Below are positions 1 to 64,000 of a stretch of DNA of 64,000 bases, in pieces. How positions within the stretch are numbered: the first letter of the stretch is position 1; each line of letters begins with the position of its first letter. The notes beneath the pieces were generated by a model, which saw only the letters and a list, made by a program, of their open reading frames with translations, was not told where the DNA came from and did no database searches. The translations under genes and the position numbers were made by a program. Source of the stretch: a virus (lineage: Duplodnaviria; Caudoviricetes); IMG/VR virus record IMGVR_UViG_3300023174_000037; one strand, 5' to 3'.

Positions 1-1
1 G

Positions 2-3000
2 CAACATGGTACTTTGTAATTTTTCAGGATCAGCTGATTCTTCAGCCAACCAATCGCCTCCGGCACTGCGGAATTCTATGTAGCCATCTTGTATGTGAGC
101 ACTGGTATACTTGCCTTGTCCTACACCCTTTTGAATTTCTCGTTGTGCTAATTCAAGCAAGCCATGTTGCATCAACTTCAAAGCACCGGCTGGATCTGCA
201 CGACCTGATTTGAGATTTTCACGGAAGCTCTTCATTGCTGACTTGGTGTAAGTGTTGGCTTCGCGGCCAAATTGTTGTAGAACATATTCGTCACCTAGGA
301 ACAGAATAAGTTTTAGGTAGTCAACATCACCACCTTTGTATGGAACACTAACGCCCATGTGTAGGCCAGTTGAATCGTTAGTGTAAGCATTGCCTTCTGT
401 GCTGTTGGCCCAGTCTGTGACTTGTTGTAATTTTTCCAAGGCCACTAGTAATGGCATTGGAGGACTTACTATTTCCAAACCGTAGTCTTCACGATCATCT
501 GGACTCAAACTTGAATCTGGCTCTACAATCCATTGGCCTTCTTTACGTGTGGTACTGTGATAATTTGAACTTACTTTGACTGGCATGTCTACAACACCTT
601 GTAAACTGTTTCCAATATCATCCCAATCACGTGACCCATCATTGCCGCCGCCACCGGTCATGTAGGGCCAGTCTAAACCGTACTCACTGGCCACATCACT
701 CATGTAGCGTAGGCCCGCATCATCAAAGAAACCAGAGTCGTCATCTATCTGATAATTGTCGCGGAAATCATCCAGTGCGGCATCCCAGTTTGCACCTTCT
801 TTTCTTACTTCGTCGGCTACTAGATCATCCAATAGGCCTTCGGCTTCGCTTTGTGCATCTAGGTATTTTTCATACAGGGGATTTTCTTTTGCGTAGGCTT
901 GCTGTTCGCTTGATCGGGTAAATTTAGGAGCAGTTTCTCCAGCTTTGATAATTTCATTTATTTCTTCATCTGACAAGTCCAACAAGGCCAACTGTTTTTG
1001 TATCTCGTCGTCCTCATCCCAATCACCTTCGTCAACCAGCACTTTACGAATCAAATCTTCGGCTTCGTCTCTAAATTCTCGAGTCATTTGTTCGTCGTAC
1101 CACTCGTAATAGGCTTCATCCAACTGTTCTTGTAGTCGTGCTTCTTGCCTAGAACTTAGTCCACCATATTCGCCGTTGTTAAAGAAGTCTATAATCTGAC
1201 TGATACTGCGAACACGTTCGTCGGCATCATAGTCGGGTTCCATTTCGTAATCACTGTCACCATTGTTGGTGGTGTCACGGAAGATCAACTCAGCTTCAAA
1301 TCCGGCACGTATACCTTCGGCTTCTGGACTAGTGGCCCATTTCATCAGGGCCGACGGTGACATTTTAACTTCGTCCAACTGTTCACTTTCGGCCAAGGCA
1401 AACAGTTTCTTTTCTGCTACCTGCTTGTTGAACATTGTATAACTACGCAAGAATTCTTTTTCTTGTCGTGTAAGTTCGCGGCCTTGTTGGACTTTGGCCA
1501 CTAAAAATTTATAATAGTCTGCTTTGTCACGATTCTTGGATACCGGTGCTTGAATATTTTCTTTAAACTGCGCCAGCTCTAATGCTAATTTTTCAAACAG
1601 GCCATTGGCCTTGGCAATCTGCGGAACGCCTTGCTTGTTTGTTTTGAGATTTAATTTGTTGGCTTCTTTGCCAATTTGTCCCGGCTTGATGTCCACTGTG
1701 AGTGCCATACTATAACGTGGATCCTTGGCCTGTTTCTTTGTGGGAATATAACCCGATGCACCTTCGTTGGTTGGCCCAGACGGCTTTTGCTGATTTTGTT
1801 TTTGTAGTTGATATAGCCGACTTTGATTTTGTGCGTTGACTTCACCGCGCTGAGCACGAATAAAATTGTTTAGTTCTTGAGCAACGTCAGCTTGTATTAC
1901 TGTGCTATTGTATTGTTTGGCATTGTAAAGAACACGAGCCGCATCCATTGGCCGCATGCCTTGTTGAGTAGCACAACCACTGAGACTGCCTCCGCCGATG
2001 ATGCAGGCACTTAATGCGGCCACAGCCGATCCTTTAAGGCCTTCATCAACATCTTCTTCGTGTAGGTTGTTGGCTTGTTTCTTTGTGGAAATGTAACTTG
2101 ATGCTGATTCAGTGACAGAAAGTCCATGTTTTTGAATGAACTCTTGCATTTTGTTTTCAATCCATTGATCTTCTTGACCAGCCATTCTTATTTTATATAG
2201 ATTTTTGTCATTGTATTCATAGCGACTTTGGTCTTGAAAGTATTTGGAGATTTGTTCAAATGCAGCAAAAAGCTCTGGAGTCTTGGTATACTTTGATCGT
2301 TGATAGTTGGAATATTTAGAAATTTTAGTTTGTGCCCATTTTGCCCGCAGATCTTTTTCTGGAACTTGATAGTCGCTAGCTATTTTTTCTACTTCTTTTT
2401 TTATTGTTTCTGGAGTAACATCCAAGTTTCTGTCAACTCGATAGGTTATGATCTGTATTAATTTTTTGTAGGCATCTTCTAGTCCAGATTTGGGCCTGGA
2501 CATAACCGCAGGATTCTTAACAGTTGAACCAGTGACGGATATGGCTCGTTTGACTTGGTTGACCAACTGATCATAAGTGTAGGTCCGCGGGGCCACACTG
2601 CGATAAATCAGTTGATCACCTTGGTACACATAAAAATATTCACCTTTGACCACTACCTTGTAGCCCAATATACCATAGGCTTTTTCAATTTCTTCTTTTA
2701 AGTTTTCTGCTTGACCCACCGCAAAGTATTCTGGATGTAGTCTAGCATAGTCACGCATCAACACACCAGCTCTGGCATTGGCTTCGTTTTCATACGGACT
2801 GCCAGTTTCGCCAGCATCAGTAGGAACCGACTCACGTTCATGTTGATGACGATGTGTAAGTTCGTGTGCCACTGTTCTGAGCACATCCATAATATGGCGA
2901 TGTCCCCAGGCCACTTCTAATAGATTATGATCGTCGATGTAACGACCAAATGTTTTGTTTCTTACTGACCATTGTGGATCTTTACGCAACTTGACCATCG

Positions 3001-3865
3001 GCATGCTTTTGAGTTTTAATTCTTTAAAACAAAAATCAATAAAGTCCGTTAGTATTTCTTCATCAGACAGTGTCGCAGGTGCCGCTTCAAGAGAAACTGT
3101 GTCAGCTTCGACCACTGTGGGGGTGCGGAATCCGTATGTTACTCTGGGTTTGGTTGTTTTTTCTGCTAAACTAAATTCTCGATCCTTGGCAGCATTTCTA
3201 GCATCATACAGGTCTTTAATTAGTCCTTGACTACGCAATATTTTGAATGCTAAATTTTCTGGACCAAACTCGCCATGTGCTTCTAATCCAGTTTGGCGCA
3301 TCCGTTTAATTTTTTCTGCCAGACTAGTCATGCGTTTTAAACTGCCGCTCTTGATAGCTGACTCAATTTGGCGGCCAACTTTTTCAAACTTGTTGCGTGT
3401 GCTGGTGTCGTTGACTACGCTCTTGACTCTACGTGGAACCTGTATCCAGTCGTTGTTCAACAAGGAATATATGCCCTGACTGATGTGCGGCTTGTCAGCA
3501 TCTTGCACATACAATTCCACATCAGCACCACCAATCTTAATATCGTGTTGTTCGTTATACTGAAACTTTTTGGCATCAAACAGTTCACGGTAAACAGGGT
3601 TATCTGGCATGTCTACTACCAAGTGCAAATCAATATCGCTGTTGGGAGTATATGTGTAAGCCGCATTTGATCCGCTGATAGTAATGTCTTGAATTGCTAG
3701 ATCTGTTACGCCTAAAAACTCACGAAAATCGTCGGCTATTTCCAGCAGGCGTTCACGCACTTCAGGCCGCAAATGTTCACGATCGTCCCACAGGCGTGGA
3801 TTTAATTGATCATTAAATTTAACAGCGTCTTCAAGATTATAAGAGTCTAATTCCGTGATGTTCAT
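2..3865 (-). CDS. Giant multidomain protein, partial (>1288 aa, runs off the left edge): Pol-beta-type nucleotidyltransferase + HExxH zinc-peptidase-like domain + unknown modules + COOH-NH2 ligase type 2 (amidoligase)
   Basis: Absent from the ORF track because it has no stop inside the window. Hand translation of sampled segments from ATG 3865 stays in one open frame. Motifs: ISGSNAAYTYTPNSDIDLH (NTase), AHELTH...YENEA (zincin), and GFEAE, EPDSSL, GLEIVSPP, NDSTGLHMGVS, YIEFRSAGG (amidoligase). Confidence 0.85.
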   Translation of the reverse strand, partial: MNITELDSYNLEDAVKFNDQLNPRLWDDREHLRPEVRERLLEIADDFREFLGVTDLAIQDITISGSNAAYTYTPNSDIDLHLVVDMPDNPVYRELFDAKKFQYNEQHDIKIGGADVELYVQDADKPHISQGIYSLLNNDWIQVPRRVKSVVNDTSTRNKFEKVGRQIESAIKSGSLKRMTSLAEKIKRMRQTGLEAHGEFGPENLAFKILRSQGLIKDLYDARNAAKDREFSLAEKTTKPRVTYGFRTPTVVEADTVSLEAAPATLSDEEILTDFIDFCFKELKLKSMPMVKLRKDPQWSVRNKTFGRYIDDHNLLEVAWGHRHIMDVLRTVAHELTHRHQHERESVPTDAGETGSPYENEANARAGVLMRDYARLHPEYFAVGQAENLKEEIEKAYGILGYKVVVKGEYFYVYQGDQLIYRSVAPRTYTYDQLVNQVKRAISVTGSTVKNPAVMSRPKSGLEDAYKKLIQIITYRVDRNLDVTPETIKKEVEKIASDYQVPEKDLRAKWAQTKISKYSNYQRSKYTKTPELFAAFEQISKYFQDQSRYEYNDKNLYKIRMAGQEDQWIENKMQEFIQKHGLSVTESASSYISTKKQANNLHEEDVDEGLKGSAVAALSACIIGGGSLSGCATQQGMRPMDAARVLYNAKQYNSTVIQADVAQELNNFIRAQRGEVNAQNQSRLYQLQKQNQQKPSGPTNEGASGYIPTKKQAKDPRYSMALTVDIKPGQIGKEANKLNLKTNKQGVPQIAKANGLFEKLALELAQFKENIQAPVSKNRDKADYYKFLVAKVQQGRELTRQEKEFLRSYTMFNKQVAEKKLFALAESEQLDEVKMSPSALMKWATSPEAEGIRAGFEAELIFRDTTNNGDSDYEMEPDYDADERVRSISQIIDFFNNGEYGGLSSRQEARLQEQLDEAYYEWYDEQMTREFRDEAEDLIRKVLVDEGDWDEDDEIQKQLALLDLSDEEINEIIKAGETAPKFTRSSEQQAYAKENPLYEKYLDAQSEAEGLLDDLVADEVRKEGANWDAALDDFRDNYQIDDDSGFFDDAGLRYMSDVASEYGLDWPYMTGGGGNDGSRDWDDIGNSLQGVVDMPVKVSSNYHSTTRKEGQWIVEPDSSLSPDDREDYGLEIVSPPMPLLVALEKLQQVTDWANSTEGNAYTNDSTGLHMGVSVPYKGGDVDYLKLILFLGDEYVLQQFGREANTYTKSAMKSFRENLKSGRADPAGALKLMQHGLLELAQREIQKGVGQGKYTSAHIQDGYIEFRSAGGDWLAEESADPEKLQSTML

Positions 3866-3871
3866 AGATAG

Positions 3872-3877
3872 TATTTA
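3872..3877 (-). promoter_or_regulatory. Late-type promoter TAAATA, 6 nt upstream of ATG 3865 (leaderless)
   Basis: Minus strand reads ggTAAATActatctATG with no Shine-Dalgarno. Confidence 0.6.
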
Positions 3878-3884
3878 CCGGATA

Positions 3885-3910
3885 AACAAAAGCCGCTAAC
3901 TTAGCGGCTT
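3885..3910 (-). terminator. Intrinsic terminator after 3933..4826
   Basis: Inverted repeat AAGCCGCT...AGCGGCTT followed by TTGTTT on the minus strand. Confidence 0.75.
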
Positions 3911-3932
3911 GTGTAGATTAAACAAAATAGAT

Positions 3933-4826
3933 TTATTTTTTCTTTTTCTTGCTGGATGCTAATACTTTAGCTTCAACTGGTTTAGCAGGTGATGTATCCA
4001 CCACTGTTGGGCCTCCCAATGCTGTGCCGTTTTGTACGGCCAATGCATGTAGATCTTTGTAAAGTTGATCTTGCGTTTGGAAGTCAAACACATAGGTGCC
4101 CGTGTGACGTAATAGCACACGCTTATCAACCCACACTTGGCCGCCAATGTCGCGCCAGTTTTCGCAGAAAGTCCAGTCTTCGCTATAATAGCGGTTTTCG
4201 CGCACTGCTGTGTCAAAGTAGGTTTTCATGTAGGGATTAAGTTCCGCAGGCAAACCAATATCGTTAATAAAAGGTTTGGTAGCAGGGTGAGCATTTAATT
4301 TCTCAAATACATCACGTTTGATCAACATAAAACCTGTGCCGGTTTTGCTGACTTCTTGTAGAGTTCCATCTTCACTGACTTGGGCGCCATCAAATCCGTT
4401 GACACACCATTTGACCGGCAGGCTCTTCATTGGATATAGGCCGCCGATGACATCTTTTTGTGCGTTGAGCATGACCAGTAGGTGCCATGGTTCCCAACCA
4501 ATGTCCGCATCAATAAACATCAGATGAGTGCTTTCTTTGTTGTGTAAGAACTTGGCTGTAAGAGTGTTACGAGCACGTGAAATTAAACTTTCATTGGTCA
4601 TGGTTTCCATGGTCCAATCAATGCCTAGTTGACGACAAGTGTTTGACCACTTGATATAGCTCATGAATGTTGATTCTGTCAGCATGCCGCCATAACACGG
4701 CATACAGATATGCACACGGGTGGTTTTTAAATAGTCAACGTTGACTTGAATCTGTTGTTGACCTGGCTGTAATGCCGGCGCTTGCGGGGTTGCTGTGGTT
4801 GGTGTTGCAGGTTGGGTTTCAGCCAT
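3933..4826 (-). CDS. Glycosyltransferase-like (GT-A fold) protein
   Basis: ICMPCYGG, NESLISRARN, THLMFIDADIGW (DxD) and YYSEDWTFC motifs; SD GAGGA. Confidence 0.7.
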   Translation of the reverse strand: MAETQPATPTTATPQAPALQPGQQQIQVNVDYLKTTRVHICMPCYGGMLTESTFMSYIKWSNTCRQLGIDWTMETMTNESLISRARNTLTAKFLHNKESTHLMFIDADIGWEPWHLLVMLNAQKDVIGGLYPMKSLPVKWCVNGFDGAQVSEDGTLQEVSKTGTGFMLIKRDVFEKLNAHPATKPFINDIGLPAELNPYMKTYFDTAVRENRYYSEDWTFCENWRDIGGQVWVDKRVLLRHTGTYVFDFQTQDQLYKDLHALAVQNGTALGGPTVVDTSPAKPVEAKVLASSKKKKK

Positions 4827-4876
4827 AAGTTCCTCTATTAAAGTGTAAGATATTTAATAGAGTATAACACACCCGG

Positions 4877-5650
4877 CTATTTTTTCCTAGCCTTGTGTTC
4901 GTCGATATAGTCTCGACTTTCCTTAATGGTTTTAATTTTATTCTTTAGCCGTTGGATATTTTCTTGTATTCGAGCCAATTTGTGCTCACGCATTACACTT
5001 ACAGGATTGTCTCCAGCAAATACTGCTTCTTGTCCGTATACAACAGCTTCTTGAGGAGCATTGACTCCCAGACGTTGATCAAATATGGCCCGCAGTTCCG
5101 GGTCCGGTGATCCATACAGGTCTGTGATAATTTGATCACGGTCTGCATCGTTGCCATCCAGGTATAGTTTGCGAATTTGGCTGGCACTGTTGGCATCTAC
5201 GCCCTTGACACGAAAGTTCACAGTTGGAGTCACTGCAACATAACCGTGCTGTGTCATTGGCTTCATACCTTTTTTGTTGTCAGGCAAGGGCTGTAAGTAA
5301 CTGGCAGATCCGTCTTTTTTGGGTGCAAAGTTAAACCGTTCAGCATCTTTTGCACTGACAGCAAACACCAACACAGTGTTGGCTCGTTCTTCATCGGACA
5401 AACTGCTTGTAATTTCCGCAGCTTGATAGGGATTTTTTACTTTGACAATGTGGCCAGACGGAACACCCAGTTTGGTCATCATTGTTACTTTGTCTGCGTA
5501 TTCAAACGGGCTGGTTTCAGGATCTTGAACACCACTGCTGGCAATATACACATTGTTATCGCCAAATTGTTGAGTCAGCCAATCATAACTGGCCATATGA
5601 CCTAGATGAAAAGGATGAAAGCGTCCGGGATATATTACAAGATAATTCAT
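4877..5650 (-). CDS. Cytidylyltransferase-like (HIGH-superfamily nucleotidyltransferase) protein
   Basis: N-terminal IYPGRFHPFHLGH and a late NSASQIRK motif; late promoter TAAATA 7 nt upstream. Confidence 0.7.
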   Translation of the reverse strand: MNYLVIYPGRFHPFHLGHMASYDWLTQQFGDNNVYIASSGVQDPETSPFEYADKVTMMTKLGVPSGHIVKVKNPYQAAEITSSLSDEERANTVLVFAVSAKDAERFNFAPKKDGSASYLQPLPDNKKGMKPMTQHGYVAVTPTVNFRVKGVDANSASQIRKLYLDGNDADRDQIITDLYGSPDPELRAIFDQRLGVNAPQEAVVYGQEAVFAGDNPVSVMREHKLARIQENIQRLKNKIKTIKESRDYIDEHKARKK

Positions 5651-5666
5651 TGTAATATATTTATGG

Positions 5667-6104
5667 TTACATGTTTTCTAGCAACCACAGGTATATGGGC
5701 GTAGTGAATTTCAAACCGACTGTGCCGTTACATCCCATTACACCATGGAATCGTTCTTGGGTCAGTTCTTTTGTACCATTAAAATTGTGTATATAAGTGG
5801 CCAACTTGGTTACCATGTGACCCAGTTTAATTTCATCAAATGCCAAATTTGACACAGTTAATGTAGCATCAGATATGATAGTACCATCAACGTCTATTTT
5901 AGTGTGCGCTTCTGTTTTGTTCTTTAACACAAGTTGCAATTCGTGATCACCGTCGGTGTCAGCAATATCTATTTTAATCAACTGCTGGCCCTGCACATGA
6001 TCAATATCAACAAATTTTTCATCATCGACCCAGGCTTCGAATCCCAGCTCAGCTGATTCATTGGAGGTGTTTAACTCAAAAGAGATACCAATAGTATTTG
6101 TCAT
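5667..6104 (-). CDS. Hypothetical protein
   Basis: 145-aa ORF coupled to its neighbours (TAAATG junction). Confidence 0.6.
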   Translation of the reverse strand: MTNTIGISFELNTSNESAELGFEAWVDDEKFVDIDHVQGQQLIKIDIADTDGDHELQLVLKNKTEAHTKIDVDGTIISDATLTVSNLAFDEIKLGHMVTKLATYIHNFNGTKELTQERFHGVMGCNGTVGLKFTTPIYLWLLENM

Positions 6105-6467
6105 TTAATATGTAGCATTCACGGTGTTTACGTTGCCCGCAGCAAAATCAGTAATTGTAGCTCGCAACCAGGTAAAATTGCCAATTACAGTATTGCTGGT
6201 GACTTGAGTTGTTACATTGGCCGCAATCACATTGGCTATTTCAAACCACGGTGCAGATTCTTGCAGATCATTTAAAGTAGCTTCCACAGTGATATTGCCT
6301 TGAAAACCGGCCACGTTGGCCACTAAAGTTTGAATAGCACCTTGCCCACCATAATAATTGGCTGCTGGCACTGCATTCCCGACGTAGATATTGCCACCAA
6401 GGTATTGACCCGAAGGCACACCGTATTGTAATGCGGGCACTAGTGTTTGCGTAGTAAATGCGGTCAT
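6105..6467 (-). CDS. Hypothetical protein, probably structural (beta-rich)
   Basis: 120-aa ORF; ATGA overlap with the upstream small ORF. Confidence 0.6.
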   Translation of the reverse strand: MTAFTTQTLVPALQYGVPSGQYLGGNIYVGNAVPAANYYGGQGAIQTLVANVAGFQGNITVEATLNDLQESAPWFEIANVIAANVTTQVTSNTVIGNFTWLRATITDFAAGNVNTVNATY

Positions 6468-6628
6468 GCTCTTTCTGCTTCAACAACAACGCCTGTGCCA
6501 GCTAATTCTTCTGCCACACTTTGCAAAGCCGCCACAATGTCGTCACTGGCAATTTCCGTGCCAGCATCAGTATCTTTGACCAATTTGGATAGTTTGATCA
6601 CAACTATTTCTTCGTGTATTTTTGCCAT
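6464..6628 (-). CDS. Small hypothetical protein (54 aa, MAKIHEEIVVIKLSKL...)
   Basis: Hand-translated, below the track cutoff; TAAATA 7 nt upstream; stop overlaps the next ATG. Confidence 0.7.
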   Translation of the reverse strand: MAKIHEEIVVIKLSKLVKDTDAGTEIASDDIVAALQSVAEELAGTGVVVEAERA

Positions 6629-6634
6629 AGTCAA

Positions 6635-7336
6635 CTATTTAGCCGGGATTATTTCTAGAGTTTTTCTTATTAGGCCCGGTGTTACCAAACTCAGCATGGT
6701 TAACCACGAGACTGTATTATAATCAACAAAAAAGTAATCTTGTGTTCGAGTGAATTTTAGTGGCACCCATTGTATCAATGCTGGACTGAGTCTAACATCG
6801 GGTTGACTTGCTAAAAAGTTTACCAACTGAGTTTTTTGCTCTGTAGTTAATTTGCCTATTTTAAAATAACTGCGCCATTGATGACGTGGATCTTTTAATT
6901 GAATTGTATTTTTAGGTCGACCCACAATAGCTCTGGTATATTCAGTATACAACACGCCGGGCAATTTGCTCACAGTGTTAATTAAAGCCAAATCATTGGT
7001 ATAAACATAGCCGGTAAATGAACTGACGACTAATTTAAATGTTGCTGGAGTGGTTAATAATACGTCAGCCAACTTATGCAAATTCTCAACTGTTGTTTCG
7101 GTTATTTTGTTTGACTGATTAGACAATACTGTGGTGGGGGTACTGCTGTGCATGGTTTGACTGATTGACCGCCAAGCGATTCTGCGCTCAATCATACGAT
7201 CAATTTGTGCATGGTCCAGAGTTCGTAGGCAATTGACTTCTTCTAAATGAAATCTTATGCAATACTCAAACTGACTGTAAAACAGTTGATCTTTAACAAC
7301 AGGTTTAAACATTTGCACCCGTTTGGTTAAGCACAA
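6635..7336 (-). CDS. Hypothetical protein (likely start near 7312, MFKPVV)
   Basis: Long ORF overlapping the ClpA stop. Confidence 0.6.
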   Translation of the reverse strand: MCLTKRVQMFKPVVKDQLFYSQFEYCIRFHLEEVNCLRTLDHAQIDRMIERRIAWRSISQTMHSSTPTTVLSNQSNKITETTVENLHKLADVLLTTPATFKLVVSSFTGYVYTNDLALINTVSKLPGVLYTEYTRAIVGRPKNTIQLKDPRHQWRSYFKIGKLTTEQKTQLVNFLASQPDVRLSPALIQWVPLKFTRTQDYFFVDYNTVSWLTMLSLVTPGLIRKTLEIIPAK

Positions 7337-9581
7337 TATATCCGTTTTCGTCTACTGTAGGAGCGAGCAACTGCGGTTCAATGGCAAATTCAACTCGATC
7401 ATCGACCATTGTGGCAGTTATAGTGCAGTGTTCCAGTCGATCAAATAAGATGCGCTTGCTCAAAGGTACACGGATTAATTCGTCAATTTTGCGTCCCAAG
7501 GGTCTGGCACCCATTTTGCTATCGTAACCTTTGTCAGCCAACATGTCAACCACAGCTTCAGTCAAGTTCAAGCGGATGTTTTTGTTTAACAAACTATCTT
7601 TGAGTTCATCAACAAATTTAAGCACAACTTTCTTAATGGCCAAGGTATCTAGTTTTTCAAACTTGCATACACAGTCGATACGATTGCGTAGCTCAGGTTT
7701 AAAGAACTCTTTCATGGCCTTGTCTTCACTGCCGGTGCGTTCTAGCGCCTGTCCAAAGCCAATGTTGTTGTTTTCGTTGTCTCTGGCACCCAAGTTTGAT
7801 GTCATGATAATGATACAGTTCTTAAGATCCACTGTTTTGCCACTGCTACTGGTAATACGTGCTTCATCCAACATTTGCAACATGATATTGATAACATCGG
7901 GGTGAGCTTTTTCAATTTCATCAAACAACAAGATACTGAACGGATTTTTGCTTACATCCGAAATCAATTTGCCGCCGCCCACTGTGCCAGATTCAAAACC
8001 CACATAGCCCGGAGGAGCACCAATCAAGCCTGACACTGTATGACGTTCTTGATACTCACTCATGTCATACTTGAGCAATTTCATATCTAAATGTTCGCTC
8101 AGTAGTTTGGCCAATTCTGTTTTGCCTGTGCCGGTTGGACCTAGGAACAAAAAGCTGGCAATAGGACGTTTAGCATTACCAATGCCCGAAAAGTTGATAT
8201 ACACACGTTCCAGCACACGGTCCACAGCCACATCTTGACCGTAGAGCTTTTGCTTGATATTAGTTTCTAAATCAACAATCTTGGCACTGCGTTCATTTTC
8301 CAGCCGATCTAAAGGAACTGCTGTGACCCGACTCAGTTGTTCCATGATCATTTGTTTGGTAACAGTCACATTACCTTTGTCCTTAACACGCTCTTTGGCA
8401 CAAGCACCGTCCAGCAAATCTATACTTTTGTCTGGGTTTTTGCGATCGTGTATATAACGTCCACTTAAATGAACTGCGGCTGTGATAGCTTCTGTATCAA
8501 TTAACACATTGTGGAATGTTTCTAAACGTGGACTAAGTCCAATAAGGATTTGCTCTGTGGTTACATCATCGGGTTCATCAATGCCGACACGATGGAAACG
8601 ACGCATGAGTGCGCGATCCTTTTCAAACGATTCGTAGTATTCTTCCCAGGTCGTACTGGCCACCACTTTGATATTGCCACGAGTGATAGCAGGTTTAAGC
8701 ATATTGGCCATGTCTAAACTGCCTTGACTGCCTGCTCCTGCGCCCTGCATAGTGTGTGCTTCATCTACAAACAAGATACAGTTTTTCTTGGTTTCAAGTG
8801 CAGTAATAACAGCCTTGAACTTTTCTTCGAATTCGCCGCGATATTTGCTGCCAGCTAGCAAACTGCCCACTTCCAAACTCCATAGTTCATGTCCTTTGAG
8901 AAACTCTGGCACACGATTGGCCTGCATTTCTTGGGCAAGTCCTTCGACGATGGCAGTTTTACCTACACCCGGATCTCCTACCATGAGTACGTTGGCTTTG
9001 AACTTGCGGGCCAGCACAGTGATCATTTCGTCCAGTTCTTCAGAGCGTCCGATCATGGGTTCTAGGCGATCTTCTCTGGCCAGGTCAGTTAAACAGACGC
9101 AATGTTCTGCAAGTATTTCTGTTGCCTGTTGATTAGTAAGTTTGACATCACTTTGTTTATAATTTGCTTGATAAAATTCTGCAAACTCTTGTTTCTTTAC
9201 TCCAAATTTAAGCAAGAAATAGTGTGCATGACTATTGGTCTCACTCATGATGGCCAAGTATAAATCCAAGGTACTGACAGTTCTGCGACCAGTAAATAGC
9301 ACCTGTGTTAATGCACGATTAAACACCCGCTCCAGCGCATTGGTTTTCTTAGGCGGAACTGGCGTGGCTGCAACCACTGTGACTATATTGCCTAGATAAG
9401 ACGCTAGTTCTTGTTCAAGGCGTGTCAGGTCAGTGCCAAACTTTTCCAACACTCGACGAAAGGGATCATGTTTAATTAAAGACAATAAAACATGTTCAGT
9501 CATTACATATTCATGATGGCTGTCACGTGCCATTTTAACCGCGGCATCGACTATTTGTTCAATTTCAGGATTGTTTTGCAT
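7305..9581 (-). CDS. clpA: ATP-dependent Clp protease ATP-binding subunit ClpA-like (two AAA+ domains)
   Basis: Clp N-domain (HEYVMTEH), Walker A GDPGVGKT and GPTGTGKT, FVDEAH, LFDEIEKAHP, MGARPL. Confidence 0.92.
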   Translation of the reverse strand: MQNNPEIEQIVDAAVKMARDSHHEYVMTEHVLLSLIKHDPFRRVLEKFGTDLTRLEQELASYLGNIVTVVAATPVPPKKTNALERVFNRALTQVLFTGRRTVSTLDLYLAIMSETNSHAHYFLLKFGVKKQEFAEFYQANYKQSDVKLTNQQATEILAEHCVCLTDLAREDRLEPMIGRSEELDEMITVLARKFKANVLMVGDPGVGKTAIVEGLAQEMQANRVPEFLKGHELWSLEVGSLLAGSKYRGEFEEKFKAVITALETKKNCILFVDEAHTMQGAGAGSQGSLDMANMLKPAITRGNIKVVASTTWEEYYESFEKDRALMRRFHRVGIDEPDDVTTEQILIGLSPRLETFHNVLIDTEAITAAVHLSGRYIHDRKNPDKSIDLLDGACAKERVKDKGNVTVTKQMIMEQLSRVTAVPLDRLENERSAKIVDLETNIKQKLYGQDVAVDRVLERVYINFSGIGNAKRPIASFLFLGPTGTGKTELAKLLSEHLDMKLLKYDMSEYQERHTVSGLIGAPPGYVGFESGTVGGGKLISDVSKNPFSILLFDEIEKAHPDVINIMLQMLDEARITSSSGKTVDLKNCIIIMTSNLGARDNENNNIGFGQALERTGSEDKAMKEFFKPELRNRIDCVCKFEKLDTLAIKKVVLKFVDELKDSLLNKNIRLNLTEAVVDMLADKGYDSKMGARPLGRKIDELIRVPLSKRILFDRLEHCTITATMVDDRVEFAIEPQLLAPTVDENGYIVLNQTGANV

Positions 9582-9653
9582 GGATTCCTTTTAATAATAC
9601 ACCCTACATTCATTATACTACATTGAGAATAGAATTGCAATCGATATGGGTAT

Positions 9654-10439
9654 TTATTGTTCACAATTTTGAACAATAGCGTCCATTAATGGTTGTGGAA
9701 TATGAGCAGGTATGACAGCATTTACCCGCACAAACAAGTCGCCAGGCGCATTACCTTTTTGTCCAAGTCCACGTCCTTTTAATCTAAATGTGGTTTTGGC
9801 CTGTGTTCTTGGCGGAATGGTTAAAGTAAATTGATTGCCTAAAATATCTTGAATTAAGATGTCCTTGCCCAAAATAAGATCCCATACGCTTATCTCTTGA
9901 TCTACAGTTAAGTTAGGGCCTTGACGATGCCATTTGGGATTGGGATGAACTCTAAAGGTTATTACCAAATCTATTCCACCAGGTCCTACCCCAGCATACT
10001 GAACACTGTCACCGTCATCAATATTGGCAGGTATATCTATTTCTATAACTTGTGTACCTTGCGGAGTGCCTACACTGATAGTTTTACGACCAGCTATGGC
10101 TACATCTTGTAGGGTGATCCACAAGGTCATTTGTGCTCGATTTGCTCGTTGATGTGGGTGTTGAAATCTAGTGCCAAACACATCAAATATAGTTTGGAAA
10201 TCAAACCCTCCAGGACCGCCGTGTTGAAAACCAAACCCTGGTGGTGGTCGTGGATTGTTGTATTCAGCACGTTTTTGTTCGTTGCCTAGGGTGTCATATG
10301 CCTGTTGAATTTCTTGGAATTTGGCTTTGTTGCCACCTTTGTCAGGGTGGTGCTGACTTGCGAGCTTACGATAAGCCCTTTTAATTTGATCAGGAGTAGC
10401 GTTGCGGTCGACGCCAAGAGTTTGATAATAATCAGCCAT
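9654..10439 (-). CDS. dnaJ: DnaJ/CbpA-type co-chaperone (no Zn finger)
   Basis: DYYQTLGV...AYRKLASQHHPDKGG J-domain, G/F-rich region, C-terminal GDLFV. Confidence 0.9.
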   Translation of the reverse strand: MADYYQTLGVDRNATPDQIKRAYRKLASQHHPDKGGNKAKFQEIQQAYDTLGNEQKRAEYNNPRPPPGFGFQHGGPGGFDFQTIFDVFGTRFQHPHQRANRAQMTLWITLQDVAIAGRKTISVGTPQGTQVIEIDIPANIDDGDSVQYAGVGPGGIDLVITFRVHPNPKWHRQGPNLTVDQEISVWDLILGKDILIQDILGNQFTLTIPPRTQAKTTFRLKGRGLGQKGNAPGDLFVRVNAVIPAHIPQPLMDAIVQNCEQ

Positions 10440-10506
10440 GCATATTAATTATACTGTGTCTTGCCAACGAGATTAAATACTTGGTCTACACAAAAAGGAA
10501 TGCACA

Positions 10507-10743
10507 ATGACAATTGAAACTCACACTACCTGGGGCAGAGAATTTACTCCCGAAGAACTGGTACTTCTTGATAAGCGAAAAGCTAAATTACTCAGTGAAG
10601 GAGTAGTATTACATCCAATTATGGGCAATAGCGAAAATTTAATCCGAGAATGGGACACCATAGAGCTGGCCAATGGTTGGGTAGAATTTGCTAATTCACT
10701 GAATCCACCACCTGTAAAAGTAGAAGTTGTTGTAACTGAATAA
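10507..10743 (+). CDS. Hypothetical protein
   Basis: 78-aa ORF with SD AAGGA and late promoter TAAATA at 10474-10479 on the plus strand. Confidence 0.6.
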   Translation: MTIETHTTWGREFTPEELVLLDKRKAKLLSEGVVLHPIMGNSENLIREWDTIELANGWVEFANSLNPPPVKVEVVVTE

Positions 10744-10748
10744 TCTAA

Positions 10749-10937
10749 TTACTTTTTAGATTTTTCTGGAACTTTGGTTCCTTCTAGTTTCTTATGCACT
10801 TTGATGTCTTTGCACACTTCTTTTTTGGTCTTTTCGTCAGTTTTGCAAACACGTTTGGTTTCACCAGCAGCATTGGCAACTGTGATTAAGCTCGCAGCGA
10901 TAACCGTGGCCCAACAGATTTTGATTATTGCGTTCAT
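10749..10937 (-). CDS. Small secreted protein with signal peptide (MNAIIKICWATVIAASLITVANA...)
   Basis: Start re-assigned to ATG 10937; hydrophobic N-terminus with AxA site; basic tail with two Cys. Confidence 0.65.
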   Translation of the reverse strand: MNAIIKICWATVIAASLITVANAAGETKRVCKTDEKTKKEVCKDIKVHKKLEGTKVPEKSKK

Positions 10938-11053
10938 TTTCGATCCTTTATCAAGGCAGTGATCCGAGCCTGTATGGCACGAGCCCACGATGGTTGTGGA
11001 AAATTCCATCCTACAAATGCTCCTACTGCGATCCATAATATGATATCTAACAT
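10934..11053 (-). CDS. 39-aa membrane peptide (MLDIILWIAVGAFVGWNFPQP...)
   Basis: Hand-translated; SD AAGGAG; TGA overlaps the next ATG. Confidence 0.65.
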   Translation of the reverse strand: MLDIILWIAVGAFVGWNFPQPSWARAIQARITALIKDRK

Positions 11054-11064
11054 CGTGCTTCTCC

Positions 11065-11550
11065 TTAAATTTCAGGGTGTGGTGGTTGTACCGGTGCACC
11101 AAAGGCAGGTGCTGGTGTAGGCTTGGCCGCAGGTGCTCCAAAACTTGGAGCAGTGCTTACTGAGTTACCACCTAGCGGTGTGCCGCCAAAACTTGGTGCT
11201 GGTGTTGATACAGGCGCTGGGTTAACAAAACTTGGAGTCGGTGTAGGTGGTGCTATTCCACCGTTGTTGGCACCATTGAGTTTTTCCTGTGTGCGACCAT
11301 ATGCGGCAATACCTAGTATGGCACCCATGGCCATATGGAATAGGCCGGCACCTTGCAAGGTAATTGGACTCCATTGTGTTTCCACACGGCCTCCGCCTAT
11401 GACTTGTACCAGACTCCACAGCACTGGGAACAACACAAAGTCGGCCATGCAAACAAACATATACATCCACCCCATGGCTGGACGCCATTTTGAATTCATC
11501 CAGTCTTCGTTTTTCTTAGAACTTTCGCTTTTGACTTCTTCAGCGGGCAT
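11065..11550 (-). CDS. Holin (3TM, GTA-holin-like) with Pro-rich tail
   Basis: WMNSKWRPAMGW, hydrophobic segments, GAILGIAAYGRTQEK; lies in the lysis cassette. Confidence 0.75.
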   Translation of the reverse strand: MPAEEVKSESSKKNEDWMNSKWRPAMGWMYMFVCMADFVLFPVLWSLVQVIGGGRVETQWSPITLQGAGLFHMAMGAILGIAAYGRTQEKLNGANNGGIAPPTPTPSFVNPAPVSTPAPSFGGTPLGGNSVSTAPSFGAPAAKPTPAPAFGAPVQPPHPEI

Positions 11551-11592
11551 ATCAACTCCTTTTATTTTTATTATTATAATATGCTACTATTA

Positions 11593-11853
11593 TTACACTG
11601 CTGAGGCTATGGTAACCAAGGCAGTTATGGCTGTATTTAACCTTTGTTTGGTTTCAAATTGTGACATGTTTTCGGTGATTGTGATCTGACGCTGTAGGTC
11701 CCGCAACAGTTCTGCGTATTCAGATTGACTGATATTACCGGCCCGCAGTTCTTCACCGTAGGCATTGGTGGCAGTGGCCACCATCTGTGTGTTCTCATCA
11801 TCGGGATTGTTTAAGATGTGTAATACTTCTGCTTCCCATTGCGACCAACTCAT
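11593..11853 (-). CDS. Hypothetical protein in lysis cassette
   Basis: Start at ATG 11853 with SD AAGGAG; C-terminal hydrophobic helix. Confidence 0.6.
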   Translation of the reverse strand: MSWSQWEAEVLHILNNPDDENTQMVATATNAYGEELRAGNISQSEYAELLRDLQRQITITENMSQFETKQRLNTAITALVTIASAV

Positions 11854-11866
11854 AGTATTCTCCTTG

Positions 11867-12271
11867 TTATTTACGCGGTCGTCCTGCTGTGACACGTTGT
11901 ATAATTTCAGCACCGTTCTCGATATTGTTGTATTTTAATCGACAAAACATTGAGCTTACAGGACCTTTGACGTAGGCTGTGTTGAGTCCTTGAGCAATTT
12001 CATTGAGAGCTTGTGCAGACTTAAAACCATTGGTGTTACGAGGAATCTGCTCTTGATATTTTTCATACAGTTCTGTGCGGTTGGCTATAGCCTGTGCGTT
12101 TGCAGGCGCCAGGACGGGATTATCGCATTGACGTCGATATTGTATAGCTGTTGTGCGTATTTCTGTAATCTGCAAGTATTCGTTGGCATCGTAAGGTGCC
12201 ATCATGTAGGCATCCCATACAGCACAACTGGTCAAGGAAAGTGCAATTGCGGCCAAAAATATTCGTTTCAT
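11867..12271 (-). CDS. Lipoprotein in lysis cassette
   Basis: MKRIFLAAIALSLTSC lipobox. Confidence 0.7.
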   Translation of the reverse strand: MKRIFLAAIALSLTSCAVWDAYMMAPYDANEYLQITEIRTTAIQYRRQCDNPVLAPANAQAIANRTELYEKYQEQIPRNTNGFKSAQALNEIAQGLNTAYVKGPVSSMFCRLKYNNIENGAEIIQRVTAGRPRK

Positions 12272-12882
12272 TTTCCAATGCTTTCGTAGATCTTGCGTTG
12301 GTTGTTATACCACTGCTGCCAGGCCTTTAGTTTTTCTGCGTTTTCGTGGCAGGCACCGTAGTTTTCAATGACTCGGTCGAGGAGACGACTGGCTTCAACT
12401 CCACTGGGGGTTCCATCAGTTGCGGCGGCACGCTGGGGAACTTCATTACGACTGGCACTGTCGTGCAGGCTGACAGTAGACTGAGGCAAACTGCACTGAG
12501 CATCCAGTTGCTGGCCCGCCACTTCTTTGATGATTTCTCTTGTGATGTAAACATTTTCTTTGACCACCTTTACTTTTTCAATTATTTTGGTTTCAATCAC
12601 AGTGTTGACCTGCTGTGATTTTTCTTCTGCAATTTGGATTTGTTGCTTCATTTCAGCTATTTGGTCTCTGTAGTTGATACCACCGTAGAAATAAGCAGCA
12701 ATGATCAGGGCCACAACACCTGCTAATTCTGCAGGCAAACGATACTGGCCCATGAGTGGAATCCAACTGACCAATTTGCTGGCCACATACAGTATCACAC
12801 CTGCCGCAAACAATAGATATGTAATCCAAACAAAAATACTGTCAGGGATTAACTGCAATATCCATTGTAGTTGCCACATCAA
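12268..12882 (-). CDS. Rz-like inner-membrane spanin
   Basis: N-terminal TM segments then coiled coil; directly follows the endolysin; contains an embedded lipoprotein ORF. Confidence 0.65.
   Translation of the reverse strand: MMWQLQWILQLIPDSIFVWITYLLFAAGVILYVASKLVSWIPLMGQYRLPAELAGVVALIIAAYFYGGINYRDQIAEMKQQIQIAEEKSQQVNTVIETKIIEKVKVVKENVYITREIIKEVAGQQLDAQCSLPQSTVSLHDSASRNEVPQRAAATDGTPSGVEASRLLDRVIENYGACHENAEKLKAWQQWYNNQRKIYESIGK
12327..12554 (-). CDS. Rz1-like outer-membrane spanin embedded in another frame (probable start ATG 12503)
   Basis: LSLLSAC lipobox followed by Pro-rich TTVPVVMKFPSVPPQLMEPP; fully nested in the Rz-like gene. Confidence 0.65.
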   Translation of the reverse strand: MFTSQEKSSKKWRASNWMLSAVCLSLLSACTTVPVVMKFPSVPPQLMEPPVELKPVVSSTESLKTTVPATKTQKN

Positions 12883-13505
12883 TCAGCACCTAACACATGC
12901 TTGGCATGCTCATAGTGTTTTTTACGATCTTCAAGACCAATTGTACCACCGTTGATACGTTTTGTCATGGTAAGAATATCATCCTTGTCGGCCCACTGAT
13001 TGAGATTATTGGTTTCCCAGAACCAGCAAGCACCTTGTACCGCGCCTTCAAAAGTTTCTAGATAAGCTGGAACTTGCTCCACCGGAGTTTCTATGCTGTC
13101 AGCAAAGTTTGAATAGTTGCTTTTGCCTGTGAGCTGTATGAGTCCACGACCACAGTAGCGATAGCCATCGCCTGACGCTTCGTCTCCGTTGCCCATTCTA
13201 TTAGCATATATTCTGTTGGCAATGGCTTCGGCTTTGTTGGGCAAACTGGCATACTGGTTGGCCAACTCATCTGTAGGAAAATACTTAGGGAATATTTTTC
13301 TTAGACTGGCCGCACGGTAGTTTAAGTTTTCTTTGAGGAACACAAAGTTTCCGCTTTCGTGGGCGCACTGTGCTATAAAAGCAGCCACACGTGGCGGTGT
13401 GTCAATACCGTAGTCGGATAACAATTGGTTTAAAGCATTGGTCCATTGCTCTACATAAGGATTGTTGCCGATACAGGCGCCGAGTTGTTGTTGGGTAATT
13501 TGCAT
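12879..13505 (-). CDS. Endolysin, glycoside hydrolase family 19
   Basis: AAFIAQCAHESG, ENLNY, YRYCGRGLIQLTGKSNY, MTKRINGGTIGLEDR. Confidence 0.92.
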   Translation of the reverse strand: MQITQQQLGACIGNNPYVEQWTNALNQLLSDYGIDTPPRVAAFIAQCAHESGNFVFLKENLNYRAASLRKIFPKYFPTDELANQYASLPNKAEAIANRIYANRMGNGDEASGDGYRYCGRGLIQLTGKSNYSNFADSIETPVEQVPAYLETFEGAVQGACWFWETNNLNQWADKDDILTMTKRINGGTIGLEDRKKHYEHAKHVLGAD

Positions 13506-13534
13506 AATATTAATACCTTGTTAGATACTAATAT

Positions 13535-13741
13535 TTAGCTGTTTTTACCCCATTTAACTCTGGTCCATGCTCGTTCGTGTAACCAATAAAGCACAGTATT
13601 AATACACATTTGTATCACGGCAATAAACGAGCTGACACCAAAACTGCCAGTTACCAAATAAGCAATAGTAAATGTGCTGGCACTGCCGGTAATGCGCCAG
13701 GTAAGAGTTTTTGCCAGACTGCGCTTATTACTGTCAATCAT
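13535..13741 (-). CDS. DUF2061-like small membrane protein
   Basis: RSLAKTLTWR...LYWLHERAW. Confidence 0.75.
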   Translation of the reverse strand: MIDSNKRSLAKTLTWRITGSASTFTIAYLVTGSFGVSSFIAVIQMCINTVLYWLHERAWTRVKWGKNS

Positions 13742-14598
13742 TTTAATCCTAATTCTTTACGAATTTTTGTAGCCGAAATGTCTGTGATAGCTTCATCAAA
13801 CGTTTCTTCTGCATGGGTATATCCTACTCCGCGACCCCAGCCGATGTGAACAATGTTAGGAACCACTTGTATTTCATATTGTCCTTGATAGATAGGATCT
13901 AAATCACGTCGAATAAATGCTTTGACACGTTCTACTTCAAATGGGTTACTACCTTGCCAGCCCTGAACATCGCGTATTTGAATAACCACTTGTCCTGTAC
14001 GGGCAATCAAGCGGTCAAACAGCGCACGATGACCTTCGTGCCATGGCTGCCAACGACCCAACATCTGCACAGTTTCTTTTTTCCAATCAAATGTAGGACG
14101 ACGACGATTTTCAATAATGTGATTACCAATGAACTCAGCCCACTTTTCTGCATTTTGTTCTGTGACACGGAAGTCATATACGTCAGGCTCAACAAAAGCT
14201 GCGTTAGTATCAGCGTAGCGACCTTCACGGATAGTGTCTACCCAGATAGTCCAATCGGCTTTGAAGTTGTTACGCATTTCAACCAATGGAGCAACAAAAT
14301 CACAAATTACAAATTCACCTGGCGACTCTAATGCAAATTGCAACATACGTATACTTTGGCGAATACGACCTTCTTTGCTAAAATCCCAGTCATTGAATTT
14401 TCTACGAACATCGTCGGCATTGAACCAATCCACACCTATCTTCATAAAATTAGGACCTGGAATTCCTTCGTAATTTAACATTCGCTGAGGATTGATTTTT
14501 TCTAAATCACCGTGATCTTCTAAATACCGTTTAAGTGCGGCGGCCAAAGTTGTTTTGCCTGAGCCAGGCAATCCCATGATTAAAATACGTTGTGCCAT
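13738..14598 (-). CDS. Adenylylsulfate-kinase-like P-loop domain fused to a cytidylyltransferase-like domain
   Basis: GLPGSGKTT, NADDVR, DFVAP; C-terminal LGRWQPWHEGH and ISATKIR. Confidence 0.75.
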   Translation of the reverse strand: MAQRILIMGLPGSGKTTLAAALKRYLEDHGDLEKINPQRMLNYEGIPGPNFMKIGVDWFNADDVRRKFNDWDFSKEGRIRQSIRMLQFALESPGEFVICDFVAPLVEMRNNFKADWTIWVDTIREGRYADTNAAFVEPDVYDFRVTEQNAEKWAEFIGNHIIENRRRPTFDWKKETVQMLGRWQPWHEGHRALFDRLIARTGQVVIQIRDVQGWQGSNPFEVERVKAFIRRDLDPIYQGQYEIQVVPNIVHIGWGRGVGYTHAEETFDEAITDISATKIRKELGLK

Positions 14599-14643
14599 TG
14601 TTGTTTCCTTTAAATGTGCTGTAAAATACTTAGTGACCTATAA

Positions 14644-15330
14644 TTAGTGATGTAATATTTCTTCATTAAACCGTTTAATCATATAATCACCTGCGCCCAG
14701 GTGTGCCGCTTCCAATGGATGCCCGCCCGGTCCAATTGGGTATCCATTGGCTTTGGCCCATTCCAAAAAACTTTTCCCGTCAAAGTTGGTTATAAAAGGT
14801 CGTATGTAAGACTGTAGGTCTAGTATAGCTGGAGAAACATGCCAACGTTGATCAAACAATAGTTCATCCAAATTGGTCATAACAAAAGGTATACTACGCT
14901 GTCTTAGAGTATCAATGGCCAATTTTATACTGGTTAAACTTACTAACTTGTCGCGAAATTCTGAGTGTAACTTTCGATAGTATACTTGAGCAACAGGGTC
15001 TTGATCTACAGGTAGTATAGTATTCCAAGGATCAACTGTGGAATCACCGTGATTGTCAACATAATAGTCAAAACGTTCAATCCAAGTCCACCCCACAACA
15101 AACACGTCTGAACTGTCGCTGTTGGCCGCTTGATCTAAAACACGAGATAAGATTTGTAAATTGCCAGACCCACCGTGTGAAAAACAAAGGTATGAGCGGC
15201 CGAGATGTTGAGCTAGATGTGCTGGCCACGTCAATTTACTTGGCATATCTCTTGTACCAACAAATGTTTGATCGGGTAATTCTGTTCCGTGAATGAAACT
15301 ACAGCCAAAACTTTTTAATCGCATAGGCAA
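14644..15330 (-). CDS. SGNH-hydrolase-like protein
   Basis: FGCSFIHG, TWP, GGSGN, GHPLEAAH. Confidence 0.5.
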   Translation of the reverse strand: MPMRLKSFGCSFIHGTELPDQTFVGTRDMPSKLTWPAHLAQHLGRSYLCFSHGGSGNLQILSRVLDQAANSDSSDVFVVGWTWIERFDYYVDNHGDSTVDPWNTILPVDQDPVAQVYYRKLHSEFRDKLVSLTSIKLAIDTLRQRSIPFVMTNLDELLFDQRWHVSPAILDLQSYIRPFITNFDGKSFLEWAKANGYPIGPGGHPLEAAHLGAGDYMIKRFNEEILHH

Positions 15331-15363
15331 TTATATACCTAGTTTATGATACCACTATGATTT

Positions 15364-15957
15364 TTAAAGTATGCCAGCGGCTGATTGGATGGCTTGTAGT
15401 GCTCGATCTCTTTTGTCGTAGTTGCTGACCACAGGCATGCCAGCAGCAATACGCACTTCGTTTAGATCTTTTTCAGAACGTTCGCGATAGGCTCTTGGAC
15501 TTAACGGAACTAGTTTGTCAAACTCATCTCGACTAAACGGAGCTTCTTTGCCTTTGTAGTGCATAGTCCAATCCGAGCTGTCAGCAAATTCAGTCAGTGT
15601 GTTTAGGTCGTTTAACAACTGTTCTACATTACCACCGGCATTGCTACGACGGCGAATTTCTACATAGACTAGGTAACGATTGGGTTTGATTTCTCCGGGA
15701 CTACGATCAGCATCCAACACAAAGTCGTAACCTTTTTCAAACCAGTTCATTAGGTCTTTGGCGGCCTGAGCATCACGCACAAAAAAGCTGATAACGATAA
15801 CGTCATCATCGTCGCCCATTTTAGAGCTGAATTCATCCACATGAACCGTGGGCTTCATCATGCCCTCAAGGTCTTTAAACCCTAGGCTTTCAGAAAGCAG
15901 GTTGAGGTTGTTGAGGTTGTTGGAGTTGTTGTTGTGCATTATCGGCCTGTGAGTCAC
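15364..15957 (-). CDS. Conserved jumbo-phage hypothetical protein
   Basis: 197-aa ORF (IDEF-like VDEFSSKMG...YLVYVEIRRR); start uncertain inside a CAA repeat. Confidence 0.65.
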   Translation of the reverse strand: MTHRPIMHNNNSNNLNNLNLLSESLGFKDLEGMMKPTVHVDEFSSKMGDDDDVIVISFFVRDAQAAKDLMNWFEKGYDFVLDADRSPGEIKPNRYLVYVEIRRRSNAGGNVEQLLNDLNTLTEFADSSDWTMHYKGKEAPFSRDEFDKLVPLSPRAYRERSEKDLNEVRIAAGMPVVSNYDKRDRALQAIQSAAGIL

Positions 15958-16486
15958 TTTGATAACTTTCTTGGTCTAGATCCTGCTCGTAAGCATCATC
16001 TAGGTCTGCTAGATCAATATCTTGATCTTCTAATTCTACTGAGCCTGTGCGGATATCGCTCATCAAGGCTTTGGGCATGGATATTTCTACCAACCATACG
16101 GGTTTTTCTGTTATGCGAGCTTTGTGGGTGCCCGGGCGATAATCACTAGGATCTTCAATCTTGACCGGCACTTTCATTTGTGTTTTTTTGTATTTGACCA
16201 CACAATCAAACGGCAATAGTCTACATCCGCCACGTGGGTCTGGCATGAGTTTTTCGGGCCACATAAAAATACAAGCGACACGGTATTTGCTGATAGTTGG
16301 GCCTTGGACAAGTTCGCCAATTTGCCAGTTTTTAAAAGCATACAAATCCAGCTCATCCAGCACACGTTCAAAATCCAGCAAGGTCAACAAGCTACCTTCA
16401 CTGAGATAGATGTCCTGAATATTTTGGGCTATTTGCCAATAGTCAGCACCGTCTTTGAATATTTCTTGATCAATGGTTTTGCTCAT
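15890..16486 (-). CDS. Conserved jumbo-phage hypothetical protein with acidic, Gln-rich tail
   Basis: LLDFERVLDELDLYAFKNW...MPDPRGG; TAAATA 5 nt upstream of ATG. Confidence 0.7.
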   Translation of the reverse strand: MSKTIDQEIFKDGADYWQIAQNIQDIYLSEGSLLTLLDFERVLDELDLYAFKNWQIGELVQGPTISKYRVACIFMWPEKLMPDPRGGCRLLPFDCVVKYKKTQMKVPVKIEDPSDYRPGTHKARITEKPVWLVEISMPKALMSDIRTGSVELEDQDIDLADLDDAYEQDLDQESYQSDSQADNAQQQLQQPQQPQPAF

Positions 16487-16664
16487 ACGATTATTTATGG
16501 TGATTTCGATCTAAGCGGAAAGTTCGAATATCTGGAGTATAGCCTAATACTTATGACATTTTAGAATCATTTACTACCCACACTAAACTTTGAGATCTAT
16601 ACCCGTAAATACTTGGACAGCAAAAGGTGCTGTCAGAAGTAACTCAACTACAATGGAGTATAAA

Positions 16665-17402
16665 TTGAGTAGACAAAGAGCAGCAAAATCACAAAAACGT
16701 CATGACATGACACATCAAGAAAATACAATCCGCTTCGATCAAGTAAAACCAGTAAAACAAAGGCCTATTGATATTGTGCCCCGCACAAGAAATCAAGAAC
16801 GTTTGGTGCTGGCTTTGCAAGATGCAGATCAGCATATTGTGATTACAGCAGGGCCAGCAGGAACCGGGAAAACATATTTGGCCATGCTTGCGGCAGTGAA
16901 GGCATTTAGAGAAGGTGATGTTGATCGCATAGTATTAACGCGACCAGCAGTGGGAGTAGAAGATGAAAAGCACGGGTTCTTGCCCGGTGACTTGAATCAA
17001 AAAATGGATCCATGGGTTCGCCCATTGACCGACATACTTCGTGAGTATTATCGTCAGCCTGATATTCAGGCTATGATGGATGATCAACGAATTGAAATAG
17101 CGCCGTTGGCATTCATGCGCGGCCGGACTTTTAAAAGTGCGTATATTATTGCGGACGAGATGCAGAACGCAACTCCAAACCAATGTAAAATGCTGATGAC
17201 CCGTATCGGCGATGGCTCAAAAATAGTAATCACGGGCGACGTAGAACAAGCGGATCGAAACCGCGGCAATAATGGTTTGTTAGACCTGTGCCAAAGACTC
17301 GGGGAAGGGGGTGTAAAAGGTATAGCTGTATGTAGTCTTGACAATCAAGACATACAGCGGCATAGGATCATTGATTCTGTGCTACGACTTTACACCGACT
17401 AG
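16665..17402 (+). CDS. phoH: PhoH-like ATPase
   Basis: GPAGTGKT, GFLPG, IEIAPLAFMRGRTF, IIADEMQN, ITGDVEQ; start re-assigned to TTG 16665 after SD GGAG; late promoter TAAATA at 16606-16611. Confidence 0.95.
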   Translation: MSRQRAAKSQKRHDMTHQENTIRFDQVKPVKQRPIDIVPRTRNQERLVLALQDADQHIVITAGPAGTGKTYLAMLAAVKAFREGDVDRIVLTRPAVGVEDEKHGFLPGDLNQKMDPWVRPLTDILREYYRQPDIQAMMDDQRIEIAPLAFMRGRTFKSAYIIADEMQNATPNQCKMLMTRIGDGSKIVITGDVEQADRNRGNNGLLDLCQRLGEGGVKGIAVCSLDNQDIQRHRIIDSVLRLYTD

Positions 17403-18139
17403 TCTGTCATTGGCTCATCGAGTATGGTTTTTATTCGATGAGCCAATGTTTTATATGTATCCGCACCAGGATGAATTAGATCTCTAGCATTACCAAATGG
17501 AAACGGCCTAGTATCAATTTGATTTCTGTCTAATATAACCGATTCAATCCCCAAAGTTTGACACAAATATTTAAATGCCAAAGTATTTTTTCGCAGATTC
17601 AACTGTTGATTGGTCACAGAAGTAAACCAAGTTTTAATAAAATAATCGTTGGCACACGGGTTTTTAGTATCCGTGGTTATGATATTCAAACTCAGTGGAA
17701 CTGCATCGTCTAGCAATTCAATCCTGTGCATGTCAGTTTGTAACCATACAGCATAGCGAGGTCGTAGCAGTGGCAAATAATGTAAAGCAAATCTAACCGC
17801 TGTGTCGTTACTACTGCCAGCATGACCAAGATTGGCTGTGGTCAATCCGGTGATAGCAGCAAGTTGTTCTGGCCAAGTATCTTGACTATGGACTCCGGTA
17901 CCCATAGTAAAACTACAGCCAAAACACACTATATCAAATGCTTGATCAAACTCTTGAGTTCTAAATCCATGACTATTGTATCTGTAATCTATTTGAGTGT
18001 TTAAAAACCCAAGGTCACTTAACCGTTGACGTGCTTCGGGGTTTTCTATATTTTTTAAATACCAGGGCTGATTATCAGAGGTATCCCAATGTAATGTTCG
18101 ATTTGCCAGACGCGAATAATTGTGTATGATTGTGTTCAT
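17399..18139 (-). CDS. SGNH-hydrolase-like protein
   Basis: YNSHGFRT, FGCSFTMG, TWP, NLGHAGSSND, DLIHPG. Confidence 0.5.
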   Translation of the reverse strand: MNTIIHNYSRLANRTLHWDTSDNQPWYLKNIENPEARQRLSDLGFLNTQIDYRYNSHGFRTQEFDQAFDIVCFGCSFTMGTGVHSQDTWPEQLAAITGLTTANLGHAGSSNDTAVRFALHYLPLLRPRYAVWLQTDMHRIELLDDAVPLSLNIITTDTKNPCANDYFIKTWFTSVTNQQLNLRKNTLAFKYLCQTLGIESVILDRNQIDTRPFPFGNARDLIHPGADTYKTLAHRIKTILDEPMTD

Positions 18140-18738
18140 CCAGTGACTATCTCGTAGATGTGTTTCCAGTTTTTAACAAGAGTAATGCCTTCATGGTAAT
18201 GATGCATGTTGTGTCCGTGCTCTAGCAGTAACGGATTCAGGCCATAGTTATAACCACATTCGGCATTTTCTGGTTTGTCTTCGATCCAGATAAGTCCAGT
18301 GCCTTCATATTCTTCCAGGGCTTCATGTTTGTCAGCACCGGTATCAAGGCAAACAATACGTTCAAAAGTATGCTCACCAAACAACTTGCTAAGATTCATT
18401 TCACGAAGTCGTTGTGCATTTTCATCCCGGCTCAGACTTGTAATGCAATGAAATACATAACCATGTTCTTCTACTAGCCGTTTAACATAATACATGGCAT
18501 CTCTCAAGGCCGGTAAGAATCCGATTGCAGCACTTTCATTAAAGATGCGTATGAGTTTTGTTACCTGATCTTTTGGAATACCGTAACGTACCGCCATGTC
18601 ATAGTTTAATTTACTGCCTGGTACTTCTTCAAAGCCGTGCTCTTGCATCCAAACATTGAATGCCCATTCCCAATCTAACAAACAGCCATCGGCGTCAGTT
18701 AAAATGAGTTTTTTTCTGTTTCTATATTTTGATTTCAT
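18136..18738 (-). CDS. HAD-superfamily 5'-nucleotidase-like phosphatase
   Basis: LTDADGCL (DxD), CITS, IWIEDKPEN. Confidence 0.8.
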   Translation of the reverse strand: MKSKYRNRKKLILTDADGCLLDWEWAFNVWMQEHGFEEVPGSKLNYDMAVRYGIPKDQVTKLIRIFNESAAIGFLPALRDAMYYVKRLVEEHGYVFHCITSLSRDENAQRLREMNLSKLFGEHTFERIVCLDTGADKHEALEEYEGTGLIWIEDKPENAECGYNYGLNPLLLEHGHNMHHYHEGITLVKNWKHIYEIVTG

Positions 18739-18743
18739 ACTGT

Positions 18744-18773
18744 ATTATACTACAAAATGTATTTTTTGGTCAA
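18744..18773 (-). promoter_or_regulatory. sigma70-type promoter, leaderless into 18738
   Basis: TTGACC-N18-TATAAT-N5-ATG. Confidence 0.7.
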
Positions 18774-18821
18774 CCGACCTATATTTAACAGTGCAAGTGG
18801 ATATTCTCTTAAATATAGCTA

Positions 18822-20273
18822 ATGCTTGATATTGTTATCATATCCGTTCCTGGAGTAATGAGAAAATCTCCTCAGGCTGCTCCGGCACTGCTTAGAGGGA
18901 GTGTAGAAGCCGCTGGCTTTACATGTAACACCATTGATTTTAATATTCGATTTTATCAAGATGTAAAAGAATCTGATGCACTTGAAACTTATTTTGCTAC
19001 CGGGTTAAATGCGGAAGAACATGATCGAGCGTCAGCCCTGGTTGAAATCTGGACAAAAGATATATTGAAACTCAATCCAAAGTTTATTGGTATCAGTGTG
19101 TTTACTTACCAAAATAGGGTAGCAACACGATTATTCTGTGAGCATATTCGTCGATTATCCAATGTCAAAATAATCTTAGGTGGTCAAGGACTGTCAGATG
19201 GAGGCATCCTAGGAGCTGCCGGATTTGGAAAACAAATGTATGATGAACGATTAACTGATTTTTGGATTCGCAGTGAAGGGGAAGTTAGTCTGGTTGAATT
19301 ACTTAAAAATAACATGGATTACCCTGGTATCAACTCAGACACCTTTAAACAAATTGATGATTTGGATAGTATACCTTTTCCAAACTATGATGATTACGAA
19401 TTAGACTCATACGAATTTAAAACATTGCCAATTACCGGCAGTCGAGGATGTGTAAGAGCCTGCAGTTTTTGTGATATTCACGATCATTGGGATTACCGAT
19501 ATCGCACCGGACAAAACATGGCCGATGAGGTTTTGTATCTAAATAAAAAATATAAGGTTAACGAATTTAATTTCACTGACAGTTTGATAAATGGAAATCT
19601 CAAAGAATTTAAAAAATTTACAAAAATCACAGCCGACTTTAACAAAAGTTTAGATAATCCTATTAGATGGACCAGTCAATTTATTATTAGACCCGCAAGT
19701 CAAGTCGATGAACAATATTGGCAAGATATAGCTGATTCAGGAGGAAGTAAGTTGGCCATCGGAGTTGAGACTGGCAGCGATACAGTTCGAACACACATGA
19801 ACAAAAAGTTTAGCAACGACGATCTTGACTATACCATGTCCATGCTGGACAAATATAACATAACCTGCACTTTTTTAATGATTGTCGGTTATCCGACTGA
19901 AACCGAACTGGATTTTCAAGAGACCCTTGACATGTTCACTCGTTACAAAAAATACACACATATCATAACCAACATCAATATTGGCAGCACATTAGGTATA
20001 CTGCCAGGAACACCGTTGTATAATAATTCAAAACAGTTCAACATTGAAGTTGATAAGTATGAAAACAACTGGATCGCACTGGATAACCCAGAATTAACCT
20101 TAGAACGTCGCATACAAAGACGTCATGTTCTCAAAGATCATGTGTTGAAATTAGGATATACAATACCGGTTGACTCAACCGAACACATGCTGACAATCTT
20201 AGACAACAACAAAGACATGTTTGAAAAACGCCTTACTATTAAAAAAATGATGAGGATTAAAAATGCAACATAA
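18822..20273 (+). CDS. Cobalamin-binding radical SAM enzyme
   Basis: N-terminal B12-binding-like region (FIGISVF, IILGG), GSRGCVRACSFC, IGVETG, MIVGYPTET. Confidence 0.85.
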   Translation: MLDIVIISVPGVMRKSPQAAPALLRGSVEAAGFTCNTIDFNIRFYQDVKESDALETYFATGLNAEEHDRASALVEIWTKDILKLNPKFIGISVFTYQNRVATRLFCEHIRRLSNVKIILGGQGLSDGGILGAAGFGKQMYDERLTDFWIRSEGEVSLVELLKNNMDYPGINSDTFKQIDDLDSIPFPNYDDYELDSYEFKTLPITGSRGCVRACSFCDIHDHWDYRYRTGQNMADEVLYLNKKYKVNEFNFTDSLINGNLKEFKKFTKITADFNKSLDNPIRWTSQFIIRPASQVDEQYWQDIADSGGSKLAIGVETGSDTVRTHMNKKFSNDDLDYTMSMLDKYNITCTFLMIVGYPTETELDFQETLDMFTRYKKYTHIITNINIGSTLGILPGTPLYNNSKQFNIEVDKYENNWIALDNPELTLERRIQRRHVLKDHVLKLGYTIPVDSTEHMLTILDNNKDMFEKRLTIKKMMRIKNAT

Positions 20274-20877
20274 ACCAGCTGGTCAACTGTTGGACGTGTT
20301 TCAGCCTGAAGAAATTCAATCGGTCTTGGCCGCTTTGACCAAATTAAACAATGCTCCCAATTTGGGTGAGCAATTTAAAGCCTATACCAATGGATTTCAA
20401 CCAAGTGATTTAATATATCCATTTATTAAACGGAAAGTTATAGACAGATTACAAACACTGCTTGATCGTCCAATTAACCTGGTCCATGGCATGTTGTTAA
20501 AAGAGCAAAGACCCTGGGGAATACACACTGACTATGTCAAGGGCGATTCAAATCCAGACATGGGCATTTTAATTCCGTTGAACAATTCTGTAGTCAATAC
20601 GCATACTGTAATTTTCAATGAATCTTGTATTGATACCTTTGACATATACATGTCAAACAATGAAAAATCAATCAATAGTGCAGTAGACATGCACGATACT
20701 TTGTTGAGTCACGAAACAACAGAGCGGCTTGAATATGTTAGTCTACTAGGAGCTTTTCAATGGTTGCCGGGATCAGTTATATATTGGGATAGAAAATTAT
20801 TACATGCCAGTGATAATTTTCTAAAAAATAATGTCACTGAAAAAACAGCATTGGTGTTATTTACAAACTCTCAGTAG
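20263..20877 (+). CDS. 2OG-Fe(II) oxygenase-like protein
   Basis: WGIHTD (HxD) ... LLHASD distal His; overlaps the radical SAM stop. Confidence 0.55.
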   Translation: MQHKPAGQLLDVFQPEEIQSVLAALTKLNNAPNLGEQFKAYTNGFQPSDLIYPFIKRKVIDRLQTLLDRPINLVHGMLLKEQRPWGIHTDYVKGDSNPDMGILIPLNNSVVNTHTVIFNESCIDTFDIYMSNNEKSINSAVDMHDTLLSHETTERLEYVSLLGAFQWLPGSVIYWDRKLLHASDNFLKNNVTEKTALVLFTNSQ

Positions 20878-21154
20878 ATTTTATAGTTTCTTCTTTGGGA
20901 AGTTCGTGTCCATTTTCTTGAAATAATCTTTCCATGATATTGGTATAAAAAGGATAATAATAACCAACAATACGGTCCCAATCTTTTGGAATTGCATTAT
21001 CTCGCACACTGGCTTTGATGACCTTTAGCTCTTTAAAATCCAATATTACATTGGTCATTTGCCAGTCTCTGGTTCTAATTTTAGTGGACACAACCATGCT
21101 CTCATCAATTTTACCGTTGGCTTTGGTATAGTAAGTTAACATTAGGTATCTCAT
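20861..21154 (-). CDS. Hypothetical protein
   Basis: Start re-assigned to ATG 21154 (ATGA overlap). Confidence 0.6.
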   Translation of the reverse strand: MRYLMLTYYTKANGKIDESMVVSTKIRTRDWQMTNVILDFKELKVIKASVRDNAIPKDWDRIVGYYYPFYTNIMERLFQENGHELPKEETIKSTESL

Positions 21155-22275
21155 TGGGCATATTCCTTTTGATATTTTTTCATAATTGATTTGTATGTAT
21201 CTAAATGTTTGGCCTTTGGCGCACAAAGACCACACAGACATTTGTGTTTTTTACATTGTATAACGGGTTGTCCATTGGCCAATTGGATTTTTAAATCATT
21301 GATAATACTGTCTGAATCAGACAATTTTCCAATTGGTCCAACTGTTCCATCAAACTTCATTTTGCAATCTTTGTTAACGTAAACTTCTCCAGTAACTTGT
21401 TTAACAAAAAGAAAGAACTGATTTACGCTGCAGTACCAGTCTGTAAATCGATTATCAAAGATGTAATACTGACGCTCTTTGTAATTTCGGTCCGAACAAG
21501 TTTGCCTTCCTCCGCAACATGCTCGCCCAGCATTACTAAGGTCAGACGACTCGTAAATGTCAGGGTCAATTGTGTTGGACACGCCATATGTCTTACTTTG
21601 ATATTCTGAATTGAACCATGTTATTTGTTGTTTATCATAAGGTCGGCGATCACCGTCAATTTGTTTGGCCAATGACCGTATTTGGTTAGTATCGAGCCAA
21701 GATAAAAAATCTTGGGCTTCTTGAAATAGCAGTGAGTCATTATGCATCATTACAATGCACTTTAATCTTTTAGCGGAATCTCGAATAGTCAACAAATTTT
21801 CTTTAAATTGTTGTTTTTGTTTATCAGTGCTTTCGACATGTGAACTTACTGTAAATTCATCAATGTATGGAATTATCTTTAATAAAGTTTTATTAGGCAC
21901 TATAGCATTGGTTGTTGTAGTAACCGTCAAATGCCATCGATCTTGATATGGTTGATATTTTGATTGTATTTGAGATAATATTTCTACAATGTCAGGATGA
22001 TGTAACGATTCTCCACCATATACATTAAGAACAACATATTTTAATCCGCTAGGCTTGCGTTGCATATATTGATCTACATATTCAAACATAAACTCTAGAG
22101 CTTGAACACATTCATCTTGTGGAGGATGTTTGGTAGAGTTATCATGCCCGCCGTATAGTCCCGAAGAACAATAACTACAATCAAGATTACATTTCATTGT
22201 AAGTTCCCAATCTAATAGAAACGAAATTCTATTGTTGGGATCTATTGCTGGTTCAAGAACTTCAAACGCTGGCAT
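21151..22275 (-). CDS. Radical SAM protein with Cys-rich C-terminal cluster-binding region
   Basis: MKCNLDCSYC, YGGESLH, C-terminal CCGGR..C, C..N, CKKHKCLCG. Confidence 0.85.
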   Translation of the reverse strand: MPAFEVLEPAIDPNNRISFLLDWELTMKCNLDCSYCSSGLYGGHDNSTKHPPQDECVQALEFMFEYVDQYMQRKPSGLKYVVLNVYGGESLHHPDIVEILSQIQSKYQPYQDRWHLTVTTTTNAIVPNKTLLKIIPYIDEFTVSSHVESTDKQKQQFKENLLTIRDSAKRLKCIVMMHNDSLLFQEAQDFLSWLDTNQIRSLAKQIDGDRRPYDKQQITWFNSEYQSKTYGVSNTIDPDIYESSDLSNAGRACCGGRQTCSDRNYKERQYYIFDNRFTDWYCSVNQFFLFVKQVTGEVYVNKDCKMKFDGTVGPIGKLSDSDSIINDLKIQLANGQPVIQCKKHKCLCGLCAPKAKHLDTYKSIMKKYQKEYAQ

Positions 22276-23195
22276 TATAGTCTGCTTAGTTCACACAGCG
22301 TAGCACTTAAATTGATTTCTTGGTCGGCTACCATGGGCATTGCAGCCATGCCGTTGCGAATAATGATAATGGCTTGATCCTGACGTTCTACATCTGTGGT
22401 CCACAAGTCTAAATTATCATACATCCAGCGAAAAATGTCTTCTGTTTCTTCTGGAGTGCTTTGTTGACAAATCAGTGTGCGGGCTTCGCGGATTTTGCCC
22501 GATTTAAACAATTGCACACAATCCAGTTTCCAATCGCCTACACTCTTGTCTGTGCTGTTGGGTGTGTTCAAAACACCTGTTTGACTATTTTGTTGTAACA
22601 ACTGTAGACATTTACGTAAGTCTGGATATGTAGCACGAACATAACTGTCAAGAGTATCAATATCAAATTCGACATTCTCTGTGACCAACACTGTGGCCGC
22701 ACGGGCTGTAAATTCGGTATGATCTGTTTTTAAGATGTGTAACTGTTGCAGTCTCGAATGTAACGGTGGAATGATCTTGTTGGGATAGTTACAAGTTAGA
22801 ATAAAGCGCACACTGTGACTGTAGTCTTCCATCAAGTTACGCATGGCTGGTTGAACTGAATTAGGATTCAAGTAGTCAGCTTCGTCAATAAACACAACTT
22901 TAAATTTGCCAAATGGCATGGTCTGACAGAACGAGATCAGTTTATCTACCCATTCAATTTTACGACCTTCTTTTGATCCGTTAGCATACAGCACATCGTA
23001 TTCGTCTACGCCCAGTTCATTGATTAAGATCTTGCCCAGAGTAGTTTTACCTGTGCCAGGACTGCCACTAAATAACAAATTTGGAATACTGCCATCTCGG
23101 ATCCATGACTCTACTTGTTGACGTTGATTGTCATCAACAAACACATAACCATCTACATTTCGTGGTCTGTATTTTTCTATCCAAAGTTCTTTCAT
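22275..23195 (-). CDS. Sliding-clamp loader small subunit (RFC / T4 gp44-like AAA+)
   Basis: LWIEKYRP, GSPGTGKTT, FIDEADYL, FILTCNY, PLHSR. Confidence 0.9.
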   Translation of the reverse strand: MKELWIEKYRPRNVDGYVFVDDNQRQQVESWIRDGSIPNLLFSGSPGTGKTTLGKILINELGVDEYDVLYANGSKEGRKIEWVDKLISFCQTMPFGKFKVVFIDEADYLNPNSVQPAMRNLMEDYSHSVRFILTCNYPNKIIPPLHSRLQQLHILKTDHTEFTARAATVLVTENVEFDIDTLDSYVRATYPDLRKCLQLLQQNSQTGVLNTPNSTDKSVGDWKLDCVQLFKSGKIREARTLICQQSTPEETEDIFRWMYDNLDLWTTDVERQDQAIIIIRNGMAAMPMVADQEINLSATLCELSRL

Positions 23196-23566
23196 TCTAC
23201 GCCTTTAACAAATGGTTTTAAATCGGGCGTGGTCCAGCCCACTGGCTTTAATACTTTGCCATCTTCACGTTTGCGTACCTTGCCAGTATCCTTATCAATC
23301 TTGGCAAAGTTGGTACGCATGACTTCTTTCCATGCACCTTCTGCATCAAATCCTGCACTGTGTATTGCTCCAATAGTAACAACTAAGATATCAATCAGTG
23401 CATCCAATTGTTCAACACGGTCGTTTTCACGAAGTGCTTGCTCAAATTCTTTTTTTTCCTCGTCGATTAAGCCCGCATACATGAGATACTGTTGAGGATT
23501 ACGGTCGCTGGTAGTTTGATCACAAGCCTTCATAAACTTTTCTTGATCACGGAATGGATTTGTCAT
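23192..23566 (-). CDS. MazG-like / PRA-PH nucleoside triphosphate pyrophosphohydrolase
   Basis: LIDEE..E, DALIDILVV, EVMRTNFAK, DGKVLKP; start ATG 23566. Confidence 0.8.
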   Translation of the reverse strand: MTNPFRDQEKFMKACDQTTSDRNPQQYLMYAGLIDEEKKEFEQALRENDRVEQLDALIDILVVTIGAIHSAGFDAEGAWKEVMRTNFAKIDKDTGKVRKREDGKVLKPVGWTTPDLKPFVKGVE

Positions 23567-23751
23567 ACCAACTCTTCGGCTATACCCAATAATTCTGCTA
23601 ATAAAAACAAGCAGGCTGCAATTTGTATTTCGTAGTAGGCCAAAAATCCACATGCCACAATACGCAGTCCGCTTTTGGCAAAACTGATAATGCGATGTTT
23701 AATAGGGTGTGGGTGCGCCACTTGTGATACAGTAGGTCTAGTTAGTGCCAT
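23563..23751 (-). CDS. Small membrane protein
   Basis: 62 aa with hydrophobic C-terminal half; coupled stop/start. Confidence 0.55.
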   Translation of the reverse strand: MALTRPTVSQVAHPHPIKHRIISFAKSGLRIVACGFLAYYEIQIAACLFLLAELLGIAEELV

Positions 23752-23824
23752 TTTATTTTTCCTTTGATAAATTGAATTAAATTGTAAAACCTAAAATAAT
23801 GACTAGGATATTCAAAAACTGTTT

Positions 23825-24046
23825 TTACCGTTTGAGTATTTCTATCAGTTTCTTTTGTTCCCATTTTTCTTCTCCAGAAAAAGTTGGTAGTTTAGAATAT
23901 TCAAGTTCTAACCAACATTTTAACATATAAAGTTCTTCTTTGCAAGAGCTTTGTGTCCATCCATCGTTGTATGGACTATGTATTTCGCCTAAACTTTTGC
24001 GTATAGCAGAATACGCCGAGTCTATATCGGGCTTGCGAAATCCCAT
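23825..24046 (-). CDS. Hypothetical protein
   Basis: 73-aa ORF in an operon. Confidence 0.55.
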   Translation of the reverse strand: MGFRKPDIDSAYSAIRKSLGEIHSPYNDGWTQSSCKEELYMLKCWLELEYSKLPTFSGEEKWEQKKLIEILKR

Positions 24047-24047
24047 G

Positions 24048-24197
24048 TTAACTTGGTATGATGTGTGGAATGTAAGGAACGTTACGTGGACCGTGACGTT
24101 GTTCTAACAACATTCTAGCCTCTGCCAAATCTTTAGCCCACACACGATCTTTCTTTTCACCTTCGGGTGTTCGTACTGTGGTTTCGTACATGGGCAT
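24048..24197 (-). CDS. Small hypothetical protein (49 aa, MPMYETTVRTPEG...)
   Basis: Hand-translated; fills the gap between GroES and 24046. Confidence 0.65.
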   Translation of the reverse strand: MPMYETTVRTPEGEKKDRVWAKDLAEARMLLEQRHGPRNVPYIPHIIPS

Positions 24198-24199
24198 GG

Positions 24200-24601
24200 T
24201 TATTCGTTGGATTTATTAGGAATGTAAACAGCATCGCTGTGTGTGTCATCAAGTGGACGATCAGGTTCGTCTGACACTAGTAATATATCCTTTGGATCAA
24301 TTTTACGAATGGTCACTTTATGGTCGGTGGTGCCATCATCGATATCAATACCTCTGGTCCAGCGCCCATGTGCCACCATAATCCATTGACCTACTCGAAC
24401 ATCTGTTTGTTTTGGGCCCACTGCATATACACGACCCCAACGCGGACGAATACCTAAACTGGTTCCATCATCGTTTGGAATGATAATGCCTCCTCGACTC
24501 AGTCGAGTATCAAATTCCATGTCAGCTACTAGCACATTATCTTGTAGTGCTTTGATTCGATCTTGTGTAATTTTGTGTGGTTCAAATGCTGCTTTAGTCA
24601 T
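24200..24601 (-). CDS. groES: GroES-like co-chaperonin
   Basis: IKALQDNVLV, GGIIIP, GRVYAVGP, VRVGQ. Confidence 0.85.
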   Translation of the reverse strand: MTKAAFEPHKITQDRIKALQDNVLVADMEFDTRLSRGGIIIPNDDGTSLGIRPRWGRVYAVGPKQTDVRVGQWIMVAHGRWTRGIDIDDGTTDHKVTIRKIDPKDILLVSDEPDRPLDDTHSDAVYIPNKSNE

Positions 24602-24610
24602 AGGGTCCTC

Positions 24611-25129
24611 TTAAATTCGTCTTACGCCCTGTGCTTGTGCTTGTTGGCGACGTGTTTTTTCTAATTCTTGTTTGACTTCTCTAGTGCGGGCAATAGCGCC
24701 AGCTAGGCCTCCGCCCTGAGCAGGAGCCGTGGATGGAGTGTCTGACTGTTCTTGATTTACCACTGATTCTGGCACAAGTTCAGGTTCTTCTTTGGCCACA
24801 ACCAAGTCTTCCATAAACGGATCTGGTTCTGTTTCGTCTAATGGAAGATCTGAAAAGCTGTCAGCGGGGTCAACCATTGGCTGTTGTACCTGCGCCTTGG
24901 CTGAATTTGTGCTTGATTGTGTAGGTCCAGCAGATACATTGGTTTGTTTGTTGTATCTACGTTGCACTTGTTGATTTTTTGGCTCAACTACTTTGTTGTT
25001 GCTATCCAAACGATCACCGCGAGCATTTACATTCATGTTGCCCACAGCCCGAACTCTTTCGTTTTGCAATAACAATGATCCCATGTCTACTGATTTACCC
25101 ATGGCCGATTTGTAAATTTTGCGTGTCAT
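24611..25129 (-). CDS. Hypothetical protein
   Basis: 172-aa ORF with SD AAGGA and upstream TAAATA. Confidence 0.6.
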   Translation of the reverse strand: MTRKIYKSAMGKSVDMGSLLLQNERVRAVGNMNVNARGDRLDSNNKVVEPKNQQVQRRYNKQTNVSAGPTQSSTNSAKAQVQQPMVDPADSFSDLPLDETEPDPFMEDLVVAKEEPELVPESVVNQEQSDTPSTAPAQGGGLAGAIARTREVKQELEKTRRQQAQAQGVRRI

Positions 25130-25156
25130 TTTAATTTCCTTAACATATATCTGTAT

Positions 25157-25699
25157 TTAACGTAAAAACTCGCGGCAGTCTAATTTATAGTATAAACTGT
25201 CAACCCGATGAACACCTAATTTGTATAATACGTAACTGGCTACGCTACTGCCACGGCCTACACCCCAAATAACACTGTTATCAGTCATGACATCTACTAG
25301 ATATTTTAAATAACGTAACAGATCAAACAAATTGCGTTCTTGATACAGCAACAATTCTTCACCACACCTTTGTAATTCAACTTCAGAACTGCACAGTCCA
25401 AGTATATGCGCCGCAATATCTAAATTTTTATACTTCTCGGGCATGTGCCACATCAACTGTTGGCTGGCATGAAATTCTGGTACTGATGTTTCTTTATTGT
25501 ATGGGAATGTCCAAGTTAACAATGATTCTGGCCGTTCAACGTGCATGACCAATTCTTCAATGTTTACACTAGGGTCAACAACCAAATGCTTTAGAGAATC
25601 AACACTGCGACCTTGCATGAGCAAGTCGCACACATCGTGTTCTGAAAAAACTAGTTCACCAAATTTATTTTGTTTCATTGGGTTGTTTAAAATCTGCAA
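25157..25699 (-). CDS. dnaE: DNA polymerase III alpha (DnaE)-like fragment
   Basis: WGVGRGSSVASYVLYKLGVHRVDS matches DnaE GPGRGS..GSLVAY.L.IT..DP; ends before the catalytic PDxDxD motif. Confidence 0.75.
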   Translation of the reverse strand: MQILNNPMKQNKFGELVFSEHDVCDLLMQGRSVDSLKHLVVDPSVNIEELVMHVERPESLLTWTFPYNKETSVPEFHASQQLMWHMPEKYKNLDIAAHILGLCSSEVELQRCGEELLLYQERNLFDLLRYLKYLVDVMTDNSVIWGVGRGSSVASYVLYKLGVHRVDSLYYKLDCREFLR

Positions 25700-26279
25700 A
25701 CACTACAACATTACCAGGAGAGCCTTCGTCGCTGAGCGTGTCTGACCACGCCAACTCTAACTCTCGCCAATCTGTGCTTGGTTGTATAGACAATACTTTT
25801 TCGGACTTATTTGCCAACACAAAATCACTGTGAATCAAATCTGGGCTAGTCCACCAGCCTGGTTGCGTGTATCCGGACGTATTTTCAAAATCAGAATGTA
25901 GATATGTCATGTTGGCGCCATAGGTGCTGGATATTTCAGTTTCTACAATAATCATACGTTCTTCTGTAATGGCATTTAGTTTGTAGTATAACATTATGCC
26001 CACCAGTTGGTCAACTGGATCATTTGGCATGGTTGTAATGCTAAGACCAGCTTTGGAAAAAAGAGTGCATTGTGCTTTTTGATTACTGTTGATAAAAATA
26101 GTATTGTCAATTTGGCTGTAGATAAAATACTTAATTCGTTCAAACGAAATAGTTTGATCAACAGAGTTTTCACTATTGGTGGTCATCCACAATCTAAGAT
26201 TGTAGTTGTTCATGATCAGTTTGCTGTCATGATATATACCCGCGGTAAATTGTATGTCGTGTTTGAGTCTAACGTTCAT
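25665..26279 (-). CDS. Conserved hypothetical protein
   Basis: 204-aa ORF overlapping both neighbours. Confidence 0.6.
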   Translation of the reverse strand: MNVRLKHDIQFTAGIYHDSKLIMNNYNLRLWMTTNSENSVDQTISFERIKYFIYSQIDNTIFINSNQKAQCTLFSKAGLSITTMPNDPVDQLVGIMLYYKLNAITEERMIIVETEISSTYGANMTYLHSDFENTSGYTQPGWWTSPDLIHSDFVLANKSEKVLSIQPSTDWRELELAWSDTLSDEGSPGNVVVFADFKQPNETK

Positions 26280-26497
26280 GATATGTCAATTACGCCGTCG
26301 AAGTTAGTGTCGGTATTGCGTCGAATTTTTTCTTGGTATTTGTTTTGGTGGCTTTCAATTGCCATCCTGAGTTGATTGCACAAATCATGGTTGCCCATGC
26401 CATAGGCTATGCCTAATTTGCGGCTCAGTTCGGTAATTTTTTCTAGCAGTTGTTCGGGTGTGAAATCTTCTAAACTGCCAATTAAAGGATGTTCCAT
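26276..26497 (-). CDS. Hypothetical protein
   Basis: 73-aa ORF with a leaderless promoter. Confidence 0.6.
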   Translation of the reverse strand: MEHPLIGSLEDFTPEQLLEKITELSRKLGIAYGMGNHDLCNQLRMAIESHQNKYQEKIRRNTDTNFDGVIDIS

Positions 26498-26503
26498 ATA
26501 CCT

Positions 26504-26532
26504 ATTGTATATGATTAGTCAACAAAGGTCAA
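26504..26532 (-). promoter_or_regulatory. sigma70-type promoter, leaderless into 26497
   Basis: TTGACC-N17-TACAAT-N6-ATG. Confidence 0.7.
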
Positions 26533-26542
26533 CCAGTTTTGG

Positions 26543-27451
26543 TTAGGCAAATATGCAACCGTTGTTGCCAATACAGAACCATTTGCTTGCGGCAATATTG
26601 GCAACGTTGCTGTTGATATATTGCAGTGTGCAAGCATCACCGATGTCGTTGAATGTGATATTTCCAGTGCCAGAAGTTTTCCAGCCTGCATTGCTGACAG
26701 TAATAACCATATTGCCGCTGTCGGCATACATGGCAAAAGTTTTGATTTGCCCAGGAACACCTGGCAGTAATTGAGCTGTGGTTGCGGCCACTGTGCTAAA
26801 GAAGCTGGTAGTCACTGCGGCATTGACGTTTGCTGTGTCGGTTAGATTTTCACTACTGTTGTTAAATGGTTGTAAAACTTTGTTGACTTCTCTAACTGTG
26901 ATAGTGGTTCCGCCGTTGGCAGTTGAAAATTCAAAACTGTAAACACCAGTAGCAGCAAACGAAATAGTATTGGTTGAAGTGTTAAGCCCTTGTATTCCTA
27001 CATTGTTCACTGTAACTGCGGCCGGCAATATCAAAGTATGAATTGTGTTGGCCACTGTGACTTGAACAACTACAGAAGCAGCCGCACCAGAGGCTGGAAA
27101 ATTAGTAAAACTTAGACTTACAGCACCATTGGTTGTTAGGGTTTGATAACTGGCCAACGCATAATTAATAACTGTTGTTCCGCTTACTGTGCCTAGGGCC
27201 AGTGTAGCATCAGCCATATTAGACAATAATGCATTGGATAAAGGACTGCCTAACATGTTGTTGTCTAGCACAGTTCCAGTTAAGGCTTGTTTTAATACTG
27301 CTGTGGCTTGAAGATCTGAAATTTCGTCGGCTGCAAACGTAAAATTATTTGCAGTGTTTGTGAAATTATCACGAAATCCTTGCGAATTATTGTCCTGCCC
27401 AGCTACTGGGTAAGCACCGTTAATGTTGTTTGGGTTAATTGCACTTGTCAT
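26543..27451 (-). CDS. Virion structural protein (tail/baseplate associated)
   Basis: MTSAINPNNINGAYPVAGQDNNSQGFRDNF N-terminus; S/T/N/A-rich beta composition; late promoter upstream. Confidence 0.65.
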   Translation of the reverse strand: MTSAINPNNINGAYPVAGQDNNSQGFRDNFTNTANNFTFAADEISDLQATAVLKQALTGTVLDNNMLGSPLSNALLSNMADATLALGTVSGTTVINYALASYQTLTTNGAVSLSFTNFPASGAAASVVVQVTVANTIHTLILPAAVTVNNVGIQGLNTSTNTISFAATGVYSFEFSTANGGTTITVREVNKVLQPFNNSSENLTDTANVNAAVTTSFFSTVAATTAQLLPGVPGQIKTFAMYADSGNMVITVSNAGWKTSGTGNITFNDIGDACTLQYINSNVANIAASKWFCIGNNGCIFA

Positions 27452-27497
27452 ATGTATTCCTAATTTATCCTATAATATTTATCAAACTCTAGCAGGG

Positions 27498-27944
27498 TTA
27501 AGAATAATAACTCAATGTTATAGTTCCGCTGCCACCGGTGCTGTTAACAGCGCCACCGTTTGACCCAGTGGATTGAACTCCACCTGTGGGTATTAAACAA
27601 GCTCCATTTTCTCCAGAATAGCCGCCGTTGTCGCCGCCAAGAAGTCCGCCACCAGCACCGCCATTTTGACCTCCACCACCACCACCGCCACCAGCACCGT
27701 CACCACTGCCTCTACCTTGTCCGTAAGCACCGTAAGTGGTTCCAGCAGTTCCAGGGTTATTTTGGTTGGGTTGGCCGGGACTAAACTGTCCGCCACCTCC
27801 GCCGCCGCCACCTCCACCGGCCACAGCTCGAGCTACAGTGTTAATAAAAACAACAGACGCTTGACCACCTCCGCCACCTCCACCACTGTAGCCAGATCCA
27901 CCAAAACTTCCACCTAATCCACCTCTATAATCTGATCCGGGCAT
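27498..27944 (-). CDS. Glycine-rich fibre-domain protein (looks like the C-terminal half of a Gly-rich domain)
   Basis: Poly-Gly tracts, AVAGGGGGGG, terminal GGSGTITLSY; SD AAGGA. Confidence 0.6.
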   Translation of the reverse strand: MPGSDYRGGLGGSFGGSGYSGGGGGGGQASVVFINTVARAVAGGGGGGGGGGQFSPGQPNQNNPGTAGTTYGAYGQGRGSGDGAGGGGGGGGQNGGAGGGLLGGDNGGYSGENGACLIPTGGVQSTGSNGGAVNSTGGSGTITLSYYS

Positions 27945-27953
27945 ATTTAATCC

Positions 27954-28157
27954 TTATTGATTTTTAATTTTCCAGGCATCGTATGCTTGAATAATTGGAT
28001 CATCGCCCTGTGGTATGCCGCTGACAATATAAGCCAACAATGGTGCATTGGGCACAATCTTTATTAAGATAGTTGCGTAGTCAGTTAACATACGGAATAA
28101 ACTGGCTTGTTCGTTTTCGGTCAATGCCAATGCATTTTGTGTTAGTGTATCTATCAT
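27954..28157 (-). CDS. Hypothetical protein (67 aa)
   Basis: ATGA-coupled to 28154..29098. Confidence 0.55.
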   Translation of the reverse strand: MIDTLTQNALALTENEQASLFRMLTDYATILIKIVPNAPLLAYIVSGIPQGDDPIIQAYDAWKIKNQ

Positions 28158-29098
28158 GGTTTCTTACCTTCGATTAATCGTCCCAGCTCAGCCACAAGTT
28201 TAAGTAGAACAAACACTGGAATCAACATGGCGCCTTTGACAAATCCTGCGGGCTGTTTGCTTGGTCCAAATATTCGTTGCCATACACCCACTGCTTTACA
28301 AATAGGAGTACCAACAGCCATTATGGCTTTACCTGTGTTGTTGGGCAATAGACTTTCGCCCATTTGATAGGCCATTTCTTCTGCCCACGGAGTGGCAATA
28401 TCTTGTGCCCACCGAGTGGACCAAGATTTAGCTGCTTGACTAAATGCTTCATCTGTCATCCACGGCATCATCTTGGGCCCTCGACCATCCATCCAATCGA
28501 CTACAATTTCTGCCCATGCACGATAGCCGTTATAGATGTCTGGACTGCGTGTAACTAGTTTGGCACCAAAGGCTTGATCAGCTAGATATATTTCTTTACT
28601 CATCAGCCCAAGTTCATATAACTTGGTGCAGATAATCTTGCCACCACCACCACCGCCTCCACCTCCACCTCCGGAGCCCCCAGGGCCACCACCAATGCCT
28701 ACAAAAGCATTGATGAGATCTCCTGCAGCAGCTGGTATAGATCCTCCGGTGACGGTCTGTCCTGGATAACCTACATAACCGGGTTGACTATCAGGACCAC
28801 CGCCGCCACCGCCTCCACCAGTCATTGATACAATGTTTAGTGTGCCAACAAAAGTTTCTGGCAATACTATAAAATTATCTCCAGCTGTAGAAAATGTCAC
28901 AGTGGTCAGTGTTGTTCTTTTAGCACCATAAAAATCTGTAATACTTATAGGACCAGAAGTTGGAACATTGGGTGCATAATCTGTTAGCAGAACATATGAT
29001 CCGCCTTTATAATATTCAGCGAGACGAGTTGGGGCAGCGCCGCCAAATTCTTGTTGTATATCCCAGAGACTTATAGGTCCTTCGGTTTGCAAGGCCAT
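28154..29098 (-). CDS. Tail-fibre-like protein: phage N-terminus (MALQTEGPISLWDIQQEFGG), Gly-rich segment, C-terminal 'KIICT' domain
   Basis: Translated motifs; position in the structural block. Confidence 0.65.
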   Translation of the reverse strand: MALQTEGPISLWDIQQEFGGAAPTRLAEYYKGGSYVLLTDYAPNVPTSGPISITDFYGAKRTTLTTVTFSTAGDNFIVLPETFVGTLNIVSMTGGGGGGGGPDSQPGYVGYPGQTVTGGSIPAAAGDLINAFVGIGGGPGGSGGGGGGGGGGGKIICTKLYELGLMSKEIYLADQAFGAKLVTRSPDIYNGYRAWAEIVVDWMDGRGPKMMPWMTDEAFSQAAKSWSTRWAQDIATPWAEEMAYQMGESLLPNNTGKAIMAVGTPICKAVGVWQRIFGPSKQPAGFVKGAMLIPVFVLLKLVAELGRLIEGKKP

Positions 29099-30099
29099 TA
29101 CAATACTCCAGACGAAGTCACATTGCCTATGGTGGTGAAGTTGCCCTCTGAATCTATTTTGGCAACATTAAATCCATTGAAACTAAAATACAAAGTTGTG
29201 TCATTAGGAGTTATTGCCCAGCCGCCGGCTAGGTTAACTTCAGGAAGATTAGTGATGGTTCCGCCGGTAATAGCAACAGCATTGGCGTTCTGAGTGGCCA
29301 TTGAGCCCAGGCCATTTATTCTATTATTGACAAATGCCGCAGTGGCCACTTCATTATTAACTGTTCCAGCTATAGGAGTTGGTGCAGTGACCGTGCCAAC
29401 CAATTGAGTTGTTCCTGCTACTGATAAATTGGCACCAACGACAACGTTGCCTTGTGCTGATACAGTGCCTAACACACTTAAGGTGTTGGATCCTTTGTTA
29501 TAGGTCAATCCGCCAACAGCATCAACGTTGCCAGCAGTGTTGAATAAAATTTGTGTGCTGGAACCAGGTGCTCCTGTGATATTTCCAACAATGTTTCCTT
29601 GGAAGTTGCCAACAAATAGGCCAGCGGTTACAATGTTACCTGTGGCTGAAACTATACCTTGTGCCACCACATTGCCTTGAGAACTGATACTGCCGGTAGC
29701 AGTTATATTTCCGCCTGCATTAAGATTGCCACTAACTGATGCTGATGTGGTCGCTATATTGCCACCAGTGATGTTGCCTACAACACTGATCAATCCGGCT
29801 GTTAAAAAATTACCTCCAGTGACATTGCCAAATGCACTGACAATGCCACCTGTAGCAATGTTGCCTACTGCAATATTTCCAGTGACCGATGCGCTTCCGG
29901 CTGTTCTTAAGTTTCCACCGGTGACATTACCAGTGACTGATAACGCAACCAGTGTGCCAAGTGATGTGATGTTTGGTTGTGCAGCATTGGCCACATTGCC
30001 AGCTGTGTTGGCAAAAGTAGGAGTAACAGCAAAGTTAGCATCTAACTGACTGAGTGGTATTGGACTTTGTTCATTGCCGAATGTGTATGGTACTGTCAT
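29098..30099 (-). CDS. Tail-fibre-like protein with xTGNITGGN repeats
   Basis: MTVPYTFGN..IPLSQLDANF start; repeated VTGNVTGGN units. Confidence 0.7.
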   Translation of the reverse strand: MTVPYTFGNEQSPIPLSQLDANFAVTPTFANTAGNVANAAQPNITSLGTLVALSVTGNVTGGNLRTAGSASVTGNIAVGNIATGGIVSAFGNVTGGNFLTAGLISVVGNITGGNIATTSASVSGNLNAGGNITATGSISSQGNVVAQGIVSATGNIVTAGLFVGNFQGNIVGNITGAPGSSTQILFNTAGNVDAVGGLTYNKGSNTLSVLGTVSAQGNVVVGANLSVAGTTQLVGTVTAPTPIAGTVNNEVATAAFVNNRINGLGSMATQNANAVAITGGTITNLPEVNLAGGWAITPNDTTLYFSFNGFNVAKIDSEGNFTTIGNVTSSGVL

Positions 30100-30109
30100 T
30101 TTTGCCTTG

Positions 30110-31174
30110 TTAAGTTAATGTAATATTACCCCAGGATACACCGTTGTAACCTTGATATGTATTACCAACCACTATTAACATACCAACAACTGGATTTGAA
30201 ATGGCAGCATTGCGGGCAGTTGCATTAGCATATACAGGTAATTGGAAAGCTGTAGTTGCGGATATATTATTTCCGGTAATATTTCCTGCAACACTGACAT
30301 TGCCAGGCATGGTCCAATTGCCATCAGTATCAAATGTTGTGACATACGTGGCGACATTGCCCAACCCACCTGGCGTTTGAGCAATAGATATATTTTCTCC
30401 TGCTGCTATCACCAAAGAGTCCGGAAATGACACATAGTCCGGACCGGTGAATGTCAAGATACCGGTTGAAAATCTGCCGGGCAACAATATTTCACTGCGT
30501 TTATTAAAGTTGGCAGCTGCACCAAGTAAACTTGATACTCCTAGAGCAGAGTAATCATTAAGAAAAGCCCATGCCAAGTCTGGATCAGCCACGTTGGCTG
30601 ACATAAGCAAATTACCAGTTGACGAATTGATGCTTACGCCATAAAAAGCTCCGGCACGAACATTACCAGTAACTGATAACGAACTTAGTGTGCCAACCGT
30701 TGTGATATTTGGTTGTGAATTTGTGTATACTGTTCCAGCAACCAACGCATTGCCAACTTGTCCACTGACATTGGCACCTGCTACTGCAAGTGCGGTGTTG
30801 GCCACATTGGCCAAAGCCACAGCACCCGACACATTGGCACCTGCTACTGAGTTGGCAGTGGTAGCGTAGGTCACTGCTCCTACCACATTGGCACCTGCTA
30901 CTGAGTTGGCAGTGGTAGCGTAGGTCACTGCTCCTACCACATTGGCACCTGGAATATTGGTCAAAGCGTTTCCGTTGCCAATGTATTGAGTGCTGGTAAC
31001 TGATCCGTTTACTGTTAACGAAGTTAAATTGCCAACCGATGTAATATTTGGTTGTGCCGCAAAAACTACAATATTAGCCGTAGAGACGTTGTTGGCAACA
31101 TACGCAAAATTAGCGTCGAGCTCTGCGGCCGGAACCCTACCGCTGGCATTGGCAAAAGTAAAAGGAACAGTCAT
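30110..31174 (-). CDS. Tail-fibre-like protein
   Basis: Paralogous N-terminus MTVPFTFAN..LDANF; repeated AGANV units. Confidence 0.7.
   Translation of the reverse strand: MTVPFTFANASGRVPAAELDANFAYVANNVSTANIVVFAAQPNITSVGNLTSLTVNGSVTSTQYIGNGNALTNIPGANVVGAVTYATTANSVAGANVVGAVTYATTANSVAGANVSGAVALANVANTALAVAGANVSGQVGNALVAGTVYTNSQPNITTVGTLSSLSVTGNVRAGAFYGVSINSSTGNLLMSANVADPDLAWAFLNDYSALGVSSLLGAAANFNKRSEILLPGRFSTGILTFTGPDYVSFPDSLVIAAGENISIAQTPGGLGNVATYVTTFDTDGNWTMPGNVSVAGNITGNNISATTAFQLPVYANATARNAAISNPVVGMLIVVGNTYQGYNGVSWGNITLT
30831..30951. repeat. Perfect 54-bp tandem duplication inside the fibre gene (18-aa unit ANVVGAVTYATTANSVAG)
   Basis: acattggcacctgctactgagttggcagtggtagcgtaggtcactgctcctacc occurs twice, followed by a partial third start. 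Confidence 0.9.
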
Positions 31175-31203
31175 TTATATCCTATTTGGTGTTAAGTTAA
31201 TAT

Positions 31204-33993
31204 TTATACATTTCCGCTGACCCATATAAACTCGTAGTCTGACGAATTTACCCATATGAGAGATTGATTAGCATTGTTAATCCAGTCAATTGCGCTGACT
31301 TGGTTGATAGGACTTAGAATATTACGTCTCGGGAACAACAAATATCGGTCGTATATATCAGTGTTGGAATACATGTCAACTGGTGCAGTAAATTGCATAC
31401 TTCCTCCATCAAATGTAGTTCCTGGCGGAGTAGCATAGGTCCAGTTGGCTAAAGTAAAGTTATCATCGGCCCAGGTAGTTATGATGTTTTCATCATTGAT
31501 CCATCGAGCAACATCCCTACCATTTGAAGACCAATATGCAGTGTCAGTGGGCAGTGTACCAGGAGTAGTGGCGGCCAAACAAACATACAGTTTGTTAATT
31601 CTAACGTCGCCTTGAATGGTTTGATATTGCACAACGTCACCCATTTGGTAAGTTGTTGTGTATGAGAATACGGGCAAGCCGATAATGTCAAAAGTGGTCA
31701 AACTAGGCGGATGTGGAGGACCCCAATATTGTTCTTCACGGTCCCAATTCTTAGTCAGTAAATTATCTAATTCATATCGATCTACTTTGAAGTCGATTGT
31801 ATTGAGTTTTTCAGCAAAGTCTTGTCCAATGTAATAGGCCAACTGTTCTCCGCGTCCGGGTTTGGCATAAGCAATAACCCAAGCAGGAGTAAAACCCAGT
31901 GTTTGACCATTGGCTTGTTTGCAAATCATCCATAATGGTAACACATTTGAAATTTGTCCCACTGTATCAATTACCTGATCTCGCATGTTGATCAAACTGT
32001 TGGGATACACTGTAGTAATTCCAGCAGCGGGTCCAGTGCCCACAGTGTACGGTAGCGTGACTTCTTTGCTGACACTTTCACCTTGAGCATTGACCAAATC
32101 ATCAATGATTCGACTGTATACCACTTCGTAGATAACTGCGCCCGTGCTGTCAACAGCTTGGGCAACTTCAATTGACCCCAGCACAAGATTTTTCCAATAA
32201 TGATTGATATCCAAACTGCTTACATAAGCATCTATAGTGTCTGCTTGTAGACCATACGCATGATAATACTTGACATTTTTTGCAATACCAAAATTTGGAT
32301 CAGTTGGACGGTATATCAAATCCTGTTGGAAAATATCTGAATTTTGTAGTAATCCATTTATGATAACACGATCGTCGAGTGGAGGCATGGCCAAAATATA
32401 CAAATTGTCATAGGGTTCATTGTAGGCACGATTGACTGTGATTGAAAATGTGTTGTTTGAATTGATCAATCCATCTGTGCTGTATGCGTTGACTGTGAAA
32501 GAACAAACCAAATCAAAAGTAGTGGTGCTTTTATCAAACGTAGTGGTGCCCATGTCCAAGGCAAAAGTATTAAAACTCGCCCGACCAGCAATTTCACCGG
32601 TGGGCAACAATTGTAAACCTTGTGGTAGTCGACTATCACTGCCAGACAACAATTGATACTGTAGTGCTACACCGCTTCTACTTACAGCGGCCACATAAAA
32701 AGTGCTGGTAGCTCCGTTGTCAATCGTGCCGAGATTGTCAGGAACCAACCAAGTTATATCAGCACTCACTGGACCAGTCACAGTTAATGAATAAGCATAG
32801 GGTGGACTCAGTACCTCTGTGATTGCTGTGAATGTCAGTCCTGCTGTTGTTCCAACAGTGGTATCAATAGGCAAGCCGCCTGGAGATGGTGACAGTGTAA
32901 AGGTAGTCGATGCATTGGTATTAATTATATAATACGAGGTTGGGTTGGAATATCCTGTAATGGTTCCTGTTCCAGTGTTGGTTCCACTTATTACAACTTC
33001 TTGCCCAACTACTAACGGAGTAGGGTTACAAGTGAATTGTCCGTTGACGCCATCAATTGCCACGCCCGAGTAGGCCGACTCCAATATCAAATTAAGACGA
33101 ATATTAAAAGAGTAGGTTTGGAAATTAACACCCAATGGAGGGATTGTTCCATATAACCATCCTGAGTTTGGGTCTAGTGTTAGACCCGGTAATGCTTGGT
33201 CTATCAAGTATTCAAACGGAGCACCACTTAGGCTAACGCCGTTGAACTGGAAAGCAAAAAAGTTATCTCCGCGAGTTGATCCTATCGACCCTTGTGGCGT
33301 CAATAGGACAGGAATAATTATTGGAGTTCCGTCTGCTGTGATAAACGTGTTGTCAGCAGTGTCAAATGTGTTGTCAGCAGAAAGATAAGATCTGGTCCAG
33401 ACATAGATGCTGAATGCTCTTAGTGCAGTGCCGCCTACCCTGCCATCCGACAACTCTAATGTAAATGAGTAATTGATATTTTCACTGCTAAGTGCTATAA
33501 GACCAGAAATTTTACCACGAGCGTCTATAGACAAACCTGGAGGTAAACTGCCTGACGCAAGTCGAACCACTGTTGCATCGGGTCCTGTATAGTCTATTTG
33601 TAAGTCTGTGACCAAGGTAGCATCAAAGAACTGGGCTATTTGTCCCGGTGGCGTATTAAATATCGGTACGTTGGTATCAGTTACTTCAAGTATAAATGTT
33701 CTATCGGCAAGTCGATTTACAACTGGTCCAACTCGTGTAAATGCTCTTACAGCAAATTTACTAGTGGTGTCAGCTGACACATCGGCCGGAACACCTTGTA
33801 TTGTGGCTCGTGCATTAGGAATACCGGTTATAATACCAGTGTCGTCAATTTGCATTCCATTGGGCAAGGCGCCAGCTATCAGTTGATAATACACTGTATC
33901 AGTGGCCGTGGCCACTAGTGGAATCTGGTAGAACACACCTTCCGGTATAGTTCCTAGAATCCCCGCAGGTGTTTGCCAGACCGGTTGTGCCAT
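31204..33993 (-). CDS. Large baseplate/tail structural protein with Ig-like (He_PIG-like) repeats
   Basis: Repeated GxLPxG(L/M)xxxxxGxIxG units; 929 aa; located in the structural block. Confidence 0.7.
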   Translation of the reverse strand: MAQPVWQTPAGILGTIPEGVFYQIPLVATATDTVYYQLIAGALPNGMQIDDTGIITGIPNARATIQGVPADVSADTTSKFAVRAFTRVGPVVNRLADRTFILEVTDTNVPIFNTPPGQIAQFFDATLVTDLQIDYTGPDATVVRLASGSLPPGLSIDARGKISGLIALSSENINYSFTLELSDGRVGGTALRAFSIYVWTRSYLSADNTFDTADNTFITADGTPIIIPVLLTPQGSIGSTRGDNFFAFQFNGVSLSGAPFEYLIDQALPGLTLDPNSGWLYGTIPPLGVNFQTYSFNIRLNLILESAYSGVAIDGVNGQFTCNPTPLVVGQEVVISGTNTGTGTITGYSNPTSYYIINTNASTTFTLSPSPGGLPIDTTVGTTAGLTFTAITEVLSPPYAYSLTVTGPVSADITWLVPDNLGTIDNGATSTFYVAAVSRSGVALQYQLLSGSDSRLPQGLQLLPTGEIAGRASFNTFALDMGTTTFDKSTTTFDLVCSFTVNAYSTDGLINSNNTFSITVNRAYNEPYDNLYILAMPPLDDRVIINGLLQNSDIFQQDLIYRPTDPNFGIAKNVKYYHAYGLQADTIDAYVSSLDINHYWKNLVLGSIEVAQAVDSTGAVIYEVVYSRIIDDLVNAQGESVSKEVTLPYTVGTGPAAGITTVYPNSLINMRDQVIDTVGQISNVLPLWMICKQANGQTLGFTPAWVIAYAKPGRGEQLAYYIGQDFAEKLNTIDFKVDRYELDNLLTKNWDREEQYWGPPHPPSLTTFDIIGLPVFSYTTTYQMGDVVQYQTIQGDVRINKLYVCLAATTPGTLPTDTAYWSSNGRDVARWINDENIITTWADDNFTLANWTYATPPGTTFDGGSMQFTAPVDMYSNTDIYDRYLLFPRRNILSPINQVSAIDWINNANQSLIWVNSSDYEFIWVSGNV

Positions 33994-33996
33994 AGT

Positions 33997-35691
33997 TTAA
34001 AGTATTACTGCAATGATAGTTTTTTCGCCATCGTCAAGATTGGTTTCAAGAGCCTTGGCAAAAACAGCCTGTCCATACAGTCGGCTACGTCCAACACTTT
34101 GAGCATATCCTGCAACGGAACTGGTGACCAGACCGTCTCCTTTGGTCACAGCGCCAATCAACTTGACCGGAACACGACCACGCAGGGCTACTGGCAATCC
34201 GGCCTGTCCTGAATTCATCAAATGTGCTGGATTGGTAGATATTGCTCCAGCCACTCGTTCGTCTGCTACTTCGGTGCTGATTGTTATTTCTTGTTCTCCG
34301 CCAAAGATAACCACTGTGCCAGGTGCGTATTCGGCATCGGCTGTGTAGTTCTCAGCCAAGTCAGCATACTGAGCCGATGTAGCAACGGCAAACACAGTGT
34401 TGAAATACTTGCTTGAAGACCCAATATTACCAACGCCATTGGCGTTGTTGTTTACCAACAAGCCGATGGATACTGCTCCAATGCCCGCTGATAAGTTGCC
34501 GCCAGTTATGGTAAGATTACCGCCCAATGTAACATCGTGGGCAGTTATATTACCTGTTACAGTGCTCAAAGTAAGGTTGCCGCCAGTGATGTTACCAGTA
34601 GCACTGATTAATCCGCCTAATGTAACATCATGAGCAGTTATGTTACCTGTAGCACTGTCCAAAGTAATGTTGCCACCAGTGATGTTGCCAGTGGCACTTA
34701 CTACACCGCCAGTTAGGATGTTGCCACCTGTGATGTTGGCAGTGACATTTGAATTACCGGTTGTAAAAATACCAGTGGCCGCAACAACAAACACATTTGC
34801 AGTTCCACCCACACTGGTATTGACATTACCACCGGAACTAGGAACTTTTACGTTTGATGTGCCGTTTTGAATGCCTGTGGCGTCAATACCAGACAATTGA
34901 CTACCATTGCCAAAGATGTAGTTTCCAGTGATGTTGCCTGTGGCTGAAACTTGCCCAACTGTGGTAAGATTGCCACCTGTGATGTTGGCAGTAACGCTAA
35001 CAGAAGTTCCTGTGTGACCAACAGCCGTAACATTTCCACCAGCATTGATATCCAATGTTGCACGTAAATAGTTGCCGGTCACGTTGCCTGCAGCACTTAC
35101 TTGGCCGCCGGTGACCAAATTGCCACCTGTGATGTTGCCAGTAGCAATGGCTGTTCCAGTTGTGACCAAATTACCACCTATGACATTGGTAGTAGCAATT
35201 ATATTACCGCCAGTGATATTGCCTGTGGCCGAAACTTGTCCAGCAGTTCTTAAATTGCCGCCTTGCACGTTGCCACTTACGCTTACATTGGCCAGTGTGC
35301 CCACACTTGTTAAACTAGAAGTTACCACGGTATTTGCAATAGTAGTGCCAGTTATATTGAGTCCATTAACTGAACTGGCAACAACGTCAGTCAGTGCTGA
35401 TCCATTGCCTAGATAAAAACCTGCGGTTGTAATATTACCAGTGGCACTCACTTGTCCCGCTGTTCTAATATTGCCACCAGTGACATTGCCTGTAGCACTA
35501 GCAACACCGCCGGTAAGAAGGTTTGTTCCAGAAACGTTTCCAGATCCGCCCACTGCAATAGGAATACCACCTAAGGTTGTTCCATCGCCCACATACACCA
35601 CTTGAGTGTCTGTGGTATAAATTAGCTCGCCTATAACAGGTGTTATAACTGCTAGTTGTGCGGCTGTTCCGCGTCTGATTTGCAAACTCAT
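33997..35691 (-). CDS. Tail fibre protein with Mtd-N-like N-terminus, TGNITGGN repeats and C-terminal chaperone-like domain
   Basis: LQIRRGT...GELIYTTDT..VYVGDG; C-terminal ADLAENY..D..Y.PGTVVIFGG...PVAL.GRVPVK. Confidence 0.8.
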   Translation of the reverse strand: MSLQIRRGTAAQLAVITPVIGELIYTTDTQVVYVGDGTTLGGIPIAVGGSGNVSGTNLLTGGVASATGNVTGGNIRTAGQVSATGNITTAGFYLGNGSALTDVVASSVNGLNITGTTIANTVVTSSLTSVGTLANVSVSGNVQGGNLRTAGQVSATGNITGGNIIATTNVIGGNLVTTGTAIATGNITGGNLVTGGQVSAAGNVTGNYLRATLDINAGGNVTAVGHTGTSVSVTANITGGNLTTVGQVSATGNITGNYIFGNGSQLSGIDATGIQNGTSNVKVPSSGGNVNTSVGGTANVFVVAATGIFTTGNSNVTANITGGNILTGGVVSATGNITGGNITLDSATGNITAHDVTLGGLISATGNITGGNLTLSTVTGNITAHDVTLGGNLTITGGNLSAGIGAVSIGLLVNNNANGVGNIGSSSKYFNTVFAVATSAQYADLAENYTADAEYAPGTVVIFGGEQEITISTEVADERVAGAISTNPAHLMNSGQAGLPVALRGRVPVKLIGAVTKGDGLVTSSVAGYAQSVGRSRLYGQAVFAKALETNLDDGEKTIIAVIL

Positions 35692-35700
35692 TTAATTCTC

Positions 35701-36681
35701 CTAGAATAATGTTCCAACGTCGACATTAATAGACGATGGTGCGTTAACTGTGCCCATGTTAAGATTCCCTGCGGATGTCAAGGCAAAAATCCATTGTATT
35801 GGATTACTGTAGGTGTTAGCTGCAATGTATCCAAAATCCCACATACCATACAAATTATTAACCGCGTTAACTAACCCGTATAACTGTCCAGTGACCACAG
35901 CATTTACGTTGCCAGCGGTAACATCTACGTTACCAACCACCGTGGCCGACCCTGTCAGTGCTAAATTGTTGCCGGCTAAATTGCCGGTGTAGGTTGGTAA
36001 GAACGCAGCCACATTGGCATCGTTATAATTTCCACTGCCTCCTCCACCACTGCCAATAAACGGTGCTCCATTGGCATAGAAATAACCATCAGTTGAAATT
36101 GCGCCAGGCGCTAAATTACCAGTGTAAGTTGGTAAGAAAGCGGCCACGTTGGCGTTGCCGTATACAGCGGGTGTTCCTGTAGCAAAGGCAATGTTGCCTA
36201 AGATATAATTACCCGAAATATTGCCACCAGAGCTTACTTGTCCAGTGGTTAAAATATTGCCGCCTCTGACGTTGCCAGTGGCCGTTACATAGCCAGTGAT
36301 ATTGGCGCCACTGGAATTGAATACTACCACATTGGCTATTCCACCAACGCTGACTCTAACAGGTGCATTGGCTGTGGAAATACGGACATTACTGGTGCCG
36401 TTGGCAATCTGGGTGGTGGTAACATTACCTGACTGCGATATTTCTGCCCAAACATCGGTAGTTCCGTTGTATTCGGCAAAACAATAGTAAAATGCATTGG
36501 AGTCGTACGCATACCAACCGGGTTGATCACCGGCGGAACCTAGTAACGTTGCAGGTGGAGATGTCTGGGCTCGTAGGTATAATTCAGTAAAATTTTCATT
36601 GGTAATAATGAAAGAGTTACGTAATGCGGTACCTTGCCCGTCATTGGGGGCAGCACCTACGCCAATCGTTTGTTGAGTCAT
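35701..36681 (-). CDS. Tail-fibre-like protein
   Basis: IGVGAAPNDGQGTALRNSF...NENFTELY N-terminus; GNV repeats; late promoter at 36703-36708. Confidence 0.7.
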   Translation of the reverse strand: MTQQTIGVGAAPNDGQGTALRNSFIITNENFTELYLRAQTSPPATLLGSAGDQPGWYAYDSNAFYYCFAEYNGTTDVWAEISQSGNVTTTQIANGTSNVRISTANAPVRVSVGGIANVVVFNSSGANITGYVTATGNVRGGNILTTGQVSSGGNISGNYILGNIAFATGTPAVYGNANVAAFLPTYTGNLAPGAISTDGYFYANGAPFIGSGGGGSGNYNDANVAAFLPTYTGNLAGNNLALTGSATVVGNVDVTAGNVNAVVTGQLYGLVNAVNNLYGMWDFGYIAANTYSNPIQWIFALTSAGNLNMGTVNAPSSINVDVGTLF

Positions 36682-36745
36682 AGAATTAGGATCCTCATGC
36701 TGTATTTAGCAGAGGGCCAATTCTAACTAGTTTGGGGTATTTTGT

Positions 36746-37072
36746 TTAGCCTGGACTGAAACTGCTGCCGCAACCACAAGTGGTCACTGCTGTGGGGTTT
36801 TTGATGCTAAAAGTAGCACCATATTGGTCTTCTTTGTAGTCTACTTCTGCACCTTGAAGATAGCCGCCGCTCATGCTGTCAACTAGGACTTGGACACCGT
36901 GATAGTCTAGATCCCAATCATCTTCGTTTTTTACTTCGTCTAGGGTAAAACCGTATTGCATGCCACTACAGCCGCCACCCTGCACAAAAACACGTAGTTT
37001 AATGTTAGGGTTATTTTCTTCGGCAATAATGTCTTTGATTTTTGCCACTGCATTTTCTGTAATTGTAATCAT
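36746..37072 (-). CDS. erpA: A-type Fe-S carrier, ErpA/IscA family
   Basis: [16 protein letters not shown] ... [14 protein letters not shown]; start ATG 37072 overlapping the SOD stop. Confidence 0.92.
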
Positions 37073-37623
37073 ATTCTTTCGTTGCAAACGTTCCAATCAA
37101 TGATTTTCCAGATGTTGTCTAGATAACGCTCTTTGTCCCATTGGTAGTCCAAGGCCCAAGCGTGTTCCCACCAGTCTACTAAAACACAGATATCTGTCCT
37201 AACCTGATGGTTTGGGATAGTTTTAATCGTGCCCGATGTGCTGAGATATACCCAGCCCGATCCCTGGATGCCCATGGCCACCTTTTTAAATTCTGCTTTA
37301 AAGTCTTCATAGGTTTTGAAGTTGGTTTCAATAAGTTCTAACACAGCACCTTTAGGGCGATTTGCGCCTTTGGGCTCTTTTAGTTGTGGGAAAAATTTGT
37401 TATGTAAAAAACTGCCAGCACGATTGAAATCTTTGTTGCCTTCGTCAGCATTATAACGCTTGGCATAGCCTTTGGCCAAATGCTCGTAATGGTATTCGAT
37501 TGTGGCTGGACTCATTACCGGTTCCAGCGCCTTGTGAGTGTAGGGCAAAGGAGTAGTTTCCAACTTGGCTGGACGAGTTGAGGCTTCTAATAATTCGATA
37601 TCTTGTCTTATACTGGTATGCAT
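37069..37623 (-). CDS. sodB: Fe/Mn superoxide dismutase
   Basis: LPY...TIEYH, GSFLH, QGSGW.YL, DWWEHAW; the four metal ligands appear retained. Confidence 0.85.
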
Positions 37624-37631
37624 ATGGATAT

Positions 37632-37850
37632 TTATCTACGTCGAACAATGCGCCCACGAGTTAGGTCATATGGACTAAATTCCATTTCCACTGTATCGCC
37701 CATCAGCACTTTGATATTGTTTTGACGCATACGACCGCTGAGGTTGGCCAACACAGGCTTTTCAAAGTTTTCCATTTTGATACGAAACATGGTATTAGGT
37801 AGAACCTCTGCTACAACCCCTTCCATTTTTATTACGTCTTCTTTGCTCAA
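37632..37850 (-). CDS. infA: Translation initiation factor IF-1
   Basis: MSKEDVIKMEGVVAEVLPNTMFRI...SGRMRQNNIKVLMGD.V.MEFSPYDLTRGRIV. Confidence 0.97.
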   Translation of the reverse strand: MSKEDVIKMEGVVAEVLPNTMFRIKMENFEKPVLANLSGRMRQNNIKVLMGDTVEMEFSPYDLTRGRIVRRR

Positions 37851-37866
37851 TTAGTATATGCTTTCA

Positions 37867-38265
37867 TTATCTACGCATTTTACTTATGTCTTTGGCTTCT
37901 TCGTCTGAAAATACTGGCACAGCATTTGACTTGTGCATGGTAGCAATGCCCTTGACTTTGGTTCCAGTATACACCTTGGGCGCCGCAAGAACTGCTGAAC
38001 CGCCTTCGGTGCTTCTACTAGGAATATGCGCTGTGGTATTGCGCCCGGCCGGAATACTCAAACTATAACTGCCGCTCAAACTAGGAGCACTCATAGCACG
38101 GCTACGTTTCTTAGCTTCTGCGTCGATGCCCCACTTCTTTTGTAGCTCTTTCCAACTGAGATCAAGCTCGCGAGCTTTTCGTGCATGTTCTGCCGACGCA
38201 AATTTTTGTTTGCCTTTTCTCTTGCCGGTGGTGCTGAGCCAAGGGCCTTCAAGGTGCATTGTCAT
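37867..38265 (-). CDS. Conserved phage hypothetical protein
   Basis: C-terminal KVYTG..VKGIATMHKSNAVPVF. Confidence 0.65.
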   Translation of the reverse strand: MTMHLEGPWLSTTGKRKGKQKFASAEHARKARELDLSWKELQKKWGIDAEAKKRSRAMSAPSLSGSYSLSIPAGRNTTAHIPSRSTEGGSAVLAAPKVYTGTKVKGIATMHKSNAVPVFSDEEAKDISKMRR

Positions 38266-38270
38266 ATTAA

Positions 38271-38417
38271 TTAATCAATCAAATCAAGGCCAAAAAAATC
38301 AGTAGGGTGACGAAGACCAAACACGGTAAATCTCATGGCTTCGCTAAACGTGTCAAAATACTTTCTTGACCGTTTGTTACTGCCGGTAAAATAATAGGAA
38401 ACTCTATATTTTTTCAT
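38271..38417 (-). CDS. Small basic hypothetical protein (48 aa, MKKYRVSYYFTG...)
   Basis: Hand-translated; leaderless promoter directly upstream. Confidence 0.6.
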   Translation of the reverse strand: MKKYRVSYYFTGSNKRSRKYFDTFSEAMRFTVFGLRHPTDFFGLDLID

Positions 38418-38423
38418 ACTACT

Positions 38424-38452
38424 ATTATAACAAATAAATCAAAACGAGTCAA
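38424..38452 (-). promoter_or_regulatory. sigma70-type promoter, leaderless into 38417
   Basis: TTGACT-N17-TATAAT-N6-ATG. Confidence 0.7.
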
Positions 38453-38456
38453 CCTG

Positions 38457-38774
38457 TTATTTGAACAAAATCACAGCCATTATAACAGCTTGTGTTATAA
38501 ATCCAACACCAATGGTAACAATGTTTAGGGTGTCTTTGAGCACAATAGCTCGACCAAACAACAAGACCAATCCTGCCCAAACAAACAACACAATATCCAA
38601 TCCTGGAGTGCGGTCAGACAATCCGGTCAGCAAGGCCAACAACGAAGGAATAGTTGCGGCATGCATCAGTATCACAGCCAGCCAACCCAGGGTGTCAGCA
38701 CTCACCTTGGGCAATTGCTGTTCTAACCATCCTCTAGCACACTTGAGTATTTCATCTAGTTTTTCCATGATCAT
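38457..38774 (-). CDS. Multi-pass membrane protein
   Basis: Three hydrophobic segments; ATGA-coupled to the hydrolase. Confidence 0.65.
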   Translation of the reverse strand: MIMEKLDEILKCARGWLEQQLPKVSADTLGWLAVILMHAATIPSLLALLTGLSDRTPGLDIVLFVWAGLVLLFGRAIVLKDTLNIVTIGVGFITQAVIMAVILFK

Positions 38775-39331
38775 ATCTTCTCCCCATAAAATACGTGTCG
38801 CCCTATCTTGGCCACCTGTGGCTTGCCCCATTGTGGTGTGACATAGTCTGCATGAAAATACAAAGCCGTTTTCAAGCTGGGCAATCTAAAGCCCTCTAAC
38901 AGGACCTTTTTTGCCACTTCTTCAGACTCTTTCCAGTGTGCTGGGTATATAGGTTTTACCTTGCTACTACCATCACAGAACCACGAGAATTGACAAACCA
39001 CCCGGTCCATAACGATGTTTTTCTGATACACAACACCGCAGATGTCTGGGGCAAACTTGCCGGATTCTACACGATTGATTGTGACCTGGGCCACAGCTAC
39101 CTTGCCTTCAAAAGGCTCGCTGGCGCTTTCCCAATAGATGTTTTTGGTCAAACAGGCCAATTGTCTAGTTCTATCTTCGACACTGATAAAACCTTGTCGT
39201 GCCACTTCATTTGTTACTTTTAAAATATCTAATTTATGTTGTGTTACTGTAACAACAGCAATCATCACAATCATAAATCCACAAAATTTAAAAATTTTGT
39301 TGCCTACGTTGGTTATTGAATTTAATTTCAA
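38771..39331 (-). CDS. SleB/Hydrolase_2-family cell-wall hydrolase with N-terminal membrane anchor
   Basis: CLTKNIYWESASEPFEGKVAVAQVTINRV, ICGVVYQ, CQFSW, ALYFHADY..P.W, IGRHVFY; TTG start after SD AAGGAG. Confidence 0.9.
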   Translation of the reverse strand: MKLNSITNVGNKIFKFCGFMIVMIAVVTVTQHKLDILKVTNEVARQGFISVEDRTRQLACLTKNIYWESASEPFEGKVAVAQVTINRVESGKFAPDICGVVYQKNIVMDRVVCQFSWFCDGSSKVKPIYPAHWKESEEVAKKVLLEGFRLPSLKTALYFHADYVTPQWGKPQVAKIGRHVFYGEKI

Positions 39332-39613
39332 TGCCTTCTCCTTGTCGCAATACTGTGCGTGTCAGCGGGGTGTCCAAGGCGGACGCATTGACGGTGGCTA
39401 TAGATTAGACAAAGACCTCGGGCCTCAGTGCCATACTCTTTAAGCGGTGCTTTGTTTCTCGCACGGCCTATACCATTTGTCAATGAAGAGGATTTCCGAA
39501 GTCCTCTTGGTTACTGGACCAGCTTTGCGGCACTGGTCAATCCGTTGTGGAGTAGTTCTAAGATTATAATCCTACGCTAAACATAAGTTAGCCGGTTTGT
39601 TTTTCTACTCTCT
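39332..39613 (-). ncRNA. Candidate structured RNA (long 5' leader of the cell-wall hydrolase operon, or an independent ncRNA)
   Basis: ORF-free ~280 nt after TAAGTA (39618-39623) with at least 8 hand-found helices, including a cUUCGg tetraloop stem and nested long-range pairings. Confidence 0.6.
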
Positions 39614-39700
39614 AAAATACTTATTAATATACACCCTCTCCCAGTAAAGATCTACGATTTTTGATAGGTTTTTGTCATAATATACATACATTATATTATA

Positions 39701-41092
39701 TTAATTAATTTTTGTCAAATTATGTTTGGCAAATTCGGGGACCAACCACGGAAATATATCTTGCCAGTTGGTATTTCTACGATGGTCCATGGTGTTCAAA
39801 AAGTCAAACAGTTTGGTTATTTCTACAATATTAGGAGTGCCGCTAGCTGATTGAATTGCTATACCTTTGAGATAGTCCTTGCTGGATTTTTCTTCAGGAG
39901 TAGTTTCTGGTTTTAATAATAATGCCCGTTCAAAATCCTCACTGAAAATGTTGCCAAAAATGTCTATATACATGTGACTAGGATTGTTTACACTATTTTG
40001 ATAATGATAAATTTGTCTACGCTGCCCCCAAATTTTTATTTTTTCTAGTAAATTTGGTAGAGTTTTCACAGTCAATGGCGTAACTGTTGAACTTACTATC
40101 AAGTTAATCCAATCTTGTTCTAATAAAAATTCAAAATTAGTTTCCCAAATTTTTAAATCTAACGGATATCTTACGTATTCCTGTGGCGCTCCCCAACAGT
40201 CCAAGCTGGCTGTAATTTCAAATTCTCTTAATTTGTTCTGCTCAATTAATTGTTTTATTCGAGCAACTATTTTTTGTAGATGAGGTAATTTACAATAAAG
40301 ATTGGTAAAAATTTGTAATTTTAAATTAGGAGCTGGGTGATGTTCAAATATATCCAAACACTGTTCTAATTCATCTTGGTAAAGTGGTTCGCCACCTAGT
40401 ATATTAAGCACTGTAAGGTGATGACCATTTGTATTGATCCAATCAAAAATCTTTTGTTTATTTGCCTCCATGTTTGGACTTTTTCTAAATTCTTTCTGTC
40501 CAAATTTTATATTTTCAGCATTCCACAAACTGCTGAAGTGCGGGCCGCAATATAGACATTTTAAATTGCATGTGGTGTTAAAATACACTTCTAAAATTCT
40601 TGGAGTTACGGAGATTGCTGTTGGATTTTGATCTAGTTCTGGCGGAGCATGAATTCCAGGAAAATCCAAGTTGGTAAGCCTATCACTTTGGCCGCCTGCT
40701 TTTTCAATGTTTTTACAATAGTCACAGCCAATTTTAGGCCACTGGCCGTTGAGCATTTGTTTTCGATCATCTAATTTGCTCGGGGTGTTATGAAAATCAA
40801 ACTGCTCAGTGTCAAACGTATGCAAATTAGTTCTGTGACAACTAGCTGTTTTCTCCTCGGCTAGATATATTGTGCTCCAATTCCATTTAAGTTGACAGGC
40901 TGTGTCTGTTTTAATTGGAAATACTTTATTGACTAATTTAGATTTTTTTTGAAAACTACCCTGCACATATCCAAAATTATTAATACATTCAGATTTTATA
41001 TGGTCAGGAAGAGATTCAAATTGTTCTTCGATATCACATTCGGGCCACGAAGGATCTCGTATTTGATTATAAAATTCTTGCCAGGTACTCAT
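39701..41092 (-). CDS. Radical SAM protein
   Basis: TTCNLKCLYCGP, ILGGEPL, IFTN, ITASLD; twitch-like Cys motifs (CHR, C..C...E). Confidence 0.85.
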   Translation of the reverse strand: MSTWQEFYNQIRDPSWPECDIEEQFESLPDHIKSECINNFGYVQGSFQKKSKLVNKVFPIKTDTACQLKWNWSTIYLAEEKTASCHRTNLHTFDTEQFDFHNTPSKLDDRKQMLNGQWPKIGCDYCKNIEKAGGQSDRLTNLDFPGIHAPPELDQNPTAISVTPRILEVYFNTTCNLKCLYCGPHFSSLWNAENIKFGQKEFRKSPNMEANKQKIFDWINTNGHHLTVLNILGGEPLYQDELEQCLDIFEHHPAPNLKLQIFTNLYCKLPHLQKIVARIKQLIEQNKLREFEITASLDCWGAPQEYVRYPLDLKIWETNFEFLLEQDWINLIVSSTVTPLTVKTLPNLLEKIKIWGQRRQIYHYQNSVNNPSHMYIDIFGNIFSEDFERALLLKPETTPEEKSSKDYLKGIAIQSASGTPNIVEITKLFDFLNTMDHRRNTNWQDIFPWLVPEFAKHNLTKIN

Positions 41093-41616
41093 TATTCAAC
41101 CACCGGTGGTGGCATGGCCTTCAAACGGTCCCATGTGGCCTGCTTGTCCTTGATGTGCTGTTCAAGTTTTCTATACTGCTCACCTAAACTTTTAAGTTCT
41201 TCCCATTCCGTTTCTAATTTTTCATTAGGGCATAAAATGTTCAATCGTTCCTCAACCCGTTCCATCCAGTCCCGCATACTCTTTTCGCCTATCACAAGAT
41301 CAGCATTCTCACCAGTGATATGCACTTTGCCACTTTGATTTATGGTATATGGATTAATGGTGTATGGACTACTGCCTGTTCCGGTAGTGGTCCAAACATG
41401 CCCGGCAGTATTGATGCCAGCACCAATGGTATAACCACCTTGACCTATGGTAATAGGACTGTAACTCATTCCGTTGATGTTGCCGTCAATACTACTCACA
41501 GTTAACGGTGGCACAGCACCATATTGTGGATCAGACCAACTCGATGACGATAGCGTGATAGTATCATCGAGCGTTGCCAACATTTCTTCTAGGGTTTTTT
41601 CTTGCGTAAGGTCCAT
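41092..41616 (-). CDS. Hypothetical protein
   Basis: 174 aa; S/T/G-rich linker and C-terminal coiled coil. Confidence 0.6.
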   Translation of the reverse strand: MDLTQEKTLEEMLATLDDTITLSSSSWSDPQYGAVPPLTVSSIDGNINGMSYSPITIGQGGYTIGAGINTAGHVWTTTGTGSSPYTINPYTINQSGKVHITGENADLVIGEKSMRDWMERVEERLNILCPNEKLETEWEELKSLGEQYRKLEQHIKDKQATWDRLKAMPPPVVE

Positions 41617-41762
41617 GTGCCGTCCTTGTTATCAATCCACTCCAGAACATCACCTTCTTTCCAATCCATGTGTTCGCAGAGCTCATCACCCAGGTCCAAT
41701 AACATCTCGCCTGGGTGATCAGGGTCTTCTACTATAGTTCTGATAAAACTATATCTGGTCAT
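41589..41762 (-). CDS. Small AbrB/MazE-fold-like protein (57 aa)
   Basis: Hand-translated: EDPDHPGEMLLDLGDELCEHMDWKEGDVLEW...DGTWTL. Confidence 0.55.
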   Translation of the reverse strand: MTRYSFIRTIVEDPDHPGEMLLDLGDELCEHMDWKEGDVLEWIDNKDGTWTLRKKKP

Positions 41763-41763
41763 G

Positions 41764-41952
41764 TTACTTGGAGGCCAGAGCTTCTTTTTCTGCTGTGATT
41801 TCTTTGCGGCGTTCTTTGATTGCTTTGCTCATTTCTTGCAGTGCTTTACGAGCACGAGCCGCTGCGGCTTTTACACCCTTGCCTGTGAACTTATCGTTCT
41901 CAGCAATATAATTATCGAATGCTGTTTTGATTGCGTCATGATTTTGTGACAT
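41764..41952 (-). CDS. Histone H1-like (Hc1-family-like) small basic DNA-binding protein
   Basis: ENDKF..KGVKAAAARARKALQEMSK..KERRKEI. Confidence 0.7.
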   Translation of the reverse strand: MSQNHDAIKTAFDNYIAENDKFTGKGVKAAAARARKALQEMSKAIKERRKEITAEKEALASK

Positions 41953-41990
41953 TGTATTTCCTTTATAATAAAGTGCCGAAGCACCAGTTA

Positions 41991-42018
41991 ATTATACACT
42001 ATAAAGGAGGTATGTCAA
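41991..42018 (-). promoter_or_regulatory. sigma70-type promoter with a 5' cUUCGg hairpin (41973-41984)
   Basis: TTGACA-N16-TATAAT, then GTGC-TTCG-GCAC, then SD AAGGA. Confidence 0.65.
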
Positions 42019-42024
42019 GAAATA

Positions 42025-42267
42025 TCACAGGCTAATATGCCGTTTTGTCCAGGTATCCCAAATGACCATATTGTCCCAACCATGTGTCCAAGTTACCATA
42101 AACAAACTCAAAGTATTTTGGTTAAAGATGTGCATACGATTGTCTTCAACACGGGCATGTATACTTCGACTGGTATTGGACCATTTGGTCAGCTGATTTT
42201 TAGCATCAGGAGCTCGTAAGATTACCGTATAAAGGGCGTCCCCATTTTTGGAAGCAGGTGCAGTCAT
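42025..42267 (-). CDS. Hypothetical protein
   Basis: 80-aa ORF. Confidence 0.55.
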   Translation of the reverse strand: MTAPASKNGDALYTVILRAPDAKNQLTKWSNTSRSIHARVEDNRMHIFNQNTLSLFMVTWTHGWDNMVIWDTWTKRHISL

Positions 42268-42497
42268 TAATGTAAAGATTGATCCGAAGATCTTGGTGAG
42301 CTAAATTCGCTCACATATTTAACAAAATTATCATCCAAGATGATACGTTCATCGTCGTACTCTTGAGAAACTTCGTTTGGAACTCCTAGCAGACGCATGA
42401 GGCCACCTGTGTGGATTTCGGTGATGCCCTGTTGATACAAAACCAACATGAGTTGGTTAATGGCCATCCTAATAGGATAATCAAGGTCGTCTAACAT
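42267..42497 (-). CDS. Hypothetical protein
   Basis: 76-aa ORF; TAAGTA 5 nt upstream. Confidence 0.6.
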   Translation of the reverse strand: MLDDLDYPIRMAINQLMLVLYQQGITEIHTGGLMRLLGVPNEVSQEYDDERIILDDNFVKYVSEFSSPRSSDQSLH

Positions 42498-42524
42498 ACA
42501 AAATACTTAGCCCAAATGGCCAAG

Positions 42525-42812
42525 TTACTGACGATATCTTGATTGGATTTCTGTGACTGTAGATGGCTTGGTGCCAGTCGTGGTTATTTGTATTTTATTC
42601 AACGTAGTATCTTGGCAAACCGGCTGATCGTTAAATGCTCGCGCTATCCGACAGTCCTGATGTGTTGCTGTGCTGACTGCATGGTCAGCAATGCCTTTGC
42701 CGGTAGTTTCGTTAACTACCACACTTGACACACCTAGCCCGGTCAACACCAATGGTGCAGTCACGCACCCGGACAGTAAAAAGAGAAAAGATACTAGAAG
42801 TATCTTGTTCAT
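42525..42812 (-). CDS. Lipoprotein
   Basis: MNKILLVSFLFLLSGC lipobox (start ATG 42812). Confidence 0.7.
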   Translation of the reverse strand: MNKILLVSFLFLLSGCVTAPLVLTGLGVSSVVVNETTGKGIADHAVSTATHQDCRIARAFNDQPVCQDTTLNKIQITTTGTKPSTVTEIQSRYRQ

Positions 42813-42854
42813 GATATAAGTTAGGGGACTTATTGACACTGCCCCTGAAACCTA

Positions 42855-43187
42855 TTAGGCTGTTACTTTGGTAGAAGTTTTTGCAGCGGTCTTGATAGAC
42901 GCACCTGCAACCTTAACTTCGCCTTTCTTAGCCAGCTTGGTCTTCTCAGCCAGTTTGTTGGCTACAGCATAACCAGCATCACCTTCGGTAATGCCCAAAC
43001 TCTGCAGGTGCTGGAGAGCTTGCAATTTGGTCATTGGGCTTGGGAGCTCAATCAAATTGATGTTAGTGCATCCTGCTTTGTTCAGGATCTTGATACGAGC
43101 TACCAAATCGTTAGCAAAACGAGCTTTCACTGTTCCGTTAGCGTTAGTTGCGGTACCTGCTACTGTAAATAATTTGTCTTGTGACAT
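42855..43187 (-). CDS. Conserved jumbo-phage hypothetical protein with basic tail
   Basis: FTVAG..KARFANDL..RIK.L.K.G...I.LIELP..MTK; SD AAGG. Confidence 0.65.
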   Translation of the reverse strand: MSQDKLFTVAGTATNANGTVKARFANDLVARIKILNKAGCTNINLIELPSPMTKLQALQHLQSLGITEGDAGYAVANKLAEKTKLAKKGEVKVAGASIKTAAKTSTKVTA

Positions 43188-43260
43188 GATGTTGCCTTTC
43201 TTAGTTGCCTGTTAAAAAGTTGATTTAAAATACACATGCTAAATTGTTTAGCATATCCAT

Positions 43261-43289
43261 ATTATAGCTGACTGTTGTTTGAATGTCAA
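43261..43289 (-). promoter_or_regulatory. Consensus sigma70 promoter
   Basis: TTGACA-N17-TATAAT. Confidence 0.75.
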
Positions 43290-43320
43290 CCATAATACAA
43301 ATTCCGGTTAGCCAAAAGAC

Positions 43321-43458
43321 TCACTTTTGATTGGGTTCTTTTTTGCCAATTTTGTCTTTGGTCCATTCTGCACTGCTGGTCATGTCTTTACCAAGACCTG
43401 ATACAGTGTTACACGCGGTCAATGCACCAACCATAAGAATGACGATTAGAAATTTCAT
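43321..43458 (-). CDS. Entericidin (EcnA/B)-like lipoprotein (45 aa)
   Basis: Hand-translated MKFLIVILMVGALTAC-NTVSGLGKDMTSSAEW; matches the CNTxxGxGKD pattern. Confidence 0.75.
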   Translation of the reverse strand: MKFLIVILMVGALTACNTVSGLGKDMTSSAEWTKDKIGKKEPNQK

Positions 43459-43583
43459 TGCGCAGCCTCCTTGGTCACTTGTTGAACTTTGGACACACCG
43501 TTGTCAAACATTCGAGCAATGCCAGACAGTCCTACGGTGCAGATAACAATACCAAAGATGGTACCTATAATAAAACCTTTCAT
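43455..43583 (-). CDS. Small membrane protein (42 aa)
   Basis: Hand-translated MKGFIIGTIFGIVICTVGLSGIA...; SD GGAG; ATGA coupling. Confidence 0.6.
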   Translation of the reverse strand: MKGFIIGTIFGIVICTVGLSGIARMFDNGVSKVQQVTKEAAQ

Positions 43584-44236
43584 TTTGTATCTCCTACAAT
43601 TTTGACACGGTTGAGTTGAGTGCTACGGTCAGTGTGTCGTTTGACTGTACCACGAATAGCGACCTGAGTTTCGGGTTCAATGCTTTCACGGTATGAAAAG
43701 AATACCGAATAATTTGTGTCAGTGATAGCACTTACAAACCACGTGTTGTATTTTTCACTGTAGTTGCTACGCATGACCTCTATGTTCAGTTCAACCTTGG
43801 CACCCATCGTGCCAACGGAGCCTTCGTTGCAACGAGCCAATCTAGCGTCTACAGATTCTTTTCTCAACTGTCTAGCATAACTGTGCGGCATGGCTGTGAT
43901 CACACTCATATCGTAACGGCTGGTAATTGTATCCAAACTGCACACTTGGGCAGTTACCCGGGCCCATTCGTTTAGCTCGGTTCTTAATGCCTGCATGGTC
44001 ACAGCCGCAGCCATGTGTCGACGGCAGTCCGCACCCATGACACGATCAGCATCTGTGATCAAAGCGGCATTGGCTAGAGCTTGTTCAACAAGATCGCGAT
44101 TGGTGTGACGCACAACCTGATCACCAATCAGCTCAGGCTGTTTATAGTAACCGTTGTTCACGCGGTAGGCTGTGCAAGCTGCCGCCCACATCAAGTCAGC
44201 ATCAACTGCCGCAATTGTATCGCGAGTTTTTTTCAT
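43580..44236 (-). CDS. Hypothetical protein with C-terminal OB-fold-like segment
   Basis: 218 aa; ends IRGTVKRH...TQLNRVK. Confidence 0.6.
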   Translation of the reverse strand: MKKTRDTIAAVDADLMWAAACTAYRVNNGYYKQPELIGDQVVRHTNRDLVEQALANAALITDADRVMGADCRRHMAAAVTMQALRTELNEWARVTAQVCSLDTITSRYDMSVITAMPHSYARQLRKESVDARLARCNEGSVGTMGAKVELNIEVMRSNYSEKYNTWFVSAITDTNYSVFFSYRESIEPETQVAIRGTVKRHTDRSTQLNRVKIVGDTK

Positions 44237-44397
44237 GCCATCTCCTTTGCAGTGTCCATAAAAACTTTCAATGCTTGGCGAACTTTAGAGTCCAGGGTGC
44301 GATAGTTCTTTACCATGTGCTCTATTGCCGCCAGATCATCAAGATCTTGTTGTACGGCATAGTGTTCCATGATTTCGCAGGCTTGATCTATTGTCAT
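44233..44397 (-). CDS. Small hypothetical protein (54 aa)
   Basis: Hand-translated MTIDQACEIMEHY...; coupled at both ends. Confidence 0.55.
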   Translation of the reverse strand: MTIDQACEIMEHYAVQQDLDDLAAIEHMVKNYRTLDSKVRQALKVFMDTAKEMA

Positions 44398-44398
44398 A

Positions 44399-44587
44399 TT
44401 ATTTCCGAAATGAAACGCCAGTTGTACCGCCTACAACACTGCCCAACACAACCGCGGCCATCCAGGTATCAATTGTCACGGGTATTGCCAATGCAGGAAA
44501 TAATGTGTTCAAAGACCATATGGTTGCAATTGGAACCAGCACAATAAGCAATCCAACCAGTGCAATAACAAAAATAAGTTTAGTCAT
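44399..44587 (-). CDS. Small two-TM membrane protein
   Basis: Two hydrophobic helices. Confidence 0.6.
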   Translation of the reverse strand: MTKLIFVIALVGLLIVLVPIATIWSLNTLFPALAIPVTIDTWMAAVVLGSVVGGTTGVSFRK

Positions 44588-44613
44588 AATTCAATTCCAG
44601 TGATAAAAATCAA

Positions 44614-44823
44614 TTAATCCAGAGCTACCCCGGACATGGGCTTCTTGCCTGTCCAATGATCCATGGTTACACAGATAGGGCTTTGAAGAATCCCCATTGG
44701 AGCGACCTTGGGAGTGGTTGCCATACGTGCATAGCACTCGGACCGGTTTCGAACAAACTCCACTCGTTTGTCGATGAAGTCGCCTCCAGGAGTGCTCATC
44801 ATGATGATCAACACCCATTCCAT
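44614..44823 (-). CDS. Hypothetical protein
   Basis: 69 aa; TAATG coupling. Confidence 0.55.
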   Translation of the reverse strand: MEWVLIIMMSTPGGDFIDKRVEFVRNRSECYARMATTPKVAPMGILQSPICVTMDHWTGKKPMSGVALD

Positions 44824-45170
44824 TAGTCTAACCTTGAGCCAGCGTAGGCTGTAAAACCGTATTTCTTGAACACTTGAGCGGCTGCTTCTGCACCGGCTTC
44901 AAGGGTGTCCACGTTCTGAACCGGCATGTCTGCTGGATTCCAAATTTGGAAACTGCCTGTGTAGCTCTTGCGAACGCCTGCATCTTTGAAGGCTCGTCCA
45001 AGTTTGGTATTGCCCTTGACACCAAAAATGTCAACCCAGGCAAAGCCACAAGCATACTGATCACGACTGCCCAGTTTGGTCTGGAAAAATGTTTCAGCCG
45101 CTTTACGAGCTTCTGATTTGGCTTCGGCAATAATTGCGTCAATTGTAACACCGTTAACTGTAGCTGACAT
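44823..45170 (-). CDS. Hypothetical early protein (MSATVNG...; CGFAWV motif)
   Basis: Start ATG 45170 behind a repeated promoter/RBS cassette. Confidence 0.7.
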   Translation of the reverse strand: MSATVNGVTIDAIIAEAKSEARKAAETFFQTKLGSRDQYACGFAWVDIFGVKGNTKLGRAFKDAGVRKSYTGSFQIWNPADMPVQNVDTLEAGAEAAAQVFKKYGFTAYAGSRLD

Positions 45171-45176
45171 CTTGGA

Positions 45177-45231
45177 CTCCTTTTTAGTTTCTATACAAGT
45201 ATTATAGCAAAATGGGAATTTCTGGTCAACC
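45177..45231 (-). repeat. 55-bp promoter-RBS cassette, copy 1
   Basis: GGTTGACC-N17-TATAATACTTGTATAGAAACTAAAAAGGAG. Confidence 0.85.
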
Positions 45232-45234
45232 GTT

Positions 45235-45510
45235 TTATGCGGCTTCCAGCATGTTAGCAGGCACTTTCCAAAGACCCTGCGGAGTGCGAACTGTGACAAA
45301 CTTGATGGCAATCTTGGTCACATCGCCTACCATGACCTTGCCGGTCCGGCTCGAAGTGAACTTGACCATCTGTCCGGGCTTGATTGAATTCTTGACGTCT
45401 TTGGTCAACTGGGTGCGGGCCCATTTGACGGCATCGATCATGCTACTCAGTTCCACATTGGTCCAAGTGCCAAACATGATTGCTTGATTAACTTCTTGAA
45501 TGGTTTTCAT
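45235..45510 (-). CDS. Hypothetical early protein
   Basis: Start ATG 45510 behind cassette copy 2. Confidence 0.7.
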   Translation of the reverse strand: MKTIQEVNQAIMFGTWTNVELSSMIDAVKWARTQLTKDVKNSIKPGQMVKFTSSRTGKVMVGDVTKIAIKFVTVRTPQGLWKVPANMLEAA

Positions 45511-45516
45511 TCTGGG

Positions 45517-45571
45517 CTCCTTTTTAGTTTCTATACAAGTATTATAACCGAAATGGCTTTTTTGGTCAACC
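45517..45571 (-). repeat. 55-bp promoter-RBS cassette, copy 2
   Basis: Differs from copy 3 at one position. Confidence 0.85.
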
Positions 45572-45799
45572 ACTCTTTTTTAGGGCAAAAAAGGTAGCAT
45601 CTACACTGTTGCGAAAATACAACACCAAGTCCATGCGTGAAAGTTTTGTTTTTCTGCGCCCTTCTTGCTCGGTGTCTAGCAAGCGATAGAACCAACGGCG
45701 GTCTGCTTGGGTACCACCGGGACCAAACATGTCCGAGGCCAGCTCAACATCATTATTGTTGATTGACCAAGCGCCGCAATGGATTCTAGTCGTTTTCAT
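45566..45799 (-). CDS. Small hypothetical protein (F..DA.FF.LK.S family)
   Basis: C-terminal LYFRNSVDATFFALKKS. Confidence 0.55.
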   Translation of the reverse strand: MKTTRIHCGAWSINNNDVELASDMFGPGGTQADRRWFYRLLDTEQEGRRKTKLSRMDLVLYFRNSVDATFFALKKSG

Positions 45800-46014
45800 C
45801 AACAATAAAAGGCAGTGGTGAAGTTGCAACGACTGTAGACCAATTCACGAACTTCGGTGTCAGTGGCCTCGCCATACTTTTCTTCTTGGCCCAATTCAAT
45901 AAGGGCATTGTAGGTTTCAGGCCAGGTCCAGCGTTTGGCCACAGCCCGCTTTACAATAGTTGCCACTCGGTTGTTGCCGGCGGCAGTGAACATACCAAAA
46001 TCTTTGTTTTCCAT
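45799..46014 (-). CDS. Hypothetical protein (MENKDFGMFTAAGN...)
   Basis: SD GGAG; start ATG 46014. Confidence 0.6.
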   Translation of the reverse strand: MENKDFGMFTAAGNNRVATIVKRAVAKRWTWPETYNALIELGQEEKYGEATDTEVRELVYSRCNFTTAFYC

Positions 46015-46015
46015 A

Positions 46016-46288
46016 TTACATACTCCAATATGATTCGCTAGCAGGTGAGCAGAAGTAAGGCGTATCATAACGCTCTTTAAATTCTCGGCCACCTATTAGA
46101 TTTGTCTTGGTAACGAAGGTTTCAAACACCGCAACCTCAAATCCTAGATTGCGTTTAGCATCAGCTACCGCATCGATGTAGTCTTTGGTAACTGGAGCAA
46201 AATCTTGTTTGGCATACAAACGACGACCTTCTTTGGTGCGCTTGTCTGCTCGGTAAAGTTCCAATGTGTATTCTGTAAGTTTAGACAT
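46016..46288 (-). CDS. Hypothetical early protein
   Basis: Ends TPYFCSPASESYWSM; behind cassette copy 3. Confidence 0.7.
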   Translation of the reverse strand: MSKLTEYTLELYRADKRTKEGRRLYAKQDFAPVTKDYIDAVADAKRNLGFEVAVFETFVTKTNLIGGREFKERYDTPYFCSPASESYWSM

Positions 46289-46294
46289 TTTCTG

Positions 46295-46349
46295 CTCCTT
46301 TTTAGTTTCTATACAAGTATTATAACCAAAATGGCTTTTTTGGTCAACC
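46295..46349 (-). repeat. 55-bp promoter-RBS cassette, copy 3
   Basis: Same motif as copies 1 and 2. Confidence 0.85.
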
Positions 46350-46460
46350 GAACAGCCGCGCCATCAAGCGTTCGTTTAGTGTGGGCTTTTTGCCTAGGCC
46401 AAACAGTCGCTCGCGAAATAGTTTACCTAGTGTCTTTTTGGGTTGCTTTTTGTTTTTCAT
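46344..46460 (-). CDS. 38-aa basic peptide (MKNKKQPKKTLGKLFRERLFGLGKKPTLNERLMARLFG)
   Basis: Hand-translated; own promoter TTGACC-N17-TACAAT-N6-ATG (46467-46495). Confidence 0.55.
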   Translation of the reverse strand: MKNKKQPKKTLGKLFRERLFGLGKKPTLNERLMARLFG

Positions 46461-46500
46461 AATATGATTGTATGTTAATTTGATTTTCTGGTCAACCAAA

Positions 46501-46827
46501 TTAGTGGGTATTTAGAGCTGGCGCATATTCGCGGATCAGCTCGCGCTCACGTGCATGGGCGGGCTTGCGACCACGGACTTTTTCAACAAATTCAACGGTA
46601 TGCATCTCCGAGCCATACTCACGGATACTGTTGCACAAAGCCCACGATTTGTTTTCGGTTACTGCCCTGCGGATGTGCTTCTGAAATCTGACTTTTAAGG
46701 CACGATTTACACTTCCCGAGCATACGGTAATACCAATGTAGTAATCGCCTGTAACCAAGTTGGTTATACTGTAAACAGCATGATTGCTGTCTTGACGGCG
46801 TTTTCTTGATTGCTTTTTAACTTCCAT
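46501..46827 (-). CDS. GIY-YIG-family endonuclease-like protein
   Basis: AVYSITN.VTGDYYIGIT, RFQKH, AHARERELI, LN. Confidence 0.75.
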   Translation of the reverse strand: MEVKKQSRKRRQDSNHAVYSITNLVTGDYYIGITVCSGSVNRALKVRFQKHIRRAVTENKSWALCNSIREYGSEMHTVEFVEKVRGRKPAHARERELIREYAPALNTH

Positions 46828-46833
46828 ACAAGT

Positions 46834-46862
46834 ATTATAGCAAATTGGGAATTTCGGGTCAA
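46834..46862 (-). promoter_or_regulatory. sigma70-type promoter, leaderless into 46827 (truncated cassette variant)
   Basis: TTGACC-N17-TATAAT-ACTTGT-ATG. Confidence 0.75.
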
Positions 46863-46900
46863 CCGAATTGTCGCCGCTAAGTTAGTGGGCACTGACCCAC

Positions 46901-46928
46901 AAAAAACCCTACAAAAAGTAGGGTTTTT
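46901..46928. terminator. Bidirectional-type intrinsic terminator downstream of ahpD
   Basis: AAAAAACCCTAC-AAAAA-GTAGGGTTTTT. Confidence 0.75.
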
Positions 46929-46949
46929 ATGTTGTTTTTCAGCAACAGA

Positions 46950-47456
46950 TCAGCTGTTTAGCACTTTGGCCACTGAATTCATTACCGAAGCAATGCGCCC
47001 AATGTCACGAAGTTGTTCCACTGTGTAGCCTTCTTGCTTTAATGTTTCGTAATGTGCCTTAACACAGAAGTGACACTTGCCAACAATACTAGCGGCCAAC
47101 GAGAATGCTTCAAAGTTGCTCTTGGTAGTTCCACCGTGTGACGCAATAGCGTTCATGCGTAACTGTGCTGGCAGGCCTTTTAATGCAGGATCATCAGCCA
47201 TTTCAACGTAGGGGTACCATACATTGTTCTGTGCCATGATGCTGGCCGCTGTCATAGCCGATTCAGCATGTACCGGTGCATCTGCTAAAATTACCGATAA
47301 GATTTTGCCGTTGCCGGTTGCGGCCAAGGCGGCCACAGCACACCCTATAGCCACATCGGCATCCAGTGTGCTACGAAGCAATACTGCGTCCAGATTTAAT
47401 TTTGTATCTTTGGCGTAATCTGGTAAAGCGCCTTTTACTGATTCAATAAAATTCAT
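46950..47456 (-). CDS. ahpD: Alkyl hydroperoxide reductase AhpD
   Basis: LPDYAKD.KLNL, MAQNNVWY, SIVGKCHFCVKAH (CxxC); start ATG 47456. Confidence 0.9.
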   Translation of the reverse strand: MNFIESVKGALPDYAKDTKLNLDAVLLRSTLDADVAIGCAVAALAATGNGKILSVILADAPVHAESAMTAASIMAQNNVWYPYVEMADDPALKGLPAQLRMNAIASHGGTTKSNFEAFSLAASIVGKCHFCVKAHYETLKQEGYTVEQLRDIGRIASVMNSVAKVLNS

Positions 47457-48088
47457 TCTTTTCTTTCTCCAATTGTGTAAAACCAATCATCGCCTGCGGT
47501 CCACTTGCGTGTGCCATCTACTGTGAATATGGTCCGGGCCGCTTGGAAGTCTGGGAATTTGGTCACACCTGAGATCAAACTTTGATCGTACCATAGGCAA
47601 CGATTATTGGGCTGACAAGCAAACTGCCCATTTTCCAATCTAATAAAGTTAAACGATTTATGTTCTTCTGCTACCTCAGTAAACCCTGTGTCCACATCCA
47701 TACCATCGGCACAAAAATCCACAGTGAACAAATAAGTCCCGTGGTGCCATTCCTTGTCTTTGCCTAGAAACTTGACACCTAGATTACGTAGACCTATTTT
47801 TTCGACGATAGTAAAACGATAACCCATGCAGTCCCAAAGCTGTAGTGTATCTATGGGCAAATTACCTGTGTAATCCTCTTGCCATACATAAGCATGGATG
47901 GGCAATTTGTCATACAGTGCTCCGTAGTTGGGCAACAGACTTTCAATACGAAACACCTGTCCACGCAGGGCTTTGAGACTGACCCAAATAGCAGGTTCTA
48001 GTTCTCCGTGACCTTTTTCAAAGTTATAGAGAAATTCTCGTTTTACCCAACACTTGACAGGTGGTAATGATCCTACTATGTAACTCAT
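47453..48088 (-). CDS. Conserved phage hypothetical protein
   Basis: LPPVKCWVKREFLY...GALYDKLPIHA...LQLWDC...QPNNR. Confidence 0.65.
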   Translation of the reverse strand: MSYIVGSLPPVKCWVKREFLYNFEKGHGELEPAIWVSLKALRGQVFRIESLLPNYGALYDKLPIHAYVWQEDYTGNLPIDTLQLWDCMGYRFTIVEKIGLRNLGVKFLGKDKEWHHGTYLFTVDFCADGMDVDTGFTEVAEEHKSFNFIRLENGQFACQPNNRCLWYDQSLISGVTKFPDFQAARTIFTVDGTRKWTAGDDWFYTIGERKE

Positions 48089-48285
48089 TTTCTTCCCCAT
48101 TCAATATGGGCCCAGAGACGATCATACAAATAGTAGGATGTCATCCAGACACAGTTTATCACAATGGTCGGAACAAGAGCTTCTGAAAAACTTTGGCCCG
48201 TGATCAACAGCATCACATAGGTACTGAGTATGACCCAGCACCGATAGATCAAAGTTTTAACAAGAGTTCTTGTTCTAGTTTCCAT
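48085..48285 (-). CDS. DUF2061-like small membrane protein (second copy)
   Basis: RTLVKTLIYR...YYLYDRLW. Confidence 0.65.
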   Translation of the reverse strand: METRTRTLVKTLIYRCWVILSTYVMLLITGQSFSEALVPTIVINCVWMTSYYLYDRLWAHIEWGRK

Positions 48286-48286
48286 G

Positions 48287-48937
48287 TTAATATTTTCCTG
48301 ATGCTAACACAATTTGACAAATATGTTCTAATCGTTCAATGTGTTCGAAAGCCCTCCATGGGCTTGTGTCAATAGCAACAACACCATGTCCTTTAATGCC
48401 TACAATGTCATAAGCAATATTGCCACGGTCATCTAATCCCAACCGATAATGACACTGGTCAGCAAGCTCTTGACTGATAGGAGGCACATCTCCTACGTTG
48501 GGTGCTACTCGAGTATAACGATTCAGTTCTGGAAATGCTGCACTGACTGTGCTTAGATCGATACCGGCATGCATGGCCGCAATACAGTAAGTAGGATGTA
48601 GATGAACTACTACCCTAACTTCATTACTGTGTTGTCCCATTTCTTTCTGTAATCCAAAATGTAGCGGTATCTCGCCACTGGGCTTTAGATTTGCACTGAT
48701 ATCAGTATAGTATTCTTCTTCCCAGGATTTTGTTAAAAATGGAGGAGCAGGATTGATATGATCAATCAGTTTAATTTTCTTAAACTGATCAGGTTGCAAG
48801 GTTTGCTTACGGACACCACTGGGTGTGATATAAAAGTGGTCTCGGTCGTGATGACGAATGCTTACATTGCCATCACGACTGGTAATCCAGTTGCGTTTAT
48901 ATGCTTCAACCAATGTGTCGCATATGGTTTCTAACAT
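48287..48937 (-). CDS. Class II aldolase/adducin-family protein
   Basis: DGNVSIR, ITPSG, PSGEIPLH, VVHLHP, IKGHGVV. Confidence 0.85.
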   Translation of the reverse strand: MLETICDTLVEAYKRNWITSRDGNVSIRHHDRDHFYITPSGVRKQTLQPDQFKKIKLIDHINPAPPFLTKSWEEEYYTDISANLKPSGEIPLHFGLQKEMGQHSNEVRVVVHLHPTYCIAAMHAGIDLSTVSAAFPELNRYTRVAPNVGDVPPISQELADQCHYRLGLDDRGNIAYDIVGIKGHGVVAIDTSPWRAFEHIERLEHICQIVLASGKY

Positions 48938-49470
48938 TACAGTGTCTCTCCGCCTACAGTACGGTTACATGCACATAGTTCACCAGTTTGTAACGCATCT
49001 AATACACGAAGTGTTTCTTCTGGGCTACGCCCCACGTTCAAGTTGTTGACAGTAACGTGTTGGATAACATTGTCCGGGTCAACGATGAATGTGGCGCGAA
49101 GTGCGGCACCTGCTGGACTGTAGAATACTCCTAGTTCCTGTGCAAGGCTATGGATTCCACGTTGTGTGTCAGCAAACTGAATGTGTTTGATCTTGCCTAA
49201 GTCTTCGTGACTACGTTGCCATGCTAGTTTGCAGAACTCGTTGTCTGTTGAACCGGTTAGTAAAACAGCATCACGATCAGCAAAGTCTTGGAAAAACTTG
49301 TCGTAGGCTACAATTTCTGTAGGACATACAAATGTAAAGTCCTTTGGATAAAAAACAATCACTTTCCACTTGCCAGCAAAACTCTCATCTGTGATTGTAA
49401 AGAAATCATCTTTACCTGGGTTCACACCTGTTACTGCAAAAATTCCTAATTTATCTCCAACTGTTTTCAT
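48937..49470 (-). CDS. ahpC: Peroxiredoxin AhpC
   Basis: FYPKDFTFVCPTEI, RATFIVDP, VGRSPEETLRVLDALQTGELC. Confidence 0.95.
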   Translation of the reverse strand: MKTVGDKLGIFAVTGVNPGKDDFFTITDESFAGKWKVIVFYPKDFTFVCPTEIVAYDKFFQDFADRDAVLLTGSTDNEFCKLAWQRSHEDLGKIKHIQFADTQRGIHSLAQELGVFYSPAGAALRATFIVDPDNVIQHVTVNNLNVGRSPEETLRVLDALQTGELCACNRTVGGETL

Positions 49471-49622
49471 AATATCTCCTTGTGTGTGTTTGAAAACTAA
49501 CTTCTCAGTGTTTTCACTGATATGTTATTATAATAGTATTTAACTGGCAAAGCAACCAATTCAATAGATTTTGTCAATAATTATTTCTATTATGCTTATT
49601 GATTATTTTAATAATGTTTTGA

Positions 49623-50858
49623 TTATTTTTTCTGAAAAATGTAAATACCTTCTGATTTATAAGCCTTTTCAAGTTTACCGTTTCCGACTCCAGGACGAAC
49701 ATTTAAGATCATGTCTACAGTTTCCACGTGTCGAAATCCCAAAGATTCAGCTAATGCAATCCAGCGGTCAACAATTTTAAACTCTTGCTTGCCGTTTTTG
49801 TAGTCAGCAATATTAACAGCATACAGGCTGTCTGGGGCCAAAGCCTTATGTGTCATAGCAACGGTCTTGGCCACGTAGCCATCAAACCATTCGTCTAGTG
49901 TAGCATAACGATTCATACACTGAGTAGGTTCGTCAGTGTAGGTTTCTAAATTAAAATAAGGCGGGCTAGAAAATGCCGCATCATAAAATCCAGGTTCGGG
50001 TTCAAATTCTTCACTGGGCACACAATGCATTTGATATCCAGCACCGTGACCTTGTTCGTCCAACAATGCACCCAGAGCTTCAAGTCCTTGAAAGGTTCTG
50101 GTATTGGGATCCAGGCCCGTGTAGTGATAACGTAGATTGCTGGTCATAGCGCCAAACATACGTCCGCCATAGCCCGAACTAAAGTCTAGCAAGTTGCCAC
50201 GAAACACCGGACAGATATGTTCCCATACAGCACGGGCATTCATAGGTTTGAAGTTTTGTATGGTTCCGCCGTTGACCAACTCCAATGCTCTGCGTATGTT
50301 TTTAGGTATAGCTGTGTCTGCTCCTTCATCTCGATGCACATAGGCCAACTTGATAGCACGTTTGAGTTTGTTGTCGTGATTGAAGCGGGCACGGATACTA
50401 ACAGTCGCATTGTCATTCCATTTAGCGTCTTGCATATTGGGAAACCAAAAACGACCAAAGGCTAGACCTTCGTTATTGCCCACACCAAGTTGACTGTTCC
50501 GTACCGATTTAGTTTTTGTTGCCAATTCGTTGACCTGGGCCCGACAGCCATCCAAACTGTAATAAGTGATAGGAACTATGCCTACTAATCGATAGATATC
50601 AAATACTTCTTGCTGTATAGCTTCTTTGCCAGCCTCATCGGCCCGAGTCCATACTTCCTTGCCTAGCTCACGCAGTCTAGGCATAACTGATTCATAGCCG
50701 GTACAGACATCAGCGGTAGGGGTATATCCCCACTCTTGGCATAGTTGTTGGTAGTATTGATCAATCAAACTGTCTTGGTCCACTGTCCTGCTCATATGGA
50801 AGTTGAATGCCTCGATACTCTGTTTCATATTTACGATGTGTAATTGCTTCGGCCGCAA
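49623..50858 (-). CDS. DNA amino-methyltransferase (N4-C/N6-A type); true start probably 50828 or 50795
   Basis: LLDFSSGYGGR (SAM-binding), TGLDPN, FSSPPYFNLETY (motif IV). Confidence 0.8.
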   Translation of the reverse strand: MRPKQLHIVNMKQSIEAFNFHMSRTVDQDSLIDQYYQQLCQEWGYTPTADVCTGYESVMPRLRELGKEVWTRADEAGKEAIQQEVFDIYRLVGIVPITYYSLDGCRAQVNELATKTKSVRNSQLGVGNNEGLAFGRFWFPNMQDAKWNDNATVSIRARFNHDNKLKRAIKLAYVHRDEGADTAIPKNIRRALELVNGGTIQNFKPMNARAVWEHICPVFRGNLLDFSSGYGGRMFGAMTSNLRYHYTGLDPNTRTFQGLEALGALLDEQGHGAGYQMHCVPSEEFEPEPGFYDAAFSSPPYFNLETYTDEPTQCMNRYATLDEWFDGYVAKTVAMTHKALAPDSLYAVNIADYKNGKQEFKIVDRWIALAESLGFRHVETVDMILNVRPGVGNGKLEKAYKSEGIYIFQKK

Positions 50859-51405
50859 TCAAATCTTTAATTCTAAAACGTCCTTGAACCCTGCGTTGTG
50901 TTTTGCTGTCAATTTTGGCATCAATTTGACACAGTCCTTGTCCATATGTGTTGTAAATATCCTTGCGTTTTTGCTTCCAAAGTTTTTTATGTGCGGCTTG
51001 GCCAGCAGGACCGTGAGGAATACTCTTAACATATTCGACAAATTCTTCCACTGTTTCTTTGTCAACTTTAGCCCATATTAAGTTGTAATGATCTGGTGTA
51101 ATGTCAAATTCGTAGATGCAGTTGTAGCGTTTGACTGTGGGCGATATCTGTTGCCATACACCAACCACCATGGTGAATTCCGTGTCCTTGCAATGGTCAA
51201 TAAATCTAAGGATGTGGGCACAGCCGATGTCTCGACCCTTGCTGACCTTGATGCTGTAGTTGACATCACTTTCAACACCTTTGACCACATCCATTGTGGC
51301 AAAGTAAGCGTGAGGTAGTTTGGGTTGGTAGTTGGCTTTGGAGAACCCAGTAATGGCCTTAACAACACTGTCTTCAAACAAAACACCATGATTTTGAACT
51401 TCCAC
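50761..51405 (-). CDS. Putative PD-(D/E)xK restriction-endonuclease-like protein
   Basis: HGVLFE...MD...YSIK pattern; overlaps the MTase start; SD AAGGA. Confidence 0.45.
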   Translation of the reverse strand: MEVQNHGVLFEDSVVKAITGFSKANYQPKLPHAYFATMDVVKGVESDVNYSIKVSKGRDIGCAHILRFIDHCKDTEFTMVVGVWQQISPTVKRYNCIYEFDITPDHYNLIWAKVDKETVEEFVEYVKSIPHGPAGQAAHKKLWKQKRKDIYNTYGQGLCQIDAKIDSKTQRRVQGRFRIKDLIAAEAITHRKYETEYRGIQLPYEQDSGPRQFD

Positions 51406-51426
51406 GTGGTTCCTTTACAATACAGT

Positions 51427-51456
51427 ATTATAACAATTTAGAACCACAGAAGTCAA
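51427..51456 (-). promoter_or_regulatory. sigma70-type promoter for the nuclease/MTase pair
   Basis: TTGACT-N18-TATAAT. Confidence 0.65.
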
Positions 51457-51458
51457 CA

Positions 51459-52028
51459 TTATTTTACACCAAACAAGTCAAAATGATCTTGTAAGGTCCA
51501 AGTGCCAAGATTGTCAATTGACTTGCCGTTGTAGGTTTCAATTTCAATATTGGGTGCAGCTATCTGATAGCGTTTGAAGTAGATCCAGCCATCTGGAGTG
51601 CTGTCATGCAAACTGTTATCACGTAAGGCTTGATCCACAGTTTTGCTTACACGACAAGTGGGCACATTTAATGCTTGGTTGATTGAAAGTTCGCCGGCAA
51701 TCAATTTATCTCGTATGGTTGATGCCGGAATCACATGCTCAAATATACAATCTTTAGCTTTTAAACTAACTCCCTTTTGATGGTAGTGTGATTTAATTTT
51801 GCCTTGAATAGCATATCCGTGATAACGTCGAACCCAATGATCAATACTGTCCCTTAGCAATCTTGCTCGCATGTCATCTTCGACTATGGTAGTTCTGTAT
51901 AGATCAAGTAATCTTTCAAGTTCCTCAGTTGTGGTTGTCAATGCCAAATCGTATGCTTTATCGTTGCGTTTAACATTGACGTATTTCTTTCCACGCATGT
52001 TCTGCATGTTTTCTTGTAGGGTTGGCAT
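51459..52028 (-). CDS. Hypothetical protein with EHVIP motif (HNH/DUF1524-like?)
   Basis: CIFEHVIPAS..RD. Confidence 0.5.
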   Translation of the reverse strand: MPTLQENMQNMRGKKYVNVKRNDKAYDLALTTTTEELERLLDLYRTTIVEDDMRARLLRDSIDHWVRRYHGYAIQGKIKSHYHQKGVSLKAKDCIFEHVIPASTIRDKLIAGELSINQALNVPTCRVSKTVDQALRDNSLHDSTPDGWIYFKRYQIAAPNIEIETYNGKSIDNLGTWTLQDHFDLFGVK

Positions 52029-52029
52029 A

Positions 52030-53232
52030 TTAGTATAAGTCCTTCTTGGCAGGAATAAACGGAGTGCTAGAATTAAGACTTGGAATACGGCCGTTCCAGG
52101 TTTTGGTCAACTGATGCCACAAAAATGTGCCGCCTGTGTTCCAATTCTTAGCCATCTTGACATGCTTGGGTTGATGCTGTGCCGGCATACCTGCATAGTA
52201 TTTCTTGTGCCAATTTTCATAAGCTGTGCGAACTTTGATCCAGTAAGGACTTGATTCGTGAAAGTCTGCATCAAATAACTCTTGCAAATGATCACCAAGA
52301 CCAACTACTTCATCATCAGTGTAGTCAATGCCATCTTCCTTGGCCATGTTAAACCAAGCACACATGATCTCAATCTCTTGAGAAATAATAGGACGTGGAG
52401 TAGGAATGGTTGTGGTGTAAAGACAGAACTTGCGAATAATGTCGCTGGTATATTTGTCAATCTCTGCCATACGACTGATAGCGCCAGGCATGTGAGTATC
52501 ACCAAATTTCTCTGCTGTGACAAATAGTCCAGACTGCTCCAAATACTGTTGCTTGAGTTCCGCTTCAACCCATTCAGCTTTGGTGTTGCCGTCTAAGCGC
52601 ACACCCAATACCATCTGACGGAATAGGTCAATTGAGTCAAGGCGCAACTTGCCAATATCGCTGTTGCCGTTGACAAAGTTTTCACGGATTTCAGAACGAT
52701 TTTTAACTTTGTATTCGATACTAGGAACTTCAACCTTGCGTGGGTCTTGTCCGAAGATCATCACTGCAATGATCCAATACACAATTGCTGTATGTTGGGC
52801 GTCCCAACTTGCAAACAATTTAGTGCCTACTGGATAGAGCTTGGCCAAGTCTCCGCCGGCTGTGACTTCATACAGCTTGATTGGGTCAGCTTGGGGTTCA
52901 CGGAAGTTTCTCAGGATCTCAATGACCCAAGTTAGGTTAAGAATTCGTTGAATTGTGATGTCGATTAAAATATCCGACATAGGTGTAAGACCTGCTTTAC
53001 ATAACTGTAGGTCTTCAAAGCATTTAATAAGTGGATGATTTTTTTGGAATGCCGCAATGGCATTCTTGAGTTGACTACGAACTCCGGAGGCCTTCATGGG
53101 CTGAAGTGCGGCTATTGTGTCATTGAATCGTTGTTTTAGATCAACGTATTTAGAACCAGTATGATTATACTGTGCGTTCTGCTGTGCCGCATAACTCTGC
53201 GGAATAGCCGGACTAATAAAATTGGTTGCCAT
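52030..53232 (-). CDS. ParB/Sulfiredoxin-fold-like protein
   Basis: ITIQR..., WDAQHT resemble the QR / DGQ(H/Q)(T/R) motifs of ParB/DUF262 domains. Confidence 0.5.
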   Translation of the reverse strand: MATNFISPAIPQSYAAQQNAQYNHTGSKYVDLKQRFNDTIAALQPMKASGVRSQLKNAIAAFQKNHPLIKCFEDLQLCKAGLTPMSDILIDITIQRILNLTWVIEILRNFREPQADPIKLYEVTAGGDLAKLYPVGTKLFASWDAQHTAIVYWIIAVMIFGQDPRKVEVPSIEYKVKNRSEIRENFVNGNSDIGKLRLDSIDLFRQMVLGVRLDGNTKAEWVEAELKQQYLEQSGLFVTAEKFGDTHMPGAISRMAEIDKYTSDIIRKFCLYTTTIPTPRPIISQEIEIMCAWFNMAKEDGIDYTDDEVVGLGDHLQELFDADFHESSPYWIKVRTAYENWHKKYYAGMPAQHQPKHVKMAKNWNTGGTFLWHQLTKTWNGRIPSLNSSTPFIPAKKDLY

Positions 53233-53317
53233 TTTTAATACCTTTCAAATTGTGCTTTCCTCCAGCGTAGCCTGTGGCATGTCCATTGGAAATTGATTAA
53301 ATTTTTACTGCAACGCT

Positions 53318-53346
53318 AGTATAACATCATTTAGCTGTGATGTCAA
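53318..53346 (-). promoter_or_regulatory. sigma70-type promoter
   Basis: TTGACA-N17-TATACT. Confidence 0.65.
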
Positions 53347-53354
53347 CCTGTAAG

Positions 53355-53546
53355 TTAGTGACTACTAACTCTAGATTCGTTTACCAATGGTTGAAATCGT
53401 TGGGTAAATGCATCCAACAGGCATGAGTATTTTTGCCCTGTCTTTGCATCGTGATAGTAGACCCATAGTTCTCGATCGACCTGCTTGACTTCTTCTACTA
53501 CAAATACCTTACCATCGGGTGATGTGAATCGTGTTGCCATTGTCAT
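53355..53546 (-). CDS. Small hypothetical protein
   Basis: 63-aa ORF. Confidence 0.55.
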   Translation of the reverse strand: MTMATRFTSPDGKVFVVEEVKQVDRELWVYYHDAKTGQKYSCLLDAFTQRFQPLVNESRVSSH

Positions 53547-53547
53547 A

Positions 53548-53904
53548 TTATTGTGCCTTTGCTAATCGTTGTGCTCTGTGTGCTTCCCAACTTGCATCCA
53601 AGTCGACATTTCTTCTAAAAACGTTATTGTAAATACGGTCATCAATACCATACAACCCACCTTCAAGTTGCTTTTCAATAAATTCATAGTCTACAATCCA
53701 GCGGGGTATAAGTGACATTTGGGCATCGCCGTCGTGCAGGACTGGTAACTGCCGCCATTGAAGTAACAATTGATCTACAACTTGACTCCAGTAACCTATA
53801 CCCCAGGAAGAAGTAGAATTTTTTAATGACTGCCTGGCTGCATCTAATCGTTTACCTAATACTTCGGCTTCGTCACCTAAGAATCTATAATTTTTTAAAG
53901 ACAT
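53548..53904 (-). CDS. Hypothetical protein
   Basis: Start ATG 53904 after SD GGAGG. Confidence 0.55.
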   Translation of the reverse strand: MSLKNYRFLGDEAEVLGKRLDAARQSLKNSTSSWGIGYWSQVVDQLLLQWRQLPVLHDGDAQMSLIPRWIVDYEFIEKQLEGGLYGIDDRIYNNVFRRNVDLDASWEAHRAQRLAKAQ

Positions 53905-53905
53905 G

Positions 53906-54655
53906 TTACACCTCCTTAAGTCCTGTTGTAGTAATGGTAGCCAGCTTTTCATTAGGAGCAACCAGCATATTTTGATAATCTACTAGATAAAAAGAATAAT
54001 CATCAAGATCAGCTAGAGCCGCTTTGATTGATTCTGCTCCAGTAATAAAGTATTCAACCCAGATCCATGGACGATGTTTCTTTATAGTTGCAAGAGCTCC
54101 TGTGAGTGCCGGAACTTCGTACCCTTCTACATCTAATTTAAAGAAATCTAATCTAGGTAATGCCATAGCATCAATGCTAGTAACATCTACCACACGATCA
54201 TTCATCCAGCCATCTTCTTCCACAGTAGTGTCATCGGATAATGCGACTGTTCCAAAGTCCTGAACTTCACTGTAATCCACCGCAGGCAATTGTGCTATAC
54301 CAGGCTCAGCACTAAGTCCACAGTTATGTAGATACACATGGTTGTACCCGTTAAGTGCTAAACTACCACCCAGTGCTTGGAACAATTGTCGCTGTGGTTC
54401 AAATGCAATGATTCTAGTGCCACGTCCTTGTGTTCTATGTGCTACTGGCACAGTAAAAAACCCAATATTGGCACCGCCATCCACAATCACAGCATTCGTA
54501 GGTAAGTTATCAACTATGGCAAAAATATTGTTTAGTTCCGTTTCAATGTGAGTGCGACCTGTCTTGACCAAGGCCTCGGCTTGAAACAAGCAGGCTCTTG
54601 CCACAATAAACCGGCCATACACGCTGTCTAGGACTAAGAAATTATCTACCGCCAC
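53906..54655 (-). CDS. FkbM-family SAM methyltransferase
   Basis: VDGGANIG, AFEPQ, FFKLDVEGYE. Confidence 0.85.
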   Translation of the reverse strand: MAVDNFLVLDSVYGRFIVARACLFQAEALVKTGRTHIETELNNIFAIVDNLPTNAVIVDGGANIGFFTVPVAHRTQGRGTRIIAFEPQRQLFQALGGSLALNGYNHVYLHNCGLSAEPGIAQLPAVDYSEVQDFGTVALSDDTTVEEDGWMNDRVVDVTSIDAMALPRLDFFKLDVEGYEVPALTGALATIKKHRPWIWVEYFITGAESIKAALADLDDYSFYLVDYQNMLVAPNEKLATITTTGLKEV

Positions 54656-54656
54656 A

Positions 54657-54923
54657 TCAACTCCATTTCATTGTAAATGCTAGGCAATCACGTTCGCTAT
54701 CAAAATAAAAAACGTAACGTCCGGGACGATCATCGCTGCTTACTTCTATCAACTGCCATCGCCATTCTTCTACTAGTTCTTCTTTACACCAATCCAATAC
54801 TGACTCAAGCACACCAAACGGTTTGGCTATTTCTTGTGCATAATCGAAACTATCTCTATCCCGGGCAAATACCATGGGACTTTTTAACAAAGGCTCAGGT
54901 TGAAGTTCTTTACGCAGGCTCAT
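54657..54923 (-). CDS. Small hypothetical protein (F..D..AF.MKWS family)
   Basis: C-terminal FYFDSERDCLAFTMKWS. Confidence 0.6.
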   Translation of the reverse strand: MSLRKELQPEPLLKSPMVFARDRDSFDYAQEIAKPFGVLESVLDWCKEELVEEWRWQLIEVSSDDRPGRYVFYFDSERDCLAFTMKWS

Positions 54924-55317
54924 TTAGGGATTCAGTTAATAACGTTTGTGGTAGTTGCCAAAATGCATAACTTTCTGCAATATCCGACACATAGCCCTGG
55001 CTTGGTCGGCCTGATTTAGGCGTGGTCATTTCATAAAAGAAAAATTGAACATCATCCTGTATCCAAGTTCTTTTAGTATAGTAACTAGGAAAACCTTCAA
55101 AAGCATCCAAACTTTGTTCACAATCAGGAGTAATTTCCCATAGCACACCTGCAACTTGGGCACCGCGCCTGGGTTCGATTGTGGCATGGCTGTAAAACTT
55201 TAATTCCCAATCACGCAAAATAAATGCTTGACTAGCCAGGGCCTTGGGGCAACGCCATGACATGGCTTCGGGGTGCATGTTGGCCCCATAAGCAAAATAC
55301 AAATTCTTTTCTAACAT
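54910..55317 (-). CDS. Gamma-glutamylcyclotransferase (AIG2-like) protein
   Basis: YFAYGANM, VAGVLWEI, LDAFEGFP..Y. Confidence 0.85.
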   Translation of the reverse strand: MLEKNLYFAYGANMHPEAMSWRCPKALASQAFILRDWELKFYSHATIEPRRGAQVAGVLWEITPDCEQSLDAFEGFPSYYTKRTWIQDDVQFFFYEMTTPKSGRPSQGYVSDIAESYAFWQLPQTLLTESLNEPA

Positions 55318-55547
55318 GTTACCTCGCTAAACTTCAATTTAAAAAGTAATGCATCTTGATCACTGCGAAAACTCCAGGTCATGTGTTCAGCACTGATGTC
55401 TGTGATAAATCTATTGCCCGGAAGGCCAAATAATTCAATACTAGCAATACTCATTTGATTCCAGTATTCCATAGTGTCAGCGCCGCGGCCCCACTTGACT
55501 GTAACAGGATATTTAAACTTAGGATCTCGCAACGTAGTTTTTTTCAA
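55311..55547 (-). CDS. Small hypothetical protein (F..DA..F.LKFS family)
   Basis: C-terminal SFRSDQDALLFKLKFS. Confidence 0.6.
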   Translation of the reverse strand: MKKTTLRDPKFKYPVTVKWGRGADTMEYWNQMSIASIELFGLPGNRFITDISAEHMTWSFRSDQDALLFKLKFSEVTC

Positions 55548-55773
55548 TATATTTGTTGGTCTGATCTACTGACCACGAGTTATAATGCAACAAGTTATCA
55601 GTTATATTAAAATTGTTACAAAAACTTTGACCATATCGTTGACCGTGTAGGGCATCAAATGTAAACGTCTGTTTCCATTGCTCAAATGTTTCTTTGTCGA
55701 TGGGTTCTTGAACTTGACCTTTTTGGTCAGCAAAAGCAACAAGTTGATCAAATACGGAAGATTGTGTTTTCAT
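55519..55773 (-). CDS. Hypothetical protein
   Basis: 84 aa; TTGACA-N18-TAAAAT-N5-ATG upstream (55779-55808). Confidence 0.6.
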   Translation of the reverse strand: MKTQSSVFDQLVAFADQKGQVQEPIDKETFEQWKQTFTFDALHGQRYGQSFCNNFNITDNLLHYNSWSVDQTNKYIEKNYVARS

Positions 55774-55776
55774 ATA

Positions 55777-56316
55777 CTATTTTAACACGCTTTCGCCATT
55801 GTTGTCAACTTCAATCCAGGTGTAGTCACCCAACCATTTTACTCGGCAAATATACTCGTATTCATCGGGTTTACCGGTGCACCATTCATCAGGGCCAGTG
55901 TGACACAAAATGGTTCCACCTTTTCTATGGTCATGTGCTAACCAATAGCATTGGCCGTGGTATATCTGGAAACCATACTTGGCCGCATGGACCAAGTCAG
56001 TAATGTCCAACCTTTGTCTAACTTCATCAGCTTGACGCTGTAGCACCGCAACCAATTCCATAATACGATTGTATTCTTGCTTGGCATGCATACGAGCCAC
56101 GTTGACCATGACATCTTTTTGTTTTTCAACCGGAATAAGATCAAAAGCCGGGCCACCAACATCAGTAGGATAAGGTGTTACATTGCGATTAAAAAACTGT
56201 ATTAACCCGCCAGTGGCAGTGCTGTCGTAGCTGTCGCGACCGTCGGCAGAATTAGGTTTGCCCGGGTCTGACACATTAATCCCAGAGATTCTGGTAGTAT
56301 TTTCCAAACAAGGCAA
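55777..56316 (-). CDS. DUF2452-like protein
   Basis: PYPTDVGGP.FDLIPV..QK...; AKYGFQ...G..Y.L. Confidence 0.55.
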   Translation of the reverse strand: MPCLENTTRISGINVSDPGKPNSADGRDSYDSTATGGLIQFFNRNVTPYPTDVGGPAFDLIPVEKQKDVMVNVARMHAKQEYNRIMELVAVLQRQADEVRQRLDITDLVHAAKYGFQIYHGQCYWLAHDHRKGGTILCHTGPDEWCTGKPDEYEYICRVKWLGDYTWIEVDNNGESVLK

Positions 56317-56953
56317 AACCGTTTTGAATTCGTTTTTCGACTTTTTTCATACCTACATAATCACATTTGTAAGTATGGTTGGGGCCATCTTCCCACTTAT
56401 ACATGGTAGCCTTACCTGCATCGTCCCAGGCACAGGCAACAGTTTTGTAATCAAATTCGCCTGAACGGAAAGCATCTTGCCATGAATCGTCTGCTTTGCA
56501 TTCAAACGCAAAGATCATTTCGCCCAATACCCAGTCCCAACGTTTGAAATGATTCTCATCAGTGTCCCACTCGTTTTCTTTAGGCGGCGCTTCGGTGCTA
56601 CGCAGGCCTAGACCTTTTGGAACATCCTTATCATCAACAAACGGAGCACCGTGTTTGTCTTTCTGCAATTGTCGAAGCATGGGCAGAATAATGTCAGCTA
56701 GGGTGTGATCCATTGACCAAGTATCCCACCGATCAATTTTAACGTAATTAATTTTAGGATGCACAAAGTCTAAAAACTTGTGCCAGGCGGTACAAAATGG
56801 CATCAAGAGGTTGACCCATTTGGTATACCGGTGCCCAGGCTTGTCTTCGTGGTTGTAAAAGACATCGTCGTCTTTTTCCCAAAAGCATACAAATTTAAGA
56901 ATAGTATATGGACTGATCCAATGATCACGATAACCGCTGATATAAACTTTCAT
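56276..56953 (-). CDS. Conserved phage hypothetical protein
   Basis: VKIDRWDTWSMDHTLA.II.PML.QL...RWDWVL.EMIFAF; start ATG 56953. Confidence 0.65.
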   Translation of the reverse strand: MKVYISGYRDHWISPYTILKFVCFWEKDDDVFYNHEDKPGHRYTKWVNLLMPFCTAWHKFLDFVHPKINYVKIDRWDTWSMDHTLADIILPMLRQLQKDKHGAPFVDDKDVPKGLGLRSTEAPPKENEWDTDENHFKRWDWVLGEMIFAFECKADDSWQDAFRSGEFDYKTVACAWDDAGKATMYKWEDGPNHTYKCDYVGMKKVEKRIQNGFALFGKYYQNLWD

Positions 56954-57354
56954 TCTAGACCCTTTTCTTTCATTCCGCCTTTGTACCAATCGGTCAAAGG
57001 TTCATCAAATACTTCTCGAATTTTTAACATACGCCCATCCATAAACAAGGCTTTGTATTCTATCCAGGCATTTTGCTCCCACGACTTTTGTTGGCTTTCT
57101 AATGCATGACGATAGAAACGTATTTCACCATCAAAATCATGACAGCATACCCAACGCTGATTATACTGTTTCATATAGCCGCCGCCAAAACGATCAGCAT
57201 CATCAATCCAGTCTACATCATATTCTTCGTGCCACAGATACCAATGTCCATCATCTTGATTCTGCTCTATCTTGTAATTATCCAACAGTTGACTTGGAGT
57301 ATCTTTTGTTTGATACTCCTCGTCTTTGTAGAAAAGTTGATCAAACATGCCCAT
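56950..57354 (-). CDS. Hypothetical protein
   Basis: MGMFD...YQTKD. Confidence 0.6.
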   Translation of the reverse strand: MGMFDQLFYKDEEYQTKDTPSQLLDNYKIEQNQDDGHWYLWHEEYDVDWIDDADRFGGGYMKQYNQRWVCCHDFDGEIRFYRHALESQQKSWEQNAWIEYKALFMDGRMLKIREVFDEPLTDWYKGGMKEKGLE

Positions 57355-57569
57355 TACGTAATTCCTAGTGTGTCTGGACTATAGTCTAACCTGTTACCTG
57401 TATCGTCTGAATAGAATGTAGCAGTCTTGTCAGTTATTGTAACACTCAAATCCGAATGTAGCAAGTCATAATCGGTAAACTCAAAGTTGTCTGTATATAC
57501 CCTGAATCGATACTGCCCATCGGCACACCAAATTAATACACCTTCAACTCCATCTGCTGATATCTTCAT
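57354..57569 (-). CDS. Small hypothetical protein
   Basis: Start ATG 57569 (TAATG coupling). Confidence 0.5.
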   Translation of the reverse strand: MKISADGVEGVLIWCADGQYRFRVYTDNFEFTDYDLLHSDLSVTITDKTATFYSDDTGNRLDYSPDTLGIT

Positions 57570-57796
57570 TATTCGACTCCAAAATGCTCTCGAATCAACA
57601 TACCTTTTGTTTTGGTAATGTAACCACAACCAATTGAGTTGGGTCGTTCAATGTCTGCAATCTCGGCACACTCTTGCACAATTAACTCGCCAAAACGAAT
57701 AATTGCCGCACGATCATACTCATCTAGTTCATCCCAGCATCCTTGTGCTACCAAGCCAGAATCATAGTGCAACCGTGAAAAGACGTCTTCGTTCAT
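57569..57796 (-). CDS. Small hypothetical protein
   Basis: FGELIVQECA...IREHFGVE. Confidence 0.6.
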   Translation of the reverse strand: MNEDVFSRLHYDSGLVAQGCWDELDEYDRAAIIRFGELIVQECAEIADIERPNSIGCGYITKTKGMLIREHFGVE

Positions 57797-57999
57797 TACC
57801 AAGTGCTTACATCTGTAATATCAATTTTGGTGTCAACATCTTTGTCGTCATCACCAAACAGGTTAAAACTAACTGTGATTCCTTCACCAATGCCACTAGA
57901 ATGATCTACTTTGATAGTGAACCATTCTACTTCTTTAAAATGAGTGTATATCTCAGCCAATTTGCCCAGCTGTTTACGATTAAGTGCCAATTCAGTCAT
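57796..57999 (-). CDS. Small hypothetical protein
   Basis: Ends IDITDVSTW; TAATG coupling. Confidence 0.6.
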   Translation of the reverse strand: MTELALNRKQLGKLAEIYTHFKEVEWFTIKVDHSSGIGEGITVSFNLFGDDDKDVDTKIDITDVSTW

Positions 58000-58193
58000 T
58001 ACCAACTCCCATCATCAATCCAAAAGCTAACATTTAAAAAGAGAAATTTTACATACCAACCCTTTTCATTAGGGCCTGCCCACTCGCCTCTAAAATCTTT
58101 TCCAAACCCACCCAGATAAGACCAGTGGAATGGATTTAGATTCAGTCTAACTGTGATGCCACTGTATCTAATCCAACTGAACAAATTTTTCAT
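57999..58193 (-). CDS. Small hypothetical protein
   Basis: Ends WIDDGSW. Confidence 0.55.
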   Translation of the reverse strand: MKNLFSWIRYSGITVRLNLNPFHWSYLGGFGKDFRGEWAGPNEKGWYVKFLFLNVSFWIDDGSW

Positions 58194-58564
58194 GTCTGCG
58201 GTTCCTGGCCCTGTTGTAACCATTGTTGCAACGGATCATAATCCAGTGTTGTCCAGTCGGTGTCCTCGGGCATAATTTCAATCAGATTACCTTGTTCCGC
58301 GGCTCGTTCAATAAAGTTACCAAGAACACCACCGCCATAGCCATTGGTGCCGTACGCAGATTTGTGGCAACTGTAAACAGATCCAGAATGGCCGTCAAAC
58401 TCGTAACAGTTATCTCGAAGCGAGGCACGAGTAATGCCCGAGTTTAACTTCCAAGAATCACTACCGGCATAGCCGCCGTACCAACAGGCAAACACTTTGT
58501 AGAGTTTGATCTCAGGTCCGGTAATTTTAATAACCACCCATTTGTCTGGTTGATATTCACTCAT
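58190..58564 (-). CDS. Conserved phage hypothetical protein
   Basis: PDKWVV...YKVFACW.GGY.GSDSWKLNSGI...GHSGSVY.C. Confidence 0.7.
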   Translation of the reverse strand: MSEYQPDKWVVIKITGPEIKLYKVFACWYGGYAGSDSWKLNSGITRASLRDNCYEFDGHSGSVYSCHKSAYGTNGYGGGVLGNFIERAAEQGNLIEIMPEDTDWTTLDYDPLQQWLQQGQEPQT

Positions 58565-58755
58565 TGCTCAATCTCCACAGTTGTGTTGTCGTCAAAATCA
58601 AAATACTCACAAATTTCTGACAGCACTGCATCAAACATGGCTGACATAAGTTGGTCGTTGGTTGGGAAATCAGTATGCTTGTAAGCACGATTCATGCCAA
58701 GTTGAACTCCACGCTCAATACAGTCTGACAATACTGTATATTCTTTTACCTTCAT
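58561..58755 (-). CDS. Small hypothetical protein
   Basis: 64 aa; coupled at both ends. Confidence 0.6.
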   Translation of the reverse strand: MKVKEYTVLSDCIERGVQLGMNRAYKHTDFPTNDQLMSAMFDAVLSEICEYFDFDDNTTVEIEQ

Positions 58756-59681
58756 TAGACCTCCAAATACTGTAATTTAAAAAAGTTTGCAACAGTTTCA
58801 TGTCCAATATAACCACGTGGGTTACAGACAACACGAGTTTCACCAATGCAGTAGTCACTGGCATTGTGCATGTGGCCATGAAACCAAATCTTAATCTGCG
58901 GCCGATCCATAATAAACTCTTCCAAGTCACTGCGGAACGCACCATTCATTATAGTGTCACCACGAAACCATTCAGCTACACTTTGACTGCTAGGAGCATG
59001 ATGTCCAACCACAACAATTTTTTCATTGTGTTTCTCAGCAACAATGTGCTCAATGTAATCCAACATCTGTTGATGATCTTCCACAGTGTCTTCTGGACTC
59101 CAATTGGCCGGCTCTTCTTTGCGTTTATGTCCTGCAGGAATCATAGCACCGGCCTCGTCAACCAAATACCTGCCGCCATTTTTTCCATCCTCAGTCCAGG
59201 CCGGATTGGGTTCGTAAAGCGGTACCTTACGTGCTATGGTTCTGGCACTGTTTACGACTCCACGAAAATCATTCATGGCTCCTTTGGTATGCATCAAAGT
59301 AATTGGATCACCACGGTTCATATCAGTCCACAGGGTGCCACCAATAAAAGTAACATCCTGATGTTGCCATATTTCTTTTTCAAGAATGTGTAAATTAGGA
59401 TGATCTAAATGCTCTTGAAGAATACCGTAACTTTTGGCTGCATCACCGTGATAGTGTTCGTGGTTGCCTAGAATATAAATCACCTGTGGAAATTCTTTGC
59501 AGACCTGATCAAAAAACTTACGATACTCTTGTGACAGTTCTCGTTTGTATCCACGTGAGCTTACAAAATCGTCGGCTACGCAGATATCTCCGGCCAGCAC
59601 CAGCACATCGGCTCCTTGATCATTCTTTAGATCAATAGGGCCAAACTCTAAATGTATGTCACTGGCTAATGCTATTTTCAT
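58755..59681 (-). CDS. Calcineurin-like metallophosphoesterase
   Basis: SDIHLE, LAGDI, LGNHEHY, GHHAP, FHGHMH. Confidence 0.9.
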   Translation of the reverse strand: MKIALASDIHLEFGPIDLKNDQGADVLVLAGDICVADDFVSSRGYKRELSQEYRKFFDQVCKEFPQVIYILGNHEHYHGDAAKSYGILQEHLDHPNLHILEKEIWQHQDVTFIGGTLWTDMNRGDPITLMHTKGAMNDFRGVVNSARTIARKVPLYEPNPAWTEDGKNGGRYLVDEAGAMIPAGHKRKEEPANWSPEDTVEDHQQMLDYIEHIVAEKHNEKIVVVGHHAPSSQSVAEWFRGDTIMNGAFRSDLEEFIMDRPQIKIWFHGHMHNASDYCIGETRVVCNPRGYIGHETVANFFKLQYLEV

Positions 59682-60033
59682 TGGTTTTTAACTGTGTTAA
59701 TTCTGTGCGGAATTGTGTTACTACTTCAGGATCTCCGCCGGCCAAATAGGCTGTTTTGCCCGGAAAGCGAGCTTCAAATGCCTGTCGAATTTCTAATGCA
59801 GTAGCGCCTTGGCAAACAAATTGTTTGTCTTCACTATTATAACAAAAATATCGACCTTGGTCAACCTCAATAGTCAGACCAATCATGTCATTTGCGGCTT
59901 CCATGACCACTTCCTCAATCATGCGGTCAATACGGGTTTTTATACGCTGATATAGATACCAAGCATACAAGATGACAGCGCCAACACCAATGGCAATGCC
60001 AACTAAAATATTTAAAATATCATTAGATTCCAT
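59659..60033 (-). CDS. Membrane-anchored hypothetical protein
   Basis: N-terminal TM helix. Confidence 0.6.
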   Translation of the reverse strand: MESNDILNILVGIAIGVGAVILYAWYLYQRIKTRIDRMIEEVVMEAANDMIGLTIEVDQGRYFCYNSEDKQFVCQGATALEIRQAFEARFPGKTAYLAGGDPEVVTQFRTELTQLKTNENSISQ

Positions 60034-60550
60034 TCGCTAGTCCTTTGGCTTCTACGCCTTCTTTGTACCATTCAGTTAAGGGATCAGGTTCGTCCCACTC
60101 TACATAGCCCCACGTATCTGCGGCCAGTTCTCGATAACGAGCTTGATCCGTGTTTGAGTCAACATCATCTGTGTCCAGATATTCACCATCATATGTGGTT
60201 GTTCCTATGTAACCTACACCAGATTCCCAATAATCCAACTTGAACTGCACCCTGCCATCCCCAGCGGCCCAGGTATGGAATGCTTCTACTGGTGGCGACC
60301 AAGCTGTGGAAAACTCAAATGTAACCGAATCATCTTCTTTGTCATCCAGCATGGCAATGTCGCAGATATCCCATTTGGTTCCCCAATTATTTACACACCA
60401 CTGATACCAATCATGATCACCCGCAAAATTGGGTTGTGGCACCATCCAGGACAACAACGCAGGGTCGTCTTGGGCAAGCCGTTTTTTGATTTCGTCAATG
60501 ACCGGTGCAGGTCCGGTAATAACAGCACGATTTGAACACCAATTGGGCAT
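60023..60550 (-). CDS. YubB/Api92-like ferredoxin-fold protein
   Basis: MPNWCSN, WYQWCVNNWGTKWD, FSTAWSPP. Confidence 0.75.
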   Translation of the reverse strand: MPNWCSNRAVITGPAPVIDEIKKRLAQDDPALLSWMVPQPNFAGDHDWYQWCVNNWGTKWDICDIAMLDDKEDDSVTFEFSTAWSPPVEAFHTWAAGDGRVQFKLDYWESGVGYIGTTTYDGEYLDTDDVDSNTDQARYRELAADTWGYVEWDEPDPLTEWYKEGVEAKGLANGI

Positions 60551-60559
60551 AGCTACTCC

Positions 60560-60988
60560 TTACTTAGTTTTACGCAGTTGAAAATACTGTTCGTGTTGAA
60601 TCCAACGATTCTTGACTAAAAATCCCCAATCACGCTGTTTGGGTCCCGGAACAAACATAGTCCAACAATCCACCCCGGGTTCTAGTTCAATTCTATGATA
60701 GTCTGTGCTGTGACCAAAACGTATTTGACCGGCACCTTTCCACTGTGGAGTTGAGCTATTTTTAGTCCATTCCCAATAGCCACCACGAAGAATGATAGTC
60801 ATGTAGGGCCATGGATGATCATGCAGGTCATCTGGATCACTTTTTAAAAACTTGTGAATAAAAACATTAAACGGAAACCAAGTGCGATCTCGTAAGAAAA
60901 CATAGTAGCGTTCTAAATATGGTTCGTTGTCTTCACGATCCATAATAACCCTATATCTTCCCAAGCGTTTGAATAGATTTTTTAGCAT
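60560..60988 (-). CDS. Cupin-fold protein
   Basis: LHDHPW, GGYWE, YHRIEL, WTMF..GP..RDWGF. Confidence 0.65.
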   Translation of the reverse strand: MLKNLFKRLGRYRVIMDREDNEPYLERYYVFLRDRTWFPFNVFIHKFLKSDPDDLHDHPWPYMTIILRGGYWEWTKNSSTPQWKGAGQIRFGHSTDYHRIELEPGVDCWTMFVPGPKQRDWGFLVKNRWIQHEQYFQLRKTK

Positions 60989-60994
60989 ACAAGT

Positions 60995-61023
60995 ATTATA
61001 CTACAAATGGATTTTTAGGTCAA
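60995..61023 (-). promoter_or_regulatory. sigma70-type promoter, leaderless into 60988
   Basis: TTGACC-N17-TATAAT-ACTTGT-ATG. Confidence 0.75.
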
Positions 61024-61030
61024 GTCAAGA

Positions 61031-61055
61031 GAAAACCGGCATTGCACCGGTTTTC
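61031..61055. terminator. Intrinsic terminator hairpin
   Basis: GAAAACCGG-N7-CCGGTTTTC. Confidence 0.7.
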
Positions 61056-61096
61056 GTTGCTAAGTGTCCAGTCTGAATTGGACAGCGAAGAAGCTA

Positions 61097-61366
61097 TTAG
61101 AGCGTGATGCCCATGGCTTGAGCTTTATAGCCAAGAGCTACTAACTTGCGGCTTGGTTTGCCCAACACGTATTCAGTTACCTGAACACCGTTACCGGCCG
61201 TACGGCTGTTGGTATAAACTGCAAAACCGTTTGAACGGATGCGGCTCACTTCAGCTGACAGGTTTTTTACGCCCATTTTGCTTGCTTGACTAGCAGTCAA
61301 AGCCTTGCCGGATTGCAATGCTGAGAATACTTTGAACGTCTTGGTTTCTGGATTAAAATGTTTCAT
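61097..61366 (-). CDS. Winged helix-turn-helix-like small DNA-binding protein
   Basis: ALQSGKALTASQA..GVKNLSAEVSRIR..GFAVY; SD AAGG. Confidence 0.6.
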   Translation of the reverse strand: MKHFNPETKTFKVFSALQSGKALTASQASKMGVKNLSAEVSRIRSNGFAVYTNSRTAGNGVQVTEYVLGKPSRKLVALGYKAQAMGITL

Positions 61367-61495
61367 TGTTTTTACCTTTCAATGTTAAACGCTGTTTAAC
61401 AACAGCTGATACAAGTATAACACTGAATTGCACAATACGCAATGAGTTCTGGATAGCTGTTTAGCCATAAATAACTAAAAAGGCTAACTAGACTC

Positions 61496-64000
61496 ATGAC
61501 CACCTATACAGTAACCGCTACAGCCACCGATGCCGCCACCGATAGAATTACCGTCAGCTCAGCAACCAACATGTTTTCAGGGTTGCCCATTGTATTTTCC
61601 GGCAGCGTGTTTGGCGGAATAACCGCTGGTGCTACCTATTATATTGGCACCGTTGTTCCAGGATTTCCAACCAGCACCATCACAGTGACCAGTTTACCGG
61701 GTGGTGCTGTTTTTGCGCTGAGCACAGCCGCAGGCACCATGACCGGCACATTCAGTTCGGGTGGACAGCAAATAATTGACATTGGTTCTGTGCCAAATGA
61801 CGGCACAGGTGACCCGTTAAGAACTGCTTTCAATGATACCAACGTAAACTTTGACCAGATTTTTGCAGCCGGTCCTGTTGGCAGCAACGTCCAAATAGCC
61901 AATAACAGTATTATAACCACCAATACCAATGGAAACTTGGTGTTAGCCCCAAATGGAACGGGCACGGTCCAGAGTAATGTTAGCATATTACCTAACCAAG
62001 CCAATATTCGAAATTTAGGCAGTGCGGCACAGCGTTGGAGCACCATTTACACTCAATATTTAGATGTAAGTGCCAATCTTAACATTGCCGGCAACATAGT
62101 TTACAATGGTGATCTTACTGTGGATGGTAACCTCACAGTGCAGGGCAACATCATACAAGTTGGTAACATTGTTACCGAAACATTGACTATTCAATTGGCC
62201 AATGCGGCCAGCACAGCCAATGCGGCCAATGGCGCTGGCATTACTGTGGGTGCCAATGATGATATTGCTACATTAATTTACAACAGCACCAGCAACGTGT
62301 GGACCACTAACATTGGCGTCAGTTCAGTTGGCAACATCACTGCACCATATTTCTTTGGCAACGGCAGTCAATTGACTGGGCTCGCCGCAACTTACGGCAA
62401 TGCCAACGTGGTCACATTGTTGGCTGGATTTGGTTCAAATACCGTAAGCACCACTGGTAACATCACAGGTGGATATATCTTTGGTAATGGTAGTCAGTTA
62501 ACCGGACTTGCTGCAACATATGGAAACAGTAATGTGGTGGCCTACGGCGAATCGGGCTGGGCTGGCAATATCATTCCAAGTGGCAATGCAGTTTACAGTT
62601 TGGGCAATGCTACAAATCAGTGGAATGATTTGTATGTGAGCAATGCCACCATCTTCATGAACAATGTGCCTATTAGTTTAAGTGCAGGCAATGTGCTCAC
62701 AGTCAACGGTGAAGATGTTGTTGTAGCCAGCAACACTGGATTAGTATCAGTGTCCAGCATTGACATTGGCACAACAAATTTTTTAGTTGGCGATGATGAT
62801 TATTTGGTATTCGAAGGCTTGGTGCCAGGTGGTATTCGACCGGCAGAAACCGACACTTATAATTTAGGAAATGTTGGTAAGATTTGGTCAGAAATACATG
62901 CCAACGTCTACTATGGAAATGGTAGCCAACTCACTGGAATTTCAACTGCCAACACCGGCAATGTCACATTCAATAATGTCAACATTATCGGTGATGAAAA
63001 CTTACGTTTACAACCAGATCCTGCTAATGCTGACGCATACTTGGACATCTATCTAACCACTGGTCCAGATATTCACATTGCTGGCAACGGTGAAAGTGTC
63101 ATTCTTGGTACTGATGATTATGCAAATGTCACTGTTAATGTTGATGGCAATGTATCTATACAGGCCAGCAACGGAACACCACATACCTGGACCTTTGCTA
63201 CAGATGGTAGCACCATATTCCCAACCCTGACCACACAGCGTGGCGACAATCCAAGTGGAACAATACAAGGTCAAACCCTGTTGTTTGGCGATGCCACACA
63301 AGAAGCCATTATCTCCACTCCAGATGGCAGTAATGCAGATGGTATCAATAGCCAACGATTAGTTATCAATCCCGGCAAAGGTGAAGACAGCAACGGCGGA
63401 GAAGGCGGCGACATCTACTTATGGGCTGGTCGCGGTGGCAACAACAACGGTTCGGGTGGTGACGTCAAGATCCGTGGTGGTCAAGGCATGGGCAACACGG
63501 GCAGTGGTGGTTACCTTCGTATCGAAGCCGGTGACTCACAAGACCTTGGCACACCAGGATACATAGATATCACCGGTGGCCAAGGTGCTAACACATACGG
63601 TGGATATGTGCAGGTTACCGGTGGTCAAGGCGGCAACGGTCAAGGCGGTCCAGTTCAAATCCTGGGTGGCTACGGCGCCCCAGGATTCAAGGGCGGCGAT
63701 GCCAATATCATTGGTGGATCAAGTGCAGATGGTGTAGGCAGTTATGGTAATGTAAACATTGGTTCCGGTGCAAGCACTTGGTCATTTAGAAATAATGGAA
63801 CTACAACATTCCCTACAGGTAATATAACTTCTGATACATCATTGCAACTCACTACAACATTTGCCAATGTTAAAACAGTAGAGTATCAAACAGCAGGTGT
63901 TTGGGATGTATACGTAGAAGATGTTGCTACTGGACCTAATGATGCATGGTCTTGGATAGATGTAACATTCAAAGATAATTTAATAAACAAACCTCAAGTA
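61496..64000 (+). CDS. Long tail-fibre-like protein, partial (>835 aa, runs off the right edge)
   Basis: Absent from the track because it has no stop inside the window. ATG 61496 after TAAATA (61468-61473); IDIGSVPNDGTGDPLRTAF, repeated GNGSQLTG modules, Gly-rich GG.GG tracts. Confidence 0.8.
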   Translation, partial: MTTYTVTATATDAATDRITVSSATNMFSGLPIVFSGSVFGGITAGATYYIGTVVPGFPTSTITVTSLPGGAVFALSTAAGTMTGTFSSGGQQIIDIGSVPNDGTGDPLRTAFNDTNVNFDQIFAAGPVGSNVQIANNSIITTNTNGNLVLAPNGTGTVQSNVSILPNQANIRNLGSAAQRWSTIYTQYLDVSANLNIAGNIVYNGDLTVDGNLTVQGNIIQVGNIVTETLTIQLANAASTANAANGAGITVGANDDIATLIYNSTSNVWTTNIGVSSVGNITAPYFFGNGSQLTGLAATYGNANVVTLLAGFGSNTVSTTGNITGGYIFGNGSQLTGLAATYGNSNVVAYGESGWAGNIIPSGNAVYSLGNATNQWNDLYVSNATIFMNNVPISLSAGNVLTVNGEDVVVASNTGLVSVSSIDIGTTNFLVGDDDYLVFEGLVPGGIRPAETDTYNLGNVGKIWSEIHANVYYGNGSQLTGISTANTGNVTFNNVNIIGDENLRLQPDPANADAYLDIYLTTGPDIHIAGNGESVILGTDDYANVTVNVDGNVSIQASNGTPHTWTFATDGSTIFPTLTTQRGDNPSGTIQGQTLLFGDATQEAIISTPDGSNADGINSQRLVINPGKGEDSNGGEGGDIYLWAGRGGNNNGSGGDVKIRGGQGMGNTGSGGYLRIEAGDSQDLGTPGYIDITGGQGANTYGGYVQVTGGQGGNGQGGPVQILGGYGAPGFKGGDANIIGGSSADGVGSYGNVNIGSGASTWSFRNNGTTTFPTGNITSDTSLQLTTTFANVKTVEYQTAGVWDVYVEDVATGPNDAWSWIDVTFKDNLINKPQV

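Follow-up and report, generated by a model that had tools for sequence, protein, structure and literature searches.

A giant modular phage protein with exchangeable enzyme modules joined at glutamate motifs, a candidate capsid cargo of uncultured T4-like jumbo phages

The window analysed here, i.e. the whole 64,000-nucleotide stretch of viral DNA of metagenome origin, contains at its left end the N-terminal 1288 codons of a giant open reading frame (ORF) on the minus strand. The C-terminal part of this frame falls outside the window, past the left edge. The features of the locus are listed below (aa, residues of the giant protein).

2..3865, minus strand: giant ORF, N-terminal 1288 codons; ATG at 3865, no stop, open at the left end of the window
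3851..3865, minus strand: leader MNITE (aa 1-5) with I-x-E at its end; modelled as disordered (pLDDT <50 for aa 1-6)
3161..3850, minus strand: Pol-beta nucleotidyltransferase (NTase) with a helical C-terminal domain (aa 6-235), ending at the invariant LAE 233-235
3074..3160, minus strand: disordered linker (aa 236-264) with VVE253 and SLE259; pLDDT <50 for aa 245-261
2693..3073, minus strand: zincin metallopeptidase-like domain (aa 265-391) with HELTH 334-338 and E359, ending at LKE391
2108..2692, minus strand: variable cassette A (aa 392-586), in which helices come after a beta domain, with VTE586 at its end
2042..2107, minus strand: linker copy 1 (aa 587-608), S-ASSYISTKKQA...LHE, VDE608; pLDDT <50 for aa 583-606
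1763..2041, minus strand: semi-variable helical module (aa 609-701), ending at TNE701
1559..1762, minus strand: linker copy 2 and conserved small module (aa 702-769), G-ASGYIPTKKQAKDPRY..., in 120 of 120 relatives
1370..1558, minus strand: variable helical spacer (aa 770-832), ending with LAE826 and LDE832
2..1369, minus strand: glutamine-synthetase-like amidoligase (aa 833-1288; PF12224, GS fold), truncated by the window edge
3872..3877, minus strand: TAAATA promoter-like element, 6 nt upstream of the ATG, without Shine-Dalgarno sequence
3884..3909, minus strand: intrinsic-terminator-like hairpin GCCGCT...AGCGGC with T-run, which ends the upstream gene (stop at 3933-3935)

The frame is free of stops over its full extent in the window, was found with zero substitutions and zero indels in independent metagenome assemblies from other studies, and has a complete orthologue of 2082 aa in a syntenic relative (L007). 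The claim of the first-pass annotation that this is a single frame of more than 1288 codons is therefore sound. Orthologues are 1300-2210 aa long. One might suspect an assembly chimera, or separate genes fused by sequencing error, because the window is of metagenome origin and the gene is truncated by its edge. Such an artefact is in effect ruled out by the difference-free independent contigs, by over 1900 homologues of full length, found on contigs that reach 370 kb, and by the 6548 representative clusters of the family, and we regard its probability as negligible. Among the 50,697 cultured-phage records searched, no phage carried more than the NTase module.

A late TAAATA promoter had been proposed for the giant gene. 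The hexamer is present and is enriched in the window, with 12 occurrences versus 0.95 expected (12.6-fold) in the 40 nt preceding each of 76 gene starts, and it stands at a fixed distance from the giant gene in 10 of 10 related loci. The same class of element also precedes endolysin and structural-like genes. In contrast, the full T4 octamer TATAAATA was not enriched. The terminator-like hairpin was kept, with loop changes, in nine of the ten related loci. The immediate neighbours of the giant gene encode a cytidyltransferase, a Lon-like protease and lysis proteins, without a classical structural block; the stand-alone NTase of cultured T4-like phages is located among replication genes.

Fold prediction supported all three catalytic folds recognized earlier from the sequence, namely a Pol-beta NTase, an HExxH zincin and a COOH-NH2 ligase of type 2. 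The NTase matched phrog_36119 (E 1e-42) and scored 20.6 bits against PF01909, just below the cut-off of 21. Members of the Pol-beta superfamily combine hG[GS]-x9-13-D-h-[DE] and a third carboxylate with an alpha-beta-alpha-beta-alpha-beta core fold. The NTase has this core fold as well as the signature G65-S66...D77-I-D79 and the third carboxylate E117, each at least 90% conserved among relatives. Its fold matches (Foldseek/VIA) included CdnE, AadA, ANT, FAM46 and MNT (Z 6-7.2) and also 2rff. It is apparently an active Pol-beta nucleotidyltransferase.

In the zincin domain, H334, E335, H338, E359 and E391 were conserved in at least 90% of relatives, and the fold resembled Wss1 (Z 8.3), IrrE (7.8), selecase (7.8), abylysin (7.3) and anthrax LF (6.3). 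Against the Pfam family Peptidase_M78 (IrrE/ImmA) the domain scored 13.9 bits with a cut-off of 22 (E 0.047). M78 membership was dropped in view of this score, as only the zincin fold is common to IrrE, and the domain is filed as zincin-like. The amidoligase scored 29.3-31.3 bits against PF12224 (cut-off 22), and shows the two marks of Amidoligase_2, a profile score exceeding the curated threshold and the catalytic fold of GS. It aligned with maize GS over 193 residues (Z 12.0, rmsd 3.6) and matched 197 structure chains with Z of at least 8 (GS catalytic domain), YbdK being matched too. The E-x-E, H and R positions are invariant, and the domain bears a helical acidic insert of ~140 aa. The junction between spacer and amidoligase, ...LFALAESEQLDEV..., is covered by the low-confidence segment of model 2.

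The remaining modules varied among relatives. Cassette A (block 397-603) occurred in only ~15 of 120 close relatives; other relatives have sigma-70 region 4, ParB_N, DUF6934 or PARP-like cassettes in its stead. It had no match in Pfam, PHROG or Atlas, and a structure search found a likeness of aa 394-450 to the N-terminal domain of AcrIF24 (Z 7.6). The helical module at aa 609-701 was present in ~44-57 of 120 relatives. It begins with a hydrophobic stretch with a lipobox-like LSAC/LSGC, and weakly matched phrog_4295, annotated as internal virion protein (E 0.0098).

The first-pass annotation had listed 11 short Glu motifs at module boundaries as candidate protease sites. Within the giant protein, [ILVM]xE was not enriched (25 observed versus 23.2 ± 4.0 in shuffles, p 0.37). 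The listed motifs VDEG, LDEV, TNEG, VTES and LKEE showed good conservation and are located between domains, in segments of low model confidence. VDE608 was kept in 94% of relatives and LDE832 in 97%, as was E701, whose motif TNE701 lacks a hydrophobic P3. Five of the other listed motifs were poorer: LAEE (1273) lies inside the folded amidoligase, and FKEN, SLEA, VVEA and LHEE were kept in just 31-52% of relatives (45-49% for VVE253 and SLE259 in the disordered linker). Two conserved sites had been absent from the list, ITE at the end of the leader (aa 3-5; I-x-E kept in 96% of 128 relatives) and LAE at aa 233-235 (100%). The candidate cut sites sit in low-pLDDT inter-domain segments of the predicted models. 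For aa 1-705, 5 of the 13 [ILVM]xE sites fell within the disordered 15% of residues (p 0.036), which is a modest effect. A list of Glu motifs from one protein is weak on its own.

At the level of the family, the enrichment was strong. It had been suggested that homologues would gain and lose modules exactly at the Glu motifs, and this was found. Among 479 objectively defined indel boundaries, 49% carried [ILVM]xE versus 18.7% of random positions; counted by context class, they occurred at 89 of 172 indel boundary classes. The chance expectation at one fixed position is ~0.018. Counts at single junctions were high: the NFxDG module of the C-terminal tail was preceded by Glu in 85 of 85 unique contexts and by the full motif in 81 of them, and [ILVM]xE preceded the FAPSP module in 12 of 13, the amidoligase in 87 of 97 and the internal NTase in 8 of 9 contexts. 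ASGYIP had a Glu one or two residues ahead in all 166 unique contexts and the full motif in 119, while ~28% of its contexts were without hydrophobic P3. At the NFxDG junction, seven different codons account for the hydrophobic P3, and P2 is unconstrained, which implies that the conservation is not at the nucleotide level.

Modules of the giant protein also occurred as separate genes, whose short N-terminal leaders end in [ILVM]-x-E, and identical modules were found in both settings. The start MRLRE/FAPSP of one gene (the slash marks the junction) corresponds to internal YNVNE/FAPSP, TLKE/FAPSP and ELKE/YAPS. Similarly, EFINE/NFADG..YHGST corresponds to QVAE/.., GLAE/.. and EVKE/..LWHGSR. Stand-alone amidoligases open with MRYKHLLSE/EQLDEL, at the same point as the end of the spacer in the window protein. 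These comparisons show that modules are acquired, lost and exchanged among relatives at fixed junctions, which carry [I/L/V/M]-x-Glu, a motif that is maintained at the peptide level.

The linker ASxYIxTKKQA is duplicated and flanks an inserted module. Its two copies have a DNA core of ~35 nt in common, an exact 13-mer included, and co-occurring strains have short conserved DNA islands in common at the linker region. The conserved linker E-x-ASGYIPTKKQA probably also acts in the DNA as a joint at which cassettes recombine.

In T4, the gp21 protease cleaves behind L/I-X-E, and proteins are directed to the capsid by their first 10 residues (PMC9026906). No gp21 homologue was found inside the 64-kb window; a gp21-type protease (Peptidase_S77, PF03420; 86.9 bits, cut-off 27) was seen on related contigs only, G002 and G003, which also bear the giant-ORF orthologues L009 and L003. 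In related contigs the protease adjoins a scaffold-like protein, with 25 [ILVM]xE motifs versus 12.9 expected (~two-fold), and a gp23-type capsid protein (PF07068, 328 bits). The N-terminal region of the capsid protein contains YLKE/NAS, whose P' side resembles E/[SGN]AS of the linker. Judged from its gp21-type protease, scaffold and gp23, the lineage is T4-like.

T4 ipII and ipIII open with MKTYQEFIAE. Similar starts, M[KR]xxEF[ILV]xE-like, were found in 42 genes at 12 loci, all directly downstream of the giant ORF, where the 4-5 genes following it in relatives have them, and none of these leaders occurred within the upstream 10 kb. Among the 153 ORFs of the window, only the giant ORF matched the leader pattern. 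Its own start MNITE/L has I-x-E, but this leader is just five residues long, and the E-F core seen in the leaders of the neighbours is missing. The giant gene is thus shown at the head of a run of genes with T4-like, putatively capsid-targeting leaders, behind a conserved TAAATA element.

The window protein is best explained as the first two thirds, from the N-terminus, of a polyvalent effector protein that an uncultured T4-like jumbo phage of freshwater (a lake) encodes, and whose construction appears to be that of a substrate for the gp21-type prohead protease of this phage. Since its enzymes are joined at Glu motifs that match the cut site of the head-maturation protease, they are probably loaded into the capsid, cut and injected. 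By analogy with the T4 internal proteins and Alt, we infer the following course of packaging, cleavage and injection. The giant gene would be transcribed late and the precursor incorporated into the prohead core. The prohead protease would then cut after the junction Glu and free the enzymes, the best candidate sites being E5, E235, E391, E586, E608, E701 and E826/E832. The fragments would be injected with the DNA and act on host targets before phage gene expression, in takeover or anti-defence. We consider this whole reading, a polyvalent protein processed by a gp21-type protease as capsid cargo and delivered with the DNA, to be fairly probable. All predictions of the first-pass annotation that could be tested computationally were borne out, with some of its specific sites turning out to be poor candidates.

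Two other readings deserve consideration. The protein may be a classical polyvalent protein in the sense of Iyer et al. (2017), delivered with the DNA, that stays whole or is cleaved by the zincin domain it contains, before or after injection, with no role for the prohead protease and with the Glu motifs as zincin sites or linker features. In favour of this reading, all members of the family have the zincin within their conserved N-terminal block, with HExxH intact and the third Glu conserved. Such a role of MPTase domains has been proposed with reference to P1 DdrB (PMC5512222), and the vRNAP of phage N4 is packaged uncut. However, [ILVM]xE also ends the leaders of neighbouring genes without a zincin, and leader-bearing stand-alone modules exist in zincin-less proteins. 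Moreover, the motif matches that of the T4 capsid-targeting sequence and gp21, and is two-fold enriched in the scaffold protein of this lineage. A weak further argument is that the nearest structural relatives of the zincin (Wss1, IrrE and the minigluzincins) are not known as Glu-specific processing enzymes. We therefore rate processing or delivery without the prohead protease as unlikely.

Somewhat more improbable still is a late multi-enzyme that is never packaged and works in the cytoplasm as one fused chain, with junctions that serve as flexible linkers and recombination joints. The linker duplicated in the DNA around the inserted module, the short DNA islands common to co-occurring strains, and a neighbourhood that is not a structural gene block would fit such a protein. 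Yet the hydrophobic P3 at NFxDG, with its seven codons and free P2, indicates that nucleotides are not what is kept, and flexible linkers shaped by composition do not produce an invariant Glu with a hydrophobic residue at P3. Recombination joints also leave unexplained why leaders at gene starts end in the same motif, and adjacent genes bear T4-like capsid-targeting leaders.

Extending the capsid-cargo reading, T4-like jumbo phages may use a standardized, 'plug-and-play' cargo, in which modules flanked by [ILVM]-x-Glu move between leader-tagged genes and polyproteins. The junction would be the cut site of the prohead protease and, at the conserved linker, a recombination joint, and the capsid would be a programmable injector of at least 12 ready-made enzymes. 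A cut at VDE608 would expose the lipoprotein-type signal LSAC/LSGC, a proteolysis-gated membrane address for the injected fragment. This extension is tentative, and we hold it to be possible rather than probable. If the proposal is true, the 'expression-packaging-processing' of T4, known for three small internal proteins and Alt, would be used far more widely in nature. Thousands of uncultured lake and marine phage lineages would pre-load their heads with enzyme strings (nucleotidyltransferases, peptidases, amidoligases, ADP-ribosyltransferase-like and DNA-binding modules) that are cut during head maturation. This would make sense of a large class of giant proteins that are labelled 'hypothetical' in the genomes of jumbo phages, and give a rule for splitting them, i.e. 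to cut after [ILVM]-x-E in disordered junctions. It would also point to a reservoir of effectors that act in the first minutes, in host takeover and anti-defence, and offer natural design rules for the multi-protein cargo of engineered T4 capsids.

Giant phage proteins that unite several enzymes and are predicted to enter the cell along with the DNA have been described before, under the name of polyvalent proteins (Iyer, Burroughs, Anand, de Souza, Aravind 2017, PMC5512222); in the literature we found no description of a protease-cuttable enzyme polyprotein as capsid cargo. Like polyvalent proteins, the window protein has at least two unrelated effector domains in one phage polypeptide (NTase, zincin, amidoligase and further modules), arranged around a zincin-like MPTase hub (HELTH, E359; the anthrax LF matched with Z 6.3 is the template in PMC5512222), a highly variable domain content and predicted release as units. 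In contrast, release in PMC5512222 is by embedded peptidases, without standard trans-protease sites at every junction or T4-type leaders; Pol-beta NTases are given there for the conjugative-element type only, and amidoligases are not mentioned. The present protein is carried by a T4-like jumbo phage, and its junctions bear the motif of the prohead protease. The window amidoligase shares its profile, GS fold and E-x-E/H/R positions with the Amidoligase_2 family (PF12224), and differs in its ~140-residue helical acidic insert and in being one part of a polyprotein.

In the jumbo phages phiKZ, 201phi2-1 and SPN3US, a gp21-related protease cleaves inner-body and ejection proteins of the head at many sites after Glu, and these proteins are ejected into the host (PMC9026906). 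They belong to another lineage, use the motif S/A-X-E, are mostly structural or of unknown function, and do not form swappable enzyme strings; among the 50,697 cultured-phage records they had no sequence similarity to the giant protein. The likeness to T4 IPI, IPII, IPIII and Alt is closer in kind: a T4-type head module, a gp21-like protease, neighbours with leaders like MKTYQEFIAE ending in [ILV]-x-E, predicted action on the host at injection and, as in Alt, ADP-ribosyltransferase-like cassettes in some family members. The T4 cargo proteins are single-domain and have one leader, Alt being trimmed at the C-terminus as well (PMC9026906), whereas the giant-protein family has up to ~10 modules per chain, internal sites, and a leader of its own that is just MNITE.

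The giant open reading frame (ORF) runs on the minus strand from an ATG at 3865 and leaves the window at base 2 after 1288 codons with no stop; it was invisible to the ORF track because no stop lies inside the window. The first-pass annotation had proposed a single frame of >1288 codons, and this was confirmed: contigs from independent freshwater studies were identical, without any difference or indel, and no in-frame stop or frameshift was found. An artefact is therefore hardly conceivable. An exhaustive search returned 6548 representative clusters, 1619 of these at E <= 1e-30. More than 1900 homologues were 1300-2210 aa long, on contigs reaching 370 kb, and the syntenic relative L007 carries a complete orthologue of 2082 aa. 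L001, which at 95% identity is the closest relative, gave the C-terminal part missing from the window; orthologous loci, not the window's own genome, were used to read the C-terminus and the genes downstream. Among cultured phages no near-identical DNA was found, and tblastn matched the nucleotidyltransferase (NTase) module only, at <=20% coverage. RNA library X14 contained six contig pieces of the giant gene, which as contigs are no proof of transcription, its timing or its strand. One low-depth contig showed a joint (1696 to 3504) with a side of 30 nt, taken here for a cross-match between relatives. Other contigs, from two DNA runs, matched only a 41-nt island at 1656-1696 (aa 724-737, conserved module) and diverged on both flanks, which suggests that co-occurring relatives have short islands of conserved DNA in common around the linker.

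Modules of the giant protein (aa numbered from the ATG at 3865)
aa 6-235, minus strand: predicted Pol-beta nucleotidyltransferase with helical C-domain (AlphaFold; phrog_36119, E 1e-42)
aa 265-391, minus strand: predicted small zincin (HELTH at 334-338, conserved E359)
aa 392-586, minus strand: variable cassette A, between zincin and lipobox module
aa 609-701, minus strand: lipobox-bearing helical module
aa 702-769, minus strand: conserved small module, beginning with the linker ASGYIPTKKQA
aa 770-832, minus strand: variable helical spacer
aa 833 to beyond 1288, minus strand: predicted glutamine-synthetase-like amidoligase (PF12224 above cut-off)

The three enzymes are real as predicted domains. 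The earlier assignment of an NTase, an HExxH zincin and a COOH-NH2 ligase to one frame agreed with fold matches, conserved residues and PF12224. AlphaFold models were made from diverse alignments (mean pLDDT 78.7 and 85.4). The NTase conserves the G65-S66...D77-x-D79 signature and E117, and its nearest folds were CD-NTases, aminoglycoside nucleotidyltransferases, FAM46 and MNT (Z 6-7.2). The zincin was nearest to Wss1 (Z 8.3), IrrE (7.8) and selecase and abylysin (7.3-7.8), also matched anthrax LF and CapP, and did not reach the threshold of Pfam M78. For the amidoligase, glutamine synthetase matched with Z 12.0 over ~193 residues, 197 chains had Z >=8, and YbdK was a further match; within the fold lies a helical acidic insert, ~140 residues long. 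Sequence searches of the modules against the PDB gave no match. Part of cassette A (2516-2686, aa 394-450) was likened to the AcrIF24 N-terminal domain (Z 7.6), a lead only because the domain is small.

The giant protein contains 25 [ILVM]xE motifs versus 23.2 ± 4.0 in shuffles, and the list of Glu motifs that the first-pass annotation had placed at module boundaries is by itself no evidence. Part of that list stood: VDE608 (94%), LDE832 (97%), E701 (97%) and E586 (94%) are conserved, as is LKE391 (73%, and >90% in the diverse alignment). In contrast, FKEN, SLEA, VVEA and LHEE are retained in just 31-52% of relatives, and LAEE (1273) was ruled out as a boundary, since the amidoligase is well folded there. 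Two conserved sites were missing from the list, ITE5 (96%) and LAE235 (100%). Candidate sites lie in low-confidence inter-domain segments (1-6, 245-261, 386-394, 583-606 and 695-705), and in model 2 the ...LAESEQLDEV... junction is also low-confidence and has candidate sites. Within aa 1-705, 5/13 sites fell within the disordered 15% of residues (p 0.036).

On sequence comparison, we regard the family-level tests as decisive for the junction-motif pattern. As boundaries we took the ends of indels (>=40 aa) that distinguish family members. [ILVM]xE occurred at 49% of them (89/172 context classes; 479 boundaries) versus 18.7% of random positions. Hence, modules were gained and lost at Glu motifs as had been predicted, and at family level the motifs are commoner at boundaries than elsewhere. 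Counts anchored on modules were made over unique contexts; the chance at a fixed position is ~0.018.

Glu residues and full [ILVM]xE motifs at anchored junctions
C-tail NFxDG anchor: Glu just before, 85/85; full motif 81/85, with unrelated upstream cassettes
Linker ASGYIP anchor: Glu 1-2 residues before, 166/166; full motif 119/166
FAPSP module anchor: Glu just before, 12/13; full motif 12/13
Amidoligase anchor: Glu not at fixed position; full motif 87/97
Internal NTase copies: Glu not at fixed position; full motif 8/9

The P3 residue of the NFxDG junction is V, L, I or M, for which seven different codons are used, and P2 is unconstrained, so that selection must be on the peptide. One and the same module has this motif before it in two settings. 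The FAPSP module follows it at a gene start, as MRLRE/FAPSP (junctions marked by a slash), and likewise inside giant proteins, as YNVNE/FAPSP, TLKE/FAPSP and ELKE/YAPS. In the same way, EFINE/NFADG...YHGST matches QVAE/, GLAE/ and EVKE/...LWHGSR. Stand-alone amidoligases begin MRYKHLLSE/EQLDEL, where the giant protein reads LAE/SEQLDE/V, and internal NTase copies are preceded by ...IMTE/, ...YMIE/, ...TVTE/ and ...DVVE/, where the giant protein has its leader MNITE/.

Most giant proteins end in a conserved and strongly basic C-terminal tail, NFADGKGPGRPGD...GRKGQLARWQLNMRRG-KK, noted at P0122:2020-2082, at the P0123 C-terminus and in the products of L009:14638 and L012:7283. Some of the separate proteins with leaders end in it too (75 and 27 family hits). 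[ILVM]xE stands before it in all cases, and its role could be to bind DNA or to anchor the protein in the core. The tail has no Pfam or PHROG match; searches of it, of cassette A and of segment 703-832 against Pfam, PHROG and Atlas gave nothing usable. Among eight homologues (P0069, P0027, P0072, P0091, P0009, P0041, P0002 and P0017), the cassettes include PARP-like ADP-ribosyltransferase signatures (LWHGSR / LYHGST), sigma-70 region 4 (PF04545, 54.9 bits), ParB_N and DUF6934. The last is also encoded by leader-tagged genes outside the giant ORF, and Vibrio phages of the nt-1/ValKK3 group show it weakly.

Self-BLAST reported no internal repeats in the giant protein; a linker duplication was spotted by eye and then confirmed by DNA alignment. 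The ASxYIxTKKQA copies at 2066-2104 and 1721-1759 have a common DNA core of ~35 nt with an exact 13-mer, CCACAAAGAAACA, and flank the lipobox module (aa 609-701). They look like the footprint of a cassette insertion by recombination. With this shared core around the inserted module, the linker would also be a DNA-level recombination joint, which would explain how cassettes are exchanged. Directly after VDE608, at 1973-2041 (aa 609-632), a K and a hydrophobic stretch are followed by two lipobox-like motifs, LSAC and LSGC. The arrangement resembles a lipoprotein-type signal 600 residues deep, which would become N-terminal only upon cleavage. The module weakly matches phrog_4295 'internal virion protein' (E 0.0098).

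The giant ORF is preceded by a terminator hairpin and then, 6 nt from the ATG, by TAAATA; across related loci TAAATA is kept in 10/10 and the hairpin in 9/10. The TAAATA element that had been proposed as a late promoter is thus present, and was 12.6-fold enriched upstream of window gene starts; the full canonical T4 late promoter, TATAAATA, was not enriched (1 versus 3.7 expected). Two promoter-like classes occur in the window. TAAATA stands before the giant ORF, the endolysin gene (12879-13505) and structural-like genes, and is seen before 30110-31174, 35701-36681 and 37069-37623; TATAAT stands before the Lon-like protease gene and others, including 9654-10439 and 11065-11550. This distribution fits a late class, from which the timing is presumed. 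Several TAAATA elements in the window lie just 5-7 nt from the ATG, implying nearly leaderless mRNAs. The Lon-like gene (7305-9581, minus strand; TATAAT-type promoter) encodes a 758-aa Lon-like/AAA+ 'ATP-dependent protease' (phrog_4871, E 4e-233), with synteny kept in L007.

Directly downstream of the giant ORF, all related loci have a run of 4-5 abutting genes starting M[KR]xxEF[ILV]xE (42 in 12 loci), and none occurs in the upstream 10 kb. These leader-tagged genes have no TAAATA of their own and therefore look like one operon with the giant ORF; TAAATA upstream of six of them was discarded, as it falls among the codons for the C-terminal tail that comes before. Among 153 window ORFs, the giant ORF alone showed the loose leader pattern. 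T4 ipII and ipIII begin MKTYQEFIAE; the T4 prohead protease gp21 cleaves after L/I-X-E, and the capsid-targeting sequence is the first ten residues (PMC9026906).

The lineage is T4-like by its sequence. On two related contigs with giant-ORF orthologues, three adjacent head genes encode a gp21-type protease (PF03420, 86.9 bits), a coiled-coil scaffold-like protein (25 motifs versus 12.9 expected) and a gp23-type capsid protein (PF07068, 328 bits). The N-terminal region of the capsid protein reads YLKE/NAS, with a P' side like the linker E/[SGN]AS. Within the 64-kb window, tblastn found no homologues of gp21, scaffold or acidic protein.

Several neighbours deserve mention. The last leader-tagged genes (L007:20980-21186, L012:13061-13255 and equivalents) encode 64-70 aa products whose post-leader sequence (e.g. 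EFIRE/NASAGATSAGGIA) resembles the capsid protein past its putative maturation site, YLKE/NASAGSTTSGNIA. Another (L007:17395-18321 and equivalents) begins MRLRE/FAPAGG..., has a GH19 chitinase/lysozyme-like domain (PF00182, 49.2 bits) and could be a capsid-packed wall hydrolase. NTase homologues of S-CRM01 (g125) and Cr30 (gp180) have leader-like starts ending [IL]-x-E, MRHLESRTKHLISE/ and MRKFSQLLE/. They lie one gene from a cytidyltransferase-family gene, like that at 4877-5650 in the window, and such stand-alone NTases of cultured T4-like phages may be unrecognised head cargo.

The observation is real, with site corrections, and comparative evidence supports its interpretation well. Most likely, and we hold this with some confidence, the giant gene would be expressed late and its precursor taken into the prohead core, where a gp21-like protease would cut after the junction Glu residues; the separate enzymes released would then be injected with the DNA. 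Three findings count against such cargo: the leader of the giant protein is very short and without the E-F core, P3 is non-hydrophobic at some sites (including TNE701), and the neighbourhood is not a structural block. The classical polyvalent-protein model, with processing by the embedded zincin or none at all, is unlikely; the protein does hold a zincin, and its junction motif matches that of T4 gp21. A cytoplasmic fused enzyme with linkers serving as joints only is set against the peptide-level selection at NFxDG; we consider it rather improbable, more so than the polyvalent-protein model.

The 'polyvalent proteins', giant chains of several enzymes that have MPTase hubs and are delivered with DNA, have been published (PMC5512222), as have the leader-tagged, gp21-processed T4 internal proteins and Alt (PMC9026906, PMC3012670). 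For polyvalent proteins, however, embedded peptidases were invoked for processing, Pol-beta NTases were reported in the conjugative-element type only, and amidoligases and capsid-targeting leaders were unmentioned (PMC5512222). A jumbo-phage survey by the same group adds nothing here, and our literature searches gave no description of effector polyproteins whose parts meet at prohead-protease sites.

Follow-up and report, generated by a model that had tools for sequence, protein, structure and literature searches.

A conserved, structured leader RNA ahead of endolysin-type hydrolase genes in uncultured freshwater phages

The ORF-free stretch of approximately 290 nt that precedes the cell-wall hydrolase gene is a conserved, non-coding, structured RNA, encoded on the minus strand, that constitutes the 5' leader of that gene. 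The original prediction of such an element, which was made from this one genome, is confirmed, though not in all of its pairings, by its occurrence at 185 loci in IMG/VR and lake metagenomes, of which 155 have complete cores that reduce to 107 distinct sequences, and by covariation within its helices. The distinct core sequences are the safer count, because some loci are one contig filed in two collections. The leader-bearing phages are a clade of uncultured freshwater phages that is widespread in lakes, and the leader probably governs the timing or the amount of lysis-enzyme synthesis.

Genomic setting and distribution of the leader

The window, i.e. the whole 64,000-nt stretch of DNA that was analysed, is part of a large uncultured phage and encodes a clamp-loader, an ATP-dependent protease, and several radical-SAM proteins. 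Its phage context and the T4-like character of its clamp loader were confirmed, no close relative of the window was found in GenBank, and the sequencing runs that contain window DNA are freshwater or lake metagenomes. The leader and its surroundings comprise the following features:

39701-41092: radical-SAM-like ORF, the gene upstream of the leader
39690..39718, minus strand: sigma70-type promoter (TTGACA-17 nt-TATAAT, 12/12 match), overlapping the end of the radical-SAM-like ORF
39614..39623, minus strand: TAAGTATTTT motif, a candidate phage promoter at the 5' edge of the leader
39332..39623, minus strand: whole leader RNA as defined by alignments, with a variable 5' accessory domain (39610-39508) and a conserved core (39507-39346)
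39343-39338 and 39331-39329, minus strand: SD (AAGGAG) and TTG start codon of the hydrolase, conserved in all alignments
38771-39331, minus strand: Hydrolase_2 (SleB-type) cell-wall hydrolase of endolysin type with an N-terminal hydrophobic anchor (Pfam PF07486, PHROG)

The coordinates were checked, and the leader spans TAAGTA (39623-39618) to the SD. Its core is approximately 185 nt long, and the 5' accessory domain differs between phage lineages. The hydrolase has 186 aa, matches Pfam PF07486 with an E value of 5e-25, and is assigned to PHROG endolysin families; its cultured-phage relatives (<41% identity) are annotated as endolysin or cell-wall hydrolase.

A query with the hydrolase protein returned 35 IMG/VR loci, and in 27 of these the element lies ahead of the gene, at 75-90% identity. 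Further loci were pulled from IMG/VR and JGI metagenomes by means of two words conserved in the leader, a core HMM confirmed the 185 loci, and chance word matches were discarded. At all loci with at least 700 nt of downstream sequence (160/160), a Hydrolase_2 gene lies directly downstream of the leader, and the gene upstream of it varies between loci. The original prediction had allowed for either a cis-regulatory leader or an independent ncRNA, and this linkage, together with the varying upstream gene, strongly favours a cis leader of the hydrolase. The linked hydrolases belong to two different subfamilies. For 27 distinct cores, the hydrolase is only 25-40% identical to that of the window and has a signal peptide in place of the anchor, yet the leader core has a median identity of 77%. 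The leader is absent upstream of hydrolase relatives at 46% identity (loci L028-L034), and the nearest cultured-phage endolysins likewise lack it, with upstream gaps of only 54-92 nt. Therefore, the enzyme does not need the leader. A single leader copy was found in the window with nhmmer, and a search of 185,579 prokaryote genomes matched one sequence only, a phage-like contig of 2.4 kb that had been assigned to a MAG.

Several variants of the leader were distinguished. The 5' domain is replaced in types B, C, and E and almost absent in type D, and the core persists throughout. Additionally, (Y)TAAGTA is found at the 5' edge of every type A-E leader whose 5' edge lies within the locus.

Helices, junctions, and pseudoknots

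The minimum free energy of the minus strand is -75.4 kcal/mol compared with -70.9 +/- 5.2 in shuffles (z = -0.87), and the plus strand (z = -0.76) is no better than the minus strand. Thus, the comparison with shuffled controls that accompanied the original prediction as a check gave no excess of stability on either strand, and support for the structure comes from comparison of relatives; a real structured RNA that is revealed by covariation can be missed by folding-energy z-scores. Pairs were counted in sub-alignments of 35 diverse window-type sequences (5' domain) and 48 diverse sequences (3' part), with shuffles and slid partners as controls, and elsewhere in the core with scripts. In the core alignments, invariant bases concentrate in junctions and loops, and the helices vary. 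The elements of the model are, from 5' to 3':

39550..39610, minus strand: P1, GAGUAG (39610-39605) with CUACUC (39555-39550); 99.5% paired, two covarying pairs
39592-39587 with 39582-39576, minus strand: P1a inside P1, GCUAAC with GUUUAGC; 92% paired, four covarying pairs
39573-39569 with 39564-39560, minus strand: P1b inside P1, AGGAU with AUCUU; weak, 73% paired
39544-39542 with 39530-39528, minus strand: PK0, candidate pseudoknot of CGG with CCG in the P2 loop; 100% paired
39537-39533 with 39522-39518, minus strand: P2 hairpin, ACCAG with CUGGU, loop UGCCGCAAAG; 98% paired, four covarying pairs
39487..39507, minus strand: P3 hairpin, AGAGGA (39507-39502) with UCCUCU (39492-39487); 107/107 paired, two covarying pairs
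39501-39493, minus strand: P3 loop of 9 nt, CUUCGGAAA; UCGG invariant, UCGGAAA in 101/107 cores
39386..39485, minus strand: P4, CAUUGAC (39485-39479) with GUCAAUG (39392-39386); the closing helix of the P4/P6/P7 three-way junction
39441..39470, minus strand: P6 hairpin, UAGGCCGUGC (39470-39461) with GCACCGCUUA (39450-39441), loop GAGAAACAAA (39460-39451)
Minus strand: conserved junction strands AAAUGGUAU and AAGAGUAUGGCACUG (39440-39426) of the P4/P6/P7 junction
39413..39425, minus strand: P7 hairpin, AGGCC-CGA-GGUCU; nearly invariant, CCGA in every variant inspected
39372..39384, minus strand: P8 hairpin, GUCC (39384-39381) with GGAC (39375-39372); 95% paired, three covarying pairs
39366..39370, minus strand: (C)UCC(G) tract (window sequence, CCCCG); candidate for pairing with the SD (anti-SD) and with CGGA of the P3 loop (PK2)
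39346..39366, minus strand: PK1, GCUG (39366-39363) with CAGU (39355-39352) in the P9 loop; forms an H-type pseudoknot with P9
39359-39356 with 39349-39346, minus strand: P9, CGCA with UGCG; all five pairs covary

In the 5' domain, 92.7% of cells are paired in the 35 sequences, compared with 85.4% in shuffles and 23-41% with slid partners. The helix that had been predicted to close two hairpins here stands as P1, and is found as GAACAG/CUGUUC in relatives. One of the two enclosed hairpins, GCUAA/UUAGC, is upheld by the covariation in P1a; the other, AGGAU/AUCUU, is not convincingly conserved. Similarly, the next predicted helix is retained in its ACCAG/CUGGU part (P2), but its AUUG/CAGU extension is absent from aligned relatives (as read off, uncounted). 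The variation in PK0 consists of a single compensatory sequence, L185, with GGG and CCC. Two additional pairings, of the P2 loop GUGCC with GGCAC and of J1/2 CGGA with UCCG, both consist of invariant bases and show no pair variation.

The core opens with P3, which agrees with the predicted AAGAGGA/UCCUCUU helix in all of the 107 distinct sequences. Its apical pairs are of three types (G-C/A-U/G-U) and five types (A-U/C-G/U-A/G-U/U-G). The cUUCGg tetraloop that had been assigned to this helix did not hold up to the same extent, since UUCG is kept in only approximately 75% of cores, and the others, about one in four, have G, A, or C in place of its first U. This U is variable and UCGG is invariant; thus, conservation of the P3 loop is not that of a UNCG tetraloop. 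For the core, RNAalifold favours a consensus with a long-range GGACUUCGG/CCGAGGUCU helix, which loses its pairs in 23-26 sequences and was rejected because compensatory changes preserve the local P3 in every core. The three-way junction is closed by P4, in which the predicted CAUUGAC/GUCAAUG helix reappears. One of its pairs is A-U in 75, G-C in 24, and G-U in 8 sequences, and the remaining pairs are near-invariant with few mismatches. The pairings that had been placed inside this domain were largely replaced. Neither UGGUAUAG/CUAUAGCCA (61% paired) nor ACAAAG/CUUUGU, proposed as a pseudoknot or alternative pairing (67% paired), is conserved, and of two alternatives, GUGC/GCAC is part of P6, but GCCGUGC/GUAUGGC is paired in 61%. 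P6 folds as a 9-10 bp hairpin in 58/58 distinct sequences, with covarying outer pairs and a loop that is usually GAAACAAA across relatives. P7 varies so little that covariation cannot bear on it.

In the 3' domain, 92.8% of cells are paired in the 48 sequences, compared with 76.6% in shuffles and 20-40% with slid partners. The predicted GUCC/GGAC pairing near the SD is recovered with covariation as P8, the loop of which is pyrimidine-rich (AUCCU in most relatives). Hairpin P9 and two pseudoknots had been missed in the original prediction. In PK1, GSUG located 5' of P9 pairs with CASU in the P9 loop in 48/48 sequences, with covariation at two positions (C-G 35/G-C 13 and U-A 45/C-G 2/G-C 1), and the PK1/P9 pair states change several times on the core tree. 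P9 is separated from the SD by 3 nt in the window and by 2-4 nt across relatives, and the sequence after its 3' strand is ACAAGGAG, AAAGGAG, CCGAGGAG, or ACGGGAG. Two other candidate structures were rejected. A long-range UUAGCGGAG/CUCCGCUGA helix is 85% paired, but has G-G where the position covaries with the P9 loop, and no compensation. A kink-turn at the ribosome-binding site (C-stem, 3-nt bulge, and tandem sheared G-A/A-G) was not recognised on inspection, as no G-A follows any 3-nt bulge, and the GSUG that would be its 5' strand instead shows covariation with the loop of P9.

The (C)UCC(G) tract has two candidate partners. In type E, the P3 loop has CGGC and the tract GCCG, compared with CGGA and UCCG in the other types, and this compensatory change suggests a second tertiary pairing, PK2. 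The pair concerned is A-U in 90 sequences and C-G in 4 (type E), with wobble variants, and PK2 is graded as possible only, because the first base of the tract varies uncompensated in 13 sequences, including the window. The other candidate partner is the SD itself. In a nested thermodynamic model, the SD is paired in most of 66 leaders (mean probability of being unpaired, 0.29), chiefly with the tract, which lies 35-39 nt upstream of the start. Both strands of this modelled helix are near-invariant, and the type E tract GCCG is a poor match to GGAG.

Transcription and comparison with known RNAs

The sigma70-type promoter lies approximately 70 nt upstream of the leader, and TTGAC(A/T)-17-TATAAT is kept in relatives. 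A late promoter had been predicted at TAAGTA, and TAAGTA/TAAGTATTTT is a plausible promoter. There are five exact copies of TAAGTATTTT in the window, all on the coding strand, where approximately 0.5 would be expected by chance (an estimate), and most RNA-library contigs end just downstream of it, which is short of proof. No TAAATA/TAAGTA-type motif was found between 39370 and the SD. YTAAATA occurs approximately 30 nt ahead of many ORFs.

Metatranscriptome contigs of close relatives cover the leader in six runs from six lake or sediment studies. Five RNA-library contig ends fall at 39592-39602, i.e. 8-20 nt downstream of TAAGTATTTT, no such contig covers 39626-39733 (which includes the sigma70-type promoter), and one short-variant contig reaches approximately 18 nt upstream of TAAGTA. 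Two contigs bridge the leader and the ORF (39164-39417 and 39208-39599), and no terminator was found between them. The RNA-contig evidence is supportive and not decisive, because transcript starts cannot be proven from contigs and RNA libraries may contain DNA.

To judge from sequence searches, no Rfam family matches the leader among the variants tested, and no cultured phage matches it in the GenBank records searched, which agrees with the original failure to assign it to a recognised RNA class. The window gave 0 matches to Rfam 15 at the gathering threshold, positions 39200-39800 gave only two chance matches far below the cut-off at E <= 10, and six loci with variants A-D gave nothing within the leader at E <= 1. 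Leaders of types A, B, and E had no blastn match in 50,697 GenBank phage records, and no description, structure model, or function of the leader was found in the literature. Among 8,495 unnamed structured-RNA candidates reported from IMG/VR, 879 are within 25 bp upstream of known-domain genes (Fremin, Bhatt, and Kyrpides 2023, PMC10690425); the data source is the same, so the leader may be among these 879, and hydrolase, lysis, and endolysin are not mentioned in the text of that report.

The leader was compared with several characterised systems. Translation of the T4 lysozyme gene e from early transcripts, as well as of soc, 49, and I-TevI, is blocked by RNA structure at the ribosome-binding site (Uzan & Miller 2010, PMC3014915). 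The leader would be similar to that of gene e if an RNA structure at the ribosome-binding site held back its cell-wall-degrading enzyme, and an upstream pyrimidine tract can pair with the SD in the model. In contrast, T4 has just a simple hairpin with internal late promoters, whose transcripts lack the 5' arm, whereas the candidate promoter here is upstream of the entire 290-nt structure and is the sole recurring promoter-like motif, and the leader is multi-helix and pseudoknotted, with invariant junctions. The gene 32 operator of T4 and T2 also has an H-type pseudoknot in the leader, as does PK1/P9. However, the gene 32 knot is approximately 67 nt upstream and nucleates cooperative binding of the ssDNA-binding protein on an AU-rich tract, whereas the knot here lies right next to the SD with no AU-rich tract, and the gene encodes a Hydrolase_2 enzyme. 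SAM-II and preQ1-II riboswitches similarly combine an H-type pseudoknot beside the SD with covarying stems, and PK0/P2 additionally shares their A-rich third loop; unlike here, their SD is within the knot and their aptamer has 50-80 nt, whereas PK1 does not include the SD of the leader, and the knot forms the 3' end of a core of 185 nt.

The c-di-AMP riboswitch (ydaO-yuaA, RF00379) is reportedly a large pseudoknotted leader that precedes cell-wall hydrolase genes, including those of the SleB/CwlJ/Rpf type. The leader is likewise large, pseudoknotted, and located ahead of a cell-wall hydrolase gene, but it has no RF00379 match at E <= 10 and is phage-borne. Furthermore, ydaO is pseudo-twofold with two three-helix junctions, whereas the leader has a single three-way junction and a 3' H-type pseudoknot. 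To our knowledge, the signature sequences of ydaO are not present in the phage leader.

Proposed function and alternative explanations

Lysis timing, which determines the burst size of a phage, is mainly ascribed to holin proteins. A leader wired to the endolysin gene in lake phages would place lysis under an additional layer of RNA control, much more complex than the T4 lysozyme hairpin. On balance, we incline to the view that the leader controls translation of the endolysin-type Hydrolase_2 mRNA in cis, with an inferred regulatory ("timing") role. In the proposed mechanism, the (C)UCC(G) tract directly 5' of PK1 would pair with GGAG of the SD and thus mask it. In the pseudoknotted fold, the same strand would continue into PK1, perhaps pairing with CGGA of the P3 loop, and the tract would be held at the far end of the stacked helices, opposite the exit of the SD, which would leave the SD free. 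Since the tract is contiguous with the 5' strand of PK1 and at the opposite end from the SD, masking and knot should, on this geometric argument, exclude each other. The large conserved core may set the balance of the two states on a signal, for which a small molecule, a protein, and the stage of infection are candidates; tuning of this balance by the core is suggested by its invariant junctions and by several copies of CGGA that could capture UCCG. In this way, the phage would limit or time the production of a lysis enzyme that is potentially lethal and that starts mostly at a weak TTG codon. The knot is the state backed by covariation, and there is no covariation behind the SD-masking helix or any alternative "off" structure.

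The signal could in principle be sensed by the RNA directly, and it is possible, if tentative, that the leader represents a new riboswitch class that senses a metabolite or an ion, in which the core would be the aptamer, and PK1 and the UCC tract the expression platform that opens or closes the SD. The general anatomy of the leader fits a riboswitch, with invariant unpaired bases and a pseudoknot that adjoins the SD. Its junction and loop bases are invariant while its helices covary, its size and complexity are on par with large aptamers, and the UCCG tract has mutually exclusive partners; in addition, c-di-AMP (ydaO) riboswitches are known to control bacterial cell-wall hydrolase genes. However, the gene context suggests no ligand or binding factor, the upstream gene varies, no Rfam aptamer matches, the alternative "off" structure lacks covariation, and riboswitches are rare in phages. 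A more specific version, in which a phage-only class would sense a host metabolite or second messenger, gate endolysin translation, and so couple lysis to the state of the cell, is held just as tentatively. A ligand-binding leader would be one among very few phage-specific riboswitch classes, and a protein-binding leader would represent a novel kind of translational operator in phages. The latter, an operator that resembles those of T4 RegA, gp32, and gp43 and through which a protein of the phage or its host would repress or activate hydrolase translation at a fixed point in infection, appears rather unlikely. T4-type phages do have pseudoknot operators upstream of ribosome-binding sites (PMC3014915), the phage has a T4-like replication module (the clamp loader), and the invariant UCGG(AAA) of the P3 loop and CCGA of P7 are potential protein contacts, but the leader, at 185-290 nt, is much larger than known phage operators, and no conserved neighbouring candidate for a regulator was seen. 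Autoregulation is unlikely, because the product is a hydrolase and not a nucleic-acid-binding protein. The leader is abundant (>100 distinct sequences, many lakes, and metatranscriptomes), has clean covariation, and has no catalogued relative, and thus lends itself to probing, ligand screening, and determination of its structure.

Translational control of the hydrolase also has to be weighed against explanations in which the leader acts elsewhere, does not switch, or is translated. A role outside hydrolase expression, as a stable ncRNA in its own right or as an RNA that is processed or cleaves itself, would account for the stronger conservation of the leader than of the ORF that follows, for a complex pseudoknotted, ribozyme-like fold, and for several RNA-library contigs that are confined to the leader, although the ORFs of relatives did not align at 80% likeness in the RNA-contig comparison because the ORF has diverged. 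This explanation is improbable given the invariable linkage to Hydrolase_2 across two protein subfamilies, an SD only 3 nt past P9 with no intervening terminator, the contigs that bridge leader and ORF, and the lack of a match to any ribozyme family. The leader might instead be passive, either a 5' stabiliser against RNases or a spacer between promoter and gene. The covariation does back the pseudoknotted fold itself and no alternative state, and RNA structure in T4 shields GGAG sites from RegB cleavage (PMC3014915). Nevertheless, approximately 60 invariant unpaired bases, which a stabiliser would not need, are kept although helices and 5' domains are replaced, and a passive role is accordingly considered quite improbable. 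Least credible by far is a coding function of the leader, either for a small protein or for additional N-terminal sequence of the hydrolase. In approximately half of the type-A leaders, one frame contains no more than one stop, and the window has a 51-codon ORF at 39328-39483, but the open frame is not constant relative to the start codon, and the substitutions in stems are compensatory. Additionally, the spacings between conserved blocks (39 vs 40 nt in one case, and 42, 43, 44, 48, and 49 nt in another) keep no frame; they differ by 1-2 nt and thus by non-multiples of 3, which identifies the leader as non-coding.

Alternative 5' domains and near-open frames of the leader

The alternative 5' domains that stand in place of the window's (relative loci L040, L045, L047, L056 and other type B leaders) contain a hairpin whose loop, UUUGUCCAA, is conserved. 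In type B, a 7-base stretch of this loop is the complement of UUGGACA, with which the core hairpin P6 begins. The loop is also similar to the 3' strand of the core helix P4, and may make a tertiary or a competing contact.

In approximately half of the leaders of the window's own type, A (39332-39623 in the window, together with its type-A relatives), one frame has at most one stop codon. A conserved frame was excluded by indels, and the near-open frame may be an effect of composition.

Two Rfam or tRNA matches at the relative loci both lie outside the leader:
L040:332-414 (+), weak isrK-like Rfam match (27 bits, E 0.04)
L057:1-46 (+), partial tRNA at the contig end

The promoter-proximal interval and the leader-edge motif

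Between the sigma70-type promoter and TAAGTA (39624-39700, minus strand, in the window, and at the same place in the retrieved loci), the block TATTATGGTAAAAAC..ATCAAAATTTGG.GTTATT is conserved in relatives. About half of these also have a GC-rich hairpin, which the window lacks; the 3' arm of this hairpin extends over the CTAA of CTAAGTA, and GUAUUUU comes next. Such an arrangement could represent either a short early RNA or a terminator.

The candidate promoter motif at the leader's 5' edge, TAAGTATTTT, has four additional exact copies in the window, every one on the coding strand, and two of them are directly 5' of ORF starts:
13278 (-)
14623 (-)
26124 (-)
42500 (-)

Genes at and beyond the hydrolase 3' end

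Three minus-strand ORFs lie in this region:
38457-38831 (-), ORF of 124 aa containing roughly three hydrophobic segments
37632-37850 (-), 72-aa ORF of phrog_30201 (function unknown), resembling the bacterial translation initiation factor IF-1
37069-37623 (-), phage-borne Fe/Mn superoxide dismutase gene (Pfam Sod_Fe_C and Sod_Fe_N)

The 124-aa ORF shares 61 nt, read in a different frame, with the hydrolase gene at the latter's 3' end, and had no family match; it is possibly a holin or another lysis membrane protein. The phage-encoded IF1 homologue is located two genes 3' of the hydrolase operon.
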